DNA from: an uncultured virus (IMG/VR IMGVR_UViG_3300036940_000262)
Taxonomy: Duplodnaviria; Heunggongvirae; Uroviricota; Caudoviricetes
Reading direction: 5' to 3' (one strand)
DNA: 57,661 nt
IMG/VR virus record: IMGVR_UViG_3300036940_000262
The position numbers and the translations under genes were made by a program. Positions 1 through 57,661 of the stretch are shown one piece after another (position 1 is the stretch's first letter; every line of letters begins with the position of its first letter). The notes beneath the pieces were generated by a model. It worked only from the letters and a program-made list of their open reading frames with translations, had not been told where the DNA came from and made no database searches.

Positions 1-696
1 GAGGTATGTGAGTATCGCAAGTATTTTGGTGGGGAGAAGTCATGGGGTGATTTCCTGAAAAACAAAATGGTTTGTGTTACGGAGAGCTGTTGTGATTTTT
101 CCTTAATGCGTAAAGATGAGTTTAAAGAATTGGCTCTTTTTACTGAAACAGGTCGATTTCTATTAGAGGGGCGATATATTGTTCCTGTAACAGATATGTT
201 GGGTAATGTAGTAGCATTGATTGGCTGGTATCCTGATGATAAGAGATATATAACCACTCCTAGTAAATATTTTTCAAAAGAGTGTATGTACTTTGGGATG
301 GAGCAACTTGGAAAAAGAGGTTTAAATAAACCTTTCTTTATTGTAGAGGGCATATTTGACTCCTTAAACATCAGAAGGTTAGGGTTTAATGCAATGGCGA
401 ATATGGGTGTATCTTCTTCAAGGGTTAAAAAGAAGATGTACGGATTATTCAGCAAGTTAATCTTCATATCAGACAATGATGAAACAGGCAGAAAAGTTCT
501 TAAAGAGGATAGGTGGTCAACTCCATCAACTTCAACATTCTTTTCTTGGTCTGGAACATTTGATTTCGGTGATGGTGTTGAAGCAGGAATAAAAGACGTA
601 GACTTATTATGTTCCTTATTTGAGGAAGATGATTTAAAAAATATACTACAAGAGTGTGTGGACAGTAAAGACAGTCTAATTACATTAAAATTATAG
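1..696 (+). CDS. DNA primase, Toprim domain (5' end probably outside the window)
   Basis: DnaG-like motifs FFIVEGIFD and FISDNDETG. The frame is open from base 1 to the ATG at 67. Confidence 0.8.
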   Translation, partial: EVCEYRKYFGGEKSWGDFLKNKMVCVTESCCDFSLMRKDEFKELALFTETGRFLLEGRYIVPVTDMLGNVVALIGWYPDDKRYITTPSKYFSKECMYFGMEQLGKRGLNKPFFIVEGIFDSLNIRRLGFNAMANMGVSSSRVKKKMYGLFSKLIFISDNDETGRKVLKEDRWSTPSTSTFFSWSGTFDFGDGVEAGIKDVDLLCSLFEEDDLKNILQECVDSKDSLITLKL

Positions 697-697
697 G

Positions 698-1333
698 GTG
701 GAGGTAAAAATGTCAACTACTAATTATTACTGTGTGGGTAAGAATATTCCTAAAACTTATGGTGTTGGGCATATTGATGATCTAACGAAAATACAAGTGC
801 GAGACCTTTACAGGTCAGCTTGTACAAAATTGGCAGGGGTATTTAGTGAATCAATATCACATTCATTTAGACTTTGCCAGATGATTGCAAAAGATGACGG
901 TGTGATGCGTATTGTAGCTTTTGGAACAGATGATGAAGGGAAAGTAAGCAGATTTAATATCGTATTCGACAAAGCTACTATGAGTTTTTCATTCGACAAC
1001 AAGTATTTAAAATATGTTGAGTTTGATGTTTTAGAGGGTGAAGACTTCGATGTAGAACAAGAATTATCAAAGGCTTTACGAGATTTTGTATCTTATGTTA
1101 GTGGGTTAAGTAGACCTTTATCTTTATTTGAATTTCCAATCATGCCAATGGATTTGGAGAAAGATTCTAATGGTGTTTGGAAATACAGAACAAGCAACAT
1201 GGTAACAGAGGGTAAAATGGGTGAGTGTTCTTTAGAAGAAGGGACTGGCTTAGTAGTTTTATTAAACTGGGACAACGACTTCTATGAGGAATATGGTGGT
1301 CAAAATTATTCTGGTACAACAATAGATTTATAA
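698..1333 (+). CDS. hypothetical protein
   Basis: Long ORF coupled to the primase. GGAGG RBS precedes the ATG at 710. Confidence 0.6.
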   Translation: MEVKMSTTNYYCVGKNIPKTYGVGHIDDLTKIQVRDLYRSACTKLAGVFSESISHSFRLCQMIAKDDGVMRIVAFGTDDEGKVSRFNIVFDKATMSFSFDNKYLKYVEFDVLEGEDFDVEQELSKALRDFVSYVSGLSRPLSLFEFPIMPMDLEKDSNGVWKYRTSNMVTEGKMGECSLEEGTGLVVLLNWDNDFYEEYGGQNYSGTTIDL

Positions 1334-1336
1334 AGT

Positions 1337-1373
1337 AAACAAGGTAGATTAGAGGTTGAATTTATAGTATACT
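1337..1373 (+). promoter_or_regulatory. element-specific promoter (AAACAAGGTA-N21-TATACT)
   Basis: GGTA at 1343-1346, then 21 nt, then TATACT at 1368-1373. Same geometry as about 10 other intergenic sites. Confidence 0.6.
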
Positions 1374-1408
1374 ATGTATAAAAATAAATTCAATGAGGGG
1401 TAAGAAAA

Positions 1409-1702
1409 ATGACAGGAATCAGTCACGATGGTGTACAACAATTCAGAAACACAGCAGATATGTGTTTATTTCATGGCATACCTGTATGGGCATTTGAGGT
1501 AAGAATGGAGATGGGGTATCCTGTCGATGTAGCTTTAACGGCACATTGTGTAGAGTATCGACAATTAACTTGTTGTGACTTTACTGGTCAAGCCTTTCCA
1601 AACTTGTATGCTATGTGTGACTATTATGGTAAATCAGTAGACTTATTTGAAATGAGAGCAGAAGCTTTGTGGAATTTAAGAGATATACTGTTAACAAATT
1701 AA
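1409..1702 (+). CDS. small protein with two phage HTH-like repeats
   Basis: Two D-x-x-x-x-F-x-N-x-x-x-MC-x-x-(H/Y)G units resembling those in 3294..3908. Confidence 0.55.
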   Translation: MTGISHDGVQQFRNTADMCLFHGIPVWAFEVRMEMGYPVDVALTAHCVEYRQLTCCDFTGQAFPNLYAMCDYYGKSVDLFEMRAEALWNLRDILLTN

Positions 1703-1714
1703 GAGAGGTAGTAA

Positions 1715-1954
1715 ATGGCAGGAATAATGCAATGGTTATCTGTCAATTGGCAGGTTGGCTTTATTGTAACATTTATAATAGTCTTGATTTTCTATTTGGT
1801 AAGGGTTTCTTTATGTTATTCAATCCTTAACAAGAAAGAAATTAAGTCAGGCGGGATATTCATCCCAATAATCGGGGTACTATGGTTTATCATAGTTTTC
1901 ATTAAAAATGGATTCTACACTGAAGTAGTGGAAACACAACAGAAAAGCAAATAG
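1715..1954 (+). CDS. small membrane protein
   Basis: Two hydrophobic segments; GAGG RBS. Confidence 0.6.
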   Translation: MAGIMQWLSVNWQVGFIVTFIIVLIFYLVRVSLCYSILNKKEIKSGGIFIPIIGVLWFIIVFIKNGFYTEVVETQQKSK

Positions 1955-2163
1955 TCAATAATAGGTCATTTTTTCAACTATTTTGTTAAAGTGATTATTA
2001 TATAATACAAAGGTAAAGTAGGAGGTTTACTGGGTTGCGTAAGTGTTATAATGGTCAGATTGATTCATCTTTTCTAAACGATAAAGAGATAAAGAGTTAA
2101 AGAAAAAAAAACAAACTAAAAAACTAAAGAAATTAAAAAGAAAGATTTAAGAGGTAATCAGTA

Positions 2164-3207
2164 ATGGCAATGAGAATGAAACCAAAGGTATTTACACCTG
2201 ATGAAATGGCAACATTGAGAGAAGAAACAACTACACAAGCACCTTCAAACAAGATTGAAAAATCAGCGGATAAAAATTTCCCTGCTTTTGAAGTACCTGT
2301 AAATGACAAGGTATTGGTGTATGTACCTAACTTCACAAGAGTTAATCCTGAAACTGGCTTAGAAGAACTAATTATGGATAAGCCTTGGCTACATCCTGTT
2401 AAAGACGGTAAACGATTCTCAAAAATCCGTTGTATTAAAGATATTACAGCAGGCGGTTACGATGGAACTTGCCCTGTATGTGAGGGTACAGACGAACCTT
2501 GGGAATTAGCAAATCGTCAAATCGAAAGCTTGTGTAAAAACAAAGGCTTAAATCCTAAAGACCCTGACGATGTTATCGTTAAGAGTATTAAGAAAGAAGC
2601 TTACTCAGCGAGAGTGATTGATGGAACAGACAGATTCCTAACTTTCCCAATTGTGGTGATTGAGGCAGAGGATGCGGATGTTCGCAAAATTGTTCCAAAC
2701 GATGATAAAACTGCCCCAAAACACCAGATTATGTGGTACACTATTCGAGAATCTTCTTTCATTGAAAAATGGGGTGCAGCATTAGAAGCTATTGAGGAAG
2801 ACGAAAAAGTCTTACACCCAGGCGGTAGAATGTTCATCTTAAACTTCACATACCCGGCAGAAGGTAATGAGCATACTAAGATGTTGAGTGCAAAAGCATT
2901 GAAAGTAATGCATCGTTCAACAAAAGCAATTGCTGACTATATTCCACTATTCGATGAAGAAGCGAAAGAGTGGACTCCAGAAAAAGCAATGACAACGCTA
3001 TATGAAAATATGTTCTATGAAAAAGATGAACTGCAAAAAGAGGTTGACCGCTTGTTGGTTTCAACAAGAGATTCTTTAAATATGTTCAAAAAAGGCGACA
3101 GCAATGCAGGTCAGATTGGTGCAAACATGACTTCTGCCCCAACACTTGCTCCACCGATTGATGATTCAGACGATGTAGGGGTAGTGCTTGACGGGTATGT
3201 AGACTAA
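2164..3207 (+). CDS. single-stranded DNA-binding protein, T4 gp32-like
   Basis: H...C...CPVC zinc motif, acidic C-terminal tail, suitable size, replication-gene context and a downstream terminator. Confidence 0.6.
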   Translation: MAMRMKPKVFTPDEMATLREETTTQAPSNKIEKSADKNFPAFEVPVNDKVLVYVPNFTRVNPETGLEELIMDKPWLHPVKDGKRFSKIRCIKDITAGGYDGTCPVCEGTDEPWELANRQIESLCKNKGLNPKDPDDVIVKSIKKEAYSARVIDGTDRFLTFPIVVIEAEDADVRKIVPNDDKTAPKHQIMWYTIRESSFIEKWGAALEAIEEDEKVLHPGGRMFILNFTYPAEGNEHTKMLSAKALKVMHRSTKAIADYIPLFDEEAKEWTPEKAMTTLYENMFYEKDELQKEVDRLLVSTRDSLNMFKKGDSNAGQIGANMTSAPTLAPPIDDSDDVGVVLDGYVD

Positions 3208-3241
3208 ACATAACACAGATAGATTAAATAAGGGATAGTAT

Positions 3242-3276
3242 AATAAGGTCTGAGGTAAAACTTAGACCTTATTTTT
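3242..3276 (+). terminator. intrinsic terminator
   Basis: AATAAGGTCTGAG / CTTAGACCTTATT stem followed by a T-run. Confidence 0.8.
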
Positions 3277-3293
3277 ACTAACAAGGTGTATTT

Positions 3294-3908
3294 ATGTGTA
3301 AAGTACAAGACCATTTGGGTAATGGTTATAATAGCAAGAAAGCAATGTTAGATTTCTGGGGTGTGAATCAGCAAACTTATTATAAAAGAAGAAGGTCTGA
3401 TTGGTCACTTAAAGAGGCATTAACAGGGGTAAAAGAACAAGAGATTGTTGTACATGACCATTTGGGTAAAGGGTTTTATTCAGAGTGTGCAATGTGTAGA
3501 TACTGGGAGGTATCACAAGCAACATTTAGACTTAGAAAAGAATCTGGTTTGCCTTTAAAAGATTGTCTGGATAAGAACTACAAATATGAGAAAGAGGTTT
3601 ACACAGACCATGAAGGGAATGAGTTTGAGTCTTTAGATCTGATGTGTGTTCATTGGGGTATATCCAGATCAACATACTACAATAGAGCAAGAGAGCATTT
3701 TAAGTTAAAAGAAATCTTGACAGGCTTAGATGATAACGGTAAGTCAATCTTTGGTTCATGTTGTGAGGAAGACCATGAAGGAGTAAAACACGAAACATAC
3801 AAGAAGTTATTCAGCCATTGGGGTATCGACTATAAGTTCGGTATGAATTTAAGGCATAACTTGGGTTTAACGGCAAAGGAGATTACGAGTAAATATGGAG
3901 TTAGATAA
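3294..3908 (+). CDS. protein with four tandem DH-x-G HTH-like repeats, putative DNA-binding
   Basis: Four ~50-aa units starting DHLG/DHEG, each with (M/L)xxxW(G/E)(V/I). Confidence 0.6.
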   Translation: MCKVQDHLGNGYNSKKAMLDFWGVNQQTYYKRRRSDWSLKEALTGVKEQEIVVHDHLGKGFYSECAMCRYWEVSQATFRLRKESGLPLKDCLDKNYKYEKEVYTDHEGNEFESLDLMCVHWGISRSTYYNRAREHFKLKEILTGLDDNGKSIFGSCCEEDHEGVKHETYKKLFSHWGIDYKFGMNLRHNLGLTAKEITSKYGVR

Positions 3909-4323
3909 CTACGTTGTAGGAATTACAACTTTAAAAGAAAGGTCTTTAGCTCACAAGCAGGTTTATTTGCTTCAAGAGTTAGGGGTAGAATTGGATTATG
4001 TGTTTGATCTGTTTTACGAAGGAGTTTATTCAGTAGACTTATCAGAAAGTATATTCAAATTAAAAGGGTTAGGTTTTGAGGATTTAAGAGGGAGTTGGAG
4101 TCCCGAAGTAAGAGGCGGGTACAATGAGTTATTAAAGGCAAAACCTGATACAGTCTCAAGTAAAAACTGGTTAGAGTTGTTAACTTCAATAATCTTCTTA
4201 CATAAAACTGGTTTTGATATTTATGATCCTGATTTTTTCAAAAGGTTGGGTAGACGTGCATTTATGAGGTCAGACGTCGATCGTGCGTTTGATTTAATTA
4301 AGCAGGTGGGTTTATGTCACTAA
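3895..4323 (+). CDS. YwgA / Panacea (DUF4065)-like winged-helix protein
   Basis: R..AHKQVYLLQELG...F....GVYS.DL and WLELLTS resemble the QK.vY.lq..G...GPYS and LELLAS motifs. Confidence 0.4.
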   Translation: MELDNYVVGITTLKERSLAHKQVYLLQELGVELDYVFDLFYEGVYSVDLSESIFKLKGLGFEDLRGSWSPEVRGGYNELLKAKPDTVSSKNWLELLTSIIFLHKTGFDIYDPDFFKRLGRRAFMRSDVDRAFDLIKQVGLCH

Positions 4324-5552
4324 TACAAAGCATTGAACTTCATAACTACGAATCTTTTAGGGATGCTAAATTTGTCTTTGATGAAACAAATATCTTAAAC
4401 ATAAAAGGATTCAATGATTCAGGGAAATCGGCTGTTTTAAGAGCGGTTGGGATTTGTTTAATGGATTTGTTTAAAATGAAGCAATCGGAGTTCATCAAGC
4501 ATGGTTGTGATTATTTCAGAATAGTGGTTACATTTGATGATGGGGTATCAATTCTCAGAGACAAGTATAAGAACGGTCAGTCATTATATGAAATGTACCT
4601 AAACGATGAACTTCAATTCACTACAAAACAAGGTGACAGATTGTCAAAAGTTACCGGAGTTCCAGACTTGATTGCAAACTATTTAAACTTGTGTGTGACA
4701 GAGGATGTTTACTTAAATTATCAAGGTAGTCGAGATCCATTGCCTGTGGTAGATTTCTCAGGCAGTAAAAACTATAGAATGTTTCATGAGGTGTTTAGAG
4801 TTACAGAGATAACAAGAGCAACTCAAATGATAAACACTGATAGAAACGAGCTAAACTCTGATATCTCTATCTTAGAAAACAACCTACACAAGTATGAGGT
4901 CTTGTTAGAACCTGTAAAAGAGGTAACACAAGAGTTAGTTGATGCGATTAGAGAGCTTGAAACAGAATCCAATCTCTTAGAGAAAAAGAAATTAGGGGTT
5001 GAGGAATGTGTAACGGCGTTAAACAACATTGTTGCGATTAAGGAAAATCCTTATATTAAAGAAGTGAGTAGAGGGCAATTAAAGAACATTGATCGATGCT
5101 ATTCTGCTGTTAATATGTTAGGGAGTATCAAAATTCATCCTGAGATCTCAGGGGTAGACGAACGTAGACTTAAAGGTATCCATGAGGTTTCCAATGTGTT
5201 TACAAACTTAAAAAGCATTGAGATTCAGCCTTCATTAGATGGGGTAGATAACAGTAGATTAAAAGCCTTAAGTAATATAATGTCGTCAATTGACCAGATT
5301 AAAAGTCTGGAAGTACCTGTAGAAGTTGGTAAAGTATCTTATAGTAAGTTAAGTGCATTAAGCACTGTAAAGGTAGACTTATCTATGGTTCTTGAGTTAA
5401 GTCAGAGTATAAACAATATTGACGATGAGTTAACAAGTTGTAAAAAAGAGTTAGAAGGGTTGGAAAAAAGCTTAGATAGTACAGGCGGAAAATATATTAA
5501 ATGTACGAACTGCGGTACTATACTAGAGGTAGGTGAAGTGTGTGGACATTAA
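4314..5552 (+). CDS. Rad50/SbcC-like ATPase, N-terminal half
   Basis: IELHNYESF start, Walker A GFNDSGKS, coiled coil and terminal CTNC zinc hook. No Walker B in this ORF. Confidence 0.8.
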   Translation: MSLIQSIELHNYESFRDAKFVFDETNILNIKGFNDSGKSAVLRAVGICLMDLFKMKQSEFIKHGCDYFRIVVTFDDGVSILRDKYKNGQSLYEMYLNDELQFTTKQGDRLSKVTGVPDLIANYLNLCVTEDVYLNYQGSRDPLPVVDFSGSKNYRMFHEVFRVTEITRATQMINTDRNELNSDISILENNLHKYEVLLEPVKEVTQELVDAIRELETESNLLEKKKLGVEECVTALNNIVAIKENPYIKEVSRGQLKNIDRCYSAVNMLGSIKIHPEISGVDERRLKGIHEVSNVFTNLKSIEIQPSLDGVDNSRLKALSNIMSSIDQIKSLEVPVEVGKVSYSKLSALSTVKVDLSMVLELSQSINNIDDELTSCKKELEGLEKSLDSTGGKYIKCTNCGTILEVGEVCGH

Positions 5553-5691
5553 AAGTTATTTAAACGAAATAATAGATGATTTGACAAATCAGAAAGTGCA
5601 ATCAGGGGTAGATTATAAAACCGCAATTGAGGAATCCTTTAAAGAGGTGCAGATAATGGCGGTGGAGGTGTTCAATGCAGGAAGTAATTAA
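5542..5691 (+). CDS. 49-aa protein (MDIKSYLNEII...), below the ORF-track cutoff
   Basis: GTG start after GAGGTAGGTG. Fills the gap and overlaps both neighbours. Confidence 0.45.
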   Translation: MDIKSYLNEIIDDLTNQKVQSGVDYKTAIEESFKEVQIMAVEVFNAGSN

Positions 5692-6655
5692 AGGCAACCT
5701 GTTAATATTTGGTGATTTACATTTAAGCTGTGTCTACTCTGGATCACATAAAGACTACACCTATGAATCTTATCTACTAATGGATAACATAATAGAAAAA
5801 GTAAAACAGGAAAAAGCGGATTGTGTTATTTTTCTTGGTGACTTGATCGGGGTATCTGAGAGAAACATTAAAGACCATCAGTTCTTAATGAGGGTTTTAC
5901 TGTTCTTTAGAACACTTAACGAATTAACAGATGGTCGTGTCTATTCAGTCAAAGGGAATCATGACAAAGGTGATTTTTCAGACTTCGACTTATTGGTCGG
6001 GTTTGGGTTGTTGAAAACACCTGATAGATTAGACTATTATGGTACAAGTCACGAGATTCGTTTCCATTTAGTAGATTATGGTGACGAGAAGAAGGAGTTA
6101 GAGTACGCAGAGGTTTCTAACGTAGTCTTAGCTCATAACGACTTCACAGTTGAGGGTTTCTCAGACTGGTATCAACATAGAAACGGTGTAAGTTTACAAG
6201 GGTTAAAAAACTGGTCAGAGGTTGATTTAGTCATAGCAGGGCATTTACACACTCCTTCAGAAGGGGTAATTAATGCTATGATTGGTGCTAAATCAGTAGG
6301 ATTGTTGTATACAGGGAGTCCTTCAAGAACTTCTGAACGGTTTGATGATTGCTTCTATGTGAAGTTTGATTACACCGAGGAGGATGACACAACAAACTAC
6401 GATATCTTTATGATGGGTTTACCACCTTGGAAAGATGTGTTTTATGTTGATGAAGAAGTTGATGTAGAGGATGTTGTATCTGAGGAAAGACGAGAAGCTT
6501 CTGAATCATTAACAGAAATTGTTAAAGAGATTATGAGTGGGAGAATCACGAAAGGTGATTTAATATCTCAGGTTGAGGTAGTACCTTATGCAACAGATGA
6601 AGTAAAACAGTTAGCGGTATCCTATTTAAGAAAAGCCATTGATGGGGGAGAATAA
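5675..6655 (+). CDS. Mre11/SbcD-like metallophosphoesterase nuclease
   Basis: GDLH, LGD, GNHD, AH and GHLH motifs; adjacent to the SbcC half. Confidence 0.85.
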   Translation: MQEVIKGNLLIFGDLHLSCVYSGSHKDYTYESYLLMDNIIEKVKQEKADCVIFLGDLIGVSERNIKDHQFLMRVLLFFRTLNELTDGRVYSVKGNHDKGDFSDFDLLVGFGLLKTPDRLDYYGTSHEIRFHLVDYGDEKKELEYAEVSNVVLAHNDFTVEGFSDWYQHRNGVSLQGLKNWSEVDLVIAGHLHTPSEGVINAMIGAKSVGLLYTGSPSRTSERFDDCFYVKFDYTEEDDTTNYDIFMMGLPPWKDVFYVDEEVDVEDVVSEERREASESLTEIVKEIMSGRITKGDLISQVEVVPYATDEVKQLAVSYLRKAIDGGE

Positions 6656-7515
6656 TGAGTGCAGAGTTAATTAAGAAAATTGATGAATTAAACAGTAAAA
6701 TTGCTAAGTTAAACCAGGAAAGAAACAAGGCTGTAGCCACTAAAGAGGTTTGGCAGGAAAGATTAGGGACAAGTGTATCAGACTACAAAGAGAAGTTTGG
6801 GGTAGACCTAACAAAGAACGGTGAAAGCTTAAACGCTGTTGAGCCTTTAATTAGCAGTGAGTACACAAGAGTATTAAATGAAACACAGAAGGACTTTGAT
6901 AAGCAGTCAAAACTGGTTTCTTTAGTAGAGAGTGGCAATGTTGAGGGTGCTTGGGAGTTGCTAGGGGGTAACCCTAACGCAAAAGTAGAGGCGGTTGAAG
7001 AGCCTGTGGAAGTTGAAGATCCTCTACAGGAGGTTCAGGAACAAACAGAAATAAACTTAAACAATTGGACAACAAACGAAGAACCTGTAGATGAAGGTGT
7101 TGCTTTAGGCAACTGGGCTGTAGAGGAAAAACTTATTGAGGAAAAGCCTCTTGAAGAAACAAAACCTGCTTCAACTTTATTTGGACTTGATTTAGGTCAG
7201 GCTGATGCAGAAGTTGTTAATGAATCGAAACAAGAGGCTGTTAAAGGGGTACAAGAACCTGTAAAAGCATCAAGTTTGTTCTCAGGTTTAAATATTGAAG
7301 AGGAAGAGGATGAGTTCATTGTTGCATCACAAGAGGAAGATGTAGCCGATGATGACGATGATGATTTTGTGTTCGACCCAAAAGCAGCTCCTGCGGATAA
7401 AAAGATTGACTGGAATCCACAGGTAAGTGAGGAAGAACGAAAAGAAAAACAGGAAAAAGAACAGAATATGTTCTCAAACTTTGGTAATATTCTTTCAGGA
7501 ACAGATTTTAAATAG
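6655..7515 (+). CDS. coiled-coil protein with long acidic tail
   Basis: N-terminal heptads and a D/E-rich C-terminal half. Confidence 0.6.
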   Translation: MSAELIKKIDELNSKIAKLNQERNKAVATKEVWQERLGTSVSDYKEKFGVDLTKNGESLNAVEPLISSEYTRVLNETQKDFDKQSKLVSLVESGNVEGAWELLGGNPNAKVEAVEEPVEVEDPLQEVQEQTEINLNNWTTNEEPVDEGVALGNWAVEEKLIEEKPLEETKPASTLFGLDLGQADAEVVNESKQEAVKGVQEPVKASSLFSGLNIEEEEDEFIVASQEEDVADDDDDDFVFDPKAAPADKKIDWNPQVSEEERKEKQEKEQNMFSNFGNILSGTDFK

Positions 7516-7529
7516 GGTAGAGGTGTAAA

Positions 7530-8651
7530 ATGTCAAACAGAGTAAGTGTAGGAATTAAAGAGCTTTCAGAAGCTTTGGGTTATGCAAGTATCGTTTTATC
7601 TGCTAAAACAGTGGACGATAGAAACAAAAATGTAATATTCACTATTAAAGATGGTGAACTAGAGATAGTAGGGTATTCACCAATTACAATTACTAAGGTA
7701 GTTGTAGATATGTTAGAACCTTATGAGGGTGAGGATTGGCAGTTCCGCATAAAGCTGGTCGACTTGCAGAAAATGCTGACAAGCTTTATGTCATTAAGTA
7801 AAACAGAGGTTAAAAAGGTTGAGTTCACAGATGTAAAAACTAAAATTCAACTATCTTTCTTTGAAGAAGCGTTAAAACCAGAGGATGAAAAACTAGGTCA
7901 GGTGAGCCATTTCATTATGGACAATATTCCAATCGAGAAATCAATTCTTGTAGAAACAAGTAAAGTCTTTCCAGAGGATAGCAGTTCAGTACTGGGTTTA
8001 AGTTATTACTTGGATATGTTACTACCTGTAATGGTAGACACATCAGCAGGTAAGTTAAACTTTGGTGAGGAATATGTCTTCGTAATCGGAACTGCTATCA
8101 ACTCATTCTGTCCTAACAAGTTAGGTGAGGCATTCAAAGGAATCACTTTGGGGTATCAATCGGCTGTATTCTTAAAGAAGTTGTCGACTTTATCAGAGAC
8201 ATTAGAATGTGTTCAAAAGGATGGTTACTTGTATATTAAAGTAGCAAATGTAACAACATTCATTCGTTTCCAACCTGTTAAATTCAAAATCGATGCCTAC
8301 ATCGACAGAATGTCTACAGATGTTGGGGTAATTGTTGACCGTAAGTACTTTAAGGATGTACTTAAGCGGATGAGCATTACTTCTGTAAACGCCAAGGTAG
8401 CTATTAAAGAGGACTCAATCCATATAACAGGAGATGGCTTCAATCAAGAAATCCCAATTAACAACAGTCGTGGGGAGATTGAAGGGGTAGGATTTGACTT
8501 CCCTGTTCTTAACTTCACAAAGTGTATCCTAGGGATGGATACGTTACTGCCAGAGGAGTTGTTCCTGTATTTTGTTAAAATTGAAAACACTTACAGTATT
8601 TATTTTAAAGACTCATCTGAAGGATGGTTCTCGGTAATGCAAGTACGGTAG
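7530..8651 (+). CDS. DNA polymerase sliding clamp (DnaN beta-like)
   Basis: 373 aa with three repeated alpha/beta domains (e.g. IVDRKYFKDVLKRMS); replication context. Confidence 0.6.
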   Translation: MSNRVSVGIKELSEALGYASIVLSAKTVDDRNKNVIFTIKDGELEIVGYSPITITKVVVDMLEPYEGEDWQFRIKLVDLQKMLTSFMSLSKTEVKKVEFTDVKTKIQLSFFEEALKPEDEKLGQVSHFIMDNIPIEKSILVETSKVFPEDSSSVLGLSYYLDMLLPVMVDTSAGKLNFGEEYVFVIGTAINSFCPNKLGEAFKGITLGYQSAVFLKKLSTLSETLECVQKDGYLYIKVANVTTFIRFQPVKFKIDAYIDRMSTDVGVIVDRKYFKDVLKRMSITSVNAKVAIKEDSIHITGDGFNQEIPINNSRGEIEGVGFDFPVLNFTKCILGMDTLLPEELFLYFVKIENTYSIYFKDSSEGWFSVMQVR

Positions 8652-8656
8652 TTTGT

Positions 8657-9139
8657 ATGAAAGAGCTGTATACAGGTATTGTTGAGGATATTTTAAAATG
8701 GAAAGATGGTTTAAATATTTTAAGCCATCTTTCTGAAAATAAAGAAACTAATACAGAAATAATAATATTGATAGATAGTGATACAGACGACTCTTATTTT
8801 TTCATTCTTGAGGATGGTAAATTATTTTATATCGAACACAAGTATTCTGACAGGGTAAACTTGGATTTAGGTAGAGCAATCAGAGTAAACCCTGGAAAAT
8901 TTTCAATTTACGCTATGCTAAATCAGCTTGTAACACTGAGAAAACAGGCTAATGCCGAACGAATAGATGTAAAAATATCGGAGTTGGTGCTTACTATAGA
9001 TGGCATGGGAGTCGAAACAGGGAGATTTGTAAAAGAGATAGTTATTGATGATAACTACACTATCTTAGGCAAACCGACTAATGACGAAGTATTGGGGTAT
9101 TTGGAGTTGTATAGAGAAAGAAGAACGGAGGTGTGTTAA
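8657..9139 (+). CDS. hypothetical protein
   Basis: ORF filling the operon; likely ATG at 8657. Confidence 0.5.
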   Translation: MKELYTGIVEDILKWKDGLNILSHLSENKETNTEIIILIDSDTDDSYFFILEDGKLFYIEHKYSDRVNLDLGRAIRVNPGKFSIYAMLNQLVTLRKQANAERIDVKISELVLTIDGMGVETGRFVKEIVIDDNYTILGKPTNDEVLGYLELYRERRTEVC

Positions 9140-9140
9140 T

Positions 9141-9869
9141 ATGAGTTACAGTAATTTGTTAAGCGGTTTAGAGAAGAGTTTAAAGGACAAGACTCAGCTA
9201 GAAGAGCTGATAAGAACAACGAGCCTAGATCTAGCAAAGAAACAACAAGATTATGTTAATCTAATCGATGCTCAAAAGGTGTTATCTACAGTTTCAGACG
9301 ATAACATAGAAGCTTCACTAGACTTCATTACAGGGGTAATCAACAAAGCCTTATCTGAAATCTTTGCCAACACAACAAGACGAGTATACATCACTAAAAA
9401 ATTGTATGGTAATTCAAAACCGCACATCATATTAAATCTTGAAAACGGTCAAGGAGATTCTCTTGACATGGCTATCCAGACAGGCAACGGTTTATGTCAG
9501 GTCGTGTCAGTGCTGTATATGATTTGTCTGATTGAGATTAGAAAAGGAAGACGTTTAGTAATTCTTGATGAACGACTATCTGGACTTCATAAAGAAGCAA
9601 AGAGAATACTAGCTGAGATTATTAAAATCTTTACAGAAGGCGGTTTTCAGTTTATCTTTGTTGAGTACTCTCTGAATAATATTGGTAAAACCTACAATAT
9701 TGAATTGGTAGGCGATACAGCTAAAGCTTTCCCTTGGGATTCAGAGGAAGACTATTCAGATGATGTAGTCTACAAATTTTCAGATGTAGATACATCCGTA
9801 GTCGATGAGGGGTATATTGAAATAGATGAGGAAGAAGACTTGATTGGAGAGGTTGAGATAGGAAAATAA
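9141..9869 (+). CDS. Rad50/SbcC-like ATPase, C-terminal half
   Basis: Coiled coil, signature-like QTGNGLCQ, Walker B/D-loop LVILDERLSGLH. GGAGGTG RBS before ATG 9141. No Walker A. Confidence 0.75.
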   Translation: MSYSNLLSGLEKSLKDKTQLEELIRTTSLDLAKKQQDYVNLIDAQKVLSTVSDDNIEASLDFITGVINKALSEIFANTTRRVYITKKLYGNSKPHIILNLENGQGDSLDMAIQTGNGLCQVVSVLYMICLIEIRKGRRLVILDERLSGLHKEAKRILAEIIKIFTEGGFQFIFVEYSLNNIGKTYNIELVGDTAKAFPWDSEEDYSDDVVYKFSDVDTSVVDEGYIEIDEEEDLIGEVEIGK

Positions 9870-9871
9870 AT

Positions 9872-10303
9872 TTGATAAACAGCAAATACTACAAGCTTTT
9901 CATAAACACATCAACTTTAAATCAAATAGTTGTGAATAAGGATTGTGGTTACATTACTGACGGCAATCTAGTAATCTACAGCAATCAATTGACGGATTCA
10001 TACAGAGACAGTATTAAAATTGTAAATGGTAAATCTGTAAATGAGCAGTTAGAACCATTAGTAAGACCTAGTATTTCAGGTGAGGAAGTTCATATTCTGG
10101 AATCTGTATTGGCGACAGCGGTTGGGGATTGTCAGATGCTAGAGCAATCAGGGGTAGTCTACTTTATTCCAACTTTATATTTAAATATTTTTGAGGGTTC
10201 GATAAAGTATCTGTTTAAGGGTAAACAACTACTTATTATAGAATCTGGAAAAGTCCTAGCGGAGTTACAGCCACTCACATCACAGCAAGTGCAGTTTGCT
10301 TAG
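9872..10303 (+). CDS. hypothetical protein
   Basis: ORF at the end of the operon. Confidence 0.5.
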   Translation: MINSKYYKLFINTSTLNQIVVNKDCGYITDGNLVIYSNQLTDSYRDSIKIVNGKSVNEQLEPLVRPSISGEEVHILESVLATAVGDCQMLEQSGVVYFIPTLYLNIFEGSIKYLFKGKQLLIIESGKVLAELQPLTSQQVQFA

Positions 10304-10342
10304 GTGGAGTGGCTGTAATGCCTTTTTAAGGCTTTTTATTTT
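10265..10342 (+). terminator. long stem-loop followed by small hairpin and T-run
   Basis: Perfect 12-bp arms TTACAGCCACTC (10265-10276) / GAGTGGCTGTAA (10307-10318), then GCCTT..AAGGC and TTTTTATTTT. Confidence 0.55.
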
Positions 10343-10433
10343 AAAGGGTGCTTGGGTGGCAGTTTCTCCAAAAAAGCGGTAGAAAAGGCACACAGGCGAA
10401 ATTATTTGGTTTGAGAGAAAAAAGGAGGTCATT

Positions 10434-11279
10434 TTGGGTTTTCTGGTAAAAAATGAAAGTGATTTAAGAGCTGGCCAAAATCAAGGAATTTTAGATAAAC
10501 CGCTTATAGAGGTTTACAACAAAAATTTATCACCATTAAGGTCTGTATTAAAGCTTAAATATGGTGGTTTTTATAAAGATGACTTCTATATAAATGTAGA
10601 AAAACGGTTTTCAAAGTTGTATGCTTACACAGGGGGTTTATATGAGGAGTGTGTTGTTCTTGCAAAATCAGGTGCTGTAGATGGCAAACTGTCAAATGAT
10701 TCAGAGTTGGTAAGTGTTTTTGAAAAAGTGGTAAAAAACTTTGAGGTTAACTCAACATATCATTTTAACAATCTTCCACAAACAACAGGCTACTTCAAGA
10801 AAAAGAAAACATTATTGGGTTGTAGCACAGAGTTTTTCTTGTACAAAGACTCAACCTATAATGTGATACTTAGGGGTAGTGAAGATACAGATGTAAAAGT
10901 AAATAAAGAATACTGTCGAAATATGGGGTACGATTACGATATCGTAGAGAGGTATATTGAGAAAGGTTACTCAAGAGAAGGGGTGTACAACTACTTAGCG
11001 TATCTTAAAACAGGGTTGTTTGTCTGTGAGGGCAAAACCTATAAATCTATTGAGATTGCCTGTAATGACTTGAAAGTACCGTATGGGGCTATTGTTAGTA
11101 TCATTTTAACGAGAGAGTGTGATTTATGGGATGCTGTAGAATATTATCAATGGATGGAAGACAACAAAGATTATTTGGAAGTCTGCAGCACAGGTCTTTT
11201 AGAAACAAAAGGAAAAGAAGCCAGAATGATTCATAAAAGTATTAAACGAGATGATGATGTCGGTTGGGAGGAATTGTAG
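10434..11279 (+). CDS. hypothetical protein with C-terminal HTH-like repeats
   Basis: FVCEGKTYKSIEIACNDLKV resembles the repeats in 16925..17959. Confidence 0.5.
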   Translation: MGFLVKNESDLRAGQNQGILDKPLIEVYNKNLSPLRSVLKLKYGGFYKDDFYINVEKRFSKLYAYTGGLYEECVVLAKSGAVDGKLSNDSELVSVFEKVVKNFEVNSTYHFNNLPQTTGYFKKKKTLLGCSTEFFLYKDSTYNVILRGSEDTDVKVNKEYCRNMGYDYDIVERYIEKGYSREGVYNYLAYLKTGLFVCEGKTYKSIEIACNDLKVPYGAIVSIILTRECDLWDAVEYYQWMEDNKDYLEVCSTGLLETKGKEARMIHKSIKRDDDVGWEEL

Positions 11280-11431
11280 CACTAAGTCTTTTTGTTAAGT
11301 GCTATAATTACAAGTAAAAAGTAGAGAGAAGGTTTTAAAATGACGGGTGTTTTAAAAACAGCAACAATAGGTATGTGTACAATTGGTCTGTATTGGTTAT
11401 TGTTATTAGAGTTGTTCTTTTAGGAGGTTTT

Positions 11432-11611
11432 ATGTCAATACTGTTTTCAATTACAATTATCTTTGTAGCGGTGGTCAGTTTGATATCTTTTGCATTGTCT
11501 ATCCTGTTTGCTCCTGTAAAATGGGTGATTAAGAAGCTAACACCTTTAGTCATTGCAATTGGTACAGGCTTCATTATATACTGGTATTTTTCAGGAGCAG
11601 TGATGTTTTAA
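11432..11611 (+). CDS. small membrane protein
   Basis: AGGAGG RBS before the MSILFS start; hydrophobic. Confidence 0.5.
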   Translation: MSILFSITIIFVAVVSLISFALSILFAPVKWVIKKLTPLVIAIGTGFIIYWYFSGAVMF

Positions 11612-11746
11612 AGAAGAAGGGGGTAGGATTTTTATGTCTTACAATTTTATAGGTGGAGATTTTGTTTGCAACGGAGATTTCGTTCCTGACATCAATCAAC
11701 AGAGAGATATGCAGGAAAGAATGGACAATTATTAAGAGATTAAGGG

Positions 11747-12115
11747 GTGGAAATGATAGAAACTATGGTCTTTACAATTATTGCAGGATTGTTAACAGTC
11801 ATACCTGCTGACAAGCACAGAAAGTTTTTTGCAGAGAAAGGGATTCTTTTTTCCCATATATTCTTTACGATTGTACTGACAAGGTGTTTAGCAATCGGAT
11901 TGGCACTAGCCTTTGCAGGGGTATATCTTGCAAAACTGTTTTTTACGGTAACGACTCTTGCAGGTATTTGGTTAGGAGTGGCTTTATTTGTAGTAGGGTT
12001 ATTTCTGGGGTACAGACTACCGGTGGCAAAATTCGGTGATCCGTCAAAAGTGACTTATAAAGACTTGAAAGAACAACATACACCTAGAAAAAGAATGTTT
12101 AAGAAACGTAAATAA
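11747..12115 (+). CDS. membrane protein
   Basis: Three hydrophobic segments and a basic tail. Confidence 0.55.
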   Translation: MEMIETMVFTIIAGLLTVIPADKHRKFFAEKGILFSHIFFTIVLTRCLAIGLALAFAGVYLAKLFFTVTTLAGIWLGVALFVVGLFLGYRLPVAKFGDPSKVTYKDLKEQHTPRKRMFKKRK

Positions 12116-12123
12116 ACAGTTTA

Positions 12124-12161
12124 AAACTAGGTAAAAAGAGATATATTGATTGTGGTATAAT
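12124..12161 (+). promoter_or_regulatory. element-specific promoter of the TnpB-CRISPR locus
   Basis: AAACTAGGTA (GGTA at 12130-12133), then 22 nt, then extended -10 TG-G-TATAAT at 12156-12161. Confidence 0.65.
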
Positions 12162-12191
12162 AATGCTAGAGTTAGAGAGGAGGTGAGAAAA

Positions 12192-13421
12192 ATAGAGACA
12201 GTATACAGAATTGAGAAACATATTATTAAAAAGAAGCATCCGCATTTTGCTATGTTGGAGGATTACTGCCATAGAGCAAAGAATCTTTACAACAAGACAA
12301 ACTACGAAATCCGACAAGAGTTTACTAAAAGTGGTAAGGTTTTAAGTCAATTCACTTTAAATAAGTATATGAAAACAGGTGAAAGAGAGGAAGTGTATCG
12401 TGCTATGCCATCGGCTAGAAGTGCTAATGGTACAATAGAGTTGGTGTCTAATGCATGGGTATCCTTTATAAAGGCAAGAAAAGACTACTTTAAGCATCCT
12501 GAGAAGTATAAGAGGTGTCCACGCATACCTGGTTTCTTAGAGAAAGACGGTATGCACATTTTAAACTTAACAAAAGATAGTTGTACACTCAAAGAGGGGT
12601 ACATTTGCTTTCCAAAAGTCTTTGAGGGTTTAAAGTTAAAAACGAATATTACATCAAAACCACAGGTGGTTAGGATTTTACCGAGAAATAAACACTTTGT
12701 TGTAGAGGTTGTTTATAAGATTGAAGTACCTGACAAAGTAGAGGATAACGGACGTTATTTCAGTATTGATATTGGTTTAGATAACTTGGCAACTGTTACA
12801 TCAAATACAGGTATGAGACCTGTAATCATTAACGGTAAAGGTCTAAAGTCAATCAACAAATACTACAATAAACAACTTGCTTATTACAAAAGCATAGCGA
12901 AACAGATGAACGGTGTATTCTCAACAAATAATTTAAATAAGCTTTCCTATAAAAGAAACAACAAGATAAAAGACTATTTACACAAGGCAAGTAAATATAT
13001 TATTGATCTAGCAGTTGAAAACAACATATCGACAATTGTTGTAGGAAACAATAAGGGGTGGAAACAGGAGTCAAAACTATCTAAAAAAGTTAATCAGACT
13101 TTTGTAGGGTTACCGCATCAAATATTTATAGATATGTTAACTTATAAAGGAGAGGATGTAGGAATATCCGTAATTACAACAGAAGAGTCCTACACATCTG
13201 GTACTAGCTTCTTAGACAATGAAGAACCTGTAAAAGAAAACTATAACAAAAAGAGAAGAAAGCATCGAGGGTTATTTATCAGCAACGAAGGGGTAAAAAT
13301 CAATGCAGATGTGAACGCTTCTTATCAAATACTTAAAAAAGTATTCCCTAAAGCGTATGTAGAGTATGGAGAAGGGATAGAGGGTGTGGTGTTACATCCA
13401 ATTGTAGTAAACGCCGCTTAA
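12192..13421 (+). CDS. tnpB: CRISPR-adjacent TnpB-family RNA-guided nuclease (candidate compact Cas12-like effector), ~409 aa
   Basis: N-terminal RIEKHII..KNLYN..NY.IRQ, RuvC-I SIDIGLDNLA, RuvC-II IVVGNNKGWKQ with alternative Glu in TEESYTS, RuvC-III NADVNAS. No zinc finger and no transposase nearby. Start inferred from RBS GGAGGT at 12179-12184; the track's TTG at 12150 lies inside the promoter. Confidence 0.9.
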   Translation: METVYRIEKHIIKKKHPHFAMLEDYCHRAKNLYNKTNYEIRQEFTKSGKVLSQFTLNKYMKTGEREEVYRAMPSARSANGTIELVSNAWVSFIKARKDYFKHPEKYKRCPRIPGFLEKDGMHILNLTKDSCTLKEGYICFPKVFEGLKLKTNITSKPQVVRILPRNKHFVVEVVYKIEVPDKVEDNGRYFSIDIGLDNLATVTSNTGMRPVIINGKGLKSINKYYNKQLAYYKSIAKQMNGVFSTNNLNKLSYKRNNKIKDYLHKASKYIIDLAVENNISTIVVGNNKGWKQESKLSKKVNQTFVGLPHQIFIDMLTYKGEDVGISVITTEESYTSGTSFLDNEEPVKENYNKKRRKHRGLFISNEGVKINADVNASYQILKKVFPKAYVEYGEGIEGVVLHPIVVNAA

Positions 13422-13456
13422 GCGGTGTTGAACAATAAATTCTTTGACAATTTAAG
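13382..13456 (+). ncRNA. putative tracrRNA / omegaRNA 5' scaffold overlapping the tnpB 3' end
   Basis: Hairpin at 13382-13399 with loop GTGT, 20-nt palindrome at 13410-13429 over the stop codon, and anti-repeat ATTCTTTGACAA at 13439-13450. The 5' boundary is uncertain. Confidence 0.55.
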
Positions 13457-13800
13457 GTTGAAGTTCGTCAATGTTTGTCAGGGGAATGACACAGGTGTAA
13501 TTCCAATACGCTCTCTTTCAGCGTTGAAGTTCGTCAATGTTTGTCAGGGGAATGACACCCACATACAAAATTGACCTGACAAGACTTAGTTGAAGTTCGT
13601 CAATGTTTGTCAGGGGAATGACACTAATCGTACCCTCTGTATACGATTCATAAGGTTGAAGTTCGTCAATGTTTGTCAGGGGAATGACACTTGATGTTTC
13701 TACGTATAATGGCAGTAATCGTTGAAGTTCGTCAATGTTTGTCAGGGGAATGACACTATCTACAGTGTGGATTAGATTAGGTACTAGTTGAAGTTCGTCA
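13457..13800 (+). CRISPR. CRISPR array: five identical 36-bp repeats, one truncated terminal repeat, five 30-bp spacers
   Basis: Repeat GTTGAAGTTCGTCAATGTTTGTCAGGGGAATGACAC at 13457, 13523, 13589, 13655 and 13721; 14-bp remnant at 13787-13800. All spacers are unique. Confidence 0.97.
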
Positions 13801-13853
13801 GTTAGACGGTTTATATTTGTTAAATTGAACAAAATTAGAAAGAGGTAAATAGT

Positions 13854-14561
13854 TTGAGTAAAGAACGAGTAGTTGTAAAAACAAGGTCAGTAACAGAGCG
13901 GTCTTATGTACATTTCTTTAAAGATATGTTTGATAATATGTGCAGTTTTGCTTGTGCTGATGATGGTAGATTGCTGGATGCTGAGGATGAGGAAGAGTAT
14001 ACAAAGTGTTTAGACGATAGTAAAGTATCTTACAAAGGGGTAAAAAAATATACTACTATGAGAGAGGGGATGGATATTCTGTGCCTAGAGTGCGGTGAGG
14101 TTGTGAGTATCAATATGAATTCATCATCATCAACTACTTTCACTTGCAGTCATTGTGGTAAAGGTTACGACAATAAAGGTTATAGTGTAGACGACAGAAT
14201 TTTCAGTGAGGTTGTAGAGGTGGAATTAACAAGAGAAGACAAATGTAAATTGGCATTATATGTGTCATTGAGAACTAATTTTGTACTTAAGGAACATATA
14301 AATGAAGCGTTACCTTTATATGGTGAAGAAGTAAATAAGGAAGCCTATAAAGTTTTTCAAGATAGGGTAGACCCTAGGATACCTTATGAAACACAACTGC
14401 TTAACTTTATAAAATCCTCTCAGGTGGAGCCTGTTGGTAGAAGGTTAGGTAAAACTGAAGAGAAGATTGATAAGATGACAAAAGATGTTTTAGAGGTTGT
14501 TTTACAGTCTGTAGACTATGAGGCAGTAGCGAAATCTTTTCAAGACGGGCAAGAGGGGTAG
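13854..14561 (+). CDS. hypothetical protein with zinc ribbon
   Basis: CLECG and CSHCG pair; GAGG RBS. Confidence 0.55.
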   Translation: MSKERVVVKTRSVTERSYVHFFKDMFDNMCSFACADDGRLLDAEDEEEYTKCLDDSKVSYKGVKKYTTMREGMDILCLECGEVVSINMNSSSSTTFTCSHCGKGYDNKGYSVDDRIFSEVVEVELTREDKCKLALYVSLRTNFVLKEHINEALPLYGEEVNKEAYKVFQDRVDPRIPYETQLLNFIKSSQVEPVGRRLGKTEEKIDKMTKDVLEVVLQSVDYEAVAKSFQDGQEG

Positions 14562-14566
14562 AGTTC

Positions 14567-15004
14567 ATGACAACATTAACCTATGCATTAATTGTTGTTG
14601 GAGTAGTCTTTGCAATTGTAGGGGTTGTTATGCTATTCTCATGCATTGCTGAAGGTGTGGCTAAAGGTGTGTTTATATTTGGTCTTGGAGTAATATTGCT
14701 GATTGTGACTTTATTTTTACCAACCTCTACTGACTTATCTATAGATACTTCAAGTTGGTTAAGTGAAACATACACTTGTTATGAAACTCAAGAAACTTTA
14801 ATGTTATTCCAACATGATAATACTTACCACGTATATAATGAAGTGAACTACACGTCAGATGATGGTATCTACACAAAGATAGACGATAACATAATAAGAT
14901 TCAAAAGAGGTTCTGTTGAGTATGAAGCTGTTTACGAGGAGAGCGACGATAATCTAACTGTAGAGAACTTAGATACAGGTCAGAAATACAAGTTTGAGGG
15001 GTAG
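14567..15004 (+). CDS. membrane-anchored protein
   Basis: Two N-terminal TM segments and a small beta-rich domain; similar layout to 56870..57337. Confidence 0.55.
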   Translation: MTTLTYALIVVGVVFAIVGVVMLFSCIAEGVAKGVFIFGLGVILLIVTLFLPTSTDLSIDTSSWLSETYTCYETQETLMLFQHDNTYHVYNEVNYTSDDGIYTKIDDNIIRFKRGSVEYEAVYEESDDNLTVENLDTGQKYKFEG

Positions 15005-15037
15005 TATTCAGGTAGAGTAAACAAAGGGCTTAAAATC

Positions 15038-15059
15038 GACTGCTTATGCAGTCTTTTTT
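15038..15059 (+). terminator. intrinsic terminator
   Basis: GACTGC-TTAT-GCAGTC followed by TTTTTT. Confidence 0.7.
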
Positions 15060-15144
15060 ATTGTCAAAAAAGGGTAATTTATTTTCATTTTTGTAGATAG
15101 AATTTTCAATATATGCTATTATCAGAGAATAGGGGTTAAGGGGT

Positions 15145-16923
15145 ATGAACGGGGTAGATGTAAAAATCTTTGAGGAAATATTAGAGAACGGTAGTAGGCT
15201 ACCAAGGATTCCTTTAAATTCAGAAGAAGGTTGTTTTAAAAATTCTGGAATAGAGGATTTTGTAAGTAAGCAAACAAAAGCAAGTAAATACTCATCAAAA
15301 AAGAGTGCTAAGAAACAGACTAGAAAGAGAGGTATTGTTTTAGTACCAAGCACTAAAACAGACAGTATTGAGAGTGAGGCAGAGGAAGAGATTAAGAAAC
15401 TATTAGAGTTTGAGGGTGGTGAGGTTTTGCCACCATACTCAATAATGTTTACAGCACACTTTGCTAAAAACAAGAACTTGTATACTTTAATAGACTGCGA
15501 GTATGAGAAGCATAAGAACGTGGTTGTGGGGTTAATAGAGTCATCATCTTTAAAGGATGAGGACATCCTTCACAGGGGTACACCGCAGTATGAATTGATG
15601 GCTAGGAAAGTATTAGGTTTACTGTTATACAATCTTGACTACTATGTAAACTTATTTTTTAGTAGAGAGAATCCTAAACTACAGAAGTATATAACAAATA
15701 GTGAGCATTATAAAGAGGGTAATGTATTCTCAAAAGTTGGGATGTCTAGGAAAGATTTTTCAATAGAGAACATTATTTATTGTTATTATATGTTCAAAGA
15801 GAACAAGGAGGCTAAGAGAAAAGCCAACTCAGAACTTTTAAAAGGCTTTACTAACTACATGGGATCGATGTTAGAAGGGTTTTATAAGGACGGTTTAGTG
15901 TATGATTCTGATATTTCTATGGATGGTGTAGACGAGTTTTGGGAAAGGTATACAGAAGAAACAGGTGTATCAAGAGACTTTACAGATATTGCTGATTTTG
16001 TAAAGAAGCATAAAGACACTACTATGTATGATAAAGTGTTCAATTCGAGTATAAAAAAGATTTTAGACAATTCAGGGGTAGGTTTCTTAACAGTTGATGT
16101 TGAGGTGTCTTTAGAGGACATAAACTTAGTAACTAGCATCTATCTATCATATAATGAAGGAGTTCTAGGGTTTGTTGAGTTCTTTGTTGAGAAGTGTTTT
16201 ATGTTAAAAGTTGCTAAATCTTATACTGATCTAAAAAAGACGTATTTAAATGAAAATTCAGATTACTTGAAAGATAAGGTAGGTGCTTTAGAGTTTGAAA
16301 ATCAGAGGTTAATCAAGGATTTGTCTAGTATTGAGAATAAACATACTAAAGAAATTTCTGATAAAAACAGTATAATAAAGAGACTATCAGGGGTAGAAAA
16401 GAAGCTAAAACAAGAATATGAATCAAAGGTTTCTAAACTTCATAAAGAGTATAAAGCGGAGATTGCAAAGCTTAAATCGGGTTATGAGAAAACAATTAAA
16501 GAAAACGAAAAGAAGATAGAGTCTTTGTCATTAAGTAAGAGTAGACTTAAAGGCGAGATTAGAGACTTGCAGATGAAGTTTATCGGGGATGAAGAGGACT
16601 CCAAAATGACGATGGATGAAGCCATCGCTGTCATTAGTAGTTTCAACAGAATACTTTATGTAGCAGACTTAGACTTTGGTATGCCTAGATTGAAAGTTCT
16701 AAAGGAAAAACTGCCAATGGTGGACTTCTATGATGGTACTTTCCCTTCAAAAGCGGATATTGTATTCACTGACATCGGTTTAATGCATCATAGTTTATTC
16801 TGGAAAACAGAGAACTACTATAGTTCTCTAGACACACCAATACACTTAATAAAGTCATCAGGTTTAGAGAGTAAGTTAGTAGAAATGGCTACAAGTTTAA
16901 AAGAGTTAGAAAGGTTAGGTTAG
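15145..16923 (+). CDS. coiled-coil protein with C-terminal DUF2325-like domain
   Basis: Long heptad region followed by ADIVFTDIGLMHH. Confidence 0.5.
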   Translation: MNGVDVKIFEEILENGSRLPRIPLNSEEGCFKNSGIEDFVSKQTKASKYSSKKSAKKQTRKRGIVLVPSTKTDSIESEAEEEIKKLLEFEGGEVLPPYSIMFTAHFAKNKNLYTLIDCEYEKHKNVVVGLIESSSLKDEDILHRGTPQYELMARKVLGLLLYNLDYYVNLFFSRENPKLQKYITNSEHYKEGNVFSKVGMSRKDFSIENIIYCYYMFKENKEAKRKANSELLKGFTNYMGSMLEGFYKDGLVYDSDISMDGVDEFWERYTEETGVSRDFTDIADFVKKHKDTTMYDKVFNSSIKKILDNSGVGFLTVDVEVSLEDINLVTSIYLSYNEGVLGFVEFFVEKCFMLKVAKSYTDLKKTYLNENSDYLKDKVGALEFENQRLIKDLSSIENKHTKEISDKNSIIKRLSGVEKKLKQEYESKVSKLHKEYKAEIAKLKSGYEKTIKENEKKIESLSLSKSRLKGEIRDLQMKFIGDEEDSKMTMDEAIAVISSFNRILYVADLDFGMPRLKVLKEKLPMVDFYDGTFPSKADIVFTDIGLMHHSLFWKTENYYSSLDTPIHLIKSSGLESKLVEMATSLKELERLG

Positions 16924-16924
16924 T

Positions 16925-17959
16925 ATGTATACAGTAAGAGGTAAAAACTACGAATCCCCTACAGAAGCTTGCTTCAAATTAGGGGTAGAACATCACGATG
17001 TTTTAAAGTACTCAAACAAAGGGTATGGCATGAATGAGTCTATTGAATTAGCATTGCAAGACAAAGAAAACGAGTCTTTTATTGTAGATGGTGTAGATTA
17101 CAAAACACTATCCAATGGGTGTAAATTATTAAAGGTGTCAGAAGCTTGTGTGCTTCGGTATTATGTTGAAGAGGGTTTATCTCCTCAAGAAGCGGTTTAC
17201 AAGGCAAAAGCAAACAATGAGACAGGGTTTTATATGCATGATGTAGACTACGGCTCAATAACAAATGCTTGTATACACTACGGTGTAAATTACAACACTG
17301 TTAGAAGGTATGTAAGGGATAAAGGCTTAACAGAACAAGAAGCAATCAGAGCAGTTGCTGATAAACATTCTTTCGTAGTCTTTGGTGTAAACTATAAAAC
17401 AAAGACAAACGCCTGTAAGAAGTTAGGTGTGAAACAACGTCAATTGAATAGTCTACTAAAACAAGGCTACTCTATAAACTCTGCCTTTGATGTACTGTTA
17501 GGGGTTGAAAATCATAAGGTTTTAGAGGAGTCTTTTGAAAAGAAAGTAGCAAGACTCTTTAGAGATATGATATTCAGTTTAGATTTAGATATGGCTGAGT
17601 TAGGTGGCGGCAAGATTACAGATACAGACTTCTCTATCATATACAAAGACATTCTTCAAGTAATGTTAATAGGTGATGAAAATATAACAACCAGAACAAT
17701 GCTTAAAGACGACAATCTCTCAGATAGTGTAACTTGTACATTCCAAAATAAGACATTATCAGAGTCTCATAAAGAGTTAAAAAAGGTACTTGAAAGTAAA
17801 GGCATAAAATCACTGAATTTCAATGTAGCATCTTTAAATAAATCGAGTGCAATTTATGCAAACTTGGATGTTAAGATACTATTCTTCACTTACAACAACT
17901 CACAATTTTTTGTCTTAGTTGATGGTAATAAATTCTTATTAGAGCAATTGAAAGGGTAA
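16925..17959 (+). CDS. protein with four N-terminal HTH-like repeats
   Basis: Repeats of F.V.GV.Y.(S/T)..(A/G)C...GV. Confidence 0.6.
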   Translation: MYTVRGKNYESPTEACFKLGVEHHDVLKYSNKGYGMNESIELALQDKENESFIVDGVDYKTLSNGCKLLKVSEACVLRYYVEEGLSPQEAVYKAKANNETGFYMHDVDYGSITNACIHYGVNYNTVRRYVRDKGLTEQEAIRAVADKHSFVVFGVNYKTKTNACKKLGVKQRQLNSLLKQGYSINSAFDVLLGVENHKVLEESFEKKVARLFRDMIFSLDLDMAELGGGKITDTDFSIIYKDILQVMLIGDENITTRTMLKDDNLSDSVTCTFQNKTLSESHKELKKVLESKGIKSLNFNVASLNKSSAIYANLDVKILFFTYNNSQFFVLVDGNKFLLEQLKG

Positions 17960-18021
17960 ACAGGGTAAAAATATGAAAGGGTTTTTGGTATAATGGTATA
18001 AAATAAAAAAGGGAGCAGGGT

Positions 18022-18987
18022 ATGAAAAAAGTTAAGTATGTGGAATTAGACGACAGTTATGCGAAGTTAGAGGAATTAAGACGGATGCATAGTGATTCGG
18101 GTGGGTGTTTGAGAGTTGATTTAGAGGACTATATCAACAGATTAGAGTTTGGTCAGTTAGGTGAGAATGAGGTTAAAGAGGAGTTGTTGGGGTTGGGTAT
18201 CCCTGCAACTTTGATATCAGGATTGAATCTTTCTTATGAAACTTCTAATGCTCAGATAGACTTTGTTTTAGTGACATCTAAGATTGTTTACTTTATCGAA
18301 TGTAAGTCTATGGTCGGTGATATCGGTGTATCTGAAAATGGTGAATTTAAAAGGTATATGTCAAACGGCGATAAATATGTAGGTGAGGATTTTCCTTCAC
18401 CTGTAAATCAAAACAGAAAACATATTACTGTACTAGACAGAATCCTAGAGGATGGGGGTATTGCTAAAAGTAAGGCTCTAGAAGGTCTAGTTGTTAAATC
18501 ATTAGTAGTATTTACAAACAAGAGAACAAACCTATTAATCAAAGACAGCCCTAATCATGTTAAAAATGTCCTAGTAAAAACATATCATCTTAAAAACAGA
18601 ATCGAGAAAGAGGTAGGAAGGGGTAGAACAGGACTTGGAAAAATAAACAACATTGTTGAAGGTTTAAAGCGGTTACATAACTGTCAGACAAAGGATTATG
18701 TTAAAGAGTATATCGACAGATATGAGTATGAGAAGCGTATTAAGATGCTTAAAAAACAAAGAAAAACCTTCAGTGATTTAAAGATAGCTTTAGAAAGATA
18801 CAGAGAGGAAAAAAGTAAAACAGATGGTATACAACCATATTTTATTCTTTCAGAGGAGCAGATCAACAACTTGTTGGATGTGAGACCGACTTCTGTATCA
18901 GAGTTAAAGGCTGTAAAAGGGTTTAATAAGAATAAAATCAGTAAGTTTGGTAAAGATATTATACTGGTTGTTTCAGAGAATATATGA
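18022..18987 (+). CDS. NERD nuclease-like domain plus HRDC domain protein
   Basis: GQLGE, QIDFVLV, IECKS, SPVNQN; C-terminal LERYR..PYFIL...P.S..EL..VKGF. Confidence 0.8.
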   Translation: MKKVKYVELDDSYAKLEELRRMHSDSGGCLRVDLEDYINRLEFGQLGENEVKEELLGLGIPATLISGLNLSYETSNAQIDFVLVTSKIVYFIECKSMVGDIGVSENGEFKRYMSNGDKYVGEDFPSPVNQNRKHITVLDRILEDGGIAKSKALEGLVVKSLVVFTNKRTNLLIKDSPNHVKNVLVKTYHLKNRIEKEVGRGRTGLGKINNIVEGLKRLHNCQTKDYVKEYIDRYEYEKRIKMLKKQRKTFSDLKIALERYREEKSKTDGIQPYFILSEEQINNLLDVRPTSVSELKAVKGFNKNKISKFGKDIILVVSENI

Positions 18988-18999
18988 GGGGTAATTTAA

Positions 19000-19368
19000 A
19001 TGTATGGAATCATAAAGAAAAAGAGTATAGGGGAGATTATAGATTTTAACGGCAATATAATCGGTTCAACAGATATAGAGTTACAGGTTGGTAAACTATA
19101 TTTAGGAAAAATTAACGGTAGAAATGCTGAAAGTCTGGTGGAGATTCCTGAAAACTTTATTAGTTATAGATTATTAGAACTGGTTTATACAGGAATGAGA
19201 GAAGGGGTAGACTTTTTAATCAGGATGGTTGGTTTAGAGGTTATATCAGATGAAAAGCTTGAGGACTTCAATCATGACAAAGTCTATGGAAACGATTCAG
19301 AGGTAGACAAAGAGTATTTCTTTTTAATACAGATATTTTTGTGCAAGTTGTACAATTTCTTAACGTAG
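19000..19368 (+). CDS. hypothetical protein
   Basis: ORF with GAGGGG RBS. Confidence 0.5.
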   Translation: MYGIIKKKSIGEIIDFNGNIIGSTDIELQVGKLYLGKINGRNAESLVEIPENFISYRLLELVYTGMREGVDFLIRMVGLEVISDEKLEDFNHDKVYGNDSEVDKEYFFLIQIFLCKLYNFLT

Positions 19369-19383
19369 GTAGGTGGAGGTATT

Positions 19384-19671
19384 ATGAAAAGTAAATTAAA
19401 AATAGGTTTAATTGGTTTGGCATTGGTTTTTTGTATGACTGTATTTTCAGGTTGTGAATCATGGGATAGGTTTATAAAATCAATTGGATCTGATGTTTCA
19501 GGTGGTATGGATAGACACATAACAGTTTATTCACAAACTGGTGAAGTGTTGGCTGAATATGATGGTATGATAGATATACAGGATACAGAGTACGGAAATA
19601 AAGTATTGTTTGATTTAGACGGTAAACGTACTGTAATTTATAATGCAACTGTGATTGCACAGGAGAAGTAG
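19384..19671 (+). CDS. small lipoprotein (DUF5052-like)
   Basis: Signal peptide with FSGC lipobox; K...SD..GG..R.ITVY...G motif. Confidence 0.6.
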   Translation: MKSKLKIGLIGLALVFCMTVFSGCESWDRFIKSIGSDVSGGMDRHITVYSQTGEVLAEYDGMIDIQDTEYGNKVLFDLDGKRTVIYNATVIAQEK

Positions 19672-19674
19672 TAG

Positions 19675-19703
19675 ATAGAGAACTTTAACTGGTTCTCTAT
19701 TTT
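19675..19703 (+). terminator. intrinsic terminator
   Basis: ATAGAGAAC / GTTCTCTAT stem followed by Ts. Confidence 0.7.
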
Positions 19704-19878
19704 AGTAAACTAGGTAAAACTTTGATTGTTATAATGTTATAATAGAATAAATTAAAAGTGTAAACAACTGTTGGGAAATGGTGAAAGTAGGGATCACAGT
19801 ATATCCGATTAAGGTAATTGCCGTAACTAACACAGAAACAAATGAGACTTTAATCTTTAAAACTTAGGAGAGTATAAA

Positions 19879-20217
19879 ATGACTGTAAAAGAATATTTAG
19901 AAAACACAAAAACAGAGGATATCCGTAAGCACGTTTTTTGCGAGGACGGTTTCAGTTTAAGTACTCAGGCAAGCAGTTTTCATTACTGTTTGCCTAGAAA
20001 AACTGGATTAGGAAAAGAGTACACTCATGTAGAGGTGGCTTGTCTTTCAGAAAAAGATAAACGTCTTGAAATGTATGAGCCTGTATATGCAGACCCAACA
20101 GATGAGTACACCCCTTGTGGATATGTACCTATTGAGTTGTTGGAGACCATTATAAAGGAACATGGTGGTATTCGGGCAGTAGTTTTATACAAGGTAAATT
20201 CAAAAAAAAAGCGGTAG
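19879..20217 (+). CDS. conserved phage hypothetical protein
   Basis: C.DGFSLS.QAS..HYC.PR ... YVP......I..HGG; AGGAG RBS. Confidence 0.6.
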   Translation: MTVKEYLENTKTEDIRKHVFCEDGFSLSTQASSFHYCLPRKTGLGKEYTHVEVACLSEKDKRLEMYEPVYADPTDEYTPCGYVPIELLETIIKEHGGIRAVVLYKVNSKKKR

Positions 20218-20357
20218 GGTAAGGCTAAAATAAAAGCTTGCCAAAAATAAGCGATTTAAGGGCGATTTAAAGGGGTAAAATTTTAAAGTGGTCAGGAATA
20301 CCACTTTTTTAAAAAAGTCCTTCAAATAGGGCAAGAAATAAAAATAAAGGGGAAGTT

Positions 20358-20804
20358 GTGTTCAAGAGAAAAGAATATGCTCAATATTATCCGATTATTG
20401 ATGAGCGTACCAAAAGCTGTTTTTTAAATGAGAATCGCATAGAGTACCTGCAGTATATTAACAATAGGGTACAGCGGTGCAAGAATATGTACGACTATCA
20501 TTTACGTCAATACGACAGAAAACAGGAAGTTGTTAACGGAAAAATAAACAAAAATAATGCTTTATTCAATATGCGTAGAGAGGAGAATATTAAACATGAT
20601 GATAACCTCAACAGACTTGAAAAGGATTTGTCTCTTTTTCGCAGACTATCTTCTGCCCTTTGTGAAGATCCTTCAATTGGGGACTGTAATTACTTGATGC
20701 TTAAAAGACAACGAGATAGAACCACAGAAATTATTTTAAGTACAGCAATAGCTGTAATGTCAGGGTTTCTGCTTTACTTTCTTAAAAGCAATGGGTTTAT
20801 ATAG
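20358..20804 (+). CDS. hypothetical protein with C-terminal TM segment
   Basis: ORF with a hydrophobic C-terminus. Confidence 0.5.
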   Translation: MFKRKEYAQYYPIIDERTKSCFLNENRIEYLQYINNRVQRCKNMYDYHLRQYDRKQEVVNGKINKNNALFNMRREENIKHDDNLNRLEKDLSLFRRLSSALCEDPSIGDCNYLMLKRQRDRTTEIILSTAIAVMSGFLLYFLKSNGFI

Positions 20805-21032
20805 GGGTAGGCATTGTGGCTTATTCAATATTAGGGGTAGAGTTGTTAGGTTATCTTTTGTTGTGTAAACAACTGTATTGTGAGGAAGTCCTTCCACCTG
20901 GGATATCTGTAGGTAAGTTTATAGAGTTCTTAACTGTTGATGTTGAGGATGAAAGTATGTTAATAAAGGTTAAAAACGGAAAAGTTGAATATGTAGGTAA
21001 CTTAGAAGAGGGTTAAACAAATTAAGAAGGGT

Positions 21033-21515
21033 ATGTGTATGAAAAAATTAATTGCGGTGTTTGATTTCTCACATGGGTATAAAGAAACTCAGCACACATT
21101 AGAAACAACAGAAACTATTAAAAAACTATCAAAGACTGGATGCTTTGATAGTGTGGTATTACTGGTAGTGGCGGATGAGGATAAACAAATAATTCCTAAA
21201 GATTTACGTTCTTGTTCAGATGTAGTTTATAACTTTATAAGTGACGTCCCAACTGACTTATACAGTGATTTAGTGATGAGAAGTGATGACGTGTACTTAG
21301 TTGGGGTAGGTGTCGATTCTTTAATATTACAGGTAGCGTATGCGATTAAGGGCATATGTCATTCAGTAACATTGATATCTTCTTGTGTAGCCTCATTAAA
21401 CGGAATTAAAGGGTGTAACTCAGGTATACATTGTCTAGAAGTTTTACTTGGAAAAGAGAACATTATTGGTGGTATGTTAGACAATGTATTATCTGAATTA
21501 AAGAAGGTGGTGTAA
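21033..21515 (+). CDS. degenerate isochorismatase/cysteine-hydrolase-like protein
   Basis: LIAVFD start; VYLVGVGVDSLI and LISSCVAS match the fold, but the catalytic Cys position is not conserved. Confidence 0.4.
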   Translation: MCMKKLIAVFDFSHGYKETQHTLETTETIKKLSKTGCFDSVVLLVVADEDKQIIPKDLRSCSDVVYNFISDVPTDLYSDLVMRSDDVYLVGVGVDSLILQVAYAIKGICHSVTLISSCVASLNGIKGCNSGIHCLEVLLGKENIIGGMLDNVLSELKKVV

Positions 21516-21729
21516 TATGAACGCTTTCATTGTATGGTCAGCACTTGATATAATGCTTGTCAGTGGACTATTATTAGATATGGCTATCGGGGTATTTTAA
21601 AGTTACAGTCCTAAGTAAGACTAAAAACTGCTTAATTTTTTATGTTCACAAAGGTAAATGTGGTATTGTAAAAGTTGTGTGTGATTCAAAAATTTTCTTA
21701 TAAGGTAAAGCGAAAGGGAGGGTTCTAAG

Positions 21730-22926
21730 TTGGCAAACACGATACTATACAACAATTTAATTGAGGTACTAGGGGGTAAAAAATATTTTACATCCAAAGA
21801 AGGAGAGAGTGCATTAATAAAAGATTGGTCACCAAATCTCTATAAAATTCTGGTAATATCTCAGGACTTCGTCATGTCTGTGACACATACAGGTAGGGTG
21901 TCAATGAAACAAATCGATAGAGGGTTTTTAAGTCAGGAATTGGCGGAGTTATATAATTCAGGTAAGTCAAGACCCGAACTAAATTCAATCTTCAATAAAA
22001 GATCTTTAACGTGTTTAGAGGAGATTTATATTGATCAATCTATCAATTTACCGTTTGTGGTAGATTTATCAAAACTTGTAGACAGTCTGACAAGTAGTAG
22101 AAACAGCAGGTTAAGGAAATACGGGGTAGGTGTTTTTGATATCAATACGGCAAATGTAATTCAAGAAACAGTTAGAAATATATCAGCATTTCCACAATTC
22201 TATGATTTCTCAATCACAGATAAGCGTTTAGGTCTAAACATAAGATTCAAAGACTTGAATAATAGTGATTGGTACAAGAAAAAAGCTTTAAGAGAACATT
22301 ATTATGGTGTAGATAAACCAAAAAGAAATTTGGCTGTATACCTTAATAAAGTAGAAGCTTATATGTTAAAAAACTTGAATAGTCAAGTACAAAAAGCAAA
22401 AGACGATAGAGTTTTAGAAGGCATTATGGAGTATGTGAATAGTGACATAAAAAGTCTATCTTATTCTGGCAGGATAAATAAAATTGTAACTTATATAAAA
22501 AACTACGATAATGAGGATGCTAAGATGCTGAAAAAGGTCTTTTCAGATGTGTTAGCAAGAAACAAAGAGATTAAAGGATTGACACCCGACTTTTTAGAAG
22601 AGCAAGGAGTCAGTTCAGAAATGCAAAAGTTCTATGAGAACTTTAACTTGCTAAGTTCTGCAAAAACGAGTAGTCTTAGTGACATAAAGAAGCCTGATTG
22701 GGGTAGTGAATTTGGTTTCATCAATCTTCAACAGTTTATGGATTTGCTTTGTGCAGGGGTTGCATCAGAACTTGGAAGGAGTAGCGTAAGATATAAAATA
22801 GCCTTAAAATCAGCGGGGTATATTCCAAAAGGGAAACTAGATTCAAATGGTGGTAAAGAGAATGAGATAGAGGGTTACTTTGAATTTCTATCACAAATCA
22901 TAGGAATGAGTTTAAAGGGGGATTAA
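21730..22926 (+). CDS. hypothetical protein
   Basis: 398-aa ORF with GGAGGG RBS, coupled to the large ATPase gene. Confidence 0.6.
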   Translation: MANTILYNNLIEVLGGKKYFTSKEGESALIKDWSPNLYKILVISQDFVMSVTHTGRVSMKQIDRGFLSQELAELYNSGKSRPELNSIFNKRSLTCLEEIYIDQSINLPFVVDLSKLVDSLTSSRNSRLRKYGVGVFDINTANVIQETVRNISAFPQFYDFSITDKRLGLNIRFKDLNNSDWYKKKALREHYYGVDKPKRNLAVYLNKVEAYMLKNLNSQVQKAKDDRVLEGIMEYVNSDIKSLSYSGRINKIVTYIKNYDNEDAKMLKKVFSDVLARNKEIKGLTPDFLEEQGVSSEMQKFYENFNLLSSAKTSSLSDIKKPDWGSEFGFINLQQFMDLLCAGVASELGRSSVRYKIALKSAGYIPKGKLDSNGGKENEIEGYFEFLSQIIGMSLKGD

Positions 22927-25900
22927 ATGGATTTAAAAGAGCTTGTAAAACTAAGTGACGAAAGGTGCGGTGAAGGTTCTCTTAAAGAGGTCGGTGATTA
23001 CTTTAAAGCGTTAGCAGGTGACAAGAGAAGTCTCTGTAGTGATGAAGAAGGTGTATTAAAACAGTTCGGTTTAGAGTTAACAGGCTCAGATGAGTCTCTA
23101 ACTATGTCATATCTTGTAGACACATTGACAATCTTATCATTCAAACAAGGGGAGACAGTCAGCATAAACACTGGAGATAGAGCTAAAATGCTGTGCGGTA
23201 AACATGGCTTAAAACCTGTAGATTCTTCATACGATAAGTGTTTAGAGGAGTTGCAAAATAAGCTTAATTCAGATACCAAAGAAACAAGTAAATCAAATTC
23301 TTTAACAGAGGAAGAAGAAAAGCTAGTATTATCCACCTTTGGAAGTAATATCAGTATTATGCTAGAAGAACTAGAATTTAGGTACAGAGATTTATTTGCA
23401 TCTGGATACGATTTGAACAAACCTTATGGTGTCCTTATTAAAAATAAAGTGTTGAAACTGTCTGGAGATAAGGTAATAGAAGAAAGTCCTGTAGAGATTG
23501 TAAAGATGTACAATTGTGTAGAGAAAGCTTTTGGCGGTAGTTTTGAGACATCAGACAAACGGTCTATTAAGGGGATGATAGATAAGCTATACACAAACTA
23601 CTCATCAGGGGTAAATACTTTAGTTTATTTCCCCTATAAGATGTTAGAGTTTGCTTATGGTCGACAAAAACCTACAGGTGATGGTCAGGAGTCAAAATTC
23701 ACATACTCAAAACATTCTGATGCTTCAAGTTGGGCTAAGTATTCTGCTATTGAAATCACAGCGGATAATGCCAACAGTATGCGTGGCCTGTTAAAAACTG
23801 CTGTTTGTAAATTTGTTTATCATCGATTAGAGGGTAAAGAGGTTAATGTGGACAATATTATCCCTATGATGGATGATGTCATCAATTTCTTAGTATACGT
23901 ACAACAATCTCTATCTGTCTGTATACTGATGCCAAAGTATGAAAAATCAAAAGACATTGTATCTGCTTATAAATTGAGAGTTTGCGACCCTTTAAATGTG
24001 TTAGGTAACAAGAATTTATCTACAGATATTATAAGAGATGCATTCATGGGAGGGCTTGGGGTATCACCAAATAGTTCTGAACCACTTATAGAGGATAGAA
24101 CATTTGTTAAAACTTATTCGCATGAGTTCAATTATAAAAAGTCACAAGCAAAACCTCTTTTTTCTTACAAAGCATACGATATATGTAAAGAGAACGGCAT
24201 CACTCCGACTTGGGACAATATGATTTTAGGTCAATTTGAGGATGATTCTATTTTGACGAATGGAAAAAGAGGCGTAGACTTAAGTAGAATTTTGATACAT
24301 CACTATATTGCCGGATCGAGAGCAGGAAAAGGGGTAATGACACTTAATATGTTGGCTTCTGCTATTACAACAGGCAGAGCAATTTTCTATCTTGACAATA
24401 AGCCTGATATGTCATCTATGTTTAGAAGTATATCTAAAGAAATGTTCACAGTAAACGGTGCGTCTTACGGTGAGAAATATGACAAATACGACGGTCAGTT
24501 GATGTTTGGTGATCGACAAGAGGCCATCAGTATAAACAATATTCCAGACTACTTGCTTAACAGTCAATTAAAATTTGAGCCAACTTGGGATAGTCTTGGT
24601 ACAATGTTTTATATGCGAGCATTAAAACTTGTTGTAGGTATCGTAATTGCAAGAGGTGCTGAACATACAGAAACCAATTTACAAAAATTAGGTGGAGTAG
24701 ATTCAGGGGTACTAATTGTTATAGATGAGTTAACGGAGTTTAATGGAGATTTTTACAAGATATTTGAAAAGCTTGTTAAAACCATACCTGCGGCTAGTTA
24801 TGAGGCGGATAAGCAGAAGGTAGAGGAAGGTAAGTTAACTCAAAAAAGGTTAGATATGGACTACACATTAGAGGGGTTCTATACTTTAGCCTTTTTAAAT
24901 TCATTAATAGAGGATATGGAAACATTGAAAAATTATGAAAACAAATTATTCTCTACTGCTGAAATAGGTAAAAGTGATATTTTTATAATTGGTCAATCAG
25001 CTAAATACAACAAAGTCAATAGTTCGGATTTTGCTCAAGAATTAAATGGTTCTAGGAGTAAAAATGCTGGATCAGGCGGGATAACAAAGACTGGAAGGAG
25101 GGCATTGTTAGAGGACACAGTTCGTTCAATACCGTATACCTTAGCAAATTTCAGACCTGCTGATGCTTTCTTTGGAAGAAATGTAGAGAGAGGTTATTTA
25201 AAACAAGATGAAAAGGGGTCAAAAGCGTTTAGTTTACTAAACAATGCATCGTATTTTGCGTACATAAATAATTATTCAGAGTCTACAAAATCTACTATAC
25301 TCGATAATTCTAAAGATGTTGATAAGATTTCTGCATCTGCTGTATATTTTAAGCCTTATCTTGTCCTCAATAACAATACAAGTGATTATTTAGATCCAAT
25401 GTATGAAAGATGTACAGGTCTAACAGCAGAGCAAATTGCAAGCCCTCAGGGGTTCAATCATCCATCAGCAAACATCACAAAAGAACAGGTTATTGCTGAG
25501 TATACTGCCCCTGACGGGGTAAGCATCCATCCAGCAGTAGGGTTTCCAGGGTATCTCAAGCACATGGGTATTGAAGGTTGGGAGGATAATCTAGCAAAGT
25601 CTGGAAGAATTGCAAATACAGTTGTTCAGGACTATTTAGGGTATAATGGTACTTGGCTAGAGTTTATAACAGACCTAAGACCTGAATGGATATTTACAAT
25701 AAGTGACATCGTGTCAGCGGCACAAGGTAAGCCTTTAAAAATGAGGAATCCTGAAAGGTGGGATGCAACAAAAGACTTCTACGAATTTAGTCCTGAATCT
25801 TTCGGGGGTAGTCGAGAGGATTCAGATCCTCAAAGCTTGTTTGATGGTGAGGAATTTTTAGATAACGAACAAAATCTAAATCAAACTGGGTATGATTCGG

Positions 25901-27114
25901 ATAGTAAAAAGGTGTATAATAATAGTGAAATTAGTCAAAGCTCAGAGATTTATAGTGATCCAGATGAGATGCATATATTTGATGATTTTGACGATTTTGA
26001 GGATAGTGAAACTGATGTAGTTATAGATAATGAGGTTGAATTTAGTGATAATCCTAATGATACCCATGTCTTTGATGATTTCAGCGACTTCGATGAGGAA
26101 GTTCAGATGTTTGAGCCTGATGTGGAAGTTATTCCAAAAGATGAGGAGATTGATTTTGAGAAGTCTTTCAAGACATCAATGGAGGATACTCGTCAAGGTG
26201 TAGAAAATCTATCAGAAATCCAAAGTATGTTAGAAAAGCTAGAAGCAATGGGTTATGAAACAACTCTAAAGAAAAAGCAACAAGAGAAAGATTTTGAGAC
26301 TTATGTTAAGGCGAGACCGTTAGACGATTTCAATGTTAAGACAGCCAGCATCTTAGATGATGAGTATACAAGTTTTAATTCAGATGATTTGTCGCACTTT
26401 GAGCGGTTAGTTAATAAGATAACAGAGGATGTTTTAAAAACTTTTCATGGTGCAAGTAGAGTAAAGTCTTTCAAGGTAATTGGTGGTACAATAGTTATTA
26501 ACAAATGTGCTTATCAATGTAAGCTTGGGGAGAGGATGACATCAAAACTACCCTATGATTTAAGGAGGGAAATAAACTCAGGTAATATTAGCAAGTTATT
26601 TGATTATGGTAGAGTGTTTGATATGACTAGTTTAAGAGAACTTCAATTTGATTCTCTTGACTTAGTATATGATTGTGTTTCAGAAGCAATGGGGTACGGC
26701 GGACGCTTGTCTGTAGATTTATTCTTTAAAGACTTAAAGTCCTTAGAAGTGTTAACACTTGGTAATAATACATTCAGAAGAAGCACTTATAAAAAGGACA
26801 TCGCTAATGATGATGTATTCTATACACCTAAAGCTTCTACAAAGTTCTTCAATGCTTCAAGTAATTTTTTAGGTGATTTACGAAGGAAGTCTTGGGGGTT
26901 AACGAAAAATACGGTAACAAATAAAAAGTATGGTTTGTTAACAAAGGGTTTGGCTGTAGCGGTTGGTGCAGTTGGAACAGTAGGTGCTGGAGGTGCTGAA
27001 TTGTTTATGAAAACAGGAAGTGCTGTAACAGGTAATACAACAGGTTTTGGTAGAAAAGCTACAAAAGGCTTAGGAGGTATTGTTAAACAGTTCTCAGATA
27101 TGTTTAAGGAGTAA
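22927..27114 (+). CDS. large multidomain P-loop NTPase (FtsK/HerA/VirB4-like)
   Basis: Walker A IAGSRAGKG, FYLDNK, Walker B VLIVIDE and IIGQS; acidic linker and Gly-rich C-terminus. Confidence 0.6.
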   Translation: MDLKELVKLSDERCGEGSLKEVGDYFKALAGDKRSLCSDEEGVLKQFGLELTGSDESLTMSYLVDTLTILSFKQGETVSINTGDRAKMLCGKHGLKPVDSSYDKCLEELQNKLNSDTKETSKSNSLTEEEEKLVLSTFGSNISIMLEELEFRYRDLFASGYDLNKPYGVLIKNKVLKLSGDKVIEESPVEIVKMYNCVEKAFGGSFETSDKRSIKGMIDKLYTNYSSGVNTLVYFPYKMLEFAYGRQKPTGDGQESKFTYSKHSDASSWAKYSAIEITADNANSMRGLLKTAVCKFVYHRLEGKEVNVDNIIPMMDDVINFLVYVQQSLSVCILMPKYEKSKDIVSAYKLRVCDPLNVLGNKNLSTDIIRDAFMGGLGVSPNSSEPLIEDRTFVKTYSHEFNYKKSQAKPLFSYKAYDICKENGITPTWDNMILGQFEDDSILTNGKRGVDLSRILIHHYIAGSRAGKGVMTLNMLASAITTGRAIFYLDNKPDMSSMFRSISKEMFTVNGASYGEKYDKYDGQLMFGDRQEAISINNIPDYLLNSQLKFEPTWDSLGTMFYMRALKLVVGIVIARGAEHTETNLQKLGGVDSGVLIVIDELTEFNGDFYKIFEKLVKTIPAASYEADKQKVEEGKLTQKRLDMDYTLEGFYTLAFLNSLIEDMETLKNYENKLFSTAEIGKSDIFIIGQSAKYNKVNSSDFAQELNGSRSKNAGSGGITKTGRRALLEDTVRSIPYTLANFRPADAFFGRNVERGYLKQDEKGSKAFSLLNNASYFAYINNYSESTKSTILDNSKDVDKISASAVYFKPYLVLNNNTSDYLDPMYERCTGLTAEQIASPQGFNHPSANITKEQVIAEYTAPDGVSIHPAVGFPGYLKHMGIEGWEDNLAKSGRIANTVVQDYLGYNGTWLEFITDLRPEWIFTISDIVSAAQGKPLKMRNPERWDATKDFYEFSPESFGGSREDSDPQSLFDGEEFLDNEQNLNQTGYDSDSKKVYNNSEISQSSEIYSDPDEMHIFDDFDDFEDSETDVVIDNEVEFSDNPNDTHVFDDFSDFDEEVQMFEPDVEVIPKDEEIDFEKSFKTSMEDTRQGVENLSEIQSMLEKLEAMGYETTLKKKQQEKDFETYVKARPLDDFNVKTASILDDEYTSFNSDDLSHFERLVNKITEDVLKTFHGASRVKSFKVIGGTIVINKCAYQCKLGERMTSKLPYDLRREINSGNISKLFDYGRVFDMTSLRELQFDSLDLVYDCVSEAMGYGGRLSVDLFFKDLKSLEVLTLGNNTFRRSTYKKDIANDDVFYTPKASTKFFNASSNFLGDLRRKSWGLTKNTVTNKKYGLLTKGLAVAVGAVGTVGAGGAELFMKTGSAVTGNTTGFGRKATKGLGGIVKQFSDMFKE

Positions 27115-27116
27115 TC

Positions 27117-27350
27117 ATGCAAGAATACAAAGTCTTGGGGGTAACTGAAAATGATGACATAGAGGTAATAAGAAAAAGCTATTTGATGTTGGTTAAGCGG
27201 TATCATCCTGATAAACAAGGTGGCGATCCTGTGAAGTTTAGGGAAGTTCAAAATGCTTGGGAAAAAGTAAAAGATAAAAAAGCTATTATAGTAGATAAGC
27301 GGTTAGATATTACTCATGCAAGCTTATTTACATTTATAAAATTAAAATAA
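27117..27350 (+). CDS. J-domain (DnaJ-like) co-chaperone
   Basis: Y.VLGV...IRKSY..LVKRYHPDK..G....F.EVQ.AWE. Confidence 0.9.
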   Translation: MQEYKVLGVTENDDIEVIRKSYLMLVKRYHPDKQGGDPVKFREVQNAWEKVKDKKAIIVDKRLDITHASLFTFIKLK

Positions 27351-27365
27351 AATTTGGAGGACAGT

Positions 27366-27764
27366 ATGGGTTTAGTAAAGAACGATTTTGTTGAAATGGA
27401 TTGGAACGCAAGTTGGTTTTTGCAAGGCAAGAAAGCAGGGTTTATCCTTGCAATTGAGGAGTATAACGGTGTTGGTGTTGCTTTTCAAGATAATGTAGCC
27501 TACGTAATGTTTGACGATAACAATAAGTTAGAAACTGGTAATTCGTTAATTAAAATGGCACAGGCTGAAATGAAAGCTAAGAATCCTGATTTTCCAGAGT
27601 ATATGGATGGTTATGAAATGGTCGCTGATGGTGGCGGTGTGTGTGCGAATGAAGAATTATTAGAAACAATTGGTTTGTCAGAGGAAAATCTGGATGACAT
27701 CGAAAAACGATTAGAGGATCTGTCTTGTTATTGGGGTATTGAGACAACAGAAGTTCCTGATTAA
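27366..27764 (+). CDS. hypothetical protein
   Basis: GGAGG RBS before MGLVK; terminator follows. Confidence 0.55.
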   Translation: MGLVKNDFVEMDWNASWFLQGKKAGFILAIEEYNGVGVAFQDNVAYVMFDDNNKLETGNSLIKMAQAEMKAKNPDFPEYMDGYEMVADGGGVCANEELLETIGLSEENLDDIEKRLEDLSCYWGIETTEVPD

Positions 27765-27773
27765 TTGAAAGTC

Positions 27774-27801
27774 AAGACGGGGTGAAAACCTCGTCTTTTT
27801 T
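27774..27801 (+). terminator. intrinsic terminator
   Basis: AAGACGGGGT-GAAA-ACCTCGTCTT followed by a T-run. Confidence 0.8.
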
Positions 27802-28088
27802 ATTTACAGGGGATTAAAAAAGTCACTTATTTGTCATAACAGGTGTCAGTATAGGTTTTAGAAGAATGTTAAAATATAATGTTAATATTGTGATATTTAT
27901 TTCTGAGGTATATTAAAAAAAGATAAAATCATTTAAAATAAGGCCTTTGAGCAGTTTATATAGGGGTTGAGGGTATTTATAAGAGGGCAGAAACTCTTTT
28001 AAAAATGTCATAAATATTTTGAAATCAGGGTTAAATTTTTTTAAAATTTGTGGTATAATAGTGTTGTTATTCGGAAAAGAGGTTTTTA

Positions 28089-28691
28089 ATGAAAAAGTTT
28101 TTTACAAACATTGATGTACTATCCACTACAAAAGGTTATGATGAGAGGTTAGTCGGCTTTTTAGGTGAATTGAAAGAGTATATAAAAACAGAGTATCCAT
28201 TTCAGTATAGAAACAGTTTTAAGTATATGCCACTTTGGGGTAAGACAGATTTAGAAATAAGCAATATATTGGGTATGTCAAAGAACACTGTTTCCAGTGC
28301 TAAACGACTTATGTCGAACGAATTATATGAATCCTTTGGTCACGATTTCTTTACTGTGGCGGTTAATAACTTAAAAGAAGCAAAGATGCGACTTATTGTT
28401 GTTAAAAATTACAGAAATGTTGATACTGTGTTGGTTTCGGGATTTGTAGATTTCATATCTAAAAACAAGAATTTGGAATCATTAGATATTGATATAGAGG
28501 ATTGTAATAAAGAGATAGAGTTTCTTAAGAAGTATTCAAGAACAACAATTAAAAGAGATTTAAAAGAGTTGGATAGTGATAAGATTGAATATCTTATTGG
28601 CATCCTAGAAAACAAAGTTGGTAGTCCAAAGGACAGATTTGATTTGATAAGTTCAGTTCAGAAAGGGTTAAAGAATGAAAGTAACGGTTAG
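28089..28691 (+). CDS. putative transcription regulator with sigma-region-4/LuxR-like HTH
   Basis: GKTDLEISNILGMSKNTVSSAKR. Confidence 0.5.
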   Translation: MKKFFTNIDVLSTTKGYDERLVGFLGELKEYIKTEYPFQYRNSFKYMPLWGKTDLEISNILGMSKNTVSSAKRLMSNELYESFGHDFFTVAVNNLKEAKMRLIVVKNYRNVDTVLVSGFVDFISKNKNLESLDIDIEDCNKEIEFLKKYSRTTIKRDLKELDSDKIEYLIGILENKVGSPKDRFDLISSVQKGLKNESNG

Positions 28692-29952
28692 TGATTTGTT
28701 AAACAGAAGACGGTCTGGTATTAGAAACTATGCTGAGTTTCTTCTATTGATGCATTGTTCCAGAGTTTTGAAAACAAAAAAATTTGTCCTAGATTTTAGT
28801 GATGCTTATTTCGAGGATGATTTTTTATCAGAGGATATGAAACTTTTCCTTAAAAACATGGTTCAAGAGGGGTGTGTAGTAGGTATAAATGCATCAGAAA
28901 CAGATGAACTATCTAAGTACAATATTCCACTAGATGAGTTTGATAAAATCAGTGATATTGTGTATGAGGAGTCGAAAGACGGAATACCTACAGCAATCTT
29001 TGACAGCGACTATTTTAAAGCCAACTCTAAAAAATATTCAGAACAATTCAATATTCCAGATATTGAGGAGGCTGTTATGCTGAATGTTCTGGCAAATTTC
29101 ATAGTTTCTGATTATTTGAGAAGGTTTTCCGGTAAACAGCAAGATTATAGAATCTTGTTTAGAATGAATGGGATGATTTGGCCAAAGAATCCGCATTTCT
29201 TCTTAAGTATTTATGGTTTGACAGAATCCTTATCAGAGTTCAATCTTGATAATGAAAGGATTAAATTGGTTGTAGTAAACAAAAGTGGTTACGATACGCT
29301 CAATCATAAAAAGTATACCTACGAGTTTTTCTTAAAGTGTGCTACGCTTGCAGGAAAGTATAAGAAAAGCAATAGGGGGTATACGATTGGTGAGAAGAGG
29401 AATTTTCTAAAAGAAAACGGTATTCAAGAAGGTTCTATTGTAGTATTGTATTTCCTTCCAGGAACTAAAGACAGCGACCATTTTGAGTTAACGAGAAAAA
29501 TAGAAAATGCAAGTTTTATTAGGGTAGATAAGATACTGGACGGTTACATCGAGTATACAAAATTCTTTAACATCTTGTCTGATGAAGAGGATGAGCTGAG
29601 ATGCAACAGTTCTGATGTGTTTAGTTTGCAAGAAGAGTGTAATAGTGCGAAAGTAAAAACCAATATGCAAATCGACTTATATCATACAGGGGTAGGATAT
29701 AACATGAGTTTTTCAGATACCTACAATATTATGCCTCTGCAAACATATACGACTGTTAGAAAGCCTTTAAGGTTGGGTGAATCGGTAGATTACTATGTTG
29801 TTAGAGAGGTTGATTATCTTTATTGGTCTTTAAATCAAAAAACGGCATCTTCTAAAGCAAGGGAGATATTTGATTTTGATAGAGACTTGTTTAAAGATAT
29901 GTATTCAGACGGTTTAGAAATGCTTTGGGATGTATATAACAAATCCAATTAG
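28675..29952 (+). CDS. hypothetical protein
   Basis: 425-aa ORF overlapping the upstream gene. Confidence 0.6.
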   Translation: MKVTVSDLLNRRRSGIRNYAEFLLLMHCSRVLKTKKFVLDFSDAYFEDDFLSEDMKLFLKNMVQEGCVVGINASETDELSKYNIPLDEFDKISDIVYEESKDGIPTAIFDSDYFKANSKKYSEQFNIPDIEEAVMLNVLANFIVSDYLRRFSGKQQDYRILFRMNGMIWPKNPHFFLSIYGLTESLSEFNLDNERIKLVVVNKSGYDTLNHKKYTYEFFLKCATLAGKYKKSNRGYTIGEKRNFLKENGIQEGSIVVLYFLPGTKDSDHFELTRKIENASFIRVDKILDGYIEYTKFFNILSDEEDELRCNSSDVFSLQEECNSAKVKTNMQIDLYHTGVGYNMSFSDTYNIMPLQTYTTVRKPLRLGESVDYYVVREVDYLYWSLNQKTASSKAREIFDFDRDLFKDMYSDGLEMLWDVYNKSN

Positions 29953-29987
29953 AAATAGAAAAAGATCAATTAGATTTAGAACGGAGT

Positions 29988-32459
29988 ATGTGTATGAGTG
30001 ATATTTTAAATAGATTGGTAGATTATAGAGCAGGGACAGAGAACAGAAAGAAAGAACCAGAAAAAGGTTTAAAGAAGTCAGAACTACTTTTACAATCCAT
30101 AGAGGACTGCGGTTTCAATATGTCTCAAATGAAAGATGTAATCACAACAAGCGGTAATCAATTAATTATCTCTATTGCGGGTTCAGGAAAAACAACTACA
30201 TTGATATTAAAAATTATCTATGATGTTGTTAGCGGTGAAGCAACAAGAGTGGTAGAGGTTAATGGTCAAGAGTTACGAACAGTAGATAAGATTTTAGTAA
30301 GTACTTTTCTTAAATCTGGTGCTGATGAATTGCAATCAAAGATTGCCTATTGGCAGAAGAAGTTGAATACGGTAGATACTTCAAAGTCAATTACTTTTTC
30401 TACACTTCATGCTGAGTTTAAGAGAGCTTTAACAGCACTAGGGGTATCGACTCCTATTATAGATGAAAAGACAAACTCAAAGAATTTGAGAGAGATTGTC
30501 AATAAGTTTGGAATACTCTACAATGGTAAGCAGTTGAACAGTGAAATGTTTAATAATCTAAAGAGTGCCTTAGCGTATACAAGAAATAGATTAGATGATA
30601 AGCGATTTGATCACAATGTTTATGCGGATTTATGTATTAATGGTAATATTATTGAGTCTGTACTGAAAGAGTGGAAACACAGCAGAAGGGTAGAGGGTTT
30701 AATGGATTTCGAGGATTTACAAGAAATCCTATACGATGAGTGCTATATAAACGAGAATCAGGCTGTAATAGATTTTCTTGCCAACAGGTATAAGTTTATT
30801 TATGTAGATGAATTTCAAGATACTTCACAAATTCAGTATGCCTTAATTCGAATCTACGGTTCTAAAGCAAAGAAAATTGTTGTAATTGGTGATGATGACC
30901 AAACAATCTACTCATGGAGGGGTAGTTACAACAAGATTATTACGCATCAATTCGGTTCCGAGTTTCCTCACACCTTATCAAAGCTAGGGATTAATTACAG
31001 GTGCCCTAACAATATTTTAAAGGCTATTAAACCATCCATTGAGTTGAATAAAGACAGATTTGAAAAAGAGTTAAAATCTGCTGAGGAAGGCGGAAAGGTG
31101 AGGTTAGGGGTATATCCTTCATATCGTAAGATGGGCGAAGATTTATCTAAACTTGTTCAAGAGGATGTTAATAACAAAAGGTCAGTTGCAATTCTATGTC
31201 GAGTAAATTCAGACGGGTTACTTCCTGCTTTATCTTTAGAGTTATCTAAAATGGTAGATTTTGCTATATCTGGCAGTGACATGACATTAGATTCTTATAT
31301 TGGTAAAAGCGTATTAAATATCGCAAGGCTGTTTACGGACAGGTCTACTCAGGCTGTAAGACAGGCATTACAATCATTAACATGGAATAAGTTTGAGGTA
31401 GACGCTATTCTAAGTGTTTGTAAAAACAACAGAATGTCCTTATGGAAAATCCCTTATAAGGATATAGAATACTCTTGTCCAAGTATTGCTCTAACATTAA
31501 AATTATGGAGAAAATGCTATGACGAGTATGGTGAATTATCTACACTTCAAATTCTGTTCGACCACTACAAAACAGAAGTTTACGGTAAGAATACACAATA
31601 CAATTATGTTTGCAGGTCTGTAATTGATGCATTATCTGCATTGTTGGAGGATTTAATAAATTCCAGCAGTATTACAACTGTAGCGGAGTTTTTAGATGAG
31701 ATCGATCATATTAATGAAAAGCTCAAAACTCGAAAGAAGAATTATAAAAATGTAAATGTCGTTATATCAACAGTCCATGAGTTTAAAGGTAAAGAGGCGG
31801 ATAGCGTGTATGTGTGGAATGATTCAGAGGACGTATTTCCACATAGAAATGTAGACATTACAATAGAGGAAGAACTTGAGGAAGAGCGTAGGGTACATTA
31901 TATTGCCAATACAAGAGCAAGAAAAATAAGTACAATAATGCACCTTGTAAACAGAGCTGGTCAGTTTGTAACAGAAATGGATTTATCTGATGCTGAGAAA
32001 CTGACTGTTTTAACATCTAATCAAATTAATAAGCCTAAGAAAACATTGTCAGTCAAAGATGCAAATACTGTTATTGAAAACTCAGGTTATGCAGAGACTC
32101 TAAAAATGTTGTTAAGCGTTGTTACTTATATAAATGGAAATGGTGAGGTAACTACTGACTATGACAAAGTAGAAGCTGTAAGAAGAGAGGTAGCAGGGGA
32201 AGGGTTGACGGATAATCCAGATGCTCATCAAGTGTCTGAGTGGATAAAATTACATGCTAAAGACTGGTTTGAAAAGAATGAGATAGTAGATAAAGAATCA
32301 CTATCTAAAAATTATCAAAAAGCTTATGATATCATAAACCTAGCTGTATTCTTCCTAACAAATTCTGATATTGATGGATTGGAAGTTTATCTAGGAGACG
32401 GCTATACAAAAGATATTATTGAAGTTATAAACAAGGTAAAATCAGCATCGAATTTATAG
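29988..32459 (+). CDS. UvrD/PcrA-family SF1 helicase
   Basis: AGSGKTT, STLH, VDEFQD, VIGDDDQTIYSWRG, NYRC, STVHEFKGKE and EERRVHYIANTRA. Confidence 0.95.
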   Translation: MCMSDILNRLVDYRAGTENRKKEPEKGLKKSELLLQSIEDCGFNMSQMKDVITTSGNQLIISIAGSGKTTTLILKIIYDVVSGEATRVVEVNGQELRTVDKILVSTFLKSGADELQSKIAYWQKKLNTVDTSKSITFSTLHAEFKRALTALGVSTPIIDEKTNSKNLREIVNKFGILYNGKQLNSEMFNNLKSALAYTRNRLDDKRFDHNVYADLCINGNIIESVLKEWKHSRRVEGLMDFEDLQEILYDECYINENQAVIDFLANRYKFIYVDEFQDTSQIQYALIRIYGSKAKKIVVIGDDDQTIYSWRGSYNKIITHQFGSEFPHTLSKLGINYRCPNNILKAIKPSIELNKDRFEKELKSAEEGGKVRLGVYPSYRKMGEDLSKLVQEDVNNKRSVAILCRVNSDGLLPALSLELSKMVDFAISGSDMTLDSYIGKSVLNIARLFTDRSTQAVRQALQSLTWNKFEVDAILSVCKNNRMSLWKIPYKDIEYSCPSIALTLKLWRKCYDEYGELSTLQILFDHYKTEVYGKNTQYNYVCRSVIDALSALLEDLINSSSITTVAEFLDEIDHINEKLKTRKKNYKNVNVVISTVHEFKGKEADSVYVWNDSEDVFPHRNVDITIEEELEEERRVHYIANTRARKISTIMHLVNRAGQFVTEMDLSDAEKLTVLTSNQINKPKKTLSVKDANTVIENSGYAETLKMLLSVVTYINGNGEVTTDYDKVEAVRREVAGEGLTDNPDAHQVSEWIKLHAKDWFEKNEIVDKESLSKNYQKAYDIINLAVFFLTNSDIDGLEVYLGDGYTKDIIEVINKVKSASNL

Positions 32460-32499
32460 TATAATATTAATATAAATTCGATGAGCGAGGTAAATAAAA

Positions 32500-33285
32500 A
32501 TGTATATGTGTAATCTATTAGATCAAGATGTGAGCGGAAATTATTCTCTTTCAGGGGTACAGGATGGTGTTAACGATGTGTCTTTATATGTGGAGGGTAA
32601 AGCGATTAAGGTTGGTCATGGGGTAGTTCCCTTAGATTTGGAGAAGGGTTTAAAAAACCTTTCTTCAACTGAGAATAGCCCTGTAATATCTATCTTAGCA
32701 AAAGGTTTAAAGGTGGCTAGTGGGGTAAAAACGAGAATCCGTTATATCTCTTTCAATGAGGGTGTTTTAGTATCTTTAATCTTTGGTCAGGTTCTTGTAA
32801 GAACGGCTGAAGGTGAGGACATTGAATTAACAAGAGGGGTAAACACCTTATCTGAAAATTACAGTAACTTTATCGATGCGGATGAGTTCAAAACAATGAA
32901 TATGGTAACAGATGATGTAGGGTTAAAATGTTCAGACTTTGTTGTATCAGATTGTACTATTTCTTACAAATCTGAATCTGATTTAAAGAGTGTAAAATTC
33001 AATCAAGACTCATTTATAACAATTGATGATGGTTCTTATATCGATGCAAGAAACGCTAAAATTGATGAGATTGAGATAGAGTTGAAAAAGAAAAGAGAAC
33101 AGCAGGAGAAACGATTAAAAGAGAAAGAGGATAACAGAATATTTACGCTTGAGCGTGAAGCAGCATTAAAGGATAAAGAGAAGTCTCAAACGAAAAGAAA
33201 AGCAAGTCCTAAGCAAGCTGTAGAGAATACAGAAATGGATGCTAGAGCTTTCAACAACTTGATGCGTAATTTATCAACAAGATAG
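32500..33285 (+). CDS. hypothetical protein
   Basis: ORF with its own promoter and GAGG RBS. Confidence 0.6.
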   Translation: MYMCNLLDQDVSGNYSLSGVQDGVNDVSLYVEGKAIKVGHGVVPLDLEKGLKNLSSTENSPVISILAKGLKVASGVKTRIRYISFNEGVLVSLIFGQVLVRTAEGEDIELTRGVNTLSENYSNFIDADEFKTMNMVTDDVGLKCSDFVVSDCTISYKSESDLKSVKFNQDSFITIDDGSYIDARNAKIDEIEIELKKKREQQEKRLKEKEDNRIFTLEREAALKDKEKSQTKRKASPKQAVENTEMDARAFNNLMRNLSTR

Positions 33286-33293
33286 AGGTAAGG

Positions 33294-34748
33294 ATGGATA
33301 TAAAGAAAGAATTTTTAAAAGAAGGCATGATTAAACATCATGCCTTTACTGGTATCAGTAGATTTAAGGAATTTCTTGATAATAATGAGGACTTTATTGT
33401 ATACTTCGACCCGGATATAGATGGCATGATATCTGGTCTATTTGTATGCAGATTATTAACAGGCTTAAGAAAAAACTATCAATGGTATGTCAATACAGCA
33501 AGACAGCATGGGTTCAAGCTAGATTTAGAAAAAGTCAGGGGTAAGTCTTTAATTTGTGTAGATTTTGGAATAACTCAATCAGAGCTAGACAGCATATCTG
33601 AGAGTGTAAAGGGTTTGATTAGTTTAGACCATCATGAGTGTGGTGATGTAGTAATAGAGACAGAAAATGCTTGTGTTATAAACAATCAGTATGGTTTTGA
33701 GGAGGAGACCTCAAGGTACTTGAGCGGTGCAGGGGTAATATTTGAATCAATTATTGCCTTGTATCCTGAATTTAATACACTAGAAAACAGAGCATTGGTT
33801 GGGTTGACGTTATTATCAGATATAAGAAACATTGATAATATTAATGCTAGGCTGTATTTACAAGACCTGTATGAACATCCTTATCGGGGGTATATAAAGT
33901 ATTTAATTAGCGGTACAATCTCGTCTATCGACTATACTTTTGGTTTACCTAGATTAGATAGAAATTATGTAGACTTCACTTTTTCACCTGCCATCAACGC
34001 CTCTTTAAGATTTAATAAAGAAAAAGATGTAGTAAACTTCTTTTTAGGTCAGGGTAACATCAATAAAAAATACCATAAACTACAGCAAAAGTTAGTTGAG
34101 GACTTATTGGATAGTTCAGGTGTAACAGAGTTAAGCTCTACTATAATGGTGTGTATCAATGGTGACAGATACAAGGGAACAGATGTAGAGCCTTTCTTAT
34201 CGAATTTTGTAGGTTTACTTGCTTCGAGATTTTTGGACGGTTATAGGTCGGTATTTGCCTACTTAATTATTGATGGTGAGTTGATAAGAGCTTCTTTTAG
34301 GGGTAGATTTAACGGTGTTGACTACTTGTCTAAGCTTTCAAACGAATTAGAAGGGGCGGGGCATGGTTCTGCTTTTGGTATCATGAATATGGGTTTAACA
34401 GACGAGCATTTTGAGAAATATAACGCTATTTGTGAGGAGGTAGAACTTGGTATAGAAAAGGTCAATGACTATATAAAAGTGAATAACCTATCAGTGTTTG
34501 TAAGTAATAATCAAGCCTACAAAATAGGGGTAAATAATATATTCACCTTAACAGAGAACAAGAAGTTCTTACAATATCAAGGAAACAATATAAAGACTAA
34601 AAGAAATAACAGCAAGGTGATAGAGTATCTGATTGATGGTGTTTCTGTTTTATGTTTTAATTTAGATTTGAATCCGCAAAAGGATTTAATAATGCCAACA
34701 ATAGATAGAGGGGTATTGCGGTTCTATCTTAACGAGTCTTTAGAGTAG
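33294..34748 (+). CDS. recJ: RecJ-like DHH/DHHA1 exonuclease
   Basis: DPDIDG, ICVDFG, LDHH, LSGAGV, SFRG and GAGHGSAFG. Confidence 0.85.
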   Translation: MDIKKEFLKEGMIKHHAFTGISRFKEFLDNNEDFIVYFDPDIDGMISGLFVCRLLTGLRKNYQWYVNTARQHGFKLDLEKVRGKSLICVDFGITQSELDSISESVKGLISLDHHECGDVVIETENACVINNQYGFEEETSRYLSGAGVIFESIIALYPEFNTLENRALVGLTLLSDIRNIDNINARLYLQDLYEHPYRGYIKYLISGTISSIDYTFGLPRLDRNYVDFTFSPAINASLRFNKEKDVVNFFLGQGNINKKYHKLQQKLVEDLLDSSGVTELSSTIMVCINGDRYKGTDVEPFLSNFVGLLASRFLDGYRSVFAYLIIDGELIRASFRGRFNGVDYLSKLSNELEGAGHGSAFGIMNMGLTDEHFEKYNAICEEVELGIEKVNDYIKVNNLSVFVSNNQAYKIGVNNIFTLTENKKFLQYQGNNIKTKRNNSKVIEYLIDGVSVLCFNLDLNPQKDLIMPTIDRGVLRFYLNESLE

Positions 34749-34838
34749 TTAGCAGGTAAAAATTCAAGCATCTGTTATATTTGTGTTTAAAATTTGGTAT
34801 TATTAGAAAGAGAAAAATTTCTTTAGAAAGATAAAAAG

Positions 34839-36707
34839 GTGAAAGGTATGGTAAACATTTATACGTTGGGTGTTCCTTTAAGCAGTTTAGAGATTTTAAA
34901 AGGGGCAATGCAACAAGTATATGGTGAGTTATTTACGATTAAAGAGATTGAAAGGACAACTTTATTAAGAAGCGTAAAAAATGCAATAAATTCACCAGAA
35001 GTTGTTCTCGTTTTATTAGACTCAGAATCGTACAATAGGGGTTCTACAATAATAACAGAGGGTTCAGATGAGAAGTTTTATAAGTACGAGAATGAAGTGA
35101 GTTTCATCGCAGAGTTAAACAATCGATTCGGGTTAAATATTAAAAAAGAGATGGAAGAACTTGATGTAAGTTCTTTTAGAGAAGATTATTCTAACGAGTA
35201 TGAGGTTCTTTTAGAAAAGTTTGAGGAGCGAGAGACTAGAATAGCTGAACTTGAAGGTCTTTTAAATCAATATAACGAAAATTCATACAAAGAATTAGAG
35301 TTAAAAAACGAGGAGTATCAAGCGGAACTTCTATCCTTAAAAGACCAGAACACAACAAGAGAATCAAAAATCACTGCATTAAATGAAACACTTAAAAATC
35401 TTAAAGAAGACTTCGATGTTTTGCGAGAGTTGTTAGAGGATGAAAAAAGCAAAGTACTGGAAAAAGACGATAGTATTACAAGTCTTAAGGATTCAGTAAA
35501 GTCTTTAACAATTGAGTTATCAAAGCAAAAGCAAATTAAAGAAGCGGTTAACAGCGAATTGACAGCTTTAAAACAATCTAATGCTGAACAAATATTAGTA
35601 TTAGAGGATGTTGAAAAGTTAAAAAAGACTATCGAGGATCAGAAGTCTATGATAGACGATTTGGAGCTTGAGAACACTAAAATTGCGGACATTGATATCG
35701 ATGATTTGAAAGCTACAAAGACAACATTAGATAAACAGCTTAAGCTTTACAAAAACATTGTAAAAGAGAAGGATGTAAAAATAACTCAAAACGAGTTAGA
35801 TATTGAGGAATTATCCTCAGTTATTTCTCGACTTAACAATGCGATAGTAGGGGTAAGGGATGAGCTTTCTGATAAGGTAGAGGAAGTAACTACATTGAAA
35901 TCTGAAAAAATTGAGTTAAACAATGAGTTATTAGTCTTTAAAGACAAGTTAAAAGAGATGGACAGGCTTCTAGGGGTAGAAGAGGAGTCATCTCAATTGA
36001 AAAAGAGACTGAGTTCCTTAGAGTCAAGTGTTTTTTCAAAGATAAACAATGCTTTAATAAACAATACTAATATAACTACTAGAGTGTATGATGGTAGCAG
36101 TATGTTAAAGCGTGTACAGTTCGCTTTTGCGGGTTCTTCTGATTCTTGTAGAGGTGCTTACAATTGTTTAAAAAACGAGTTTGCAAGAAATCCATCAACT
36201 AAATTTTTATTGGTAGATTTGTCATCAGAGATATTCTACGACTATATTTTAGGGGTAAAAGATGCAAAGAGTTGTTTAGATTGGTATAAAAAAGGTGGAG
36301 GAGTACTTAACTACACAACTGAGACCTCTTTAAAAAATGTAAAACTACTAACACCTGGCTCAGATTACTTTGAAAGCACATTTTATCTGACAGTGGATTG
36401 GGTAAAAAGAGTAAAAGAATTAGAAAGCTCGGGTTACACAGTTGTTGTTTTCTGTGGAAACATACATAATATTGTTTCTAAGATACTGTTTAACTCTTTT
36501 ATTCAGTACTCTAGCATTGCAATTTACAATAGTGGGACTGTTCTCAATGCAAGAAATTTGTCTCTAACACTTCTAAATCAGTGTGGTTTTGCCGACAATA
36601 AAGATTTGAGTATCTGTGTGTATGGGGACTTGCAAGAGGAGAAGAGAGTTATTGTAAACAAATATTATTCACTTATTGAGCAAAAATGCGATTTGAGGTA
36701 TATCTAA
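34839..36707 (+). CDS. coiled-coil protein with degenerate C-terminal MinD/ParA-like domain
   Basis: Long heptad region, then FAFAGSSDSCRG (no Walker A Lys) and FLLVDLS. Confidence 0.5.
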   Translation: MKGMVNIYTLGVPLSSLEILKGAMQQVYGELFTIKEIERTTLLRSVKNAINSPEVVLVLLDSESYNRGSTIITEGSDEKFYKYENEVSFIAELNNRFGLNIKKEMEELDVSSFREDYSNEYEVLLEKFEERETRIAELEGLLNQYNENSYKELELKNEEYQAELLSLKDQNTTRESKITALNETLKNLKEDFDVLRELLEDEKSKVLEKDDSITSLKDSVKSLTIELSKQKQIKEAVNSELTALKQSNAEQILVLEDVEKLKKTIEDQKSMIDDLELENTKIADIDIDDLKATKTTLDKQLKLYKNIVKEKDVKITQNELDIEELSSVISRLNNAIVGVRDELSDKVEEVTTLKSEKIELNNELLVFKDKLKEMDRLLGVEEESSQLKKRLSSLESSVFSKINNALINNTNITTRVYDGSSMLKRVQFAFAGSSDSCRGAYNCLKNEFARNPSTKFLLVDLSSEIFYDYILGVKDAKSCLDWYKKGGGVLNYTTETSLKNVKLLTPGSDYFESTFYLTVDWVKRVKELESSGYTVVVFCGNIHNIVSKILFNSFIQYSSIAIYNSGTVLNARNLSLTLLNQCGFADNKDLSICVYGDLQEEKRVIVNKYYSLIEQKCDLRYI

Positions 36708-36717
36708 AGGTGGGGTA

Positions 36718-37203
36718 ATGGATGTAAAGGTTGTTGTCGATGTTGATGAGGATGTCTACAATGGGGTTGTAGTGCCTTTTAAAGAAAAGCACAAATTCAG
36801 TAAGTTAGTTGGAAGGTTGCTAGACGCTTATTATGAGAACGACTCAATCAAAGAGTATGTTGATACGTCTATAGGCTTCGAGGATGATTTATTAGAACAA
36901 TCGTTATTTGATGAGTTAAACAAGATGAAAGAAAGTCTTGACAGATTAGATGGGATAAAAGACAAAGTAAAAGAGGTTTCAGAGGACGGTATGGAGTTCT
37001 TTGATAGTGGAGAAAAGGCTACTTTAGGGGTATCGGAGAAGTTTATTAAAGATGAGATAAGCGACCTAAAACAGTACATAAAAGACTTAATAAAAAATAA
37101 TGATGTTGAGTGTTATACAGATTTTGTGGAAGTTGTGGACGAGGTTATTATTTTAGAGGAGTATACTAATATGGTAGAAACAGGCGGTGTGTATGAAGTT
37201 TAG
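36718..37203 (+). CDS. hypothetical protein, possible ribbon-helix-helix N-terminus
   Basis: Beta-strand VKVVVDVD followed by two helices. Confidence 0.4.
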   Translation: MDVKVVVDVDEDVYNGVVVPFKEKHKFSKLVGRLLDAYYENDSIKEYVDTSIGFEDDLLEQSLFDELNKMKESLDRLDGIKDKVKEVSEDGMEFFDSGEKATLGVSEKFIKDEISDLKQYIKDLIKNNDVECYTDFVEVVDEVIILEEYTNMVETGGVYEV

Positions 37204-38842
37204 AAAAAGAGAGAGAACCTATAAGATAGGAAGTAATACAACAAAAGATGTTAAAAAGCCCAAAAAGCCTAAGAAGCGGTTGAAATTTTCTCTGCAGGAT
37301 TATGGAGGGTGGCATTTTCGTCCCATATTCGCCTTTTGGCGGGGTTTCGGTTTCAGGCTTCGTCTGATGTTGCTTTTAGGAATTATCCTTTTATTAGGGG
37401 TATATTGGGCGATTTACGGGAATTGGGTAAGATTTCCCCCTGTAGTGGATCGGGATGTGGAGCATTCTGGTTTAGGTGCAGTTCTTGAGTGGGAGAACAC
37501 CTACCCTAATTTAGATGGTTCAATTAGTAGTTTAATAGGGGTAGACAGCTATTTGGCGATGGAAGTTGACTATGCTAACAGTGATGAAAACATTTTAGAT
37601 TTTCAGAAAACAGTCGTTGGTACTGTAGATTACATACCTGAACAAGTTGAGGTAAAAAACATCTACGGTAACACAGCCTTAGACCACAACTACAAGAAAG
37701 TGTATGTAGATTCTTTGGTAGATGGTGAAGATGAGGAAGTTACTGTATCTTATGTAGACTACAGTAAAATTCGTTTAAACAAAGACTTGATTACTTCTAT
37801 TATGAATAAGTATGGGGTATCGAAAGATAATCGGGTAGATATGGCAAATGCCTTAATACCTGTATTCTGTGAATACATATCCACTTATGATGAGCTACCA
37901 ATAACAGAAGAACAGCATATACCTTATATTGAAAACTATAAAATAACCAGTGATGAGGATGTTTATTTAGATACTCTATTATTTTCTAGTCAAGCGTTTT
38001 CTGAATTATTGCAAGACTTTTCAATAGTAGCTGTAGGCGGTGAGGAAAATCCTGAATGGGTTGAGTGGTTAGAGTTAACAGATAAAGAAAAGTTTTTAAT
38101 GGATGAGCCTGAGCGTGTACTAATTGGTTGGAATCCAACAGATACTTGGACAGCTTGGAGTGCGTTATCAGATGAGGAAAAAGAATCAACAACTGAACCT
38201 TACAAGTATGACTGGAGGATATATCTCTCTGACAAGTGGTGTGGGGCTTATAACTTATATAATGGTGTAGAATCAGAAGCTGTTTATGCAGGACTTGGTG
38301 ATGGTACATTAGAAAGTCCTGCGGGTTTAGATACAAGTATCTCAACAGTAGCTTTTGTAGATGAGTATGATGAGTCAGGGGTACTACATCAAGTTAAAGT
38401 CCCTATACGTATAAAATTAAAAGAGTACGGGGTATCACAAGATGCCATAGACTTCTTTGAAAGTAAAGACGCCAGAAATAGGGGTTATGATATTAAATCG
38501 GAGCTTCAATATATTTACTATGTTTTTGAAATAACTAACTTATCAGATAAAGAGGTACGCATAACTGATGAAACAGTTTTGTGTGATGACTCTTTAAGTT
38601 TGTCTGGTAGAACGGGGACAGTTTATGGGTTACAAGGTGCTGTGACATTGCAACCTTATCAATCAGGAACTCTTGAATCTTGGTCTGGTTCGGTTTCCTT
38701 AAACAAGAAGTATTTGATTTGGGGTTCAGATTTCAGTCGTAACGAGGAAGTTGTTTGGTTCAGAGTGATGGCAGGGGATATTGACAATTCAGACGAATCC
38801 AAAGGGGTAGAGTTAAATAATAGTCGATATGATGAGGAATAG
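37193..38842 (+). CDS. membrane-anchored extracytoplasmic protein with C-terminal Ig-like domain
   Basis: Basic N-terminus and one TM segment; YYVFEITNLSD...LQPYQS. Confidence 0.55.
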   Translation: MKFRKRERTYKIGSNTTKDVKKPKKPKKRLKFSLQDYGGWHFRPIFAFWRGFGFRLRLMLLLGIILLLGVYWAIYGNWVRFPPVVDRDVEHSGLGAVLEWENTYPNLDGSISSLIGVDSYLAMEVDYANSDENILDFQKTVVGTVDYIPEQVEVKNIYGNTALDHNYKKVYVDSLVDGEDEEVTVSYVDYSKIRLNKDLITSIMNKYGVSKDNRVDMANALIPVFCEYISTYDELPITEEQHIPYIENYKITSDEDVYLDTLLFSSQAFSELLQDFSIVAVGGEENPEWVEWLELTDKEKFLMDEPERVLIGWNPTDTWTAWSALSDEEKESTTEPYKYDWRIYLSDKWCGAYNLYNGVESEAVYAGLGDGTLESPAGLDTSISTVAFVDEYDESGVLHQVKVPIRIKLKEYGVSQDAIDFFESKDARNRGYDIKSELQYIYYVFEITNLSDKEVRITDETVLCDDSLSLSGRTGTVYGLQGAVTLQPYQSGTLESWSGSVSLNKKYLIWGSDFSRNEEVVWFRVMAGDIDNSDESKGVELNNSRYDEE

Positions 38843-38852
38843 ATACTATAAT

Positions 38853-38890
38853 AAGCAGGTAGATAACTTAAATCTACCTGTTTTTTATTT
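38853..38890 (+). terminator. intrinsic terminator
   Basis: GCAGGTAGAT / ATCTACCTGT stem followed by a T-run. Confidence 0.8.
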
Positions 38891-39029
38891 GTACTTTTTA
38901 GAATCTGGAAGGGTTTATTTAGAACTAGAAAGTGTTTGAAGATAGTGTTTTAGTTGAGTTTCGGTGTTGTTTAGGTTATCGGGAGAGGTAAACAAAGAGG
39001 TGCTTGGTTTTTGGGGTGGTGTTAAAAAT

Positions 39030-39430
39030 CTTGGTTAAATATTGGTTCAGTTTTGGTTTAATATTGTTTCAAAATTGGTTACGCCTGTATAGGGGTGGTG
39101 CAGTTGTAGTTTGGTTTAATATTGGTTTAATGTTGGTTTAATGTTGGTTCAGTTTTGGTTTGATTATGGTTTATGGTAGGTTGTTGTGATAATGGTTTAA
39201 ATCTGGTTCATTTTTGGTTTATTACTGGTTTAAAGTTGGTTTTAAAAAAGGCGAGTAGTGGTTTAATTCTGGATAAGATTGTGTTGGTTCAAAACTGGTT
39301 GAAATCTGGTTTACTTTTCATTGATTCTTGGTTAAAATAGTGTTTATAACTGGTTAGATACTGGTTTAAAATTGGTTTAAATTATGATGGTTCAAAACTG
39401 GTTTAAATTTGGTTAAAAAGTGGTTCGATT
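39030..39430. repeat. 11-bp tandem direct repeats (core TGGTT), putative parC centromere
   Basis: About 28 units such as ATTGGTTTAAT, GTTGGTTCAGT and ACTGGTTTAAA in phased blocks upstream of the adaptor and actin genes. Confidence 0.85.
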
Positions 39431-39507
39431 TTACAACAGCATTTCAGGTATTTTTGTTATAAGGTATAAAGGAAAAAGTAGGTTTTTGATTTTGGAAAGG
39501 AGATTTA

Positions 39508-40074
39508 ATGTCAACTAAAGTAGATAAACATCAATATCGTTTCAAAGTACCCAAAAGTTACGATGTGATTAATGACTGGGTAGACTGTCAAGTTGATTTA
39601 TCTACATCATTATTCTTATTAATTAATGAGTATGTGAGGGAGAATGGTGTATGTGATGTAATGAGCGCTAGTACTAGAAATAGTGTTGAGGAGTCATCAA
39701 CAACTGTAGTTAAAAAGAAACAGCCTAAAAAGATTAAGAAAGAGGTAGTATTAGAAAACAAAGAGGTACAGCTAGAAAAGGAACAAGATGTCGAAAAGGT
39801 ATCTGAGGTCTTTATAGAAGAGGAAAGAGACGAATTAGAAAAAGAATCCGCTGTAGTTGTTGACGACATAGAGGCTTTAGGTAATTCCCAAAATTTGAAT
39901 TTTGAGGATGATATTAAAAAGCAGGAATTGAGTAAACCTGTTATGGCTAAAGGAATTATGGATGACTTTTTTGATGAGGATATTGTTCCCAAGAAAGCAA
40001 CAACAGCGTCAGAATCGGTAAGAAAAGTATCGGATATTTCAAACAGTATTTTAGATAGTTTAGAAAACTTATAA
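39508..40074 (+). CDS. putative ParR-like centromere-binding adaptor
   Basis: RHH-like N-terminus YRFKVP..W...Q..LS.SL..LI with a disordered acidic tail; sits between the repeats and the actin gene. Confidence 0.6.
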   Translation: MSTKVDKHQYRFKVPKSYDVINDWVDCQVDLSTSLFLLINEYVRENGVCDVMSASTRNSVEESSTTVVKKKQPKKIKKEVVLENKEVQLEKEQDVEKVSEVFIEEERDELEKESAVVVDDIEALGNSQNLNFEDDIKKQELSKPVMAKGIMDDFFDEDIVPKKATTASESVRKVSDISNSILDSLENL

Positions 40075-40091
40075 TGAGAGGTATGTAGAGT

Positions 40092-41309
40092 ATGAATGAT
40101 AGCATAGTGGTAGCAGGGTTAGATATTGGAAACGGGTATGTAAAAGGGGCAAGTCTTTCGGGGGTAAGTCCTTCATTAACAAAGCATAAGATTGATATTC
40201 CCTCTTGTGCGGTTAGACTTGTACAAAAGTTGGAAGTACCTGACAGTTTAAATGAGGAGTTAATGTCGGATATTTTCAACAAGGTTATATGCAGGATTGA
40301 TTCAGACCTGGTAGAGGATAAACTGCACTTTATGTTTGGTCAGGGTGCAATTGAAACAGGTCATCATCCTGTAGAATTTGATATCGCAGACGGCAATTTA
40401 TCAAAATCTCAACAGCAGTTGTCTGCAACACTAGTTCTAGGCATGGTGGCAAGCAGTGCTTTTAAAGACTATTGGGATGCTAACAAGTCTTTACCGATTG
40501 ACACAATCAGCGTTGAAAGTGTTGTTGCACTAGCCTTACCAATTGGTGAGTACGTAATTTATCGAGAGAGCTTTGCAGAACAATTTAAAAACAAAACACA
40601 TACAGTAACAATCTGTAATTTTGATAAGGATATTACAGTAGATATCAGATTTAAACACGTTCTAGTCATGCCTGAAGGGGTATCAGCTCAGTATGCGATT
40701 GCCAACAAAGGTGAGGATTTTATTGATAAGCTTTTACTGGATGTAAGAAGCAGGGATGAACAAGCAATGAAGGGTATCACAGCAAAAGATGTAATGGTTT
40801 GTGGGAACACTTGTGGTATTGATATTGGAGAAGGAACTGTAAACTTCCCCGTAATTCTAAACGGTAAATTCAATCCAGTTGCTAGTACATCAATTGCTAT
40901 GGGTTTTGGGACAGTAGTAGAGCAGTCAATACCTGCAATTAGAAAACAAAATATGCCTTGGTCTACAAGAAAAGCAGTTGTGAATTTCATGCAACAGAAA
41001 ATAAGTCCTTTAAACGAGAATAAAAAGCGTAAAGTGACAGAAATCATCAATTCTGAAGCCATTGACCTTGTAGATGCAATTATCAGAGAAGTTTCAAAAA
41101 TCCTACGGTCAGGGAATGTTGAGGTAATCTATGTCTATGGTGGGGGTGCAACTCCTTTAAAAGAGGCACTGTATGACAAGTTGGTAGAGAAAACAAAAAC
41201 ATTTGCAGGTGGGGATGCTTTTCCAATTCTGTATCTGGATTCAGTCTATGCCAGAAACTTGAACAAAGAGGGTTTACTGGACTTTGCAAGAGTAAAAGCG
41301 GGGATTTAA
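40092..41309 (+). CDS. parM: ParM/StbA-family actin-like ATPase
   Basis: Actin-fold motifs LDIGNGYVK, PEG, IDIGEGTVN and VYGGGA. Confidence 0.9.
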   Translation: MNDSIVVAGLDIGNGYVKGASLSGVSPSLTKHKIDIPSCAVRLVQKLEVPDSLNEELMSDIFNKVICRIDSDLVEDKLHFMFGQGAIETGHHPVEFDIADGNLSKSQQQLSATLVLGMVASSAFKDYWDANKSLPIDTISVESVVALALPIGEYVIYRESFAEQFKNKTHTVTICNFDKDITVDIRFKHVLVMPEGVSAQYAIANKGEDFIDKLLLDVRSRDEQAMKGITAKDVMVCGNTCGIDIGEGTVNFPVILNGKFNPVASTSIAMGFGTVVEQSIPAIRKQNMPWSTRKAVVNFMQQKISPLNENKKRKVTEIINSEAIDLVDAIIREVSKILRSGNVEVIYVYGGGATPLKEALYDKLVEKTKTFAGGDAFPILYLDSVYARNLNKEGLLDFARVKAGI

Positions 41310-41322
41310 TTTTCCAATACTA

Positions 41323-41352
41323 GGTGGTGGGTTTCAAACTCACCACTTTTTT
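41323..41352 (+). terminator. intrinsic terminator
   Basis: GTGGTGGGTTT / AAACTCACCAC followed by a T-run. Confidence 0.8.
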
Positions 41353-41671
41353 AGTATAACAAGGTAATATCTGGAGTCCTACTATGGTAGAATATATAAG
41401 TAGAAAGGTGGTTAAATACTGTGGAGAACTCTATTGAGAAACTAGCAATCGTATCACTAAGGATAGTGGTAGTTGTTTGGGGGGTATTTTTCAACTAATT
41501 GAATAGAGGTTTGGATTGTATGCAAATTTTATTAAACGGAATAGATAATAGATTTATAGATATCTTACATGAGTCTGTGTTTATAATGCTTTTATTACTT
41601 TGTATTACAGCTATCATACTCACAGTAAAATCTTTAGTACGTATAGATTATTTAGAAAAGGAGTTAGATAA

Positions 41672-41965
41672 ATGCTTGTAAGGTTAGATTTAAACAGATT
41701 TGAGAAACTGGTAAGAGGTTATGCACTAGGGGTTGATTTTTCCTACGAGGCTTTAGAGTTTATCTACAACAACATTACTGAGGAGGATAGGAAGTCTGGT
41801 AAAGAGTCTATTATCTCAATTAGTAGTATCTTATTAGAGTACAATGAATTTGATAGTGTAGACGAAGTTTTAGAACGTTATGGGTTAAAATCTGTTAGTG
41901 AGTTGAAAGAGAAAACTTTCTTTAAAAGACTATCTACAAACGGGTGTGTTATAAAACTGTTTTAA
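41672..41965 (+). CDS. phage hypothetical protein
   Basis: AAGGAG RBS; FSYEALEFIY motif. Confidence 0.55.
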   Translation: MLVRLDLNRFEKLVRGYALGVDFSYEALEFIYNNITEEDRKSGKESIISISSILLEYNEFDSVDEVLERYGLKSVSELKEKTFFKRLSTNGCVIKLF

Positions 41966-42002
41966 ATTAATACTTATTAAATAAAAAACGGAGGATTTTA
42001 AA

Positions 42003-42521
42003 ATGGCAAAATATATTCTTTGGAGTAATCGAAATTTAGATTTGAAAGACTTTAAGAAGCAGGTAAAAGATGATCCCTGTATGTACGAAAGTCTTAAAAA
42101 CTGTTCTGAGTCGGAATTAATCGATGCAATGTATCGTTACAATGCCAATGACTTAGATTTCATTAGAGATGATTTAGACAGAGTAGTTTCTAGTGCAGGT
42201 ATTATAGCTATAGCAGATTTAGGGTTATGGAATGGACGTAGACAAGGTTACAAGATGATTAATAGTGGTAGTCTATCAGACTGCCTATACTCAGACTGCG
42301 ATTATGTTGAGTTTTACGTTGAAAACGGTAAATTTCTAGCAACAATGACACATCATGATGGGACGAATTATGTTGAGTTTCGAGGGGTAAAGGAGACTGT
42401 TAAAGAAAGTACAGTTGAGAATTTAAAAGCATATTTAATGGATGGAGCAGCTTCGCCTCAGATGATAGGTGCTTCAACCTTTAAGCTTGGTGATGCAATA
42501 GGTAAAATCTATGGGTGGTAA
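42003..42521 (+). CDS. phage hypothetical protein
   Basis: GGAGG RBS; LGLWNGRRQGY and HHDGTN motifs. Confidence 0.6.
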   Translation: MAKYILWSNRNLDLKDFKKQVKDDPCMYESLKNCSESELIDAMYRYNANDLDFIRDDLDRVVSSAGIIAIADLGLWNGRRQGYKMINSGSLSDCLYSDCDYVEFYVENGKFLATMTHHDGTNYVEFRGVKETVKESTVENLKAYLMDGAASPQMIGASTFKLGDAIGKIYGW

Positions 42522-42570
42522 GAACTATTGTTTTTATGTTAGTTGAGAAAAAGAAAGGTGGTAAATAAAT

Positions 42571-43254
42571 TTGATAGAAGGAACAACGTTAGAATTAGGG
42601 GTAAGCGGTGATAAGATTGTTTTAGTTAATCCTGAAGTACTGAGCGATAATGATTTAGTAAAACTGTCATCATCCTTAACACAAAAAGGTTTTGCTTTTG
42701 ATACTGAATCTTTGTTAGAGTTTCTTTACAAAAGAGTATTTATACAACCTGAAATAAGCTCTGTAATAAAAGATGTTTTAGGACTATCAGGGGTAAAGGA
42801 CACTTATTCAGCTGACCAAATCAAAACTGATACAGACAAGGCTGTAGAACTTTATGGTTTAACTAAAGATGTTAGTAAGGCCGGTTACTTGTTAACAGAT
42901 GGTAGAATATTAGATTTCTCAGAGGATGGCGGGTATACTCGTACATTAGACCATCGTGATGTAGGAAGAATACTGACTACTGATAGTGACGACCAGATAG
43001 ACTATCTAATTCAATTTATGCGGTACGGACATATTAGAATGATGGAGAACGGGTTAGATTTAATGTTCAACCCTACAAACAGACAGAGAACTGCTTTAAT
43101 GTCGATACTGAAGGATTTCTTTCATCGAGGTCAGTATTGTTATGTAGATATAAGTGATATCAGGGGTAATGAGGTAAAAACATTTGAATACCATTGTTCT
43201 ACAAGACCTGGAAAAGTTATTAACGATTTGAGAGAGTATTTTGAAGGAGACTGA
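42571..43254 (+). CDS. hypothetical protein
   Basis: AGYLLTDGRILDFS...R..DHR...G.IR motif seen in mobile-element proteins. Confidence 0.5.
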   Translation: MIEGTTLELGVSGDKIVLVNPEVLSDNDLVKLSSSLTQKGFAFDTESLLEFLYKRVFIQPEISSVIKDVLGLSGVKDTYSADQIKTDTDKAVELYGLTKDVSKAGYLLTDGRILDFSEDGGYTRTLDHRDVGRILTTDSDDQIDYLIQFMRYGHIRMMENGLDLMFNPTNRQRTALMSILKDFFHRGQYCYVDISDIRGNEVKTFEYHCSTRPGKVINDLREYFEGD

Positions 43255-43402
43255 GGGGGTCTGTATTGCAAACATTTATAGAGACTAGTAAATGTTTATA
43301 AAATAATAGTAAATCCTAGAAGAATTTATTACAACAATGTTGTAGCGTAGGTAAATATACGGTATAATAGTGTAAAAATGAAATTCTTTTAGGAGGTCTA
43401 TT

Positions 43403-43984
43403 GTGATCGAGGTGTTATTAACTGTTTTGGTAGGGTATAAAGATGGTTTAAAGTTACGAGAAGGTTCTAAACATCAAGAAATTGTAAATGTTAAAAAATG
43501 CGTGGAAATTAAACCGGTTATTTCAGAGCCAAAAAACATCTCTAAAGCTGTAGACGTTGATGAGTTTATGGTAAAACTTAAGAAATTCGTAGGTTTTTTA
43601 AAATTCATAGAGGACATAAACGCAGTAAAGAGTGTAGGAGCGGTTAGAAATGCTGAAATACAAGTTTACAAGCATGGAAAACGGGTTACTTTAAATAATG
43701 TATTCTTGGTTGACATTGTTTTTAAAGAATCTGAAACAGCAATGTTCTATGCTATGTCTGAAAGCGGTAGGGTTTATTGTGGTGAAAACCTTATTCATGC
43801 AGATCCTTTGGTGCTTAATAACATGGTAACAAACAAAAAGCACATCGAGAACTTTAAGTCTAAGTTAACTAACTTAAAAGAACAGCTTGAAGAAGTGCAG
43901 TCAAACTACTTTATACTATTAACTGATAAGTTATGTTTAAAACAAGGTTCTTACAAAGTAGCTGAACAATTTACAAATAATTGA
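43403..43984 (+). CDS. hypothetical protein
   Basis: AGGAGG RBS and upstream -10. Confidence 0.55.
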   Translation: MIEVLLTVLVGYKDGLKLREGSKHQEIVNVKKCVEIKPVISEPKNISKAVDVDEFMVKLKKFVGFLKFIEDINAVKSVGAVRNAEIQVYKHGKRVTLNNVFLVDIVFKESETAMFYAMSESGRVYCGENLIHADPLVLNNMVTNKKHIENFKSKLTNLKEQLEEVQSNYFILLTDKLCLKQGSYKVAEQFTNN

Positions 43985-43998
43985 AAGGGGTAACTAAA

Positions 43999-44256
43999 AT
44001 GCAACGATATGATGGAGAACGATTTTCAAATATGTTAAAAAGCGACTACATGAGTTGTAGTTATTTTGCTTATGATGCAACAGCAAATTATAAACCTGCT
44101 GTACTGATAGACATTATTCATGGCATTGATGATAAGGTGGTAGTAAAATATGGTAACAAAATCTCTATTGTAAAGTTAAACTACTTACCTAGTGGTAAAG
44201 TAACTTTTAAAATAGGGCAGGAAACATTTGATATGGGTAATTTTATGAGGGTGTAG
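43999..44256 (+). CDS. hypothetical protein
   Basis: AAGGGG RBS before MQRYD; terminator-like hairpin follows. Confidence 0.5.
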   Translation: MQRYDGERFSNMLKSDYMSCSYFAYDATANYKPAVLIDIIHGIDDKVVVKYGNKISIVKLNYLPSGKVTFKIGQETFDMGNFMRV

Positions 44257-44368
44257 TCAACAAACCTATCTATTTTAGATAGGTTTTTAATTTGTGTAAA
44301 CTGGGTATAATGTGCTTACATATTTTGGTATAATGTATCTATCAAATAAATTAAGGAGTATGTGAGAT

Positions 44369-45496
44369 ATGGGTAAGTATGAGTTAAGCATTGCAGAAGA
44401 CTACGTGCAGGATTGGGGTATCGAGGAATCAGTTAGAGAGTTCTTTCAGAACGCTATAGACCAAGAAGCAGTTGATACAACGAATAAAATGTATTTCAAT
44501 TACGATAAGGAATCTGAAACTTTAAGTATCGGCAACTTAAATTCTGTTTTAGATGTATCAACACTGTTATTAGGTTCATCTACAAAGCGTGACGATAATA
44601 ATACAATTGGACAGTTTGGGGAGGGTTACAAGATTGCTACTTTGGTTGCCTTAAGAACAGGTCATAATGTTGTATTCTATAATTACGGTAAACGAGAAGT
44701 ATGGAAACCTCGTCTAGTTAATTCAAGAAGATACGGTGCTAAAGTGTTGACATTCTTTACAGAACATCATGTATGGGGTAAAATACCTGATGCAAACTTG
44801 ACCGTAGAGATTAGCAATGTGACAAAAAATGAGTACAACTCAATAAAAGACAGAATCTTACCTTTGAAAGATGCGGTCACTAAGTATGATTGCAGTAAAG
44901 GTTCAGTTTTAACAGATGAGTGCGAAAAAGGAAACATCTATTTAAACGGTCTTTTTGTATCGCATAACACAAGATTAACGCATGGTTACGATTTACCTGC
45001 TACTGCCTTTAAGTTAGATAGAGACAGACGTATGATTGATAACTTTGACTTAATCTGGTATTTAGGTAGTGTGTGGACAGAACAGTTAAGTAATGATAAA
45101 GATGGGGTAATTAAAAATCTGTTTATCGATTTATTAAACAGTGAAGCAGAGGATATTAAACACCTACATCACACCTCTGGAAATATTTATGATATGAGAG
45201 AAACTGGTATATGCGATACAGTTTATGATAATTTCGTAGATGAGTATGGTGATAACGCTGTACCAATCAAAAACAATGCTGGTTTAGAATCTTTCAGATT
45301 GTCAGGTTCTGCAGGTAAACCTATTATTGTATCAGAAAATAAATATTCTATGATTGAATTATCAGACAAATACAGGAGTAAGTTGTTTGTAAAACTTTTA
45401 AGTCGAGACGAGTTATTACTACAGTGGTTCGAGTCTGTTAAAAGTTCTTTGACAGATGAAGAACAAGAGGACTTTATGAATATTTATAATTTGTAA
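44369..45496 (+). CDS. GHKL (HSP90/MutL-like) ATPase domain protein
   Basis: REFFQNAID, LG.STK and IGQFGEGYK motifs. Confidence 0.75.
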   Translation: MGKYELSIAEDYVQDWGIEESVREFFQNAIDQEAVDTTNKMYFNYDKESETLSIGNLNSVLDVSTLLLGSSTKRDDNNTIGQFGEGYKIATLVALRTGHNVVFYNYGKREVWKPRLVNSRRYGAKVLTFFTEHHVWGKIPDANLTVEISNVTKNEYNSIKDRILPLKDAVTKYDCSKGSVLTDECEKGNIYLNGLFVSHNTRLTHGYDLPATAFKLDRDRRMIDNFDLIWYLGSVWTEQLSNDKDGVIKNLFIDLLNSEAEDIKHLHHTSGNIYDMRETGICDTVYDNFVDEYGDNAVPIKNNAGLESFRLSGSAGKPIIVSENKYSMIELSDKYRSKLFVKLLSRDELLLQWFESVKSSLTDEEQEDFMNIYNL

Positions 45497-45705
45497 GTTA
45501 GGTAGTATTTAGTTGTTCTAGCTGAGAAAGAGTAAACACTTAAGAAGTCTTAAGGAAGTAAATGTGTAAATAGTGAAAAAATTCCTCATTTATGAGCATA
45601 TTTTTCACTATTTTAGAAACTTGCTCAACAGGGTATAAATTAAAGCAAAATAGTGGTATAATATTCTCATAAATAAAATAAGAAAGAAATTTATGAGGTG
45701 TTAAA

Positions 45706-45861
45706 ATGACAAACTTAATCAGAGTTTATTGGAAAAGCATTGTATCAGGGGTTGTTTGTTTGGCAGGTTTGTTTGGGTGTGCGTATCTCGTTCATCTGCA
45801 ACTTGTGAATTATTTAATAGAAACCTACCATAGAATCATTTCAATGTTTCTAGGTTGGTAA
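45706..45861 (+). CDS. 51-aa membrane peptide, not in the ORF track
   Basis: GAGGTG RBS downstream of a promoter; MTNLIRVYWKSIVSGVVCLAGLFG... Confidence 0.5.
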   Translation: MTNLIRVYWKSIVSGVVCLAGLFGCAYLVHLQLVNYLIETYHRIISMFLGW

Positions 45862-45878
45862 TAATAGAGAGGTGAAAT

Positions 45879-46097
45879 ATGTTTCCAAGTAGAGAAGTTG
45901 TTAACAGAGTAAAAGAAACTTATAAAAAGGGTATGCGTGTCAAGCTTATGGGGATGGATGATATACAAGCCCCACCAATCGGTACATTAGGGACGGTAAA
46001 AGGTGTGGATGATACAGGTTCAATCATGGTAAACTGGGATAATGGTAGTTCTTTAAGTGTTGTTTACGGTGAGGATTCTTGTGTGGTGGTTGAGTAA
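45879..46097 (+). CDS. DUF4314-family protein
   Basis: G.RV.L..MDD..APPIGT.GTV.GVDD.GSI.V.WDNGS.L....GED. Confidence 0.8.
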   Translation: MFPSREVVNRVKETYKKGMRVKLMGMDDIQAPPIGTLGTVKGVDDTGSIMVNWDNGSSLSVVYGEDSCVVVE

Positions 46098-46277
46098 GTG
46101 GTAGTACATACAGAGGTTACAACCGTAAGTTTATTACTAGGCTATGCTTTTGTAGTCGGTATTTTTGGACTGGTTGTATCTGCATTTAAACCAGAGTTAG
46201 AGAAAGTAGTTATTAAAGTAGGGTTAGGGGTACTGCTTGTCGGTTTCGTCTGCATAATAGTTTCAGCTTTAAACTAA
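46098..46277 (+). CDS. 59-aa two-TM peptide, not in the ORF track
   Basis: GTG directly after the previous stop; two hydrophobic helices. Confidence 0.4.
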   Translation: MVVHTEVTTVSLLLGYAFVVGIFGLVVSAFKPELEKVVIKVGLGVLLVGFVCIIVSALN

Positions 46278-46298
46278 TTAAAAATTTAAATAAAATAT

Positions 46299-46649
46299 GT
46301 TGTAAAATATAGGCGGAAAGTGATTAATGAAGAAATCTCAAATAATCTAAGAGAGATATTTGAGAGAATCCAACCAAAATATAACATCACACTGCAAGAG
46401 TGGAATCATGATAAAGACCATATCCACGTATTATTCAAAGGAAATCCAAACACAGAAATTTCAAAATTCATCAATGCTTACAAATCAGCAAGCAGCCGAT
46501 TGATTAAAAAAGAATATCCTCAAATCAGAAAACAACTCTGGAAGGAATACTTTTGGTCAAGAAGTTTCTGTTTGATAACATCAGGTGGAGCACCAATTGA
46601 AGTTATTAAAAAATACATTGAACAGCAAGGAGGACGAAAGAATGAATAA
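46299..46649 (+). pseudogene. tnpA: 5'-truncated Y1 (HUH) transposase TnpA
   Basis: VVKYRRKV, DHIH and KYIEQQ are present. An in-frame TAA at 46287 removes the usual N-terminal ~20 aa, and there is no good RBS. Confidence 0.75.
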
Positions 46650-47736
46650 AGCTTATAAATTCAGATTATATCCAAATCAAGAACAAGAAATCATGTTCGC
46701 AAAAACATTTGGATGCACACGATTCATTTACAATCAAATGCTTGGTGATAAAATCAAGCATTATGAAGAACACAAAGAAAAATTAAACAACACACCAGCT
46801 CAATACAAAGCTAAATTTGAATGGCTTAAAGAAGTTGATTCTCTCGCCCTCGCAAATGCTCAAATGAATTTGCAAACAGCATATAATAACTTCTTCCGTT
46901 CTCCAAAAGTTGGCTTTCCAAAATTCAAGTCAAAACATAAAAATCGAAATGCTTACACGACAAACAACCAGGGTGGCAATATCCGCATTGAAGATAGACA
47001 TATTAAACTTCCTAAAATCGGCTTTGTTAAAATCAAACAGCATCGTGAAATTCCAGAAGAACAAATCATCAAATCATGCACCATCTCAAAAACTCCTTCT
47101 GGAAAATATTTTGTAAGCATTTTGGTTGAATATGAATTTGAACAGCCTGAATTTGAAGTTGATCTTGAAAACATCTTCGGTCTTGATATGGATATGAAAA
47201 ATTTGTTCACGGATAGCAACGGTAATCGTGCTGACTATCCACACTATTATAGACAATCACTTGATAAACTTGCAAGAGAAAGCCGCAAATTGTCAAAATG
47301 TAAAAAAGGAAGTAACAACCGAAACAAGCAACGGATTAAAGTGACAAAGATCCATGAAAAAATTGCAAATCAACGTAAAGATTTCTTACATAAACTATCT
47401 TATCAGATAACCAATGAATATGATGGCGTGTGTATTGAAGACTTAAACATGAGAGCAATGGGTCAATGCTTAAATCTTGGCAAAAGCGTTGCCGACAACG
47501 GCTGGGGAATGTTCACAAATTTCCTTCTCTACAAACTTTTTGATCAAGGAAAACCGTTAATCAAAGTTGACAAATGGTTCCCAAGCTCAAAAATGTGTCA
47601 TTGCTGCGGATTGATCAACGAAAATCTCACCTTGTCTGACAGAGAATGGACGTGTGAGTGTGGTGAACACCACGACAGAGACTGGAACGCAGCAATTAAT
47701 ATCAAGCGTGAAGGAACAAGAATCCTAACAGCATAA
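46642..47736 (+). CDS. tnpB: canonical IS605 TnpB
   Basis: MNKAYKFRLYP start, GLDMD, CIEDL, CHCC..CECG zinc finger and DRDWNAA; AGGAGG RBS. Confidence 0.95.
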   Translation: MNKAYKFRLYPNQEQEIMFAKTFGCTRFIYNQMLGDKIKHYEEHKEKLNNTPAQYKAKFEWLKEVDSLALANAQMNLQTAYNNFFRSPKVGFPKFKSKHKNRNAYTTNNQGGNIRIEDRHIKLPKIGFVKIKQHREIPEEQIIKSCTISKTPSGKYFVSILVEYEFEQPEFEVDLENIFGLDMDMKNLFTDSNGNRADYPHYYRQSLDKLARESRKLSKCKKGSNNRNKQRIKVTKIHEKIANQRKDFLHKLSYQITNEYDGVCIEDLNMRAMGQCLNLGKSVADNGWGMFTNFLLYKLFDQGKPLIKVDKWFPSSKMCHCCGLINENLTLSDREWTCECGEHHDRDWNAAINIKREGTRILTA

Positions 47737-47858
47737 AAACAAAGAACCGTAGGGATTACGGGGATAGCCTGTTGATACTGGTGACAATGGTTATCTTGAG
47801 CAGGAAGCCATCCACCTCTGTAGGTGGTGGTAATTCACATAAAAAGTAAAAAGCAGGA
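47737..47858 (+). ncRNA. omegaRNA (reRNA) of the IS605 TnpB with flanking guide
   Basis: ACCGTAGGGATTACGGGGATAGCCTG...CAGGAAGCCATCCACCT..AGGTGGTGG..TTCAC, a typical right end. The guide would start at 47839. Confidence 0.7.
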
Positions 47859-47865
47859 GGGTTTT

Positions 47866-48792
47866 ATGGATAGTAAATACTTTGGGGGTAATCTACAAAG
47901 ACTACGAAAAGGTAGAGGTCTAAGTCAAAAGGATTTAGCGGGGGTTCTAGATGTAACTGATATTACAATCTCAAATTTTGAGAATAGTAAACGATTTCCA
48001 GACATTCATACACTTATTAGAGTAGCAGAGTTTTTTGGCAAATCAGTTGATAGTCTTTTATCGGTGGAGTCTGCTTTTGAAGGTGATTTAATGCAAAACT
48101 GCGTTAAAGATTTTGAAGAGACTTACTCAATAATCTATATTGAGGATAGTAAAACAACAGAGTTTGGCGTATTTAAGAGCAGGGATTTTGCTGAAAAAGT
48201 GGTAGACAGTATTTCGGGATACTACTCACTGCTGAAGGGTAGACTAGAGGTGGAGAAAAAGATCGGTAAGGATGCTGGCTCGAATTTTAGTTTAAGTCTA
48301 ATTAGGGAGTTTGATAACAAGCATAACTACTTTATAACCTTACCTATCCCTATTAAGACTAGAGCAGGTGTAAAGTCGATTCACGCTGTTTTTGAAATTT
48401 GTGCTGATTGTATTGACGGGTTTAAAGAAGTGGCAACATATATATCAGATGATGGGGCTATATTATCATTTACCGATACTGACTACTACAACATTTTTGA
48501 TTCTTTAGTTAAAATCCCTGACTATGCTTCAAATTTAAAACAGTATAGTTATAATCAAAAACAGTTAGCTTCAAAAGAACTTGTCGATATATTTCCAGAT
48601 GTGTTGAAGTGTGCTTTTGATATAAATTTAAGTAAGGTGGAATATGAAACAGTAATAAAGTACAGGGAATTGTTGTTTATGGCATCGGACTCAGGGATGC
48701 GGGAGTATTATTATATATTAGGTGAGGGTTTTTTCAACTGGTTAGAGATGGTTGAGTGGTCTGAATCTAATGCAGAGAATGCAAATATTTAA
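47866..48792 (+). CDS. XRE-family HTH regulator with C-terminal extension
   Basis: FGGNLQRLRK.RGLSQKDLA..L.V....ISNFE...RFP; AGGAGG RBS before ATG 47866. Confidence 0.85.
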   Translation: MDSKYFGGNLQRLRKGRGLSQKDLAGVLDVTDITISNFENSKRFPDIHTLIRVAEFFGKSVDSLLSVESAFEGDLMQNCVKDFEETYSIIYIEDSKTTEFGVFKSRDFAEKVVDSISGYYSLLKGRLEVEKKIGKDAGSNFSLSLIREFDNKHNYFITLPIPIKTRAGVKSIHAVFEICADCIDGFKEVATYISDDGAILSFTDTDYYNIFDSLVKIPDYASNLKQYSYNQKQLASKELVDIFPDVLKCAFDINLSKVEYETVIKYRELLFMASDSGMREYYYILGEGFFNWLEMVEWSESNAENANI

Positions 48793-48962
48793 GTTTAAAG
48801 ATGTTTACTATTAACCCTATTTACAACAAAAAGCTTGAAAGAGGGATTGACTTAGTAAAATATTCTTAGTCAAAAAGAGGGAATTTCTCGATCAGAGTCT
48901 CTTTTTAGTAGTCTATCGGCAAATTGAGTATGTGTATTTTTAAAAAAGAAGAGGTATTAACA

Positions 48963-49226
48963 ATGGTAAAAGTAATTAAATTTGAGAATCCGACTTGTGT
49001 TCCATGTAAGGCAGTAGAGGCAATTTTGACAGGTTTAAAAGAAAAGATGGGTTTCAATCTTGTTCATGTAGATACCTATACAGATGAGGGTGCTGAGTTG
49101 GCACAGAGATATCGGGTAATGTCTACGCCAACTGTGATTATCGAGAACGATAAAGGGCATCTTGATGTTATTCCTTATGTAGCGGATACAAGAGAGTATC
49201 AAGAAAGGATAGCGGTAGCAATGTAA
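48963..49226 (+). CDS. thioredoxin-like protein
   Basis: CVPC active site and VMSTPT cis-Pro motif. Confidence 0.85.
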   Translation: MVKVIKFENPTCVPCKAVEAILTGLKEKMGFNLVHVDTYTDEGAELAQRYRVMSTPTVIIENDKGHLDVIPYVADTREYQERIAVAM

Positions 49227-49927
49227 TGGGTTTTTCAAGAGACTGGCAAGGGGTTGTAGTAAAAGATGGCTACGACCCCATCTTTCAAAAAGATGTTAAA
49301 CAGATATTTGAGATTGCTAAATCTTTAGGTGTCAATATAGCAGATGGTAACGGTAAAAAAGAGGACGGCTACACAATATTAGGAGACATTGTAGCATTTA
49401 ATGGTCTAGGTAAAGACAGCCACGAAACTTGCCATATATCAAGCAGTGATTCAGGCTATAACTTCTGTAAAACAAATGAAAAACCTTATGATGGTGTTGT
49501 CAAAGCATTTCTAACTATAGCGGAGGAGTGGGGGTATATTACTGATGTTAGAGATGTTGGTGTCGTACCTGAATCTGATGAGCTATGTAATAAAATCTTA
49601 ACAAAGTTAGAGCTATCAAAACAGATTTTAATTAAAGTAGGTAATAAGATAGTTATGGATGTGATTCCATATCCAGAGGATTATAACTTTGTTTACGAGT
49701 TAGGAATCTTAGAACAAAAGAAAGAAGGTCACAGCAGGGTAACAATCCACTCAAATGGAGAGGTTGTTTTCAGAGAAACAAAAGCAGGTGAACCTTATAA
49801 GGTGGAAGTATACATAGGTAAAAACTATTTTTGCAGGATAACAACAGGAGTAACAAGAGTACAGGCTATTAAAGAAGGTGGTAAAATCATCTTAAAAGCC
49901 GATGGTGAGGTAGCTACAACATTGTAG
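49226..49927 (+). CDS. phage hypothetical protein
   Basis: FNG.....HET...FCKT..KPYD motif. Confidence 0.55.
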   Translation: MGFSRDWQGVVVKDGYDPIFQKDVKQIFEIAKSLGVNIADGNGKKEDGYTILGDIVAFNGLGKDSHETCHISSSDSGYNFCKTNEKPYDGVVKAFLTIAEEWGYITDVRDVGVVPESDELCNKILTKLELSKQILIKVGNKIVMDVIPYPEDYNFVYELGILEQKKEGHSRVTIHSNGEVVFRETKAGEPYKVEVYIGKNYFCRITTGVTRVQAIKEGGKIILKADGEVATTL

Positions 49928-49940
49928 ACGAGGTATATTT

Positions 49941-50897
49941 ATGCGTAAAGTAAGTGAACCTTTAATATTAAAGGAGAGCAGTACATTAGACACTCAATTA
50001 AGGTCATTAGAAAACATGAGGGGTTATGTTTCTAATGATAGTGCCTCATTCCTAGAAAACGATATTAAGTTAATGAGCTTTGGTAGTGTTGGCGAGAAGT
50101 CCTTAATGTATGAACTAAAGTCATCTGATATGCCAATCTGTGTTATTAGAGACTTACATCTAAAACATGGTGACCTAACTGCTCAAATTGACTTTGTTGT
50201 AATCACAAGGGGTACTATATACTTATTAGAATGTAAGAACTTGAGTGGAAACATTGAAGTAAGGCATAATGGAGAGTTTATCCGTAAGTATAAATACGAT
50301 GGTAGAACTGTAACAGAGAGCCTGTATTCACCTATAACTCAAAATGCACGTCATCTTAGTATCTTTAAAAAATGTTTGAGTAAGAAACTATCTTTGAAAG
50401 ATAGATTATTTAACAGGTATAAGATAAAACCTTTAGTAGTGCTGGCAAACTCTAGAAGTGTTCTTAATACATTAGAAACGACCAAGTCTTTAATGAATCA
50501 AATCACTAAGATAGACTTAATTAATAAGAGGATTTCAGAGGGTTCTAAGTACAAACCTGAACTATCTAGAAGTCAGTTTAAGAAGGTTAAGAGGATGTCA
50601 TTAAAGGTACTGAGTATGCATGACTTGATTAGCACAGACATATCAAGCAAATACAAGAGGTACTCAAAAGATAAAGAAACTCAACTATTTGATGAGTTAA
50701 GAGCTTATCGAGCAAAGAAAACTAAAGAGGAACAAACAAAAGCGTATTACATCTTCACAAACAGAGAATTAGAGGATGTAGTATCTAATAAACCAAGAAC
50801 AGTTGATGATTTGAAAACTATTTATGGCTTTGGTAGTAAGAAGATTGAAGCCTATGGAGACGATATTATTTCAATTGTTTCAGGTGTTTGCGGTTAG
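49941..50897 (+). CDS. NERD plus HRDC domain protein (paralogue of 18022..18987)
   Basis: GSVGE, AQIDFVVI, LECKN, SPITQN; HRDC LRAYR...AYYIFTN.EL. Confidence 0.85.
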   Translation: MRKVSEPLILKESSTLDTQLRSLENMRGYVSNDSASFLENDIKLMSFGSVGEKSLMYELKSSDMPICVIRDLHLKHGDLTAQIDFVVITRGTIYLLECKNLSGNIEVRHNGEFIRKYKYDGRTVTESLYSPITQNARHLSIFKKCLSKKLSLKDRLFNRYKIKPLVVLANSRSVLNTLETTKSLMNQITKIDLINKRISEGSKYKPELSRSQFKKVKRMSLKVLSMHDLISTDISSKYKRYSKDKETQLFDELRAYRAKKTKEEQTKAYYIFTNRELEDVVSNKPRTVDDLKTIYGFGSKKIEAYGDDIISIVSGVCG

Positions 50898-50902
50898 AAA
50901 AC

Positions 50903-50927
50903 AGAGAGAAGCTTAAGGCTTCTCTTT
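50903..50927 (+). terminator. intrinsic terminator
   Basis: GAGAGAAGC / GCTTCTCTT hairpin. Confidence 0.6.
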
Positions 50928-51029
50928 AGTTGTTTCTCAACAAGAACTTTTCCTGACACTTTAGAGGGGTACTTAAGAAAAATGCTGTAATATAGGTACT
51001 TGCAGGTTTTTGTGGAAGGAACGGTAAAA

Positions 51030-51902
51030 ATGGAAAAATTCTTATTAAATTTAAATATTTTAGAGTATAATTATTTGGTTTTGTCGGATCGTGGTTTTGG
51101 GTTCACCACCTTGACCCATCAAAAAAAGGGCGAGAGTGCCGAATTTAAGGTCGTAGAGAATATAGAGGTGCTTTCCGAGTATGCTTTAATAAAGTCCCTT
51201 CTAAATGGCGGTATGGGCTATATAGGGGTATTGCGTAATGATAAAGAATGGGTGATAGTCAATTTATTGGAGGTCAGGCATCATGTTTGGAAGTCAGGGG
51301 TTCATTTAAATCCTGTTCTGTATGGTGAGGGTAACGAAATGTGCATCAGCACAATCTCATTTAAAGATGGTGGAGATGTGCTTAAGTTCCCACATAATAG
51401 CGATCCAGAGCTATTTGATAGAGAGACTTGCCTTGCCAACAAAGTATACAACTCTGGCTTATTCCTATTAGATGGTGAGTTTTTCAAGTATAAAGACACC
51501 ACTATCATAGTAGAAAACAGGTCTGATAAGACTGTAAAAGTGTTAGTAGACGGCGTGTTTAAAGATTTTCCAGAGGGTTCTATTGTTCAAAGCTGTGTAA
51601 TGCGGGGTAAACTACAAGAGGATGTAGAGCTTAGAGATTTACCTGTGTATGTTACCATTAATGATAGCGTTAATAACAGGACAATTTACTATAATTGGAT
51701 GACTACTAGCCTTGTTCAGGACGAGGACAACTTGTACTTATTAGCAAACAATAAAGACTTATTAAACGTTGGTAAGTGTGTAGAGTTTAATGGGAGAGAG
51801 TTAGGAAGTTTTTTGCAGGGGTATGTTGATGAGACAGATTTAAAAATTCCTATTCTGGAAACAAGCAGTAACTTTAATATATTGGAGGGTATGACGGTAT
51901 GA
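51030..51902 (+). CDS. hypothetical protein
   Basis: ORF coupled to the FHA gene. Confidence 0.55.
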   Translation: MEKFLLNLNILEYNYLVLSDRGFGFTTLTHQKKGESAEFKVVENIEVLSEYALIKSLLNGGMGYIGVLRNDKEWVIVNLLEVRHHVWKSGVHLNPVLYGEGNEMCISTISFKDGGDVLKFPHNSDPELFDRETCLANKVYNSGLFLLDGEFFKYKDTTIIVENRSDKTVKVLVDGVFKDFPEGSIVQSCVMRGKLQEDVELRDLPVYVTINDSVNNRTIYYNWMTTSLVQDEDNLYLLANNKDLLNVGKCVEFNGRELGSFLQGYVDETDLKIPILETSSNFNILEGMTV

Positions 51903-52630
51903 GAAAAGTAATAACAAATCATCATGAAAGTGTATTTAAAAACAACTTAGACTATCTAGACACTGTTAGAGTTGGGGAGCTTAAAACTGTTTCAGATGTA
52001 GCGACGTTACTAGAAACTTTTAATGAGTTTAAAAAAGAGGGTGATTTTAACAAGATTTTAGATGTAATAACAACAGAAAATCTTTACTGTTTCCTAGTAG
52101 GGGATGAAAATACGGATTTTGATTTGTTTAGTTATATTCAATCTAAACATAATACAGATGCGGTCATTTCTAGTATGAATGTTAAGTACCTCTTTCCATT
52201 GGAGTACTCAAGAGGTCTTTATTCTGAGATAGTAGAAGGAGAGACACCAGATGAGGAGGAGACAGGGGTACTAGAGGACGAGTGTGAAGATGAGGACGAT
52301 AGAACTACACTATTGTCTGAGGAGTCAGAGCTTAGTATTAGTCTACTAAACAAAGAAACAAACGAAGAGGCAACTATAACAGAGTTCCCTGTAAAGATTG
52401 GGAGGTCTTTGGATGCTGATATTAGATTCAAGAACACTAAAGCAATTGGACGAGTTCATTGCGAGATATACACAGTTGACGATAGGGTGTTTGTAAGAGA
52501 CTTGAACTCAAAGAATGGAACATCTGTAAATGGTGTAAGATTAGGATTAAACGGGGAGTCTGAACTTAAAGATGAAGATTTACTAACTCTAGCTAAAACA
52601 AACTTCAAAGTAAGTTTTGGCGGTATGTGA
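51899..52630 (+). CDS. FHA-domain protein
   Basis: IGR, GRVH and DLNSKNGT.VNG motifs. Confidence 0.85.
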   Translation: MRKVITNHHESVFKNNLDYLDTVRVGELKTVSDVATLLETFNEFKKEGDFNKILDVITTENLYCFLVGDENTDFDLFSYIQSKHNTDAVISSMNVKYLFPLEYSRGLYSEIVEGETPDEEETGVLEDECEDEDDRTTLLSEESELSISLLNKETNEEATITEFPVKIGRSLDADIRFKNTKAIGRVHCEIYTVDDRVFVRDLNSKNGTSVNGVRLGLNGESELKDEDLLTLAKTNFKVSFGGM

Positions 52631-53097
52631 TGATGACTAAACTACTTTTACTTTTAACTAAGAAGGATAAGGATAGTATCGAGGAGTGTGTAGAGTGCAT
52701 AACGAAGTATTTCTATCAAGGTGAAAAAGATAAGACAGGCGTAAAACTGTACGATTTGAATAAGAGTTTTAGTTTACAGATATCAGAGGTGTCAAAATCT
52801 TATAATGAGGATTATGACACTGGTTCATACATAAACTTTGAATTTTCCCAAGACAGTACTGTTGATTTCAGCTATTCATACATACCAAACAGAGGTGTTA
52901 TCTTAAAAAGCGGTAAATCTACTTTTCCTTTAGACTTTGAAAACAGTGTAGAGTGTGCTAAAAAGATAGATAAAGTGTTGAATATTTGGAATTATCGAGA
53001 GCGTATATCCTCAATGAAAATCGATAAAAAGAGGGGTAAGGACTTTAAGGTGTTTTTAGAAAGTCTGCCTGATAAGCTTTTATATGTGGTGCAGTAG
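52627..53097 (+). CDS. hypothetical protein
   Basis: Translationally coupled ORF. Confidence 0.5.
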   Translation: MMMTKLLLLLTKKDKDSIEECVECITKYFYQGEKDKTGVKLYDLNKSFSLQISEVSKSYNEDYDTGSYINFEFSQDSTVDFSYSYIPNRGVILKSGKSTFPLDFENSVECAKKIDKVLNIWNYRERISSMKIDKKRGKDFKVFLESLPDKLLYVVQ

Positions 53098-53236
53098 CGG
53101 TGTAATTAACTGTGAAAAATTCTTAATTTTTGGTAAAATTGTTCAAAAAAAGATTTTCAAAAGGCTGGGTTTATGGTATAGTAAGAGTGTAGATTACACA
53201 TACACATACTCTACATATAAATATACCAAAAACCCT

Positions 53237-53281
53237 ATAAAAACTCTATCTGAGACCACCCATCTTAGGTAGAGTTTTTAT
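53237..53281. terminator. stem-loop, likely terminator
   Basis: ATAAAAACTCTATCTGAGA / TCTTAGGTAGAGTTTTTAT. Confidence 0.6.
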
Positions 53282-53387
53282 GTTTGTAAAGTTTTTTATA
53301 CAACTTTTTAAAAAGTTTACAACAAGGTAATATTAAGATAGCTACTATCGTATAATACGTATATAAAATGTTTTGGAGGTATGTGTA

Positions 53388-53630
53388 ATGAAAAAAGTAA
53401 AGACAGTTCTGAGGGTGTTTAAAGGGTTACTATTCATTCTGGCAAATATTGTTTTATATACCATCATGTTTGCTCAACTGCTTGTACGGGTATTTATCAA
53501 GGTATTACAGCATTCCGTAAAAATTTTTGGAGAAGGGACGATTCGTACTGTAGATTTCATCGAAACGGTGACAGCAAGGTTGTTTTTAGCCTTAAGGGGT
53601 AAAAACGATAAGAAAAAGAGACGGGTTTAA
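53388..53630 (+). CDS. small membrane protein
   Basis: Promoter, GGAGG RBS and downstream terminator. Confidence 0.6.
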   Translation: MKKVKTVLRVFKGLLFILANIVLYTIMFAQLLVRVFIKVLQHSVKIFGEGTIRTVDFIETVTARLFLALRGKNDKKKRRV

Positions 53631-53701
53631 TCCTGTCTTTTTATTTTGTTGAAATTTTCAGAGAGACTGTTATATACGAGTGTTTAATAAATATATAGTA
53701 A

Positions 53702-54682
53702 GTGAGTGGCAAGGTGGAGGTGTTGAATATGCCAATCCGTAAATTCTTAAGTATTGCAGAAACACTGTGTGTATTTACAATTGAACTGTATAAGTGGTCT
53801 GAAGAGGTTCTAAAAGGGAACTTTACTTCTTACGAGCCTTTGAGCATTACAAAAGGCGTACCTGACAACGAGTTTAATTCAAAAGGTTATACAGATTTTT
53901 TAGATAAACTTGCTCGTTTTGACAGGCAAGGTTTTTTGGATTCAAAGTACTGTTTCATGACACCGAGGTTTTTATTTGAGGTGTTACGGTATGTCCATGC
54001 TAAGTATGCAGTTGGTTTAGACGTATTTACAATACTAAACAACAAAATGTCAGAGGTGTCAGATGTATTCAATATCTACACTAAACTAATTTCTCCTAGT
54101 AAGACAAGTCATTTTAACTTAACTTTAGGTTTAAGATGGAATGATTTTGATACTGTAGAGAATGTCGGGTGTATTCCTGTATATTGTGTAGTTGAGCGTT
54201 ATGGTTTTCCACCATACGAATCAGGGGTAATACCTTCTTATGCAGATGAGTTAGAATCTCATTTAAATTCTATATACAAAGACCTAGATTATATGTATAC
54301 TAAAAATGATGTTCTGTTATCGGTAGCAATTGTATACTGTACTGCTTTAGTTCATATAGAAGGACAAGGCAGTACTAGAGAGTCGGTATGGATGGTTGGA
54401 TTAGAGGAGTTTATCTACGACTCAACTTTTATATTCAGTTCACTGATAGATGCAAGAATACTGTATTCTGTATACGAGGAGTTTTGCGTAAACTTTGAAT
54501 TTGACTACTCTGACTTAGATAAAGTACCTTTAGCGTTATTTTACAACTACATTATAGAGTATTTAAAAAGAGAGTTTAATATCAGTGAGGATGTATTTGA
54601 TTTTGATGTTTTAAAGAGTGTTTGTGCGAAACACTGGTCAAAACATTGTAATGAATACAACTTAACTGAAGATGTAATCTAA
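53702..54682 (+). CDS. hypothetical protein
   Basis: Long ORF; GGAGG precedes MPIRK, which may be the real start. Confidence 0.55.
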   Translation: MSGKVEVLNMPIRKFLSIAETLCVFTIELYKWSEEVLKGNFTSYEPLSITKGVPDNEFNSKGYTDFLDKLARFDRQGFLDSKYCFMTPRFLFEVLRYVHAKYAVGLDVFTILNNKMSEVSDVFNIYTKLISPSKTSHFNLTLGLRWNDFDTVENVGCIPVYCVVERYGFPPYESGVIPSYADELESHLNSIYKDLDYMYTKNDVLLSVAIVYCTALVHIEGQGSTRESVWMVGLEEFIYDSTFIFSSLIDARILYSVYEEFCVNFEFDYSDLDKVPLALFYNYIIEYLKREFNISEDVFDFDVLKSVCAKHWSKHCNEYNLTEDVI

Positions 54683-55131
54683 AGATGTAATCAACAATGA
54701 GACAATCCTTAAATATTCTTATGGTGCGTTATGCTATTATGCTTTTAATTTTAGGTGTGGTTCTGAGGAGTATGTCTTAAAAGACAGAAAAGGCACTCTA
54801 GGTTACTTGGAGTTATTAAATAAGATGACAGATACTCTGGAAAACAAACCTGATTACACCTACAAAGGAACATACTCAGGTGAGTACATATCTGGTGTTT
54901 TGGGTGTATTTCTGAGCTTAGTTTGCAATTATGAGATTTCCATACCAATTAGGTCAAAGCTATATCTAGACTGTTTCAGGTTATCAATGAATGACAACTT
55001 AGGGGGTACTTTTTGTACTTTAGAATATATAAACAAAATAAGAAATTTACTACAGAGTTAAAGAAGCAATAACTGTGTACTTTTTTAGATAGGTATTTTA
55101 AATAATAGTGTTATATAGAAAAGGGGAGACT

Positions 55132-55332
55132 ATGTTTAAATCTAAAAGAGGCAACACAACTATAAAAGAAGGAAGTTATATATTAATTGACGGGGTAAAA
55201 GTGGTGATTAAAAAAGTAGATTATTTTAGAAGACGTAGCGATGGTTCAATAGACTTGATATACTATGATACAGATAACTCATTAAGAACTTGGGATTCAA
55301 GAAAAGACGGTGGTGAACTGTGTTCAGAGTAG
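55132..55332 (+). CDS. small hypothetical protein
   Basis: GGGGAG RBS before MFKSK. Confidence 0.5.
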   Translation: MFKSKRGNTTIKEGSYILIDGVKVVIKKVDYFRRRSDGSIDLIYYDTDNSLRTWDSRKDGGELCSE

Positions 55333-55410
55333 CAGGTAAAGATTATTCAAAATAATTGTGGGGTTTATAGCGGAGTAAGACGCTTTCAGATTTGGGGGTA
55401 CAGTAGTTTA

Positions 55411-56340
55411 ATGCGGTTTTATTGGTTCATACAAGAGAGGTACATTGCGATAATCAGTATAACGCTGTGTGTTATCTCGGCAGTGATTGTAGGTTTTCTG
55501 TTCACTGAAATGTGGGATAGTATAACCTTAAAAGGGTTTAACTCAAAAAACTATGATGCATCTTATAGAAAGGTAGTAGTTCTTGATAAAGGTTCTGCAA
55601 CCGGTAATGCTGAGTTACAAGTAAGTAAAGTTACGCTAGGTGACTTAGTATTAAACGAGGAGGACATTCGTGTAAACACCGAAATGAGTAAAACTACTAC
55701 TCCAGAGGATATTGACTACGATGCCTTATTATCAAATGTTCAAGAGTTCTATTCAACAACTCAAACTGAGGAAGTTATTGTTGAGGAAGTGGTAGAGGAA
55801 AACACAAATGTTCAAGTAGCAACTGTAACACCTGAGGGTTCTCTAACATTGCCAGCTTTAAGTGATTCTTCATTCAAGGGGTATATGTGCGCTCACATGG
55901 TAACAGCACCGAGTTCTTCTCAGTATAAATTTTTACATAGTGGTGATTACAAGTTTACTACAAACGCTGATGGTATAATGATGTACAACAACTATTATGT
56001 CGTTGCAATGGCATCATATTATACGGGGTACAAAGTAGGTTCAACTTTCAGAATTACTTTAGATTCAGGAACAGTATTTGATGTCATAACAGGTGACGAG
56101 AAAGCTGATGGTGATACAGATGAAATGAATATGTACAGACCTAAAAACGGTGAAGGTCGTGGGGAGATTATTGAATTTATTGTAGCTTGCGGTGATGAAG
56201 GTGAGAACTGTACTCAATATACACCGACACTTTCAGATGCGGCTAAGATGACAGGTAATTTCAACACATTAGGATTCCAAGGTAATGTTGTCAAGATTGA
56301 AAAGTTAGACGACTACAGTGTTTCAGATGCAATTAATTAG
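55411..56340 (+). CDS. membrane-anchored protein with possible cell-wall-acting (3D/DPBB-like) domain
   Basis: N-terminal TM segment; G...Y..YYVVAMASYY...G..F.I.LD.G......GD.KAD and IIEFIV. Confidence 0.45.
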   Translation: MRFYWFIQERYIAIISITLCVISAVIVGFLFTEMWDSITLKGFNSKNYDASYRKVVVLDKGSATGNAELQVSKVTLGDLVLNEEDIRVNTEMSKTTTPEDIDYDALLSNVQEFYSTTQTEEVIVEEVVEENTNVQVATVTPEGSLTLPALSDSSFKGYMCAHMVTAPSSSQYKFLHSGDYKFTTNADGIMMYNNYYVVAMASYYTGYKVGSTFRITLDSGTVFDVITGDEKADGDTDEMNMYRPKNGEGRGEIIEFIVACGDEGENCTQYTPTLSDAAKMTGNFNTLGFQGNVVKIEKLDDYSVSDAIN

Positions 56341-56869
56341 TTGACTAATAGAGTACAGTTCTTAATCAACTGTACTTTATTTAGTTAATTAAGCATACAT
56401 CAGTATACTGAGGTATCGTAGATTACGTAGATAGATAAGTATGATTTAAAGTCAGTATCAATAGAGGATTTTAAAACTTATGATGATAGAAATTCAACAG
56501 AGGAGTTTTTCAATGCTTTAGATACGAATTTAGGGGTACTTGTCGAGAATTTTTGAGGTGGTGAATTGGGTAAGAGGGTAATTTGCAAGATTGTAATAAG
56601 TGGTATGCAGACGCTTGATGTTTTGAGTGGTTTTGATTATTTAATGTTATCTGGTAAATGGAACAATGGTGATGGAAGGGTACTTAGAAGTTATTTGTCA
56701 CAACCATTACCAATTGGGTTAGAGTGTGTTTGTAATTCGGAGTATTACTTTTTATTAGATAGTGTAACATAGGGTATGCTTGTAGATTACCTTATACAAG
56801 TAACTTTCTATCCTATAATGGTTTAACTTGTAAGGTAGAAGATTTGAGGGCAATACTGGAGGGTATGCT

Positions 56870-57337
56870 GTGAGATTAGTGGTAATTGTTATATTAGGCT
56901 CCATGTTGCTTGGTTCTATGTTGGCTTTTAGTTTAAACAGTTTTGGTAGACTTAAGAACAACAAGAAAAACAAGGAGGCATTAATCACAGGTGTTATAGT
57001 GGCCTCGACAGTCTTAGGGGTAGTATTGTTTATGGGTATTCAATACTTACCTAAGTATGGTGATGCTGGTATAAACGATGCTTGGTTAAGTCAAACATAT
57101 GTAAACAGAGAATTAGACTTAAATGTTTTTCTTTTAGAGGATTCAATAAAGTTAGAAGACAAAGGGGTAGAGTTTGAAACAGATATTATTGTAGAAGACG
57201 ATTTATCCTCATTTAAGTATATGTCAAACAACAATCAAGTGATTGAAGTGACTTATCTTGAAGAAGGGAATCAAATAGTGTTCCATAATACGATTACAAA
57301 AGAGGATATTATATGTGATGTATGGTATAAGTGGTGA
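56870..57337 (+). CDS. membrane protein
   Basis: Two TM segments; GGAGGG RBS. Confidence 0.55.
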   Translation: MRLVVIVILGSMLLGSMLAFSLNSFGRLKNNKKNKEALITGVIVASTVLGVVLFMGIQYLPKYGDAGINDAWLSQTYVNRELDLNVFLLEDSIKLEDKGVEFETDIIVEDDLSSFKYMSNNNQVIEVTYLEEGNQIVFHNTITKEDIICDVWYKW

Positions 57338-57351
57338 AAGAGGGGTAGGTT

Positions 57352-57661
57352 GTGAAAAAGATTTTTATAGTCGTAGTGATTTTAGCAGTTGGTGGGATTA
57401 CTTATTGGTCGCTTTATGGAGCACCATCAGATAACTTGGCATCAATTGAGTTTATCCAGAGTAGAATGTTCAACGGTGAAATAATTGACCTTCAACAAGA
57501 TTTACGAGTAGAGGGTGTAGAGGATATAAAGTGGTATGAAAAGCGTAACAACATTTATATTGAGTATGGGACTGTGCTTTTGAAATATCCTGTATCTGAG
57601 TTTGTGAAACCTGAAGTACAGGAGGATTTAAATTCTATACTGCTAGAAACTAAGCAGAACG
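57352..57661 (+). CDS. secreted or membrane protein, runs off the window end
   Basis: GTG after GAGGGG; MKKIFIVVVILAVGG signal; frame open to the end. Confidence 0.55.
   Translation, partial: MKKIFIVVVILAVGGITYWSLYGAPSDNLASIEFIQSRMFNGEIIDLQQDLRVEGVEDIKWYEKRNNIYIEYGTVLLKYPVSEFVKPEVQEDLNSILLETKQN

Follow-up and report, generated by a model that had tools for sequence, protein, structure and literature searches.

A TnpB-family gene with a small CRISPR-like array that appears to derive from its own omegaRNA

Closest described systems

In the available portions of their descriptions (Jin et al., Cell 2025, via PMC13565253 and bioRxiv 10.64898/2026.03.27.714800), TranC systems are presented as transposon-CRISPR intermediates in which the omegaRNA (reRNA) has been split into a tracr-like and a cr-like part. 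The accessible text of the preprint (bioRxiv 10.64898/2026.03.27.714800) gives the effectors of TranC clade 9 a mean length of 414 aa, without expanded REC and WED domains, and places one system, CauTranC9, in a Caudoviricetes genome, with an array of five repeats of 38 bp and spacers that match phage sequences. Type V-U* systems (Altae-Tran et al., PNAS 2023, PMC10691335) carry a short array downstream of the effector gene, in the place of the omegaRNA and without cas1, cas2 or cas4, and at least two TnpB clusters with CRISPR were required for each such clade. The same authors modelled the origin of arrays by serial duplication of omegaRNA segments and left open the choice between this and insertion near a pre-existing array. 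No statement on a V-U branch within their clade RIIr-5 was found in the paper or its supplement.

The locus described here lies in a stretch of 57,661 nucleotides, referred to below as the window. Its effector, like those of TranC as far as the available text describes them, has the size of TnpB and descends from the TnpB of IS605/IS607; the array behind the gene is likewise short, and no adaptation gene accompanies it. The locus resembles clade 9 in effector size, in its five repeats and in the absence of expanded REC/WED domains. The repeats measure 36 nt as opposed to the 38 bp of CauTranC9, a comparison made by description and not by sequence. The difference from TranC, on the same partial description, is that the scaffold in the window is still fused to the first repeat, and therefore the split of the guide RNA is incomplete. 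With type V-U* the locus shares the short array in the place of the omegaRNA and the lack of cas1, cas2 and cas4, but a single lineage is represented here (the window and a 98% identical relative). The closest ordinary elements are IS200/IS605 elements of Clostridia and their relatives (Tepidibacter thalassicus, Mitsuokella multacida; loci L004-L080), with 54-59% protein identity and the same omegaRNA scaffold, anchor, terminal hairpin and 7-nt tail. Those elements are multi-copy, with both ends and a single guide, whereas the window has no left end, uses the promoter type of the surrounding element and carries five guides. The initial annotation had proposed a candidate new type of compact effector; systems of this kind have been published before, as type V-U* and as TranC, including, according to the parts of the sources available, the phage-borne and TnpB-sized TranC9.

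We read the locus, with a probability of about three in four, as an immobilised TnpB-family RNA-guided nuclease whose small CRISPR-like array grew from its own omegaRNA and which works like a TranC/type V-U intermediate.

The TnpB-family gene

The effector gene was found at the following position, with its stop codon 35 nt before the first repeat on the same strand, as initially annotated. Residues are numbered from 12192.

12150..13421, + strand, tnpB-family open reading frame (412 aa from GTG at 12183 or 409 aa from ATA at 12192, the likely starts)

Based on the NF040570 profile (3.5e-53; 181.3 bits against a cut-off of 100) the product belongs to the TnpB family. The Pfam families OrfB_IS605 and Cas12f1-like_TNB were matched as well (PF01385, 78.8 against 30.5; PF07282, 35.3 against 26.3), and the PHROG matches agree. 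The NCBIfam Cas12f2 profile NF049972 gave 54.4 bits, far below its cut-off of 450, and the PADLOC Cas12f models covered the RuvC half only (E 7.5e-14). A search of the PDB with the single sequence yielded no match, and a profile search yielded ISDra2 TnpB, at 5.6e-6 only. An AF2 model (pLDDT 78.3) found its best fold matches in AsCas12f (8J12 and 8DZJ; E 1.4e-16, TM 0.62-0.64) and ISDra2 TnpB (8H1J), while LaTranC (9JFQ, 9JFO) came behind these at rank 37 (E 5.6e-7, TM 0.54). Cas12f (type V-F), a miniature effector like the window protein and the best structural match of its predicted fold, works with a tracrRNA; unlike Cas12f, the window protein lacks the zinc finger, falls below the Cas12f2 cut-off and is nested among the TnpBs of IS elements.

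The RuvC-I and RuvC-III residues are D193 and D373, the latter within NADVN, and both are invariant in the clade. The canonical position of the RuvC-II glutamate is occupied by G285, and an invariant EE (331-332) follows after the next strand. Alignment with the second, canonical TnpB of the window places IVVGNN opposite VCIEDL, and TSGTSFLD stands at the place of the zinc-finger CxxC. Judged by these residues the protein is of the Gly-for-Glu, RuvC-II rearranged type and RIIr-5-like, with EE331-332 as the candidate relocated glutamate. Nuclease activity would then depend on a relocated glutamate that, for RIIr-5, has been described from models only (Altae-Tran et al., PMC10691335).

The glycine at the canonical RuvC-II position and the missing zinc finger could also mark a nuclease-dead or binding-only protein, like TldR or Cas12m, whose array silences genes without cutting; exapted TnpB repressors do exist according to the accessible part of PMC13565253. 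But the same Gly, EE, D193 and NADVN recur identically throughout the clade, including its multi-copy and evidently mobile IS copies, so the pattern by which TldR is recognised is absent. The Gly-for-Glu clade RIIr-5 was, moreover, read by Altae-Tran et al. (PMC10691335) as active and equally mobile as the others. Silencing without cutting is very unlikely in our estimation.

The omegaRNA scaffold and the origin of the repeat

The 3' end of the gene overlaps an RNA scaffold of the following parts.

13344..13492, + strand, retained omegaRNA scaffold, overlapping the 3' end of tnpB
13344-48 / 13374-78, + strand, stem A (TTCCC / GGGAT)
13382-88 / 13393-99, + strand, stem B
13401-05 / 13432-36, + strand, stem C (ATTGT / ACAAT), enclosing a hairpin across the stop codon (13410-17 / 13422-29)
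3' of stem C, + strand, anchor GAACAATAAA, then the terminal hairpin, then a 7-nt tail
13440..13450, + strand, single-copy 5' strand of the terminal hairpin, TTCTTTGACAA, pairing with TTGTCAGGGGA of the repeat

A covariance model was built exclusively from the omegaRNA 3' regions of 30 ordinary IS relatives. It matched the window over its full length (model positions 1-126) at 13370-13492 with 87.4 bits and an E value of 1.7e-16, a score to which the coding stretch 13370-13421, itself conserved for protein reasons, contributes in part; the next best match in the window had an E value of 0.58. Relatives outside the training set scored in the same range (L044, 89.4; L056, 86.9). Among the 30 relatives 84.6% of the cells are paired, compared to 42-48% with the partners slid, and compensatory changes are present in 25 of the 30 pairs, values reached by none of 500 shuffles. 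The 3' end of the model coincides with the right ends of the IS elements, which had been defined independently from multi-copy genomes.

In the window the match ends on the last base of repeat 1, at its boundary with spacer 1. Because a model made from relatives alone ends on this base, the repeat is identified, by homology, as a piece of the ancestral terminal hairpin, of which it holds the apical hairpin, the 3' strand and the 7-nt tail, and the array stands where relatives have the 3' end of the omegaRNA and its guide, as the initial annotation had inferred. The architecture of the relatives agrees: their terminal hairpin follows directly after the anchor with a 7-nt tail in 37 of 57 folded loci, and with a tail of 6-9 nt in 50. 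That of the window has a lead of 0, a tail of 7 and an energy of -13.8 kcal/mol, and this architecture and energy were found together in one of 2000 dinucleotide shuffles. In sequence the tail (ATGACAC) is similar to right-end termini (ATAACNT, ATGACAT and ATGACGT). The region 13380-13492 folds with -36.4 kcal/mol (z -4.24), and the 71 nt after the stop codon alone fold no better than shuffles (z -1.12).

The duplex of the repeat with the cis anti-repeat has 11 bp, four of them G-U, and an energy of -12.6 kcal/mol, which is weak when taken alone; the position of the anti-repeat at 13440-13450 is supported by homology and not by energy alone. This segment is also the candidate tracr-like element for repeats 2-5. 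A stronger trans anti-repeat at 11797-11830 (-25.3 kcal/mol), within an upstream membrane-protein ORF, was rejected as unproven, since for 3 of 60 shuffled repeats a partner of the same quality turned up within the 2.4 kb searched. In Rfam, no family reached its gathering score anywhere in the window.

The last 36 nt of the scaffold thus come from repeat 1, and this 36-nt piece together with a 30-nt guide is reiterated five times. An array of this composition would be natural evidence, at the level of single bases, that arrays can originate when a segment of the omegaRNA is serially duplicated; the boundary of the repeat falls within the terminal hairpin, in its apical loop, and the anti-repeat has stayed in cis.

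The repeat-spacer array

The array consists of the following parts.

13457..13756, + strand, five identical 36-nt repeats GTTGAAGTTCGTCAATGTTTGTCAGGGGAATGACAC starting at 13457, 13523, 13589, 13655 and 13721, each with the apical hairpin GTTGA-AGTTCG-TCAAT, then the 3' strand, then the tail ATGACAC
13493-13522, 13559-13588, 13625-13654 and 13691-13720, + strand, spacers 1-4
13757..13786, + strand, spacer 5, common to the variant element of run X3
13787..13822, + strand, degenerate sixth repeat with its first 14 nt kept
13795-13809, + strand, terminator-like hairpin TCGTC-AGTTA-GACGG within the sixth repeat, followed by a T-rich run

The repeats are 100% identical with a period of exactly 66 nt, leaving five spacers of 30 nt, and the degenerate repeat is distal; the initial description of the array was accurate in these respects. 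The 3' 19-mer of the repeat has five sites in the window at up to three mismatches, against 0.04 expected. The spacers are mutually unrelated, all 10 pairwise comparisons falling in the range of shuffles. The terminator-like site in repeat 6 closes the array. Two features of TranC and type V-U loci are present, namely a TnpB-derived effector with a regular array directly downstream and a repeat that, from its sequence, appears to derive from or pair with the scaffold.

Proximity of gene and array could in principle be accidental, a tnpB IS having landed beside an orphan mini-array that was already there and is served by Cas proteins of the host. Orphan arrays on phages and plasmids are known, and 36-nt repeats with 30-nt spacers are a common CRISPR geometry. 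One relative (L016) does lie near a Cas12a-type array, and insertion of this sort is the possibility that Altae-Tran et al. (PMC10691335) kept open. Such an element would, however, lack a right end of its own, because repeat 1 completes the omegaRNA model to the last base (1 of 2000 shuffles). Nor was the repeat found apart from the gene: its 26-mer was absent from IMG/VR and its junction pattern from the JGI metagenomes, no copy at up to three mismatches was present in 401 genomes sampled from the class of genome G001 or in the three genomes holding the relatives' loci L004-L006, and the 3' flank of the second TnpB of the window bears no resemblance to it. Chance association is highly improbable on this evidence, and the array is regarded as a product of the omegaRNA of the adjacent gene.

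Promoter, element ends and surroundings

The gene is preceded by a promoter of the element's own type, as initially annotated.

12124..12161, + strand, promoter with box AAACTAGGTAAAA at 12124-12136 and extended -10 TGGTATAAT at 12153-12161

The sequence TGNTATAAT occurs at 11 sites in the window, all on the + strand, where 5.0 would be expected on both strands, and one of 100 shuffles reaches 11. At six of the 11 sites (12153, 17986, 19727, 28051, 44326 and 45654) the box AAAC(T/A)(A/G)GGT(A/T)AAA is found at the same distance.

No IS left end was recognisable, there being no similarity to the upstream regions of 74 relatives beyond the gene start; as a positive comparison, 52 of these 74 regions match each other. 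Pfam revealed no tnpA, serine recombinase, cas1, cas2 or cas4 among 50 ORFs of the window, which were those kept from 61 of at least 79 aa after the shorter ones and tnpB were set aside. The repeat array and this tnpB gene occur once in the window. The combination that defines a mobile IS200/IS605 element (both ends, a tnpA in cis or in trans, and more than one copy) is thus not seen in the window. The claim that the nuclease is domesticated is supported by the missing left end, by a promoter common to other genes and by retention of the module in a diverged variant.

The element had also been called phage-like. The window yielded no phage structural gene, positions 11000-15000 had no megablast match among phages, IMG/VR returned no relative of the 592-aa neighbour protein and the helicase is only ~24% identical to proteins of known phages; for the last three reasons the element is unplaced and its phage nature unproven.

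Spacer targets and the variant element

Perfect matches were obtained for two of the five spacers. Spacer 1 matches a contig of 616 nt and spacer 4 a contig of 260 nt, each at 30 of 30 positions (runs X2 and X1). Both contigs originate from the same oil-field metagenomes as the element and their flanks are unlike, and the 5' flanks of the protospacers end in ..GTTGTAA and ..ATTGTAT, giving a common 5'-TTGTA-N. This motif represents two protospacers only, and by our arithmetic the chance of five common bases is ~1e-3. The suggestion that the nuclease is used against other DNA gains support from these protospacers. The left boundaries of multi-copy relatives begin with (A/G)TATA(G/A)T and not with TTGTA; empty sites would be needed to read a TAM from them.

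Other searches were negative. No exact 22-mer of any of the five spacers was found in IMG/VR, spacer 1 had no match in the JGI metagenomes, and the whole array as a BLAST query against phage and plasmid collections returned nothing with E below 1. Within the window no spacer recurred at up to 10 mismatches over 30 nt, apart from a few chance sites with 10 mismatches, and 16-nt spacer seeds had no second site at up to two mismatches.

A variant of the element was recovered from run X3 as a contig of 58,792 nt, ~96.5% identical, which ends exactly at 13492 and so retains tnpB and repeat 1; its protein, P0001, is 98% identical to the window TnpB. The X3 data place at least 45 kb of further sequence upstream of the window. 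A second X3 contig, over 13727-13988, takes in spacer 5 with a part of repeat 5 before it and the degenerate repeat after it. Coverage of the array thus comprises repeat 1 and everything from 13727 on; the missing span of spacers 1-4 is a gap in coverage and no sign of different spacers in the variant.

These data bear on the explanation that unit 1 alone works, in an ordinary immobilised TnpB with one guide, and that units 2-5 arose by duplication or recombination and have no activity. Repeat 1 is indeed the only one contiguous with the scaffold, the trans duplex is weak, and the right-end modules of relatives L001 and L044 are duplicated as well, in an irregular manner. The array of the window, by comparison, has identical repeats at exact spacing with unrelated spacers, the perfect protospacer of the internal spacer 4 is preceded by TTGTA-N like that of spacer 1, and the diverged X3 variant has retained spacer 5, all of which make inert units unlikely. 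The locus offers a candidate compact nuclease of ~410 aa without zinc finger, with a rearranged RuvC, a natural multi-guide array and a provisional TTGTA-N motif.

Proposed mechanism

One transcript would run from about 12165 to about 13820. TnpB would bind the scaffold, with spacer 1 serving in cis as the guide of a normal omegaRNA. Units 2-5 would become usable once their 3' strand UUGUCAGGGGA has paired, in trans, with the single-copy 5' strand on a scaffold molecule (13440-13450); the guide RNA would then be divided at the apical loop in the manner of tracrRNA and crRNA. With D193, the relocated glutamate (E331/E332) and D373 as its presumed active site, the complex would cut targets flanked by TTGTA-N, located either on a mobile element in the same cell or in the host itself. 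The exact length of 30 nt calls for a ruler-type integrase in the addition of spacers; none is encoded in the window, and the acquisition of new spacers is probably the work of an integrase acting in trans, such as host Cas1-Cas2 or the like.

Relatives and age of the array

Apart from P0001, the relatives share at most 59% protein identity with the window TnpB and are ordinary IS copies. None of 83 relatives' loci (39-62% identity) has an array directly downstream, and the association is therefore seen in one lineage only, as opposed to the two or more clusters used to define type V-U clades (PMC10691335), and is kept only in the ~96.5% identical X3 variant. A quick tree, made from every second of 120 listed homologues with P0001 and the two TnpB proteins of the window, gave the pair of window protein and P0001 the longest stem of the ingroup (0.6) and nested it among ordinary TnpBs.

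The initial annotation had stated that ordinary IS elements without arrays among close homologues would count against it. Taken literally, this is what was found at identities up to 59%; array-less relatives speak for a recent origin, not against function. The ordinary IS relatives are direct comparators for the change from a transposon nuclease to a tool of defence or competition.

More tentatively, and with considerable doubt, the locus may represent a TnpB-to-CRISPR transition that took place independently and very recently in an RIIr-5-like, zinc-finger-less clade, in which guide 1 is still fused to the scaffold, four guides need the scaffold in trans and the array grows in exact 30-nt units without an adaptation gene of its own. 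If so, either host Cas1-Cas2 has been hijacked by a pure transposon-end repeat or an undescribed route of spacer capture is at work.

Two observations were made on individual relatives. The irregular duplications of the right-end module in L001 and L044 are without CRISPR-like regularity, and L016 is situated ~840 nt downstream of its neighbouring Cas12a-type array.

The tnpB gene and its product

The initial annotation had placed a tnpB stop at 13421 and, 35 bases further on, an array of 36-nt repeats with five 30-nt spacers, and the ORF list, a reading of 11900-14200 and the repeat finder confirmed this as written. On the + strand, two in-frame starts lie 3' of a GAGGAGG ribosome-binding site, GTG at 12183 (412 aa) and ATA at 12192 (409 aa); for P0001, a protein 98% identical to the window TnpB, the start was called at GTG. 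The window protein is a TnpB. It was matched by NF040570 'guided_TnpB' (181 bits, cut-off 100), by Pfam OrfB_IS605, Pfam Cas12f1-like_TNB and PHROG 506, and weakly by the Cas12f models (Cas12f2, 54 bits vs a cut-off of 450).

From an alignment to relatives and to the second TnpB of the window, a canonical one (46585-47736), RuvC-I was assigned to D193 and RuvC-III to D373, within an NADVN motif (residues counted from 12192). The CxxC zinc finger is absent, TSGTSFLD standing at that position, and the canonical RuvC-II glutamate position is Gly285 (IVVGNN vs VCIEDL of the second TnpB). The invariant pair EE331-332 follows after the next strand. This residue pattern matches 'RIIr-5' as described by Altae-Tran et al. 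(2023, PMC10691335), a large clade in which Gly replaces the Glu and another glutamate is available, and which is judged there to be active and mobile; activity of the window TnpB would rest on the candidate relocated glutamate. The structures closest to an AlphaFold model (pLDDT 78.3, pTM 0.66) were AsCas12f (8J12, E 1.4e-16) and ISDra2 TnpB (8H1J, TM 0.63/0.69), with LaTranC (9JFQ) at rank 37 among the matches.

The array and the tnpB promoter

Five repeats, all identical, were found at an exact period of 66 nt, and the five spacers, each exactly 30 nt, are without mutual similarity. The 3' 19-mer of the repeat occurs 5 times in the window vs 0.04 expected. The degenerate repeat is distal, as first described, and folds into a terminator-like hairpin with a T-rich run after it. 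The tnpB promoter is bipartite (AAACTAGGTAAAA-N16-TGGTATAAT) and common to five other genes, in agreement with the earlier statement that tnpB has the element's own promoter type, and TGNTATAAT lies on the coding strand at 11 of 11 sites. A promoter type of the element's own points to a regulator or sigma factor dedicated to it.

Array and promoter features
13457, 13523, 13589, 13655 and 13721, + strand: starts of repeats 1-5 (repeat finder)
13787, + strand: degenerate sixth repeat, first 14 nt only retained
12124-12161, 17957-17994, 19698-19735, 28022-28059, 44297-44334 and 45625-45662, coding strand: promoter sites, AAAC(T/A)(A/G)GGT(A/T)AAA about 16 nt 5' of TGGTATAAT

The lack of an IS left end and of nearby tnpA and cas genes, noted from the sequence, held up: 5' of tnpB there was no similarity to the left ends of relatives (52 of 74 relatives match one another there), and no match to tnpA or to a cas gene was obtained among 50 window ORFs scanned. 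The missing left end, the own-type promoter and the terminator-like sixth repeat are signs of domestication.

Origin of the repeat from the omegaRNA

The 3' flanks of relatives have a common layout, consisting of a stop-codon hairpin, the anchor GA(A/C)nnATAAA, a long hairpin immediately after it and a single-stranded tail (ATAACNT, ATGACGT or ATAGCAT) which is the element terminus. Right ends were assigned in 70 loci, 13 of which were without the anchor pattern and left unfolded; the tail was exactly 7 nt in 37 of the 57 folded loci and 6-9 nt in 50. Support for the omegaRNA stems of the relatives came from RNAalifold and from counts of pairs, with 84.6% of cells pairing vs 42-48% with slid partners and compensatory changes in 25 of 30 pairs (0/500 shuffles as high).

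All elements of this layout are kept in the window, where 13380-13492 folds at -36.4 kcal/mol (z -4.24).

Omega RNA features of the window
13382-13399, + strand: stem B (fold)
Around the stop hairpin CGCCGC-TTAA-GCGGTG, + strand: stem C, ATTGT/ACAAT (fold)
+ strand: anchor, GAACAATAAA (relatives' pattern)
13440-13450, + strand: 5' strand of the terminal hairpin, TTCTTTGACAA, pairing with TTGTCAGGGGA within repeat 1
Final bases of repeat 1, + strand: 7-nt tail, ATGACAC (relatives' layout)

The hairpin layout plus energy of 13440-13492 was reached by just 1 of 2000 dinucleotide shuffles. A covariance model of 30 relatives, the window excluded, matched 13370-13492 over all 126 positions (87.4 bits, E 1.7e-16), while the second-best match in the window had E 0.58. 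In 74 of the 83 relatives' loci the model gave one match at the tnpB 3' end, and the match ends are the right ends set independently from multi-copy genomes. The window match ends at 13492, the last base of repeat 1, which bears out the initial reading that the array stands in place of the omegaRNA 3' end and guide. The fold, the shuffle test and this end point together identify the repeat as the apical hairpin, 3' strand and tail of the ancestral guide-RNA scaffold, and the array is that scaffold piece plus guide, reiterated.

The cis anti-repeat duplex (13440-13450 with the repeat) reaches just -12.6 kcal/mol. A distant anti-repeat at 11797-11830 (+ strand, inside an upstream 122-aa membrane-protein ORF), complementary to most of the repeat at -25.3 kcal/mol, was rejected as not significant, since an equal partner turned up for 3 of 60 shuffled repeats; a diverged variant of the element (metagenome run X3) differs at 11800, inside it.

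Relatives of the TnpB

The protein search returned one 98% relative (P0001, 58.8-kb contig), then thousands at 54-59% identity or below. Loci of 83 relatives were examined (3 viral, 80 genomic; 39-62% protein identity). Multi-copy genomes showed these to be ordinary IS elements, about 1.4-2 kb long, with right ends 38-117 nt beyond the protein-match end. The check for arrays of related repeats was negative for these relatives, a regular-repeat detector finding an array directly 3' of tnpB in 0 of 83 loci (4/83 flagged, all elsewhere). L052 was flagged for three tRNA genes and L069 for a 51-nt tandem repeat; L061 has three 34-nt repeats just 5' of tnpB.

Altae-Tran et al. (PMC10691335) leave two routes open for the origin of such arrays, 'serial duplication of omegaRNA segments' and insertion beside an existing array. 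The latter route, an IS landing next to a pre-existing array, is exemplified by the fourth flagged locus, L016, where a Cas12a-type array of eight repeats (L016:1677-2164, repeat ending AATTTCTGCTTTTGCAGAT) has the relative's tnpB about 840 nt 3' of it. Complete right-end hairpin-plus-tail modules are present in three copies in an IMG/VR contig (L001:5253-5502) and in two in a Cellulosilyticum MAG (L044:4230-4370), at irregular gaps of about 7-84 nt, and could be a starting point for new arrays in this clade.

The tnpB relatives of L002, L003, L023 and L061 (two viral contigs, two genomes) have the next gene almost immediately 3' of them, and the omegaRNA model gave no match or a weak one (L023, 43.8 bits); these may be other immobilised tnpB copies. 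Phylogenetic placement, proposed at the outset as a check, was obtained from a quick tree of 62 rows, in which the window protein and P0001 share the longest ingroup stem (0.6), nested among ordinary TnpBs, with P0025, P0027 and P0077 as sister (SH-aLRT 92).

Variants and protospacers in public metagenomes

Four public runs contain the stretch, X1 and X2 from oil fields and X3 and X4 from the subsurface. Contigs of X1 and X2 were window-identical, breaking within the array. Contigs of X2 and X3 reach 41.5 and 45.3 kb, respectively, beyond the window start and the element is therefore >100 kb. Identity between the X3 variant and the window is about 96.5%. One X3 contig stops exactly at 13492, and a second covers repeat 5 in part, all of spacer 5 and the degenerate repeat, after which 663 nt of the next gene are missing. 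The absent segment (13988-14652) is most of a 235-aa Cys-rich ORF just 3' of the array, so this gene is dispensable for keeping the tnpB-array module.

Spacer 1, the most gene-proximal, matched a 616-nt contig of X2 at 30/30 positions (same loose ends in X1) and spacer 4 a 260-nt contig of X1, also at 30/30; the flanks of both spacer-only contigs differ from the window. Both matches are true protospacers, on DNA that co-occurs with the element. Their 5' flanks end in ...GTTGTAA and ...ATTGTAT, and the common TTGTA-N, a motif from two sites, lies on the side that would fit a TnpB/Cas12-type 5' TAM. The array region as a single query had no match with E below 1 in phage or plasmid collections, exact 22-mers of the five spacers gave 0 of 5 matches in IMG/VR, and spacer 1 had none in JGI metagenomes. 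The two protospacers behind TTGTA-N, together with the own promoter and absent left end, support the mechanism initially proposed as probable, a domesticated multi-guide nuclease.

Comparison with known systems and proposed mechanism

Altae-Tran et al. (2023, PMC10691335) report >50 independent TnpB-CRISPR associations (V-U*), with arrays downstream in the omegaRNA's place, and Jin et al. (2025) name such systems TranC and propose that the transposon RNA became functionally split. A 2026 preprint (bioRxiv 10.64898/2026.03.27.714800) describes CauTranC9, from a Caudoviricetes genome, with an array of five 38-bp repeats and spacers matching phage; TranC clade 9 averages 414 aa. A TnpB with an array in the omegaRNA place is therefore of a known kind, to which the window locus is at least an addition. 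Relative to these systems as described, it differs in its RIIr-5-like catalytic type without zinc finger, in a first guide still fused to the scaffold and in its nesting among active IS copies; on the catalytic type, fused guide and nesting it is counted as a distinct form.

A single transcript would run from promoter to terminator. Guide 1 would be used in cis as any omegaRNA guide. Guides 2-5 would come into use once their 3' strand has paired with a scaffold molecule's 5' strand, which exists as a single copy; the guide RNA would thereby be split within the apical loop in a tracr/crRNA-like manner. TTGTA-N targets would be cleaved. Because spacer length is a constant 30 nt and the window shows no gene for adaptation, new spacers would probably come via an integrase supplied in trans.

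Other features of the element

Virion genes were not detected in the window. ARAGORN called a tRNA-Leu(CAG) at 6228-6305, inside an SbcD-like ORF (5675-6655), which is probably false because Rfam finds no tRNA in the window at gathering score. A dense set of 11-nt iteron-like repeats (TTGGTTTAAAA and variants) is situated just 5' of an actin-like (ParM/Alp) partition gene (39026-39425 and 40092-41309); the iteron field and this gene are plasmid-style maintenance. The second TnpB (+ strand, 383 aa) combines an HTH_OrfB_IS605 domain with a CxxC zinc finger and matches PHROG 506 at 4e-124. Its 3' flank does not resemble the array repeat; it is structured to about 47830, ending in the hairpin GCCATCCACCTCTGTAGGTGGTGG, and looks like an ordinary omegaRNA. 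Two paralogues with NERD nuclease and HRDC domains are encoded 32 kb apart, at 18022-18987 and 49941-50897.

Follow-up and report, generated by a model that had tools for sequence, protein, structure and literature searches.

On sequence comparison, the last 36 bases of a TnpB guide-RNA scaffold have evidently been copied into a five-spacer CRISPR-like array. The reading that we favor, at a probability of about 0.7, is that the window (the whole 57.7-kb stretch of viral DNA analyzed here) carries a system of the TranC kind, a domesticated TnpB accompanied by a CRISPR-like array, whose scaffold would serve in cis with repeat 1 and in trans with repeats 2–5. That gene and array are linked rather than neighbors by chance, as a preliminary description of this DNA had argued, is well supported: a single covariance-model match that stops at the repeat end, compensatory changes among relatives, and exact protospacers with a common 5′ motif all point this way.

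The tnpB gene and its array

The gene, its candidate promoter and the array lie on the plus strand in the following order:

12153–12161, plus strand: extended −10-like box TGGTATAAT, candidate promoter of the whole unit (read from sequence)
12183–13421, plus strand: tnpB, predicted TnpB-family RNA-guided nuclease of ~412 aa (NCBIfam and Pfam profiles, invariant acidic residues, AF2 fold)
13457–13492, plus strand: repeat 1, made up of an apical mini-hairpin (13457–13472), the 3′ arm of stem P3 (13475–13487) and the pseudoknot tail UGACAC (13487–13492)
13493–13522, plus strand: spacer 1, putative guide of the cis omegaRNA (exact 30-nt protospacer)
13523–13786, plus strand: repeats 2–5 (starting at 13523, 13589, 13655 and 13721; identical to repeat 1) with spacers 2–5 (13559–13588, 13625–13654, 13691–13720 and 13757–13786)
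13787–13819, plus strand: degenerate sixth repeat running into a terminator-like hairpin (13795–13809), then a T-rich tail

The protein scores above the curated threshold of the NCBIfam model NF040570 guided_TnpB (181.3 bits, cut-off 100) and matches Pfam PF01385 OrfB_IS605 (78.8 bits) and PF07282 Cas12f1-like TNB (35.3 bits); on the curated Cas12 subtype model NF049972 Cas12f2 it falls far below the threshold (NCBIfam, 54.4 bits vs. a cut-off of 450). Residues D207, E345/E346 and D387 (P0001 numbering) are invariant across 28 homologues, and the RuvC acidic triad is predicted to be kept, with motifs assigned from the contexts DIGLDN, TEESYTS and NADVNAS. An AF2 model (pLDDT 78.8) retrieved AsCas12f (8j3r, E 4e-16) and ISDra2 TnpB (8h1j, TMt 0.73) with Foldseek, and phmmer against PDB sequences returned nothing at E ≤ 0.01. 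The closest relatives listed (best 120 of 6695 at E ≤ 0.001) are ordinary TnpBs, 54–59% identical and 401–422 aa long vs. 412 aa in the window.

The start of tnpB is uncertain: the reading frame is open from TTG 12150, the candidate GTG 12183 corresponds to the gene caller's start in a 97% homologue, and the ATG of relatives aligns to ATA 12192 of the window. Both the start codon and the ribosome-binding-site spacing of this gene are odd. The candidate promoter box was missed by a consensus promoter scan because it comes without a −35 hexamer.

Five identical 36-nt repeats, each full copy ending in ACAC, alternate with five spacers, each exactly 30 nt long and no two alike, the first repeat lying 36 nt past the tnpB stop. 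The sixth repeat copy matches over its first 14 nt only and has no spacer behind it, and the weak terminator-like stem has five base pairs, three of which are G-C. Neither IMG/VR nor the metagenome contigs contained the 21-mer from the 3′ end of the repeat.

An omegaRNA that ends with repeat 1

The elements of the guide-RNA scaffold upstream of the array, again on the plus strand, are:

13374–13492, plus strand: 3′ part of the omegaRNA scaffold, comprising the last tnpB codons, the intergenic DNA and repeat 1 (covariance model R1)
13382–13399, plus strand: hairpin P1, GGGUGU / ACAUCC, 5–7 bp, in codons G-V-V-L-H-P (covariation)
13389–13394, plus strand: putative 5′ strand of the pseudoknot, GUGUUA (P1 loop plus A13394), with its partner at 13487–13492 (covariation)
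13401–13436, plus strand: hairpin P2a/P2, pairing 13401–13405 with 13432–13436 and 13410–13417 with 13422–13429 (covariation)
13439–13450, plus strand: anti-repeat ATTCTTTGACAA, putative 5′ arm of P3, the terminal stem in this family (position after the conserved TTGAACAATAAA, duplex energies)

Covariance model R1, built from relatives without any pseudoknot information, has one match in the window (13374–13492, 95 bits, E 5e-17), which covers the full model length and terminates at the final base of repeat 1. This segment is predicted to be a single, complete omegaRNA from a large TnpB family of clostridia, in agreement with the earlier proposal that repeat 1 and spacer 1 complete such a molecule in cis. 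Searching Rfam over 11000–15500 at E ≤ 1 returned no guide-RNA family, RAGATH-18 included. The repeat matches the apical hairpin, 3′ arm and tail of the family, and each repeat would therefore correspond to those omegaRNA parts.

The hairpins within the scaffold are backed by covariation. P1, already noticed as GGGTGTG/TACATCC with a GTGT loop, is paired in 98–99% of alignment cells in relatives, with double changes from U-A to C-G and from G-C to A-U; in L020 and L057 these come with amino-acid changes (V→I, H→C). In P2a, both sides have changed in 5/5 pairs among relatives. P2 is an 8-bp hairpin across the stop codon (13419–13421), within the 20-nt palindrome (13410–13429) that the first reading had placed there, and seven of its eight pairs have changed on both sides.

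Covariation in the pseudoknot

The P1 loop GTGT had also been proposed to pair with the ACAC at the repeat end. This pairing holds, its two sides changing together across homologous loci, and a pseudoknot between GUGUUA (13389–13394) and UGACAC (13487–13492) is strongly indicated, on the basis of covariation and not of energy. Its extent is where the proposal fell short, the pseudoknot probably using 5–6 nt rather than just the 4-nt loop. Pair 13390:13491 is G-C in 14, U-A in 13, C-G in 9 and G-U in 1 of the rows of alignment A2, and G-C in 13, U-A in 13, C-G in 11, G-U in 3 and other in 4 in the model-made alignment A3; at 13392:13489, relatives have either U-A or C-G. Across A2, in which tail ends were chosen by motif and 11/48 motif-positive loci were left out, the pseudoknot is paired 100% in 37 distinct sequences with a three-way compensatory change, and A3, which serves as an offset to that selection, gives 93.5%. 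All six pairs form in 35/47 tail-bearing rows of the model-made alignment, including 12/23 non-seed rows, and sliding the partner by 1–3 columns lowers whole-structure pairing to 29–54%.

The 6-bp form would open the top of the P1 hairpin. In geometry (−6..−1 with −104..−99), the pseudoknot is like that of ISDra2, given in PMC10097598 as −5..−3 with −103..−105.

The anti-repeat and stem P3

The anti-repeat pairs with 13475–13487 of repeat 1 through 12 bp (9 Watson-Crick, 3 G-U) around a bulged A13480, and this helix is present in the minimum-free-energy fold of every stretch tried (starts at 13200, 13250, 13300, 13330 and 13360, end at 13492). The 11–12 bp described earlier are thus confirmed, although complementarity of this strength is not statistically remarkable by itself. 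RNAduplex gave −12.6 kcal/mol for the intergenic 35-mer with the repeat vs. a mean of −11.0 (sd 2.9) for dinucleotide shuffles, 522/2000 of which were as low, and 26% of the 11431 35-mers drawn from elsewhere in the window pair with the repeat just as stably. On energy alone, the anti-repeat:repeat duplex is not above chance.

The weight of the anti-repeat appears to come from its position and from covariation. It lies directly 3′ of TTGAACAATAAA, the same place as the 5′ arm in relatives, where cognate P3 arms average −6.0 vs. −2.4 kcal/mol for non-cognate ones. The window's own pair (−11.6 kcal/mol) is the most stable of 38, and swapping either arm for any of 37 foreign ones gave no equally stable duplex.

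When scaffold and free repeat were cofolded, the anti-repeat duplex formed (−36.7 vs. −29.3 kcal/mol for two monomers). The free repeat can fold on itself through UGUCA/UGACA (13476–13480 with 13487–13491), hiding the pseudoknot tail. Use of the scaffold in trans would need a cut or a competing molecule, because repeat 1 occupies the anti-repeat in cis in the primary transcript.

Spacers and their targets

Two of the five spacers have known targets, both on foreign contigs from the same metagenomes. Spacer 1 matches exactly over 30 nt on a 616-nt contig of run X2 (also found in X1) with unrelated flanks, the 5′ flank ending in ...AGTTGTAA; spacer 4 matches exactly over 30 nt on a 260-nt contig of run X1, with a 5′ flank ending in ...ATATTGTAT. 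Both protospacers carry TTGTA at −6..−2, a candidate target motif based on these two flanks. The 22-mers of spacers 1 and 4, the two spacers scanned, were not in IMG/VR, and the spacers had no match with up to six mismatches in the window or in the fetched loci of relatives. Against phages, blastn of the whole array gave at best a 37-nt match at E = 5, which we treated as noise.

Genomic setting and relatives

The locus is on a large mobile element that extends past the window. No tnpA lies beside the window's tnpB, as distinct from an active IS607 or IS605 transposon; some relatives (e.g., L014) adjoin an IS607-type serine TnpA (Resolvase+MerR). The upstream ORF (11747–12115) has no Pfam match, and no Cas family, cas1 included, was detected in a scan of 52 ORFs, each 100 aa or longer, over the 57.7-kb window. 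Megablast of 11000–16000 against a phage collection gave no match, and the sequencing runs listed for the locus included no RNA run.

A 97% relative, a 58.8-kb contig of run X3, shares 12142–13492 and 13727–13992 with the window and has different flanks, the similarity starting just upstream of the candidate promoter box. Its gap over spacers 1–4 is a hole between two contig ends and does not point to a different spacer set, and differences are readable except in the last 47 nt before 13492.

Among 168 relatives' loci scanned for arrays, repeated omegaRNA ends beside the gene occurred only in L001/L098 (one contig), the small matches in L017, L032, L136 and L144 being distant from the gene or two-copy. 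In L001 the omegaRNA end occurs three times in tandem, at spacings of 7 and 84 nt; these gaps cannot all be guides, and right-end duplication therefore occurs without a working array. The left-end flanks of relatives (...AAATAT in L014, ...AATGAT in L107, ...AAAGAT in L019, ...AAATGG in L099) show no clear family TAM, the boundary itself being uncertain.

Proposed model and alternatives

We propose that the locus is one transcription unit, which would run from the candidate promoter at ~12153–12161 through tnpB, the scaffold and five repeat-spacer units to a weak terminator in the decayed sixth repeat. The scaffold would contribute two hairpins, P1 and the one over the stop codon, P2, together with the anti-repeat as 5′ arm of P3. 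The 3′ arm of P3 would come from each repeat, along with an apical mini-hairpin and a 6-nt tail, which lies just 5′ of the guide and pairs with the P1 loop. In cis, repeat 1 would in this way yield an ordinary uncut omegaRNA with spacer 1 as its guide, a step backed by sequence and covariation. For repeats 2–5, scaffold freed from repeat 1 may pair in trans as a tracrRNA; such use for spacers 2–5 would fit the anatomy of the locus and the TranC model as published. Loaded TnpB would be expected to cleave spacer-matching DNA that lies on the 3′ side of a TTGTA-like motif and presumably belongs to competing mobile elements, as the two protospacers suggest.

It is unlikely, though the most serious of the alternatives, that only the cis omegaRNA (scaffold, repeat 1 and spacer 1) works and that units 2–5 are inert, for instance relics of right-end recombination. 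That molecule is complete and ordinary, repeat 1 ties up the anti-repeat in cis, the duplex is weak for pairing in trans, the ORFs scanned include no adaptation genes, and L001 offers a precedent for right-end duplication without a working array. Inert units, however, sit poorly with repeats 2–5 that are identical over 36 nt while the spacer-less repeat has decayed, with spacers that are all different and all of one length, and with the exact target of spacer 4, which is preceded by TTGTA as is that of spacer 1.

We consider it improbable that the crRNAs dispense with a tracrRNA altogether, the repeat's own 3′ hairpin UGUCA-GGGGAA-UGACA loading the protein without the scaffold in the manner of a Cas12a handle. 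This hairpin is part of the minimum-free-energy structure of the free repeat, and the discussion in PMC10097598 raises a condensed omegaRNA as one way in which Cas12a-type arrays could have arisen. Yet the hairpin has just 5 bp, the whole repeat reaches only −6.7 kcal/mol, and the tail that the hairpin sequesters is the one whose changes among relatives track those in the P1 loop. Family-wide conservation also extends to P1 and P2, and the protein, within the length range of the relatives listed, has no extra domains as a replacement. Least probable by far is an unrelated CRISPR array beside a transposon tnpB: the chance-level energy of the anti-repeat match is what one would expect of it, but the repeat ends in the omegaRNA tail of the family, which is complementary to the gene's own codons, the R1 match stops exactly there, and gene and array occur together in the X3 relative with changed flanks.

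Comparison with known systems

The division of a TnpB guide RNA (reRNA) into tracrRNA and crRNA is described for TranC (Jin et al., Cell 2025, as given in PMC13565253 and PMC13639567), with IS605 and IS607 elements as the lineages of origin. As there, a TnpB-like effector lies directly beside a short CRISPR array, with no adaptation genes of its own among the ORFs scanned here, and the guide scaffold comes in two pieces, a tracr-like one and the repeat; in the window the repeat derives from the omegaRNA end, and the 5′ arm of P3 is the anti-repeat. The first unit of the window would still be an uncut omegaRNA. In its TnpB-sized protein and its array of five repeats, the locus is comparable to CauTranC9, a phage-borne TranC with a clade mean of ~414 aa, five repeats and phage-matching spacers (bioRxiv 10.64898/2026.03.27.714800); clade 9 repeats measure 38 bp vs. 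36 nt in the window. LaTranC (9jfq) reached only rank 39 in the fold search and was missed by PDB sequence and profile searches. With the TranC concept already published (2025), the novelty here is a clean new lineage and not a new principle.

ISDra2 TnpB (IS200/IS605; 8H1J, 8EXA) shares an omegaRNA that overlaps the 3′ end of tnpB, a guide 3′ of the scaffold, a pseudoknot from just 5′ of the guide to a site ~100 nt upstream, and the fold (TMt 0.73). Unlike it, the window TnpB belongs to a family whose zinc-ribbon region is without cysteines and some of whose members pair with a serine (IS607-type) TnpA, there is no sequence-level match between the two proteins, and the single guide is replaced by an array. 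The IS607 TnpB ISFba1 (8IAZ) has a similar fold, and relatives of the window TnpB likewise adjoin a Resolvase+MerR TnpA; the RAGATH-18 reRNA of ISFba1 does not overlap the coding sequence at all, and ISFba1 uses a G-rich TAM (AGGAG or GAGGG; PMC11061315), whereas the scaffold of the window overlaps the coding sequence, has no RAGATH-18 match in Rfam and goes with the candidate motif TTGTA. Cas12f (type V-F) is also a miniature RuvC effector, supplies the best fold matches (8j3r, 8j12) and combines repeat:anti-repeat pairing with a pseudoknot, but AsCas12f chains are only 14–15% identical to the window TnpB, which is without enlarged REC or WED domains and, among the 52 ORFs scanned, has no cas1, cas2 or cas4 nearby.

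Implications

A tentative extension of this reading is that a CRISPR array arose independently, and very recently, in an IS607-transposase-associated TnpB lineage with an ISDra2-like, gene-embedded omegaRNA; unit 1 would be an uncut single guide, later units would need the scaffold in trans, and the array would have grown without its own cas1–cas2, via host machinery or by L001-like duplication of the right end. One protein might therefore operate on a natural sgRNA and on dual RNAs.

The locus gives a base-level view of the cut that would turn a guide RNA into a CRISPR repeat. This cut would fall 5′ of the last stem's apical hairpin, and ordinary, uncut relatives of the locus allow direct comparison. 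It combines a ~412-aa nuclease and a short candidate target motif, TTGTA, with a putative single-guide design of natural origin, and natural targets occur in the same samples, so that cis and trans use of the guides would be directly testable against each other.

Gene, array and surroundings

The predicted product of the open reading frame at 12150-13421 is TnpB, which scores 181 bits against the NCBIfam model guided_TnpB (cut-off 100) and carries OrfB_IS605 and Cas12f1-like TNB domains (Pfam). A repeat array starts 36 bases 3' of its stop codon:

12150-13421, + strand: tnpB open frame, 423 codons
13457, 13523, 13589, 13655, 13721: five identical 36-nt repeats; between them 30-nt spacers, all different
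13787: sixth repeat copy, only the first 14 nt kept

The sixth-repeat remnant folds into a weak terminator-like hairpin (13795-13809) with a T-run behind it.

A protein search with the window TnpB gave 6695 proteins at E <= 0.001 (8000 candidates scored). Among the best 120 of these, the closest, at 97% identity, is encoded on a 58.8-kb contig, and the remaining 119 share 54-59% identity and are 401-422 aa long; the window TnpB has therefore acquired no extra domains. Its predicted structure (pLDDT 78.8) is nearest to the folds of AsCas12f, ISDra2 TnpB and ISFba1 TnpB, with LaTranC only at rank 39. We took 171 loci of relatives from viral, genome and metagenome collections, the named genome records being MAGs or scaffolds labelled Ruminococcus, Lachnospiraceae, Lachnobacterium, Clostridium and Clostridia. 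Several (e.g., L014) have a Resolvase+MerR protein (IS607-type TnpA) upstream of tnpB, and no such gene lies upstream of the window tnpB.

The tnpB start is unusual, GGAGG immediately adjoining the GTG at 12183 (window 12150-12195), and the relatives' ATG aligns with an ATA at 12192. The usual CxxC...CxxC zinc ribbon region of TnpB/Cas12f (13190-13300, residues about 347-385) holds no cysteine in the window TnpB or 27 aligned homologues, with invariant Ser/Thr instead.

The window's large ORFs are all + strand, and those recognisable encode a primase fragment, SbcC/SbcD-like proteins, a UvrD-type helicase, a RecJ-like exonuclease, an actin-like partition protein and two paralogous NERD-HRDC proteins on the one element. 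A second, unrelated IS200/IS605 element lies at 46320-47736.

18022-18987 and 49941-50897: NERD-HRDC proteins
46320-46649: Y1 transposase, overlapping the next
46585-47736: TnpB with HTH and TNB domains

No capsid or terminase gene was recognised in the window, and no Cas protein among its 52 scanned ORFs of at least 100 aa; we read it as the replication/recombination segment from a large phage or plasmid.

An omegaRNA scaffold shared with relatives

Downstream of tnpB, the relatives share a stop-codon hairpin, a conserved TTGA(A/C)(C/T)AA(T/C)AAA, a long AT-rich stem-loop and a short ATAACNT-type tail, after which unrelated flanking DNA provides the guide. The window layout matches, with TTGAACAATAAA identical in the window, L008, L115 and others. 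The anti-repeat proposed in the preliminary description (13439-13450) is the 5' arm of the relatives' long stem, whose 3' arm and tail (AAUGACAC) lie inside repeat 1; it does pair with the repeat, at 13475-13487 of repeat 1, over 12 bp with 3 G-U pairs and A13480 bulged. This helix is present in every MFE fold of the region, where the hairpin at 13382-13399 and the stop-codon palindrome at 13410-13429 likewise appear. All three features of that description are found in the sequence at the coordinates given there.

Taken alone, the anti-repeat complementarity is not unusual: the duplex reaches -12.6 kcal/mol against a shuffled intergenic mean of -11.0 (sd 2.9), 522 of 2000 shuffles are as good, and about a quarter of 35-mers elsewhere in the window reach its energy. 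The case therefore rests on comparison with relatives, for which we aligned the window with 37 loci (alignment A2). Tail ends were chosen by the motif AT[AG][AG]CN[TC], in which the covarying position is unconstrained and which matches 48 of 72 distinct loci; 11 of the 48 were excluded as duplicated, mis-picked or of other architecture (L001, L005, L017, L032, L041, L073, L084, L093, L095, L131, L154).

In A2, both-side changes occur at 7/8 pairs of the stop-codon hairpin and 5/5 pairs of the outer helix (13401-13405 with 13432-13436). Scaffold helix P1 (the hairpin at 13382-13399) covaries in L020 and L057 (U-A to C-G, G-C to A-U), and the encoded residues change too (V to I, H to C). For the terminal stem, cognate arms average -6.0 kcal/mol and non-cognate arms -2.4; the window arms (-11.6 kcal/mol) are the strongest of 38, and none of 37 foreign arms pairs with either of them as well as the cognate arm. 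Overall, the structure is 95.5% paired vs. 82.9% when shuffled (0/500 shuffles reach the observed value), falling to 35-51% with partners slid 1-3 columns.

Because the motif-based choice of tail ends was to be removed, we built a covariance model (R1) from nested helices only and ran it against all loci. It matches the window once (13374-13492, 95 bits, E 5e-17), ending on the last base of repeat 1, and has no match in the second element's TnpB region (46320-47736). The first 16 nt of the repeat form a mini-hairpin that aligns with the stem's apical hairpin in L008, L031 and L115. The repeat thus corresponds to apical hairpin, 3' arm and pseudoknot tail, and the cut point falls on the apical hairpin's 5' side.

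At 13377-13399 (A2 columns 1-27), conserved nucleotides GGGATAGAGGGTGT are read in two frames by two family branches (G-I-E-G-V vs. W-D-R-G-C), a 1-nt hairpin-loop difference restoring the common frame; the RNA here appears more constrained than the protein. In L001:4286-4535 (L098's contig, IMG/VR), a 52%-identical TnpB precedes three copies of a 53-nt omegaRNA terminal hairpin plus tail, with gaps of 7 and 84 nt; the second and third copies are intact, and a tail mutation in the first breaks one pseudoknot pair. The copies are a right-end duplication, not a regular array.

The pseudoknot

The hairpin loop GTGT had been proposed to pair with the repeat end ACAC. In ISDra2, positions -5..-3 pair with -103..-105 (PMC10097598); in the window, -6..-1 pair with -104..-99. 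With this ISDra2-like geometry and covariation among relatives, the proposed pairing is right. The codon preceding the conserved Leu-His-Pro covaries with the tail:

Codons and corresponding tails
GGG-TTA: UAACCU (relatives)
GCG-TTA: UAACGU (relatives)
GTG-TTA: UAACAU (relatives)
GTG-CTA: UAGCAU (L008, L118)
GTG-TTA: UGACAC (window)

All six pairs (13389-13394 with 13487-13492) are formed in every A2 sequence, the second being G-C in 14, U-A in 13, C-G in 9 and G-U in 1, and the fourth U-A in 34 and C-G in 2. Direct double changes back pairs 2 and 4, and pair 5 in one sequence only. The pseudoknot, no part of R1, is 93.5% paired in the 52-row R1-made alignment (second pair: G-C 13, U-A 13, C-G 11, G-U 3, other 4), with 6/6 pairs in 35 of 47 tail-bearing rows. 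The 23 non-seed rows have 6/6 pairs in 12, 5/6 in five and at most 4 in six, of which five are distant matches (<=58 bits) and the sixth, L068, looks misaligned. In a second alignment, 4 of 18 non-seed rows have 6/6 pairs, including a new combination (AUGUCA:UGACAU), the rest being mostly weak, distant matches. The pseudoknot may extend by two pairs, the hairpin top being lost in exchange.

Spacer targets and the 97% relative

Contigs from four public runs were compared with window 12100-14600. Metagenome runs X1 and X2 contain the window's element with no differences. Spacer 1 is found exactly (30 nt) within a 616-nt X2 contig with unrelated flanks, the same flanks occurring at X1's loose ends, and spacer 4 exactly (30 nt) on a 260-nt X1 contig. 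The guide-sense 5' flanks end ...AGTTGTAA and ...ATATTGTAT, and thus both have TTGTA at -6..-2, a candidate TAM from two cases.

The 97% relative, in run X3, is similar from 12142, just 5' of a TGGTATAAT box, up to its contig end at 13492, with no listed difference beyond 12968 and the final 47 nt not judgeable. A second X3 contig covers 13727-13992 and then passes straight to 14656; the module of gene plus array is thus retained between altered flanks. The corresponding 663-nt deletion (13993-14655) takes out the greater part of ORF 13854-14561 and the beginning of ORF 14567-15004.

Known systems and working model

In 2023 it was proposed that an omegaRNA had been split into tracrRNA and crRNA (PMC10097598), a step described as demonstrated for TranC from IS605/IS607 TnpBs (Jin et al., 2025, as cited in PMC13565253 and PMC13639567). 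CauTranC9 is reported to be a phage-borne, TnpB-sized TranC with 5 repeats and spacers matching phages, its clade having a mean of 414 aa and 38-bp repeats (bioRxiv 10.64898/2026.03.27.714800). The window family is unlike the RAGATH-18 IS607 TnpBs, which have a G-rich TAM and a reRNA located outside the gene (PMC11061315), and no RAGATH-18 match was found at the window locus.

Chance adjacency of tnpB and array, which the unexceptional duplex energy might accommodate, is hardly credible beside the correspondence of repeat to stem and tail. A repeat that folds by itself and acts independently of a tracrRNA is improbable. Use of the omegaRNA in cis only, with spacer 1, seems unlikely, if less so: the identical repeats are the five preceding a spacer, and the decayed one has no spacer behind it.

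Of the interpretation first offered, the cis part stands: at the level of sequence, scaffold, repeat 1 and spacer 1 make up a single ordinary omegaRNA. The trans part stays conditional: cofolding favours the scaffold:repeat duplex (-36.7 vs. -29.3 kcal/mol for separate molecules), and to serve spacers 2-5 the scaffold, ending at about 13450-13456, would join each repeat in trans by way of the 12-bp stem plus the pseudoknot.
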